From positions 1 to 62,643 of the forward strand of contig FLMG01002713.1 in NCBI GenBank assembly GCA_900088475.1: a stretch of DNA of 62,643 nt, given 5' to 3'. Positions 1 to 62,643 of the stretch are shown here, one piece after another (the first letter of the stretch is position 1; each line of letters opens with the position of its first letter). A model generated the notes under the pieces. The model made no database searches. It saw only the letters and a list, made by a program, of their open reading frames with translations, and was not told where the DNA came from. Position numbers and translations under genes: made by a program. The DNA comes from Hyphochytrium catenoides. Lineage: Eukaryota > Protista > Hyphochytriomycota.

Positions 1-14030: not shown

Positions 14031-14618
14031 ATGATTATGGAGCCACCGCTGGACAGGAAAAGGCGGTCTTTTCTCTTCCTCTCTCTCGCAACCTTTGTGG
14101 CGATCCTTCCTCTCTTTCTGTCTCTCTCTCTCGCAATGGCTGAAGATTCAGCCGAAGTCAGGCCCTTCAAAATTAACATCCCAGACGAAAAGGTAGAGAG
14201 ACACTTAGTCCTCTCTTACTCTCTTCTCTCTCTCTGTCTCTCTCTCCTACTAGTGCTGGTATTTTTGCCTATTTGCCTGCGTTATCTCTCTCGTGTTCTT
14301 TCTCACCACACATATACAATCTCTCTTGCTCTCCCTCTATTCTTCTCTCTCTCTCTCTCTCGCAGGTGTACTGGCTCTCTTCCTAATGAGGATTCTCTTG
14401 TGTCCCTTCAATGGTTTTTCTCTGGGTTCCTCTCTCGTTCACACTCTCCATTGATAACTCTCGCTCTCTTCTTTGCTTGCCCTCCTCTCCCTCCCTCTCT
14501 CTTTCTCTCTCTCGCTCTCTTTTCTCTCTCGCTCTCTCTCCCTCGTCACTCACTCCCTCTCCTTCTTGCTCTTCTTTTTCTCTTTTTTTTCTCCTCTGTC
14601 CTCTTCTCCCTCCCTCAA

Positions 14619-14657
<39 letters not shown>

Positions 14658-15744
14658 TTTTTCTCTCTCTCTTTTTACAGCTTGAGGATCTCCGTCATCG
14701 TCTCTCTCTCGCAAAATTCCCTTCTCTTCCCGCCCGAACTGGCGCTCGAAACGAGCTCGGAGTCGAGCTTCCAGAGCTGAAAGAAGTGATCGAGAAATGG
14801 GAGAGAGACTTTAGTTGGAGAGAGAAAGAGAGAGAGCTCAACTCTCTCCCTCAGTTTATCACTAGGATAGAAGGAATTGACCTGCATTTCATCCACATCA
14901 AGGGAGAAGACAGGAGAGAGACGGGAAGAAGAGAGACAGTGAAAGAGAGAGGGAAAGAGGAAAAGAGAGAGAGAATTGCTCTTGTTCTCGTTCACGGTTG
15001 GCCATCTACAGCCTTTGACTTTGTGAAGATTATACCCTTTCTGTTGGGAGAGAAAAGAGAGAGAAATGCAGAGGAATGGAGAGAGAGAGTAGTCTTGGAC
15101 CTTATCATCCCGACTCTTCCTGGCTTTCCTCTCTCTTCTCCGCCCAAGACCGCCAAGTATGGGGCGAAGGAGGTAAGAGAAAACTTTAAGAGAACCGAGA
15201 GGGNNNNNNNNNNNNNNNNNNNNNNNNNNNNNNNNNNNNNNNNNNNNNNNNNNNNNNNNNNNNNNNNNNNNNNNNNNNNNNNNNNNNNNNNNNNNNNNNN
15301 NNNNNNNNNNNNNNNNNNNNNNNNNNNNNNNNNGGGCTAAAGAGTATGAGCGGCAGAGAATAGAGGAATTTTGGGAGGAAGAGAGAGAGAGAGAGAAGAC
15401 GAGTGGGAAAGCAACCCGGCAACCGAAAGGAAAACAAAGAGGGAACGGGGGCTGTCAAAGCAAAGTAGGAGAGAAGATGCAACCCCATCTCGGTCCTTAC
15501 GTTCTCTCCCTCCTTCTTCTTTTCTCCTCTCGGTTCTTTCTCATTGTCAACTCTCTCCTCGCTCATTCTGCACCCCTCTCTGTCTTTTTCTCTCTCTCTC
15601 TCTCCCTCCCTTCCTTCCCTCTCTGCTCTTTCTCTCTGCCTCTGTATTTTTTCTCTTTTTTTTTCTCCCCGTCTCTGTGTTCTCTCTTTGCTCTCTCCCC
15701 CCCTGGTCCAATTCTGACTCTCTTTCTCTCCTTCTTGGTTCTCT

Positions 15745-15781
<37 letters not shown>

Positions 15782-17186
15782 GATGGCACGTCTCTTCGCC
15801 CAGCTGGTCCGTCGCCTCGGTTATTCTTCCTACTTCGCCCAAGGAGGAGACTGGGGCAGTCTCATTGTTCCGTTTATGGCAATGCACGAGGAAGAGAGAG
15901 AGAGAAAGGGAGAAGACAATCGTCTCCTTGGCATTCATACAAACGGGGCGATGGTGCTCCCTCCTCTCTCTCTCTGGAAGCCTCTCTCTTCTCTCTCCAC
16001 ACTTCTCTCTCTCCTCTTCCCTTCTCTCTACTTTGACGACTATGAGAGAGAGAAACTCTCCTACATGAGAAGTTCTCTCCTGAAAGAGGTGGGATACTTT
16101 CTCAAGCAGACCACCAAGCCTTTAACGATAGGAGTTGCGCTAGAAAACTCTCCTGTCTCTCTCGCCGCGTGGATGCTTGAGAAATATGTGACGTGGACTG
16201 ACAGTGCGAGAAAGAGAGAGAGAGAAGGAGACAGAGAAGAAGAGATTGGTGGAGAAGCACTGAATATCACAGAGCATCTGGATCTCTCTCTTCATTCTTT
16301 ACAGGGCAGTTTCTCTCTTGACGAGATCCTCACGACTCTCTCTCTCTACTGGTTGACAGACTCTGTCACCTCTTCCATTATGATGTACCACAACTCCATA
16401 GAGATGGATCTCTCTTCTTTCTCTTCGTCTCTCTCTCTCTCTACCAAGAAAACGCCTGTTGCCATCGCGGATTTTCCTATGGAGATTATCTGGGCACCGC
16501 GCCGCTGGGCCGCCTACCATTTCTCTAACATGATCCAGCACACCAGGATGCCGAAAGGTAAGCAAGAGCTCTCTCTCTTTCTCTCCTTGTCTCTCTCTCT
16601 CTCATGTAAAGCCTTCCGCCTGAGAGTCGTCAATTCTTCTTCTCTCTCTTCCGGACATCCCTCTTTCTCTCTCTCTCTCTCTCCCTCTCCATGTCTTTCT
16701 CTCTATCCTTCTCTCTTTTTCTCTCCCTTTCTCTCCCTCTCTCTCTCATTATCCCACCTCTCTCCCTCTTCTCATGCTAGCAGTATATATCCCAGGCTCT
16801 TCATTATTCTTCCTTGCATTAGTGGACGCCCTCCTTTCCCACTGCTCATCAATTCCTTCTTTCTTTCTCTCGTGCTCTTCGTCTTTTTCTGTGTCTCCCT
16901 CAGTCTGTCCCTGAGCTAGAAGCATCTCTCTGCATTTGCTGGTCACACTCCTTTCGATCTTCTTTCTCTCCCTTTCGCGGTTCATGCCTCCCTCCTTGGC
17001 ATTATTTTTCTAATCTTCCACGCTCTAACTTCTTGTGCTCTCCGCCATTGTCACTCTTTAGGCGGCCATTTCGCAGCTCTCGAGCAGCCCGAGCTGTTAT
17101 CTCAAGATATCCTCAAGTTCATTGGCAAAGTGATCAAGCAGAGGAGGAAGGCCTCTACCGGGGAAGCGGAGAAAAAAGAGCTTTGA
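14031..17186 (+). CDS. Microsomal-type epoxide hydrolase (EPHX1/JHEH family, alpha/beta hydrolase), 4 exons
   Basis: Exons 14031-14192, 14681-15172, 15783-16557, 17062-17186. The product has an N-terminal hydrophobic segment, an EHN region (VRPFKINIP, IEGIDLHFIH), HGWP, nucleophile QGGDWG, lid tyrosines (GYFLKQTTKP, SIMMY), acid FPMEI and catalytic His GGHFAALEQP. It ends KKEL-TGA. Confidence 0.92.
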
Positions 17187-17329
17187 AACTTCTGTGTAGA
17201 CTCTTCTTCAAAGTGCTAATCTTCTCTAATTCTCGTCTCTGAACCCTCGACTGCCTCCTTCCAAGGAAAGAGAGAGCCCTCGACTTGCGAGGAGAGAGAG
17301 ATCCAGATCTTCATATAACAGAAAGGTTA

Positions 17330-17690
17330 ATCGAATTCTGAAGCTTTTTTCTGAAGCTTTTTCATTGAGAAATTGTTTGGTAGTTATTCTCGGGCAGAAT
17401 CGTTCTCTAGGATAATATACCGTCTATGACCTATTCTAGTAGTGTAGCCTTGTAGCCTTTCCACCCTAAGTTCAGGGACTTGGGCGCCTTAATTTCGGAC
17501 TACTTTTATTTTTTAAAACCTCCAACTATGGCGCCAAGAACAGTTTAGTAGGTTAGTTGGAACTATTCAGAATATCATTTCGATTATCCTAGATGATGAG
17601 CTGTTCAGTGTGATAAATATGGAATTCGAGTTTTACATGTTGAGGGATTGAAGACAAGGAAAGAGATCAAAAAGTCAAGGTCGAAAGATG
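17330..17690. promoter_or_regulatory. Putative promoter island upstream of the Myb/HMG gene
   Basis: Repeat-free AT-rich stretch between the epoxide hydrolase stop and the next gene start. Confidence 0.45.
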
Positions 17691-17691
17691 G

Positions 17692-17767
<76 letters not shown>

Positions 17768-17974
17768 CTCTTTCCCGTGGGCGTTGCTGGGGAGGCAGCA
17801 TCACTCCGAAGAAGAGAAGCAAAGAAAGAACACAGACACCAAAGGAGAGGGTCGCCTCGCCCTGAAACATCTATGAAGTCAACACCTTCGGCGATACGCT
17901 TCTCTTCTGGCTCGTGATAAGAGAGAGAGAAAGAAAAAAGAGAGAGAGAGAAGTGGCCAGTAAGGAGTTGAAAG

Positions 17975-18989
17975 ATGCCAGAGATGCCTGTCCCTGCGGC
18001 TGAAGAGATTCCCACGCCCGAGGATGAAGAGAGAGAGAAAAGAGAGAGAGACGCAGCGGCCTCTCCCTCTCCCGTCGAGAGAGAGAGAAATATGCCCCTG
18101 ACTGAGACGGAGCCAATGGGAAGGATGTCTCTGCGGAAGAGACGCCACACAGAGGTCGCAAAAGTAGAGGACAAGAAAGAGAAGCCTCAAAAACAAGAGG
18201 AGAAAGGAAAAGAAGAGACAGCGCCCTCCCCGATGACAGTGGAGAACGGGGAACAGGAGCGAGAGGAAGAGAGAAAGAAGAGAGAGAGAGAGAAAGAGAG
18301 AGAGAAAGGCCCCAAACTCTGGGGTAAGTATGGCGTGTCAGAGATTCATCATCTGTGCGACACCATTGCCGCACGGCTCTCTCAAGCAGAGGAACCTGCA
18401 GAGGGAGAAAGGCCGAAGCCTCAACGTAAGACATCTCGATCCTTTCCTTTCCTTATTTTCACTCTCTCTCTCTCTCNNNNNNNNNNNNNNNNNNNNNNNN
18501 NNNCCCCCTTTCTTCTCTCTTTCCTTCTTGCTCCTTCTTTCTCTCTCTCTCTTTCTCTCGCCCTCTACCTCTCTTTCTTCTACCTCTCTATCGCTTTCGC
18601 TTCCCTCTCTTTCTCCTTCTCTCTCTCTCTTTTTCTCCTCTTTCTCCATGTATGGTCCTCTGCTCATCCTCTTTCTCCATGTGTCACTTTGGCTTCCAGT
18701 CACACTTTTCTCCTTCCTTTCCCTTTACATCTCTTTCTCTCTCTCTCTGCCTTCAACTCTACTTGTCTCTGTGTCCATGGAGCTTTTTCTCTTAACTGGT
18801 CGCAGGGGCGCCAAAACTCTCTCTCTCTCTGTCTTTCTCTGGCTCTGTCTTCTCTCTCCTCTTGCTGTCGCTTAAAGTTGCCCTGTCTCTTCCTATCCCC
18901 CTATCGCCTCTTACCTTAGGGTGCTCTCACCTCAGAGTCTCTCCCTCGCCTTTCACCCTCTTTCCGTTCGTGACTCTTTCTCTCTCTCG

Positions 18990-19032
<43 letters not shown>

Positions 19033-19287
19033 CTCTCTCTCTCTTCAGACTGTCTCGACTGGGTTGTGATCTCCTCAGAAATGAAGGACAAAGACCCTGC
19101 GTTAGATTGGACTCCTCGGTGAGCAGCTGCGGGGAAGGACAGACTCTTTGTCTGTCTGTCTGTCTCTCTCTCTGCCTCTCTCTCTTACTCTTTTCAGTCC
19201 CCTCCATATCGATGTCTAGTCACTCTGGTTATCTCTCTCTGTCGCCCTCCTATTCTCTTACCCACACTCTTTCTCTTTCTCTCTCTC

Positions 19288-19328
<41 letters not shown>

Positions 19329-19712
19329 CTCTTTGGTTGTCAGTGAGTGTCAGTTGCTCTGGCGGTTCATCGCTTATGGTTCAGAAAGAGGAGAAGAGGA
19401 AGAATCTGGCCTCGAGGGAGACACTGACCCAGAGGACATGGAGCAGAGTAGCAAACTAGCGCTCAAGAGTCAGTCTCTCTCTTTCTTTCTCTCTCTTACT
19501 TTCTTTGTTTCTCCCTCCTCTCTCTCTTTCCTTTAGTTCCTATTCTATATCTCTTTGCCTTTTATATCTGCTACTACCGGTTTCCTCAATGTGCGCTCTT
19601 TCTTGTCCTGCCTTTCTGTCTCCCTCTCTCTCTCTCTCTNNNNNNNNNNNNNNNNNNNNNNNNNNNNNNNNNNNNNNNNNNNNNNNNNNNNNNNNNNCTC
19701 TCTCTCTCTCTG

Positions 19713-19744
<32 letters not shown>

Positions 19745-20820
19745 CTTTGTCTTACGTTTCCTTTTCGCAGGGGATAATCACAAAGAAGGAATGCCAGCGG
19801 CGGTACCTGGGAAAAAAAGAAAGAGAGAGAGAGTGAGAATCGACGAACTGCACCGCCACGGAGACACTGGGCTCTTTGATACAAATACAGGCGGAGGGAA
19901 CGGAGAGAGAGAGAGCCTCTCTCCCTCCCTCTCTCCTTCTCCTCCTTCTCTTTACTCTGTCATTCGCAACTCCGCGGGTCCTCTCTCTCTCTCGGGACTG
20001 GGAGGAGGGAAAGGAAAAGGAGCTGCACTAGGAAAGAAAGGGAGAGGCGGCCTCACTCCCGACCAAAAGAAAGAGAAAAAGCAGAAAAAGCAAGGACAGG
20101 TTCTCTCTCCCTCTTTTGCCGCTGCTCCTCTGTCTTCCCATAGCCACAGCACACCAACAGCACAGAAGCCGAAGACAGGAGGAGAGAAAGAAGAAGAAGA
20201 GAGAGAGAAAGAGAGAGAAGAGACCGCAGGCGGTGGAGGAGACAAGAGCAAACAAGCGGACGAGATCATTCAAAAGTTAGGACTAAAACGGCCAAGAAGG
20301 GCAAGAACACCGAGAGAAATCTTCGTAACGTAAGGAGACTTCTGTCTCTTCGATCGCTTCTCTTTCTCTTTCCTTTCCCATATTTGCCTCTCTCTCTCTC
20401 TCTCTCTCCGCCCCTATGCCCTTTCCTAATGTCTCTCTGTCTCTCTCTGAGATTCCTTTCAATTCCTTTTTTGTCTCTTTCCTTTATTTCCCTTGGAAAT
20501 AAGGCGTCTCTCTCTGTCTCTTTCTCTCTTGATTCTTTGTTTTTGTCTTCTTGAGGCTTTCACGGTCCTTTCATCCGTCTTAACCCCACTCCTCTTTCTG
20601 TCTTCCTTCTCTCTCTCTCTACAATTCTTTCTTCTGCTCTCTCTCTCTCTCTCCTCTTCTTCTCTCTCCCTTGCCCTTGCTCCGGAACTAAGCATGATCC
20701 ATTTTTCTCTCTCTCTCAGCGAGTATTTGAGGGCGACGAAGGCGAGCGGCCCTAGGAAACAGAACCAACTAGATGCAGTAGAGAAATGGACAGCCATGTC
20801 AGACGAGACCAAGGAGGTAC

Positions 20821-20859
<39 letters not shown>

Positions 20860-21195
20860 GTTTCTGCTTTCTCTGCGTTCTGTCTTTTCTCTTCTTCAGT
20901 CTGTCTTCTGTCTCTCAGCTTCTCCTCTTGCTTCTCTGGAGTTTTTGACCAAAGTCATTGTCAGCTGTGCTTTTCTCCTCTTCTCTCTTCAGAGCTCTCT
21001 CTATAGATCTGTCATCGTTCTTGTCTTTCTCATGTCCGGGTTCTCGGGAACATCTTCTTCCTTTTGCTCTCTCTCTTTCTCTTTTTTATCTCTCGTCTTT
21101 TTGTTCTCTTTCGTTTCTTCTCATATCAGCTTTCTCTTTCAATTTCTTCCTCTCTCGTCCTTCTCACTCTCGTCTCCTTTCCATCCCTTTTGTCT

Positions 21196-21233
<38 letters not shown>

Positions 21234-21564
21234 CTCTGTGTCTGTCTGTCTGTCTTTCGCCATTCTCACGCTCTCTCTCTCTCTCTTTCTCTCTTGGCCT
21301 CTTTATCTCCATCCCTTCCCTTCTGTCTGCAGCCTTACGCGAGGCAAGCTCAGGAAGACAGAGTGCGATATAACTCAGAGCTCGCACGCTTGGACTCCAC
21401 AGTGAGAGAGAAACTCGGGCTCGGACCGTCCGACGCTCTCCCTTTTCTCTCTCCCAAACCACTTAAACTCACTCCCAGAACAAAGGTTGAAAAGGTGAGA
21501 CCTGGAAGATGAAAGAGTCTCAGTCTTAGGCGGAAAAACGGAAGAGATTGGAGAGAGAAGGAGC

Positions 21565-21620
<56 letters not shown>

Positions 21621-22029
21621 ACAAGCTTGGCCACTGAAAACCGAACCGGCAAAGTGGGACAAGAGAATTTGAAAGAGTAGTGAGGGAGATCAAGATGGTA
21701 AGAGAGAAGGGAGTAAGGGAGAGAGAAAGATACTCTTCACTATATACACACTCCCCGTTCGTCGGTCTGTCTGTCTGTCTCTCTCTCTCTCTCACTCTTT
21801 CTCTCTCTTCTTACGTGGAGCTAACAATATCGTTTTGTCAGTCCAACAGCATTGAAACAGTCTCAAGCACGGCCCACAAGGGAGTAGGAGAGAGCAAGAG
21901 AGAAGAGACCGGCAAGCAGGCAAACGAGAAGAAGACAGGAGTAAGGCCATCATCTCTCCTTCCTTGTGTGTGTGTGTCTCTCTCTCCTTGATGTCGTTCT
22001 AAAGCCTGTGCACTTAGAGCAACTTCTTT

Positions 22030-22060
<31 letters not shown>

Positions 22061-22071
22061 GTCTCTCTCTG

Positions 22072-22103
<32 letters not shown>

Positions 22104-22494
22104 TCTCTCTCACTCTCTCTCTCTGTCTCTCTCTCTCTCTTTTTGCTTCTTAGCACTCTTCTGATACGCCCCCCTTTGGCTCTTCCTAGCGACCTTTTCT
22201 CCTTTTCTCTCTCATCTTTCTTCCCCTTCTCTTTCCTTTTCTTTTCTGCCCTGAGTGCATCTTAATACTTCTCCCTCGCTGTCGATCTGTCTGTCCTTTC
22301 CCCATCCAATCTTCTTCTCTCTCTCTCTCTTCCCTTTTGTGTCTCTCTCGTCTTTCTCTTTCTTTCTTTCGATACCTCCCGCGCTCTTCAATTCTCTTGC
22401 GCTAAATCAGTACCTCGGGGCCTCTCTCTTGTCTGTTTATGCCATGTGGATACTTTATTGGGAGTGGTTCTCTAAACCTTCTCTCTCTCTCTCT

Positions 22495-22532
<38 letters not shown>

Positions 22533-23183
22533 ATCTCTCTCTCTATGTCTGTGTACTCATCGAACTTTTTAAAATAGGCGAAAGAACGGGAGACAACTTT
22601 GACTGGTGGACAACCTTCCACCACTTTCTCTTCTCTCTCTTCCTCTCCCCCTTCCTATCTTTCTCCGGGGTCCCAGGTGACCGCACAACAGTTACAAGGA
22701 GCAGCGACTATGATGACAATCAGAGAGCAGCGTGTTCCTTCTCTCTCTCTCTCTTCTCTCTCTCCTCTCCCATCCGCTGCTCCCTCCGCCTCTCTCTCTC
22801 TCCAACCTGGGGGACCCTTTCCTCGCGCTCTAACGCCTCTCTCTCGAGGATTCGGCACCAGCGGGAGAGGAAAAGGAAAGACAGGAGAGAAACATGGTGC
22901 TTCTCTCTCTTTCCCCTCAACTTCTCCCTCTGCTGGACGCGGCCTCGCGCTCAACTACACCAGAGACACAACAGGAAGACCTCAAGGGTCGGCAGCGGAT
23001 AGCAGAAGAGATACAGAAGAAAGAGAAACTGAGAAAGAGAGAGAGACTGGCCCTTCTTACACCTTCAACCCTTTGGACCTTCTCTCTGCAGCTTCTAACA
23101 TTGCAGAAACAGCGAGTAACCAGGAGTCGCAGATGCGATCTCTTCCCTCGATCGGGCAAAAACCTAATGGTGCCTCCTCATAG
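17975..23183 (+). CDS. Nuclear protein with an N-terminal Myb/SANT-like domain and an HMG box, 8 exons
   Basis: Exons 17975-18425, 19049-19118, 19344-19468, 19771-20329, 20720-20816, 21333-21494, 21842-21940, 22578-23183 splice in frame. HMG-like segment: PRRARTPREIFVTEYL...EKWTAMSDETKEPYARQAQEDRVRYNSEL. Trp-spaced helical segment: LWGKY...LDWVVISSEM...WTPRECQLLWRFIAYG. The Myb call and the start codon are less certain. Confidence 0.72.
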
Positions 23184-23275
23184 AACTGCCGAGAACGAGG
23201 TAGATGAAGAGAGAGAGAGACAGAAAGAGGGAGAGAGAGAGACAGAAAGCGGGAGAGAGAGAGACAGAAAGAGGC

Positions 23276-23308
<33 letters not shown>

Positions 23309-23651
23309 AAGAGAGAGGAGACCAGGTGCCTATATTATATAGGGCGAAACTGAGTCATAAGAAGATTTGCCTCATTCTCCTTAACTTGTGGGCAGAAAGA
23401 ACAACCCTCAATCGCGGCCCACTTACTCTCACGCTTCCCTTTTTTTTTTTCTCTCTCTCTCTGTTCCGAGTTCAGCCTATCTCTTTCTTTCTTGCCCCTC
23501 ATCTTCCTCTTCTCTTTCTCTTTCTCTCCTTCGCCCTGCAAGTCAAGGTCTCTCCTCGTCTTCCGCCAAAAGTGCTTAAACAAGCACAGAAGTTTCCCTT
23601 GATCTTCAAGACAAGTGTCTCTCTCTCTCTCTCTCCAGTCCTTGTCCTCCT

Positions 23652-24819
23652 CTAGGGCCGAAGGACCGTGATGTTGGCCCCAGTCTTGACATCTTCGTCC
23701 GTCATAGAAAACAGTGCGTCCAGCAGATGGAGACGCAGGGTTCCTGGCCCTTTCACTTGCCCTGAGGCCATTGCCTTCTCTGCTGCTAATCCGAAGATTG
23801 ACATTGCGTAAGCCGTTGCCTCCAAGACTGACTCTTCTTCAGGTTTTGCGGCTATATACGCAGCGACTAGAGCCGTGACCGCACATCCAGAGGCGGTGAT
23901 CTGCTGGAGCATCGGCGCGCCGTTATTCACGGCAATGATGACATTGCCATCGGTAATATAGTCCGTCTTCCCTGATGCTCATAGATAAAAACGAGAGAAG
24001 TGCGGTATTTCAGAGATTCTGATGGAGTTTTCAGACACAGTAAATGTATGGAAAGGGTCTGAATTCTTGAGATTATTGGCCTTTTTCGATCTACCTGACA
24101 CAGCCACGACGCATTCATGCTTGAGGGCAAAGGCTTTGGCAACCTCAACAGCTGACTCTGCAGTGTCGGTACTATCAACGCCTTTACCGCTTCCTTGCGC
24201 CAAAGTGTGGCCTAAGGCTAAGATCTCTGAGGCGTTGCCTCGTACAACTGCAGGTTTGAAGCGAAGAAGATGCCTGCAGACGTCGGATCTGCAAGAAAAC
24301 GAGGGAACCTTAGGTAAATTCTGAAACGGAAGGACTGAGCGCCGAAGAGAGAGAGAAGCACAAAGGGCGGACTGACGGAGAGAGAGATGAGAAATCGAAC
24401 TAAGAAGAAAAAAAGGTCTCCGACAACAGACAGAGAGACGGACAGATATAGACAAACAGGCAGACAGACAAAGAACGGAGAGCCAGAGGGGAGAGAAAGC
24501 TCTAGAGAGTAAGAGAGAGTGAGGGGGAGAGAGAGAGAAAGAGAAAGAGAGAGAGAGAGAGAGTGTTCCCCACCTATACGAGGTTGCTCCTGCGCCGACA
24601 GGGTCCAGCACCCACTTCTTCCCTTCATCCTGCGCCACCCTGACCGCCAACTCGTAGCTCTGTGCCCATCGATCGTCTAAGGTCCCAATGTTGATCAGCA
24701 AACCGCCAGGAATCTTTCCAAACTCTTCCACTTCTTGCACCGCGTGGACCATCGCAGGACTGCAGCCGGCAGAGAGAAGAACCTGCCGGGAAAGTAGGGA
24801 GCGGACGGGCAAAGAAGAG

Positions 24820-24873
<54 letters not shown>

Positions 24874-24982
24874 AAGAAAGAGAAAGAAAGAAAGGGAGAA
24901 AGAAAGAAAAAGAAAGAAGGAGAGAGAGAGAGAGAGGCAAAGAAGAGAAAGAAAGAAAGGGAGAAAGAAAGAAAAAGAAAGA

Positions 24983-25020
<38 letters not shown>

Positions 25021-25266
25021 ATGCAGACAAATTGAGTGAGCAAAAAGAAGAGGGAGGCGGAGGAGGAAAGAGAAGAGAGACGGAGAAAGACAGAGAGAGA
25101 GAGTGAGAGAGAAAAATAGGTTTGATAGAGAACATGAGCAAAAAGAAGAGGGAGGGAAGAGGAAAGGCGAGGACTCAGATGAATGGGAATCCGCATAACG
25201 GAAAAGGACAAGGGAAAGAAAAAGAGAGAGACACACAAAAAAGCAAAAGCAATTGGTAGTCAACCC

Positions 25267-25319
<53 letters not shown>

Positions 25320-25934
25320 TTGCGGAGCGAGACAGAAGGGAAAGGGGTCTGAGGGAAAGAGAGGAACAAACAAAACATTTGGCGTACATTTGCCATCAGG
25401 TCCATAGAAACCCTGCGGCATAAAGAGAGAGAGAGAGAAATTAAGGTGGTCAAAACCGACTAGTCTCTCTCTCTCACTCTCCCTCTTTCTTTGCTACACA
25501 CTGGTTGCCTTTCCTTCCCTGTCTCTTTCTCTTCAACGCTCCTCCCTTTCTCTCCGTTTGTCTCGGCCTGCGGTACCCCTTTTTCATCCCTATTGTCTTT
25601 TCTCCTTACTTTCTCTCTTCCTGTCTCTTTTTCTCTCTCTTTTTTCTTCTGGTTTCCCATCAAGCAAACTTGTCCCTCGGTAGGCCTCGATCTCTCACAT
25701 AAAGCCTCTCTCTCTCTCTCTCTACACTGCCTCTCTTCCTTATTGTCTCGTCTTGCCGTCTTCCTTATCTGTTACTTCCCTGTCCGCCCTCTCCCTAAAG
25801 GCATTCTCTTCATCATTCTCTTAGGTCGACGGGCCCCTGGCTTACATGTTAGTTATGCAATGTGTCAACGGGTTCTTCTTCCTGACGGCCGCCATACAGG
25901 CCGCAGCCCGCTCGGCATAGATTTGGTCAGTCAT
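23652..25934 (-). CDS. THIM: Hydroxyethylthiazole kinase (thiamine salvage), 5 exons
   Basis: Exons 25934-25846, 25412-25388 (25-nt microexon), 24782-24574, 24288-24095, 23971-23652. Motifs: PLTHCITNMVSMDLMANVLLSAGCSPAM, LINIGTL, WVLDPVGAGATSYR, VRGNASEI, GKGVDS, ITASGC, GPGT. Ends in TAG. Confidence 0.95.
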
Positions 25935-26326
25935 CGCGTGTTCCCTTAGCCTTGTCCTACTGGGCGATAAGAGCCGTGACCCTCGGCGGAGTCCTAGATG
26001 GGAGAGTAAAATTGCCGAAGAAAGAAATGAATGCTGTTTCTGGAAGAAAGAGGGAGTCGAAGAAGACAGAGGCAGCGGAGCAGAGACACAGGGATGCTTG
26101 GCGATAGGGATGATAGAGCCACGATGATCTCTGCTTCGAAGCTTTTCTGAAGATTGCTTCATCGGCAAAAAATTCCTTCAACAGATCTTCCGTTTCAAGG
26201 ATGGCATATCCCTAATATTTGCCTTCTTAGGTCTATTTATATCTAATAAGTGTAAATTTGATTTGAGATAATGGCCGTGACTCTATTTATTGATGAAAGC
26301 TGAAGAAGGTCAGAAGCGGCGAGCAG

Positions 26327-26361
<35 letters not shown>

Positions 26362-26661
26362 GGAGAGAGAGGGAGAGAGAGAGAGAGAGAGACTCGTAGT
26401 TCACTGTGTGTGTGTGACTGCTTTTGCGCTAGAGCAGCTTTTCTCTGTGCATTTCACTTTATCTCTCCTGGCTGTAGACGTCTCTCTGTCTCCCGCCAGG
26501 TAGGAACTAGTGCAAAGAAGAAAGAGGTGAAGGTCACACGGGAGAGAGAGACCGCGCGTGCGAGAGAGAGAGAGCGAGAGAGAGAGAGGCAGCGCTTCAA
26601 CCGCAAGCCAGCAGTACGAAGGCTCTTCCTTCCTCCGAGTGGTTTCCACTGAGTGGTCAGA

Positions 26662-26738
26662 TTACTGGGATCCAGCAGGGATAAACCGCTCAGGCGGAGT
26701 CCACTGTGCCCATAACAAAGAAAGAAAGAATGAAAGAA

Positions 26739-26773
<35 letters not shown>

Positions 26774-26890
26774 GAGAGAGAAGAGCAAGGGACATTAAGA
26801 GCAGTGTCAGCCTAAACAAAAAACTTGCTACAGCAATGAAACGACCCTTCCCTTTTTCTCCTCTCGCCATTCTCTGCCCCCATTCAACGT

Positions 26891-26948
<58 letters not shown>

Positions 26949-29213
26949 CTCACCTGGCTCTCTCCAGTCTCCATATTATAATAGTAGAAGGATTGGTTAT
27001 TCATGTCCCACTGCTGCAGCCACTGAACCGCTGACCGATCCTCCGCCTCCTTGGCTTTCCTCGCCTCTTCCGCAGCTCGTCTCTTCTCTTCATCTTCCAG
27101 ACGACGGACTTCTTTCTCCTCCTGGTGAGAGAGAAGAGAGAGAGAGAGGAAGTGTGCGTGAGAGAGAGAAGGAAGAATGAGAGAGAGAGGAGAGAGAGAG
27201 AGGAGAGAGAGAGAGAAAGAGAGGCAAATGGGGAAAGAGGGAAGAGAGAGAATGACTGAACTGTATCGCGAGAAGAATGTACACAGGGAAGAGGCTAGGG
27301 AGATTTGAAGATGAAGACAACACAAATGACAGGAAGAGAAAAAGATAGACAAACTTAATGAGAGAGAGAGAGAGAGAGAACAACCTTGTTGCGGGCGGAA
27401 GAGGAAGGGGAGGATACTCTCAGACAGATAAAGAGTGGCTAACAAGGGGACAGAGAGGAGAGAACGTGCAGGGAAATGACACAGAAGGGAAAGGAGAGAG
27501 AGTGAGAGAGAGAGAGAAAGAGAGATACGTACTTGCAACTTCCTCTCCTCGTCCTTGAATCTCTTCTCCACCTCCTCCGCTGCCTGGTTCATCTGCTCTT
27601 CAATGAGCACTTTCTGCGCCCGGATTCCTTTGAAGAGCTTGCTCTCTCCCACGAGAGAGAGAAACTCTTTCACTGGAGCGAGAGAGCGTGCGAGCTTGGA
27701 AGGAGGAGGAGGAGGTGGCGCCGGAGGTGTGGGCCACAGCTAACGGGGAAGAGAGAGCGAGAGGGAATGAGAGAGAAAAGAAGAGAGAAGAAGGGCCAGT
27801 TTTGTTAGAGAGAGAGAGAGATCGAATGACAAACGATAGGGAGAGAGATCCATGATGAATAAGAAAGGCAGGAAGTCAAACGGAGGAAGGAGAGAGAGAG
27901 AAATTGAGAGAGAGATCGCATGAGGAAAGGCAAAAGCAAGCGAGCTAATGACAGACAGTTAGAGGACAGAAGAGACACAGGGTAAAAGAAGCAAAAGGGA
28001 AGAGAGAGAGAGAATATTTGAAGAAGACAGAGAGAAAAAAGGGGCCAAAGAACGTTGCGCCCAGAGAGAGGCGCAGAAATAGAGACGGTAGAGAGAGAGA
28101 GAGAAAGACAGAGTCCTTACCTCCTTCAGGGTACACTCATAATTACTCTGGAGGATGAGTTGGAAAGGTCCTGTCATATCTTTGAGATAAGGCGCCAGGA
28201 GGAGAACATACGCCTGAGGCTCGAGGATCGCCTGGATCGTGACTTGTCTCTCTCTCACGGGAGGACCCGAATAATGAAGCACGTTCTTCTTTGACAGCTC
28301 ACGCACCTACGCAAGCAGAGAGAGGGGAGAGAGAGAAAAAGAGAGAGACAGAATAAGGGACAGAGAGAGAGAGAGAGAAAAAGAGAGAGAGAGAAAGAGA
28401 GAGGGAGAGAGAGAGAGAAGGAGAAAGAGAGGGGGAGAGANNNNNNNNNNNNNNNNNNNNNNNNNNNNNNNNNNNNNNNNNNNNNNNNNNNNNNNNNNNN
28501 NNNNNNNNNAAAGAACATCAGAAAGTGTGTAAAAAGGGATAATTAGCCATGCAGATGGTCCGACAGAGGAGGCCGACGAGAGAGAGACCAGCCATCGATA
28601 ATGTCATGCTAAGAAGGAGAGAGAGAACTAAAAAGAACTCTATCCTATCACGAGACAGACAGACAGACTGTGGGTGAGAAAGAGAGAGGGGAAGAGAGAG
28701 ACAGACAACGAGATGAAAGAAAGAGAGAGAGAGAGAGAGACAGAGTGTCGCGTCATCCCTCTTACCGGCACGGCCTTGTACTTATTTTCTGAAGCTGCCA
28801 AAAGCATGCAAACAGGGAGAATATCCGGGGGAGAGAGACCGTGCTCGTCGGCCTGGATAAGAGTGAGAAGCACTTCCGTGGGTCTCTCGATGATGAGAGA
28901 GAACTGAGGGTTCTCTCCTGGTTTGCAGTCACTGTTATGGCGAGAGGGAAGGCCCATTGTCTGGCCCCCTGAAAGACAGAGAGAAGAAGAGACAAGGAAG
29001 GGTGAGCTGAGGATAGAGTTGGAAGACGAAGGATTATCTTCTTACTCTCTCTCTCTCTTTACACACCCTCTAATGCTATTATGAATCCTTCTCTCCCTTT
29101 CTTTTTCTCTCTCTCTTTCCGCGTCTCCGCTGTCACTATCTCTGTCACCCTCTACACCTCTCCGTGTTCATGGCTTTGCTCTTCTCTGCCCCTTCCGCAC
29201 TGCCTCTCTCTCA

Positions 29214-29270
<57 letters not shown>

Positions 29271-30947
29271 CTCTTTCTACCATTACCTTTCCAGCTCCCG
29301 CAGATCTTCTTCGTCTTCCACTTCCTGGAGTCTCTATATTTGGCCACATAGAGCGTCCGAAAGCTATTGCAGAAGTCATCGAACGACATCCAGAATGTGT
29401 TGTCGTCCTCCTCCGTCTGCCCTAAGATATGACGCAGGCGAGAGGTCCAAAGAGGCGAGTCATCGCCCCAGTCGCCCTTCCATTCTGGATGATCGCCAGG
29501 AGGATTCCGAAGACGGAGGAGCTGATAGGAGTCGACCTCTCTCACGTCGAAGACCACGTAGCACTCCCCGAAGACCAGACCCATGTCCNNNNNNNNNNNN
29601 NNNNNNNNNNNNNNNNNNNNNNNNNNNNNNNNNNNNNNNNNNNNNNNNNNNNNNNNNNNNNNNNNNNNNNGAGAGAAGCAAACAGAAGTGAAGAAATAGA
29701 TGATAAGGGCCAGAGAGAGAGAGAGAGAGAGGGGGAGAAGCAGAGAGAAGAGAAGGAATAGGGGGATAGGGGAAGAGAGAAAGAGGTGAAATATAATTGA
29801 AGAAGAGTGAGATAGAGAAAGAAGGAGACGGACAGCAAGGGTAGAGAGAAGAGAATTGAAGAGTGGGAGAAGGAGTGAAAAAAGTGAGAGATGGAGTAAG
29901 AGGAAGGAGAGAGAGAAAGAGAAGGAAAGAGAGAGGAAGAGAGAGAGAGAGAGAGTAAGTAAGGGCGAACACGGGGGGAGACAAATGAACCGATTGGTTA
30001 GGTCAGGTGGCTCGAAGAACGATAAACGGACAAGGAAACGGAAGAGACATGTGTGAAAGGAGAGAGGTAAAGAAGAGAGCCTTCCCATGAAAGAAACAGT
30101 AGAAGATATTCGGGACGGCGAGGGATAGAAAAACTAAAAGTACCCCGAGAAAGGAAGAGAAAGAGAGAGGAAGGAAAGAGAAAGAAACAGAGAGAGAGAG
30201 AGAGAGACCTGGATCGTAGTGTCTGCTCCATCCTGGCTGATCGCTGTGGCTCCGATGAGGAACCGATTTTTCTTCCATCTCATCAGTTTGTACCAGAGAG
30301 CTTGCTTTGAGGCGCCGCGAGAGGTCTTGTTCAAGAATATTTGCTCAGAGGCAGCGCCTTTCAGGAGAGAGACGGAGACGGTGGGGAAGAGAGAGAGAGA
30401 GAGAGAGAGCAGAAGAGAGAGAGCATATATAGAAAGGTATGAGTACGGACAGTGGCGGTGCAAAGAGAGAATAAAAGTAAGAGAGAACTCGTGGAGAAAG
30501 AGAGAAAGGAATGAGAATATGAACAGAAACAGAGGGACAAGGGGAGCCTCATAGATAACAGTGTGAACTGTATAGACGGACGGAAGAAAGAGAGGCAGGG
30601 AGAGTTCTTTCTCTTTCTCTCTCTCTCTTACCGGTGAGATCGGTGAGCGCATGGTGGACGTATCCATCTTCTAACGCAGCGTAAGAGCCGTGATACTTAG
30701 CGTACGCCTTCTCAATAACGGGGACCCAGAGCTGCAAAGGAAAGAGAGAGAGAGAGAGAGTGAGAGGAGAAACACGAGCATGGGAGAGAAAGGGTTATCG
30801 TCTTTTCCTACTAAAGCATTGGCACTCATGCTCTCTCTTCCTTCTATCGGGCCCTATCCTCGTCATCTCTTTCTCTCTCTACGATCTCTCCCCCTCTCAC
30901 TGTTCCTCACTTTTCATTACGTCCATTGTTTCTGTCTCTCTCTTGAT

Positions 30948-30998
<51 letters not shown>

Positions 30999-31223
30999 GC
31001 CTGTTACCTCATTAAAATGCTTAGAGTATCCAAAGGCAGCGCCTAGACTTTCACTATCTTTGAACTCATCGGAGAGAACAGGAAAGTAATCGTCCACGAC
31101 CACGACCGCCCACTCGGAGTTCTTCCAGAACTGAACGGCGTAGGCGCCAGTCACTGATGTTGTCTTAGAGATGCAGAGAGAGTCGATCACAGGGCTAACA
31201 CTCTTGACCTTGGCGCCTGATGA

Positions 31224-31272
<49 letters not shown>

Positions 31273-31852
31273 GTGAGTGAGAAAAAGAAGGGATGAACAA
31301 GGAAGCGAGGAGAGACATCAAGCAACAGATTCATTAAAGCCGCCCAGGCGTACATAGAGAAAGAAAGAGAGAGAATGAGAGAGAGAGAAAGAGAGAAGAT
31401 GGACAGAGCAGAGAAGGGGTCAACAGCCCTTAGAGGTTTGAACATAGACAACCCACTCAATCACGAAGAGTAACACCTCAGAAGAGAGAGAAGCATAAAG
31501 CAAGAAAATAGCATACAGACGGAAGAGAGAGAGCAACCCAAAGAAAGAAGGAAAGAAAGAGAGAGAGGGAGAGAAAGAGACAGCACCACGGCCTTCTCAC
31601 CCTCTGAGGCTGCACAGATACTGAGGGCAGAGAGGAACCATCCGTCATTCAGCACGCCCTGGCGGACATCGTCCGGCTCCGTCCCGCCCTCGAACATGCA
31701 AGAATTGATGTTGATCGCCGCGGCCAAGCGCCAGTCAACCACGTCCGAGCGGTTTGCAATCTCTCCAATCGAGGAAATGTCAGGAGGAAAGTCAGGATCT
31801 TGGAACTGAAGAGCACGGCCAAACTGCCCAGGACGGCAGGACCAGCTGGGCG

Positions 31853-31903
<51 letters not shown>

Positions 31904-32425
31904 GGAATAGGGAATTAGTAGGAAGAAACACGGAGCGGATGCAGGCGCGAAGAGAAAAAATCTGACTTCTAAGTAGGCAGCGAGAGATAAGGACCACCAG
32001 AGCGAGCGAGCGGTAAGAGAGAGAGAGACAGAGAGAGAGAAAGAGACAGAGAGAGAGAGAGAAAGAGACAGAGAGAGAGAAAGAAGAGAGAGATGACACT
32101 GGCAAGACCGACAAGCGCACGATGAAAGGAGAAGAATGAGGCAAAAACGAAAGAGAGAGAGAGAGACTTACCCATTTGCAATCTCCATGAGTGCTTCCTC
32201 AGCGTTGATAAGAGTTTCATCTTTGTCTGGCGGCACCTGAATCCCTTGCTCCTGACGCCTCGACCGCCGAGCTGTGAACTCCAAGTAACGCCGGCGATGC
32301 ATGACCTAGCCCGCATAACAGAGGAGGGAAGAGAAGAGAGAGAGACAAGGAGAGAGAGAGAGAGAGAGAGAGAGGAGATGAAAGAAAGAGAGAGAGAGAG
32401 AGGATGAAAGAAAGAGAGAGAAAAG

Positions 32426-32467
<42 letters not shown>

Positions 32468-33070
32468 GAATAAAAAAAAGTGAGAACACAGAAGAGAAAG
32501 GGGAAGCTGAGTTTTACTGAAGTAAAGATAACCAACATGAAGTAAAAGAAAAAGAGAGAGAACGAGAGAGAGAGAGACAAGAGCCAGACTGAACAGACAG
32601 ACTAGGAACGCTTCTTCAGAGACTGGAGAAACAGAGGCAGTGAACCATAGAAAGTTTAGTCGGAGAAGTAGAGACCCAAAAGAAACAAAGGGAGAGAGAC
32701 CGAGAGAGAGAGAAAAATGGAGGCCGTCGAGCAATCTTTGGTTTGAGACTGAGCTAGAAGCGGGAGAGACGTGATTATTGAAAGAAAGGAAGACGTAGAG
32801 CTCACCTCTTCTCTCTGCTTTCTAAAGAGAAGGAGCTGGTCAGCATGAGCTTTTGCCTCATCGTCTTCCAGATCCGTGATGTTCTCTCTCTTCTCCTGGA
32901 GCTGGTCGAAGGCACGCTTCAAGGCGTTAAAGCGCTCTCTGAGAGGGAGAAAGGGTTCGCACGAGCAGAGAGAGAGAGAGAGAGAACGTGAGTACCTAGT
33001 AAGAGAGACATGAAAATGAAGGATCCATTGCGTACATCAGGTGTGAAACAGAGAGAAAGAGTGTGGGTGA

Positions 33071-33114
<44 letters not shown>

Positions 33115-33522
33115 GAGAGAGAGAAGGAGAGACAGAAAGAGAAAGAGAGAGAGAGAAAAAATGAGAGAGAGGGAGAGAGAAAGGGTGGAAGTACCTTTCG
33201 TCAGCAGTGAGAGACATGAGCCACACGGCCACGAGTGGGATGTCAATGGAGGCAAAGGATGCGGTCTTGAAGATGTCCCGAGGAGGTTTGATGCCGTTCG
33301 ACATAAGCTTGAACCGGTTCTCCCTACAGAGGGAGAGAGAGACGGAAAGGAGAGAGAGACCAAGAAAGAGAGAGAGAGTGATTGATCTTGTATGCTCTAC
33401 CCGTCTCTCCCTCACCTTCTTCTACTGTTCTCTTACTTCAGCATTGTGTCCCACTCTCTCTTCTCGTGACCTGCTTTTTGCTCTCTCCCTCTCTCCCTCC
33501 CTCTCTTGTCTCCGCCTTACTT

Positions 33523-33556
<34 letters not shown>

Positions 33557-33583
33557 ATTTTCTCTCTCTCTCTCTCTCTCTCA

Positions 33584-33624
<41 letters not shown>

Positions 33625-34163
33625 ATCGTCTCGTACCTCAAGAACTTCTGGAAGAGAACTCTCTGTCTCCTGATGACCGCCTCTGCCGTGTTGATAACGA
33701 TGAGTTGGAAGTGGATCATGGTCTGAATCTCTTCATAGTATTCCACGTCTAACTCTCTGTCTATGGCAGGCAAAGCTTGGAGGAACTTGCGCAGATCCGT
33801 GGGGGAAGAGAGAGAGAGAGAAGAGAGAGGGAGAGAGACAGGTGTGACAGGAGCTGGAGTCGTGGGAGAGGTAGGAGCTTCTGGGGCAACTTTCCCTTGA
33901 GCGGCATCTGATCGTGGCTTGAGGGAGTTGAACTGTGCGAGACGCGGTAGGGCAAGCGAAAGATGAGGGAGAGAGAAGGAGAGAGAAAAGGAGAGAGAAA
34001 GAGAGAGAATGAGTGAGAGACAAGAGTTTTGAAAGAAAACAATGAGAAGTCAGGAAAGATTGTGAGCATATTGAAGAACGGACCCAGGACGAAAGAGTTT
34101 TATAACAAGGGAGGTTCTGGCAACCAAAGAGAAAGAGAGTGGGGAAAAAAGAGAAAGAGAGAA

Positions 34164-34194
<31 letters not shown>

Positions 34195-34271
34195 AGACAT
34201 GACTAGCCAGTAAGCCGCCTATACCACTATCCATGCACTCCTCTCCCTATCCTCTCCTCTCTCTTAGCCAT

Positions 34272-34326
<55 letters not shown>

Positions 34327-34526
34327 TACCTGTTTGGCCAGTGTTTCTTTCACTGTTCCCCAGGCTTTGCTCTTCTCTCCCTGGCGAATCAGATGCTTGA
34401 AAGCTCCGAAGCCGACTAAAAAGGCGAAAGGACCTTTTGAAGCGTGCAGCGTGTCTTCCAACGCCGTCTGGAAGTCAAAGAGACCGTCAGGACGGCGGAT
34501 TCGTGTCTCCATGAGTCCTGTGTGTT

Positions 34527-34581
<55 letters not shown>

Positions 34582-35125
34582 GGGAAGGCGAGAGAGAGGT
34601 AAAGCGGGAGAAGAGGAGAGGGGTAGAGAGAGAGAGAGAGAGTCATTTCAGTCCGACCCTATGTATAAGAGAACGAAAGGAAGGAAAGAAGGAGAGAAAG
34701 TGAATCACATTCGACGGTTAAGCGAAGATGGAAACAGACTGGGGGATGAGGGAAGGAAGTAAAGAGAGAGAGAGAGAGAAGAGAGACCTTTGATGTATTC
34801 CTTAGCCTTTGCCTTTGCTCTCTCTTTCGCCGTCAGCTCTTTCAACTCCTTCTCTCTCTGTTCGTCTCTTTGTCTCTTCTCTTCTTCTCTCTTCTTCTTA
34901 AGGCCAAGTTTCTCTTCCTCTTCATCGGAGAGAAAGGAACAATTGCTGAGAAACTGAAGAAGTTTGTCGCTAAGTTCTCTCGCGCTGTATCTCTTCAGCA
35001 CGCCTGTTCTCCCTTCTAATTCCAAGCTTTTCTTTAGAAGTTCGGCTCTCACGCGACCAAAAGCGAGGCGCTCGTACTCCATCTCTGCCTGGAGCTCTAG
35101 GAATTCTTTGTCCACCTGTTGCGAA

Positions 35126-35159
<34 letters not shown>

Positions 35160-35211
35160 CGAGAGAGAGAGAGAGAGAACGAGAGAGAGAGAGAGGGGTG
35201 GATGGGGGAAG

Positions 35212-35249
<38 letters not shown>

Positions 35250-36284
35250 AGAGAGAAGAAGAAGGGTTTAAGAGAGAGCAAGGGTATGGGGTGACGCAAG
35301 TAACATACGGGGTTGCGGGGATAACAAAAGAGAGAAAGAGAAAGAGAAAGAAAGCAAGACAGGAAAGAAATGTTGAGAGGAAGGAGAGGGCAAAGAGAGA
35401 CACATCAGAAGAGAGGGAGAAGAATGTCAGTTCGGATTGAGAAAGAGAGAAATGTACAAGGAAGAGATCCAGGGACATAAGGAGCGGAAAAGAAAGAGAG
35501 AGAGAGACAGAGAAGGAGAGAGAGAAGAGAGAGAGAGAGACTTACCCATTCTTTGCAGATGATGTTCAGGGGCGCTCTCCTCTGGTCAAAGGACTTTCTG
35601 ACCTGCTCCGCTGTCTCTTTCATCTGCAGCTCAGCCACGTACTGGACGGCCGTTCCCATCATGCGAGGCGTGACAGAGCAGAGATTGGCAATAAAGCCTG
35701 GGGGAAGGGAGAGAGAGAGCGTAAGGGAGACACAATGAAATGACCGCCAAGAGAGAGAGAGAGAAGAAGAACAGAAGAGACACAGGGAGAGAGAGAGAGA
35801 GAAAAGAGAAAGGAGAAGGTGTGCAAAGCCCGTGAGGTGATTGACTGTCTCCCCTTTTTAACCTTCGCCATTCCTTTTTACTAGTGACACCTTTCCGTCG
35901 CCTCTCTTCCCTCGTTTTTTATTTCTCTTCTCTCTCTTTCTCTCTCTCTCTCTCTCTTTTTCTCTCTCTCTCCCTGGTGCTTACCAGTGAAGGCCAAGAG
36001 GACGAGAGAGCATAGTCCAATGCCAAAGCCCAGCGGATCGACAAACATCGTGGCAAATGTTCCCCAGATAAAAGCCACGAAGAAGAAGAGAAAGACATTT
36101 CTCACTCCCTCGTTCTCTCCCTTCACTGTGTTACTCTCCGCGTCGAAAGAGTAAATAGGAAAGATGAAAGGAGAGTAGAAGATGGTGGCGTCCGGGGGAC
36201 GGAGGAGGAAAGAGGCAAGTGCTGTGCCACCAATCCTCAGGAGAAGAAGGACAAAGGCGACTGTTTGATAGTTCAGATTAGGGG

Positions 36285-36315
<31 letters not shown>

Positions 36316-36635
36316 GAGAGAGAAATGAAGAGGAGAGAAGAGGCAAAAGAAAACAAAGTCAGTGCGGACTCTCTTTCCTCTTCCTAGGTGCCCCGTTGCC
36401 CACTCAATCAAGGAGCCGACCTACCGTTTTTCTTCTCTGTTATTGCTGTTTCGTTTCTCTCTCTTTAGCTGCTTCTCTTTCTCCTTCTCTCTTTTGCTGT
36501 CTCTCTCTTTTTTATATCCCTCTCTCTTCCCATTTAGTTGCCCAGTCTCCCTCACGTTGGTTTTGTCTTACTTCCCATTCATTCTATTACTTTTCTCTTT
36601 TTTCCTCTCCTCCCGGAGTCTCTTGTACTGTCCTC

Positions 36636-36687
<52 letters not shown>

Positions 36688-37863
36688 TCGTCTCTCACCT
36701 GTCGACGCGAAGAAGAGAGTCTCTGCCTGAAAGAAGCCAATCAGTCCCGCGAGAAGCGCTGCTCCATTGATAATGAAAAGCGCTTGCCTCTGATACTTCG
36801 GAGAGAGATAAAAGTCATTCTCCGCCCAGCGGAAAGAGAAATAGAGAAGAAAGAGAAAGAAAGAGAGAATGAGAGAGAGAAGAAGACCCGAGAGGACATT
36901 CCCCCAGATGTAAACAATGAAGACGAGCAATGCCCAGCCGGAAGAATAGAGAGGAACAAGCTTCTTCTTGGTGAAGAGAGAGAGAGAGTACTTGTCCTCT
37001 CTCCATTTGACGATAGCGGCCACTGATCCTACGAGGAGAGGATAGAAAAAGAAGAGAGAGAAGACAAAGAGAGTCCACACGCTGTTGACGTCTGCCTCCA
37101 CGACTTCTGCCCAGAAGACCCAGAGAGAGATGAAAGAGACGAAGAAAGAGAACTTCAGGCTCAGAAACATGTCCTCTGTCCATTTGAAGACGTAGAAGTA
37201 CTTGACCACCTAGAGAGAAGAGGGAAAGACCACCAGAGAGCAAAGAGAGAGAGAAGGGGAGAGAGAGAGAGAGAAAGAGAGGGAGGGACGGAGAGGGAGA
37301 GAGAGGGAGAGAGAGAGTAAAAAGGAGGGAGAAGCGGGAGAAACGGAGGAAACGAGATAGAAAAGAACAAGAGAGAAAGAGGAGTGAGTTGAGGTATGTG
37401 AAAGGGGAGCAAGATTGTAAAAATTCGGAAGAGAGAGAGAGAGACCTTCGCATCTCTCTCTCGCCCTCCCTTATCGCCCCAAGATAGCCCTCAAGTTATC
37501 CATAGCGCTTTTGCAGTGCTACACGCTCATCCTCTTCCTTCCTTTTTAATTGCTCTCTCTCTCTCTCCTCTCTAACCTAACAGTCCGTCATCCTCTCTCT
37601 CTCTCTCTCTTTGTGTCTCTCTTTCTTTCTCTCTCTTCTTGGACCACCTACCGGCGCGAGAGAGAAGATGAGGATGTAGGAGACAACCCAGAACGTATGG
37701 CCAGCCCAGGTAGGCTCCTGTGTGTAAGCCGTGATGACGCCGAAGAGGAAGAGAGAAAAAAGAAGAGACCCGAAGGCAATAAGGACCGCGTACTCTTCCT
37801 CGAGGAGATAACCACCTTTAATACCGTCCCAGAGGGTCATGCTGTGGGCAAAGGGCAAAAAGC

Positions 37864-37914
<51 letters not shown>

Positions 37915-38399
37915 CGCAGAACATACAGTTAGCAGAAGTGTAGGAAGAGCACTTGGAGGTCATGCTGGGAGAGAGAAAAGACCAAGGAGAGGGAGAGGGA
38001 GAAAGAGAAGAGAGAACGAGAGATTGTGGGGTGGAGCATTGAGTCACAAGAAATGTCAGGGAAAGAACAGACGACAAGATTCGCTCTCAGGAGAGAAGAG
38101 AGAGAGAAGTAAGCTGACTCACTTTGCGTAGGGATTCTCTTCTTCATCCCCTTCTTTCTTTTCTTCTTCTCCCTTCTCTGGAGCGACGTCAACCTTGGCC
38201 TGCCAAGGCTGAGGCGAGACAGAAGACGGAAGAGAGAGTAGAGGAGAGAGAAAGAGAGAGAAAGAGAGAAAGGATAAGTCGATGATGAGACCACTTACCG
38301 TTTGAGAGTGTCTGCCAGAGCTGAGATAGAACTAGTCTGAAAGGGAGAGAGTGACACAAATGGAGAGAATAGAAGAGAGAAATCTTGACTTTAGAAAAA

Positions 38400-38431
<32 letters not shown>

Positions 38432-39560
38432 CCCTTTCAAACCTTCATTTTCAGAGCCTTTCCCATCTTGGTTCCCGCCAGTCTGTTGTGCAGGAGAAAC
38501 ACGGCAACCTTCACCTTGACGCGGGAGACAGAGAGAAAGGCGACAGTGCGGACAAAAGAGAGACGGAGAAACGCAAGGATCCGAATGGAGAGAGAGACGA
38601 AAAAAGACGCGGTGCGGGCCTTCATTATGTCTAACTTCGTCTCTGCAGCGTCAATGACGAAGCCGTTAAGATTATGAGAAGCGAGAGACGGAGGGGAACC
38701 AATTGAGAGAGAGAGAGAGAGAGAAGAAATAGGAGAATAGCCAGTGTCAGTTTAGGAATTGATAGAGAGAGAGAGTGTGTGAGAGAGAAGCGCTCAAAAC
38801 AGTTGTTAGAGAAGAGAGAGACTAACAAGGAGAAAGATTCTTCCCCATAGAGAGAGAGAGAGAGAGAGAGNNNNNNNNNNNNNNNNNNNNNNNNNNNNNN
38901 NNNNNNNNNNNNNNNNNNNNNNGAAAGAGAGAGAGGGAGAGAGACAGAGAGAGAGAAAGAGAGACAGAGAGAGGGAGAGAGAAAAAAAAAAAGAGAGAGA
39001 GAAAAAGAGAGAGAGAAAGAAATAGAGAGAGAAAGAAATAGAGAGAGAACCAAAGAGAGAGAGAAAGAAATAGAGAAAGGAGAGAGAAGTTGACAAGTGG
39101 AGAGGGGGATGAGGGAGAGGGACAAGGCGACAGAAGAGTAAGGGTAAAGGCCACCTGCCAGAAGAATAAGATGGGAGATGGCACAGAAGAGAAAGAAATA
39201 AGGAAGAGAGAAAGTTGGTCGTACTCTTCTCAGGAATAGCGGGCGGCGTCTTTTCTTCTTTCCCCTTTTCGCCATCTTTAGCCTTCTCTCTCTCTTCCTC
39301 TGTCTTGTTCTTCTCTTTCTCTGCGGCGGCTTTCTCCGCCTCCTGCGCCTCTTTCTCTGCATTCTGAATTCTCTTCTCTGTCTCTTCTTCTTCTTCTTCC
39401 TCTTCTTCTCCTTCTTCTTCTTCTCCCTCCTTCGGAACTCCTCCTAGCGCGGGCATCTTGATCTCTCCCTCTCCCTGTTCCTCTTGATCGACTCCAGGAA
39501 GAGCAAATTGTTGGCCTGCTCTCTCCGCAGCACTCGACTAGTAACAGAAAGAGAGAGAGG

Positions 39561-39592
<32 letters not shown>

Positions 39593-40039
39593 AAGAGAAA
39601 GGAAGGCGGGACAGAGAGACAGCGAGGAAGAGATAGAGAAGAATGGGGAAGGGTCAATGCCAAGACGAGAGAGAGAGAGACCGGCATCAGGAAGAAGAGA
39701 AAGAGACGAAAGACTGTGTTCTGGCAGAATGAGAGAAAAATTGAATAGAGAGGAAGACAGAGTGCGAGAGGACAAAATCCACACGGAGAGAGAGAGAGGG
39801 TGAAGAGAGGGTGTCGAGAGAGAGAGAGAGAGAGAGAGTTTTCTCCTAGGAAACAAACATAATTATGGCCTACCTCTTCTTCCTCGTCTTCTTCTTCCTC
39901 CACATCTTTAGGCGGCCACTGGACCAGTTGGAAGTCGTTTGCCCGCCAGCGCGTGACGACGAATGTGCCCAGCAGGACAAAGATAGGGAAGAAGATAGAG
40001 AGAAGAAGAGTCTACAGAAGCAGAGATTTCAGGAGAACG

Positions 40040-40076
<37 letters not shown>

Positions 40077-40684
40077 TTACTGTTTGGCCGGGTGGAGGGT
40101 GGAGGTCAAGCCTGTGCAACCAGATAAACGGATCGGAGAAAAGACCGAGAAAGAGAGAGAGAAAGAGAGAGAAAGAGAGAGAAAGAGAGAGAACAAAGAG
40201 ACAGAGATACACAAGAGAGCAACCCAAAAGCGACACAAAGAGAGAGAACAAGAGAGCCCAAACCTCCAAACCCACAGTGGAGAACTTCATGGCAAGAGCA
40301 AAGAGAGAAAGAGTGGTAACTATTTACAGAGAGTTAAAGAGAGAGAAGGAGAGAAGGGGAGAGAGAGAGAGAGAAAGAAAGAGGAAAGGACACTTACCAT
40401 GGAAGAGTTGGTGGCTCCATAGATGAGAAGGCCAGAGCAGACCAACATTATCTCAAAGACTACCGCCAAGATGTACGGGATTTTGAACTAGAGCAAGACA
40501 GGAAGAGAGAGAGAGAGAGAGAGACAAGTAAGAGAAAGAAGAGGAGTGCGACAGAGTGGAAGGGAAGTGCAAGGTGGAAAGCAAAGGACTGCACACAAGA
40601 CTTGAGAGAGAGAGAAGAACTGAGGAAGAGAGAATAGATAGAAAACTGTTGCATTCTTTCAAGTAGAACAACCTTCTGGAAAAG

Positions 40685-40719
<35 letters not shown>

Positions 40720-62643: not shown

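What the first reader, a model, noticed from the sequence alone, without database searches (positions are those of the whole stretch)
29498..31670. The DEK1-like membrane calpain has lost its catalytic Cys and His: a candidate pseudoprotease
Seen: the calpain motif QGxLGDCWFLSA reads QGVLNDGWFLSAL (GGA, Gly, at 31643-31641). GLxxGHAYSV reads GLVFGECYVV (GAG, Glu, at 29566-29564). RNPWG reads RNPPG (Asn kept, Trp lost). Established: calpain CysPc needs the Cys-His-Asn triad, and plant DEK1 function depends on the catalytic Cys. The rest of the domain (DPDFPP, DDYFP, EKAYAK, EWKGDW, FWMSFDDF) is intact and the roughly 40-exon frame has no stop. Inference: a maintained non-catalytic scaffold or substrate-binding module rather than a decaying gene. 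The Cys next to the lost His leaves a rearranged active site as a remote alternative.
Basis: partly seen in the sequence, partly recalled or inferred. Interest (0 to 1): 0.82.

Follow-up and report, generated by a model that had tools for sequence, protein, structure and literature searches.

The report
Ancient dead membrane calpain of stramenopiles
This gene encodes a large membrane protein whose calpain protease domain lacks two of its three cutting residues. That state is shared by about 120 relatives across stramenopiles and was reported for brown algae and oomycetes in 2026, so it is a real but ordinary new member of a known dead-enzyme family.

Summary
Five minus-strand exons (31845-29287) splice into a 330-residue calpain CysPc domain. 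It has Gly (GGA, 31643-31641) at the catalytic Cys, Glu (GAG, 29566-29564) at the His, Asn kept, and Pro at the Trp.

The gap at 29589-29670 is intronic. A read contig supplies the acceptor AG, and exon 5 starts at 29587 in phase with exon 4.

The gene (about 49413-26662) is collinear with Saprolegnia SPRG_05401. Its layout is C2, multi-pass membrane region, linker, CysPc, then WW. This is the published Type 3/4 membrane-anchored calpain, not DEK1 itself.

The losses are old. 119 of 120 relatives lack both Cys and His, and 120 of 121 sequences keep the RNPPG motif. These relatives span oomycetes, brown algae, chrysophytes, Triparma, Hondaea and Cafeteria.

The domain is under strong constraint. 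dN/dS is 0.023 in a Saprolegnia pair, and the window keeps 57 of 58 near-invariant residues.

Loss of the canonical Cys and His in brown algae and oomycetes was published in 2026, with a "shifted triad" as an alternative. Here the shifted Cys is missing from 21 of 121 sequences, including this one, and the oxyanion Gln is relaxed. A true pseudoprotease is therefore favoured.

The scan noted other dead calpains in this genome, of different architecture, but not this gene.

The parts
26662..49413 (-). Whole gene (approximate 5' limit). It encodes a C2-MEM-Linker-CysPc-(CBSW-like)-WW membrane calpain homologue. The stop codon TAA is at 26664-26662.
   Evidence: 30 collinear tblastn blocks against Saprolegnia, Aphanomyces, Phytophthora and other orthologues, covering P0001 residues 38-2460. 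The last exon and stop were read directly.
49099..49353 (-). Exon carrying the N-terminal C2 domain.
   Evidence: Pfam PF00168 at 24.5 bits against a cut-off of 22.
35543..45885 (-). Multi-pass membrane (MEM) region, split over many exons.
   Evidence: Collinear with the MEM region of P0001. A crude Kyte-Doolittle scan finds 18 hydrophobic 19-residue windows in the conserved blocks.
31601..31845 (-). CysPc exon 1 (PC1 start). It holds QGVLNDGWFLSA.
   Evidence: Pfam PF00648 profile positions 1-69 at 40.5 bits. Alignment to 1mdw.
31641..31643 (-). GGA, Gly at the catalytic Cys position.
   Evidence: Reads show no other letter.
31008..31216 (-). CysPc exon 2. It begins with a clade-specific 8-residue insertion and contains DDYFP.
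   Evidence: Pfam PF00648 profile positions 84-117. The insertion is absent from all 28 canonical comparators.
30632..30731 (-). CysPc exon 3 (EKAYAK ... GYVHHALTDLTG).
   Evidence: Pfam PF00648 profile positions 129-161. Alignment to the calpain-3 core.
30651..30656 (-). CAC CAT, the His-His pair typical of the clade. The second His sits where classical calpains have a Glu.
   Evidence: His in 102 and 95 of 121 sequences. The second His aligns with the E of TTEAMEDFT in calpain-3.
30209..30357 (-). CysPc exon 4. It ends in phase 0 (ATC CAG|GT).
29589..29670 (.). Assembly gap. It lies wholly inside the CT-repeat intron between exons 4 and 5.
   Evidence: The contig's loose end supplies the acceptor. 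No residue is missing relative to P0001.
29287..29587 (-). CysPc exon 5 (PC2). It holds GLVFGECYVV, RNPPG, EWKGDW and FWMSFDDF.
   Evidence: Pfam PF00648 profile positions 210-296 at 72.1 bits. Alignments to 1mdw and 6p3q. The donor site was read.
29564..29566 (-). GAG, Glu at the catalytic His position.
   Evidence: Reads show no other letter.
29498..29506 (-). AAT CCT CCT. Asn of the triad is kept and Pro replaces the calpain Trp.
   Evidence: Asn and Pro are each present in 120 of 121 family sequences.
28121..28968 (-). Two exons (28968-28766 and 28306-28121) that align to the domain-III/CBSW-like region of the orthologues.
   Evidence: tblastn to P0001 residues 2237-2362. Splice sites were read. 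The window's exons give no Pfam hit, and P0001 scores 19.2 bits against a cut-off of 21 for PF01067.
26662..27121 (-). WW domain, split over exon 27121-26954 and the last exon 26703-26662 (...YYYNMETGESQ | WTPPERF...).
   Evidence: Pfam PF00397 at 16.5 bits on the first part alone. The second Trp and the Pro lie in the last exon. Orthologues end the same way.

Best explanation
[quoted passage not shown] The family's CysPc domain lost the catalytic Cys and His once, before the radiation of stramenopiles, and has been kept since as a folded, strongly constrained non-proteolytic module.

Shown here:
- The substitutions are real.
- The gene's exons are intact.
- The loss is clade-wide.
- The calpain fold is predicted with confidence for an orthologue.
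- The domain is under strong purifying selection.
- The oxyanion-hole Gln is relaxed.
- No alternative nucleophile is conserved.

Inferred:
- Acidic residues that align with the Ca2+ ligands of classical calpains remain at 97% or more (window domain positions D59, E269, D276, D296).
- The domain therefore most likely still works as a Ca2+-responsive conformational or binding module, tethered to the membrane by the MEM region.
- It would pass signals on through protein binding (cleft, WW domain, C2 domain) rather than by cutting substrates, as mammalian CAPN6 and inactive insect calpains do.
For: - Catalytic positions were mapped on solved calpains and on Pfam PF00648.
- Reads from two samples show no variant at these codons.
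- The gene is collinear with SPRG_05401 in 30 blocks and carries C2 and WW domains.
- Among 30 representatives at 50% clustering, the Cys position is G, S, A, L, Q, T, D, E, H or Y. The His position is A, S, E, Q, R, T or I. Asn and Pro are fixed.
- Among 120 relatives at 90% clustering, 119 lack both Cys and His. They include Cafeteria, Hondaea, Triparma, Ectocarpus, Chrysoparadoxa and many oomycetes. Chrysophytes were identified among the representatives.
- The C/H-less rows form one clade with SH-aLRT 100 and a stem length of 0.76. The window's end branch equals the median, 0.46.
- dN/dS between Saprolegnia parasitica and S. diclina is 0.023 for CysPc against 0.053 for the whole protein, at dS 0.34.
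- 58 positions are conserved at 97% or more, and the window keeps 57 of them.
- The oxyanion Gln is Q in only 32 of 121 sequences, against 28 of 28 canonical comparators.
- An AlphaFold model of the Aphanomyces stellatus domain (64% identical to the window) has pLDDT 88 and pTM 0.88. It matches calpain cores at TM 0.71-0.79, including Ca2+-bound 1kxr at rmsd 3.1 Å.
Against: - No RNA data exist for this organism in the runs offered, so expression and the splice model are unconfirmed.
- dN/dS could not be measured in the window's own lineage, because the closest relative is only 64% identical.
- No biochemical test has been done.
- The His-His pair and several Cys residues are conserved in most members. 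The authors of PMC13413365 read this as a possible non-canonical triad.
- Ca2+ binding is inferred from alignment and from my recollection of the classical ligand set. It was not measured.
- The structure model is of an orthologue, not of this protein, and its coordinates could not be inspected.
Confidence: 0.8

Rival explanations
1. The domain is still a protease and uses a rearranged, non-canonical triad: an upstream Cys in PC1 and the His-His pair, with the retained Asn. This is the proposal made for brown algal and oomycete calpains in PMC13413365.
For: - The His-His pair is present in the window and in 102 and 95 of 121 relatives.
- Asn is fixed.
- The domain is very strongly constrained.
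- Oomycetes mostly carry Cys at window-domain position 29, and many ochrophytes carry it at position 31 or 40.
Against: - The candidate Cys sits at three different alignment positions in different lineages.
- It is absent at all of them in 21 of 121 sequences, including this window (Ile, Asn, Leu), Hondaea, Cafeteria and Triparma.
- The oxyanion Gln and the Gly residues flanking the catalytic residues are relaxed.
- The first His of the pair also occurs in canonical, active TM calpains.
- The second His aligns with a Glu of classical calpains that, from my knowledge of the structures, is a Ca2+ ligand and not a cleft residue. In the model it lies in a helix at residues 176-184.
- The second His is F, Q, G, M, D, L or Y in 26 of 121 sequences.
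Confidence: 0.1
2. The copy in this genome is a decaying or unexpressed pseudogene, or its odd codons are assembly errors beside a gap.
For: - An assembly gap lies 23 bases from the Glu codon.
- No RNA run is available.
- Glu at the His position is rare in the family: only this sequence among the 121, plus P0031 among the representatives.
Against: - The gap is intronic and the frame carries across it.
- All checked splice sites are GT-AG and in phase.
- No stop occurs in 30 collinear blocks, apart from three places where a homology block runs on into an intron.
- 57 of 58 family-invariant residues are kept.
- The branch length is at the median.
- Contigs from two samples, at depths of about 150-250 and 11-23, show no other letters.
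Confidence: 0.04
3. The conserved His residues (His-His at 177-178 and Asp-His at 266-267 of the domain) form a new metal-binding or pH-sensing site that replaces one classical Ca2+ site and gives the dead domain a new regulatory input.
For: - His177, His178 and His267 are common in the dead clade but not in canonical comparators.
- The second His replaces a Glu that I recall as a Ca2+ ligand.
Against: - The two motifs show no co-variation.
- Several members lack one or both His residues.
Confidence: 0.05

Closest known systems
Type 3/4 membrane-anchored calpains of oomycetes and brown algae: C2-TML-CysPc(-CBSW)-WW (Zhao 2012, PMC3563603; Safranek 2023, PMC10762896; Life 2026, PMC13413365)
   Same: - It has the same domain order: C2, multi-pass membrane region, linker, CysPc, WW.
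- It is collinear with Saprolegnia SPRG_05401, and CysPc identity to Saprolegnia and Aphanomyces is 62-64%.
- It shows the same loss of the canonical Cys and His, with Asn kept, the RNPPG motif and the His-His pair.
   Different: - It has Glu rather than Ala, Ser or Thr at the His position.
- It has no Cys at any of the 'shifted' positions.
- It keeps the oxyanion Gln.
- The gene is split into many short exons with CT-repeat introns, whereas the Saprolegnia genes are almost intronless.
- It branches near the base of the oomycete-like subclade.
[quoted passage not shown]
   Same: - It is a giant multi-pass membrane anchor joined by a linker to a C-terminal CysPc domain.
- CysPc identity is about 40% (P0132).
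   Different: - DEK1 has an intact Cys-His-Asn triad and RNPWG. From the literature, it needs the Cys for function.
- DEK1 has no N-terminal C2 domain and no WW domain.
- The window protein lies in a separate, long-stemmed clade.
Mammalian CAPN6 and catalytically inactive insect calpains (e.g. Rhodnius Calpain A/B2, PMC11387712)
   Same: These are calpain-fold proteins that lost the nucleophile yet are conserved and functional without proteolysis.
   Different: - They are cytosolic, have different domain partners and lost activity independently.
- In CAPN6 only the Cys is replaced. Here Cys, His, Trp and the oxyanion Gln are all changed or relaxed.

Membership tests
Calpain superfamily (Pfam PF00648 Peptidase_C2 / CysPc) | Significant match to the CysPc profile over PC1 and PC2 | tested here: met
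   Exon scores are 40.5, 28.1, 36.0 and 72.1 bits against a cut-off of 23.8, covering profile positions 1-296. The orthologue P0001 scores 202 bits over positions 1-297.
Calpain superfamily (Pfam PF00648 Peptidase_C2 / CysPc) | Two-lobed papain-like protease-core fold | tested here: met
   Tested on the Aphanomyces stellatus orthologue domain (64% identical), not on the window's own sequence. pLDDT is 88 and TM is 0.71-0.79 to calpain-1, -3, -5 and -9 cores.
Calpain superfamily, as an active peptidase | Cys-His-Asn catalytic triad | tested here: not met
   Gly is at the Cys position, Glu is at the His position and Asn is kept.
Calpain superfamily, as an active peptidase | Ca2+-dependent proteolytic activity | not testable with these tools
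   This needs a recombinant protein assay.
[quoted passage not shown] | N-terminal C2 domain | tested here: met
   PF00168 scores 24.5 bits against a cut-off of 22 on window 49353-49099.
[quoted passage not shown] | Large multi-pass transmembrane region before the linker | tested here: inconclusive
   The region is collinear with the MEM region of orthologues. A crude hydropathy scan finds 18 hydrophobic windows. No dedicated TM predictor was run and the exon model is incomplete.
[quoted passage not shown] | C-terminal WW domain | tested here: met
   PF00397 scores 16.5 bits on the first WW exon alone. The last exon supplies the second Trp and the Pro, and orthologues end the same way. The score of the joined domain could not be obtained because no reference exists for the spliced sequence.
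[quoted passage not shown] | CBSW (Calpain_III) domain, which separates Type 4 from Type 3 | tested here: inconclusive
   The two window exons align to that region of P0001 but give no Pfam hit. P0001 scores 19.2 bits, below the cut-off of 21. Several relatives carry a precomputed PF01067 hit.
[quoted passage not shown] | Placement inside the clade in a CysPc tree | tested here: met
   The window lies inside the clade of 32 C/H-less rows (SH-aLRT 100) and within a 7-row oomycete-like subclade (97). This is the quick IQ-TREE search only.
Plant-type DEK1 (Type 2) | Intact triad and a MEM-Linker-CysPc-CBSW layout without C2 or WW | tested here: not met
   The triad is lost and both C2 and WW are present. 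DEK1-like representatives P0132 and P0092 fall outside the clade.
Pseudoprotease (conserved non-peptidase homologue) | Catalytic residues lost while the domain stays under purifying selection | tested here: met
   The loss is clade-wide. dN/dS is 0.023 in a Saprolegnia pair. The window keeps 57 of 58 invariant residues. Selection in the window's own lineage was not measurable.

The most novel reading that the evidence does not exclude
The whole stramenopile C2-TM-calpain clade is a true pseudoprotease that arose before Bigyra and Gyrista split. Its conserved His residues, one of them replacing a classical Ca2+-ligand Glu, would form a new metal- or pH-sensing site. This would turn a membrane protease into a non-cutting sensor. 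The window's copy lacks every proposed 'shifted' Cys and so serves as the natural control that rules out the non-canonical-triad idea.
Probability: 0.07. Interest if true: 0.6.

Novelty: new member of a known kind. Interest (0 to 1): 0.3.

Why it matters
Membrane-anchored calpains outside plants have no known function, and many of them belong to crop and fish pathogens or to brown algae. Recent reviews still discuss them as proteases or as possible non-canonical proteases.

This gene adds a deep-branching member that lacks every candidate replacement Cys. With the wider sampling done here (Cafeteria, Hondaea, Triparma, chrysophytes), the loss of catalysis looks ancestral to stramenopiles. The domain has nevertheless been kept under very strong constraint.

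That shifts the useful question from 'what does it cut' to 'what does it bind or sense'. It is an incremental point, not a new kind of system.

Tried and rejected
- RNA evidence: the run search returned only DNA-like runs of one study and no RNA holder. Expression and splicing remain untested.
- The window's own protein: it was not among 139 full-length relatives. I therefore could not fold or search the spliced window protein by reference and did not type it in. The Aphanomyces stellatus orthologue was folded instead.
- Co-variation between the His-His and Asp-His motifs: no pattern was found.
- Cys next to the lost His as an alternative nucleophile: rejected. It is Cys in only 63 of 121 sequences and the canonical residue there is Ala.
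- Any other universally conserved Cys or Ser specific to the dead clade: none was found. C307 is present in 114 of 121 sequences and C316 in 112 of 121. C316 is shared with active calpains and is Ala in the window.
- Careful maximum-likelihood tree: it did not finish within the time limit, so only the quick tree is reported.
- Complete exon-by-exon gene model: not built. About a third of the orthologue's length, mostly poorly conserved loops, is not placed.

Full report
**1. The observation**

On the minus strand, five exons splice with GT-AG sites and matching phases into a 330-residue open frame:
- E1: 31845-31601
- E2: 31216-31008
- E3: 30731-30632
- E4: 30357-30209
- E5: 29587-29287

Four of the five exons match Pfam Peptidase_C2 above its cut-off. 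Together they cover profile positions 1-296 of 297.

Alignments to solved calpain cores place the residues as follows:
- Gly of LNDGW (GGA, 31643-31641) lies on the catalytic Cys.
- Glu of FGECY (GAG, 29566-29564) lies on the catalytic His.
- Asn of RNPPG (29506-29504) lies on the catalytic Asn.
- Pro (29500-29498) lies on the calpain Trp.

**2. The assembly gap**

The gap at 29589-29670 lies 23 bases upstream of the Glu codon.
- A Logan contig that covers 29281-29588 continues with TGAATGAAGAGAGAG on the + strand.
- On the gene's strand this is a CT repeat followed by TTCATTCA and then G. The acceptor AG ends at 29588 and E5 starts at 29587 in phase 0.
- E4 also ends in phase 0.
- The Saprolegnia orthologue aligns across the junction without a missing residue: residues 2127-2129 correspond to I, Q | D.

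The gap is intronic. DNA contigs of two samples from one study cover all five exons and show no other letters. These runs are probably the source of the assembly, so they exclude a consensus error but are not independent. No RNA run was offered.

**3. The gene**

tblastn with ten orthologues gives 30 collinear blocks from about 49413 to 26954. The last exon (26703-26662) ends in TAA.
- Pfam finds a C2 domain at 49353-49099 and a WW domain at 27097-26963.
- The second Trp and the Pro of the WW domain lie in the last exon, and the orthologues end the same way.
- The conserved blocks between these domains hold 18 hydrophobic windows.
- Two exons align to the domain-III-like region of the orthologues, but Pfam does not recognise them.

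[quoted passage not shown] It was described for stramenopiles by Zhao et al. 2012 (PMC3563603) and named Type 3/4 membrane-anchored calpain by Safranek et al. 2023 (PMC10762896). It is not DEK1 itself, which has an intact triad and neither C2 nor WW.

**4. Relatives**

An exhaustive HMMER search with exon 5 found 4676 calpain-like proteins. About 60 of the best 150 carry RNPPG.

In an alignment of 61 full domains:
- 30 sequences, the window included, share the RNP[P/A]G motif and lack the His. Two more divergent rows also lack both Cys and His.
- Their Cys position holds G, S, A, L, Q, T, D, E, H or Y.
- Their His position holds A, S, E, Q, R, T or I.
- Asn and Pro are almost fixed.
- 28 canonical comparators have C, H, N and (27 of 28) W.

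In a quick IQ-TREE tree:
- The 32 C/H-less rows form one clade with SH-aLRT 100 on a long stem (0.76).
- The window falls in a 7-row subclade with Saprolegnia and Albugo (support 97).
- Its end branch is 0.46, equal to the median.

A second search at 90% clustering gave 120 further full-length relatives with names:
- They include many oomycetes, Ectocarpus, Chrysoparadoxa, Triparma, Hondaea (a labyrinthulomycete) and Cafeteria (a bigyran). Chrysophytes had been identified among the earlier representatives.
- 119 of the 120 lack both Cys and His.

The loss therefore predates the stramenopile radiation.

**5. Maintained or decaying**

- Between Saprolegnia parasitica and S. diclina, dN/dS is 0.023 for CysPc. 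It is 0.059 for the membrane block, 0.076 for the linker and 0.053 overall, at dS of about 0.34-0.46.
- 58 domain positions are conserved at 97% or more in the family, and the window keeps 57 of them.
- An AlphaFold model of the Aphanomyces stellatus domain (64% identical to the window) has pLDDT 88 and pTM 0.88. It matches calpain cores at TM 0.71-0.79.
- In that model a helix starts exactly at the former Cys position, and a strand starts next to the former His position.

The domain is a folded, constrained module, not a relic.

**6. Dead, or rewired**

A 2026 paper (PMC13413365) and its preprint already report that brown algal and oomycete DEK1-like calpains lack the canonical Cys and His. 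They raise a shifted Cys about 38-40 columns upstream, and a His-His pair, as a possible non-canonical triad.

I tested this on the wider sample:
- The upstream Cys sits at three different positions in different lineages (window-domain positions 29, 31 and 40).
- It is absent at all of them in 21 of 121 sequences. These include the window (Ile, Asn, Leu), Hondaea, Cafeteria and Triparma.
- The His-His pair is common (102 and 95 of 121) and present in the window.
- The first His of the pair also occurs in active TM calpains.
- The second His aligns with a Glu of classical calpains. I recall that Glu as a ligand of Ca2+ site 1, not a cleft residue.
- The oxyanion-hole Gln is Q in only 32 of 121 sequences, against 28 of 28 active ones. 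The Gly residues flanking Cys and His are also relaxed.

Relaxation of the whole catalytic apparatus, with no conserved substitute nucleophile, is the usual signature of a pseudoenzyme.

**7. How it likely works (inference)**

Acidic residues that align with classical Ca2+ ligands stay at 97% or more (D59, E269, D276, D296). The most likely role is therefore a Ca2+-responsive, non-cutting conformational or binding module. It would be held at the membrane by the MEM region and flanked by a C2 and a WW domain. This is comparable in principle to CAPN6 and to inactive insect calpains (PMC11387712). None of it was measured.

**8. Verdict**

- The phenomenon is family-wide and already published for oomycetes and brown algae.
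- New here are one more, early-branching member with an unusual Glu at the His site, the extension of the loss to Bigyra and other ochrophytes, and sequence evidence against the shifted-triad idea.
- Earlier notes of this scan mention other dead calpains of different architecture elsewhere in this genome, and the C2/ectodomain front of this same gene. I did not test those beyond the C2 domain.

Noticed in passing
window 29589-29670 and introns throughout 26000-50000: The introns of this gene are full of (CT)n repeats on the coding strand. The gap I examined sits in one of these repeats, and read contigs break at them. The window has 13 such gaps in all.
   Followed up: partly
window 23655-23978 (minus strand), probably extending to about 25000: The next gene downstream encodes a hydroxyethylthiazole kinase (thiamine salvage). 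Pfam PF02110 scores 69.5 bits on its last exon.
   Followed up: partly
window 30865-30898 (intron between CysPc exons 2 and 3): A short stretch has contig depth about ten times that of its surroundings, and many contigs run off into unrelated sequence. This suggests a dispersed repeat inside the intron.
   Followed up: no
window about 31216-31190 and 31066-31046 (CysPc domain residues 82-89 and 133-139): Two short insertions are present in the dead clade and absent from nearly all of the 28 canonical comparators. One lies just after the former catalytic helix and one lies after DDYFP. The first is less conserved in the window than in its relatives.
   Followed up: no
P0091 and P0077 (Logan assemblies): Two representatives of the clade have also lost the Asn, which is now Tyr. 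This matches the Fucaceae state described in PMC13413365.
   Followed up: no
P0087 and P0139: Two calpains outside the clade show separate losses. One has Ser at the Cys position with His kept. The other has Asn and Ser at the two positions.
   Followed up: no
P0200 (Aphanomyces astaci, 3208 aa) and P0202 (Lagenidium, 3920 aa): These orthologue models carry extra phospholipase D or F-box parts. They are probably neighbouring genes merged during annotation.
   Followed up: no
model me139390e815e compared with PDB 7sqc: After the calpains, the next Foldseek matches are proteins of the Chlamydomonas ciliary central-pair C1 apparatus, at TM 0.34 and E about 1e-5. This may be a calpain-like domain in a structural role.
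   Followed up: no
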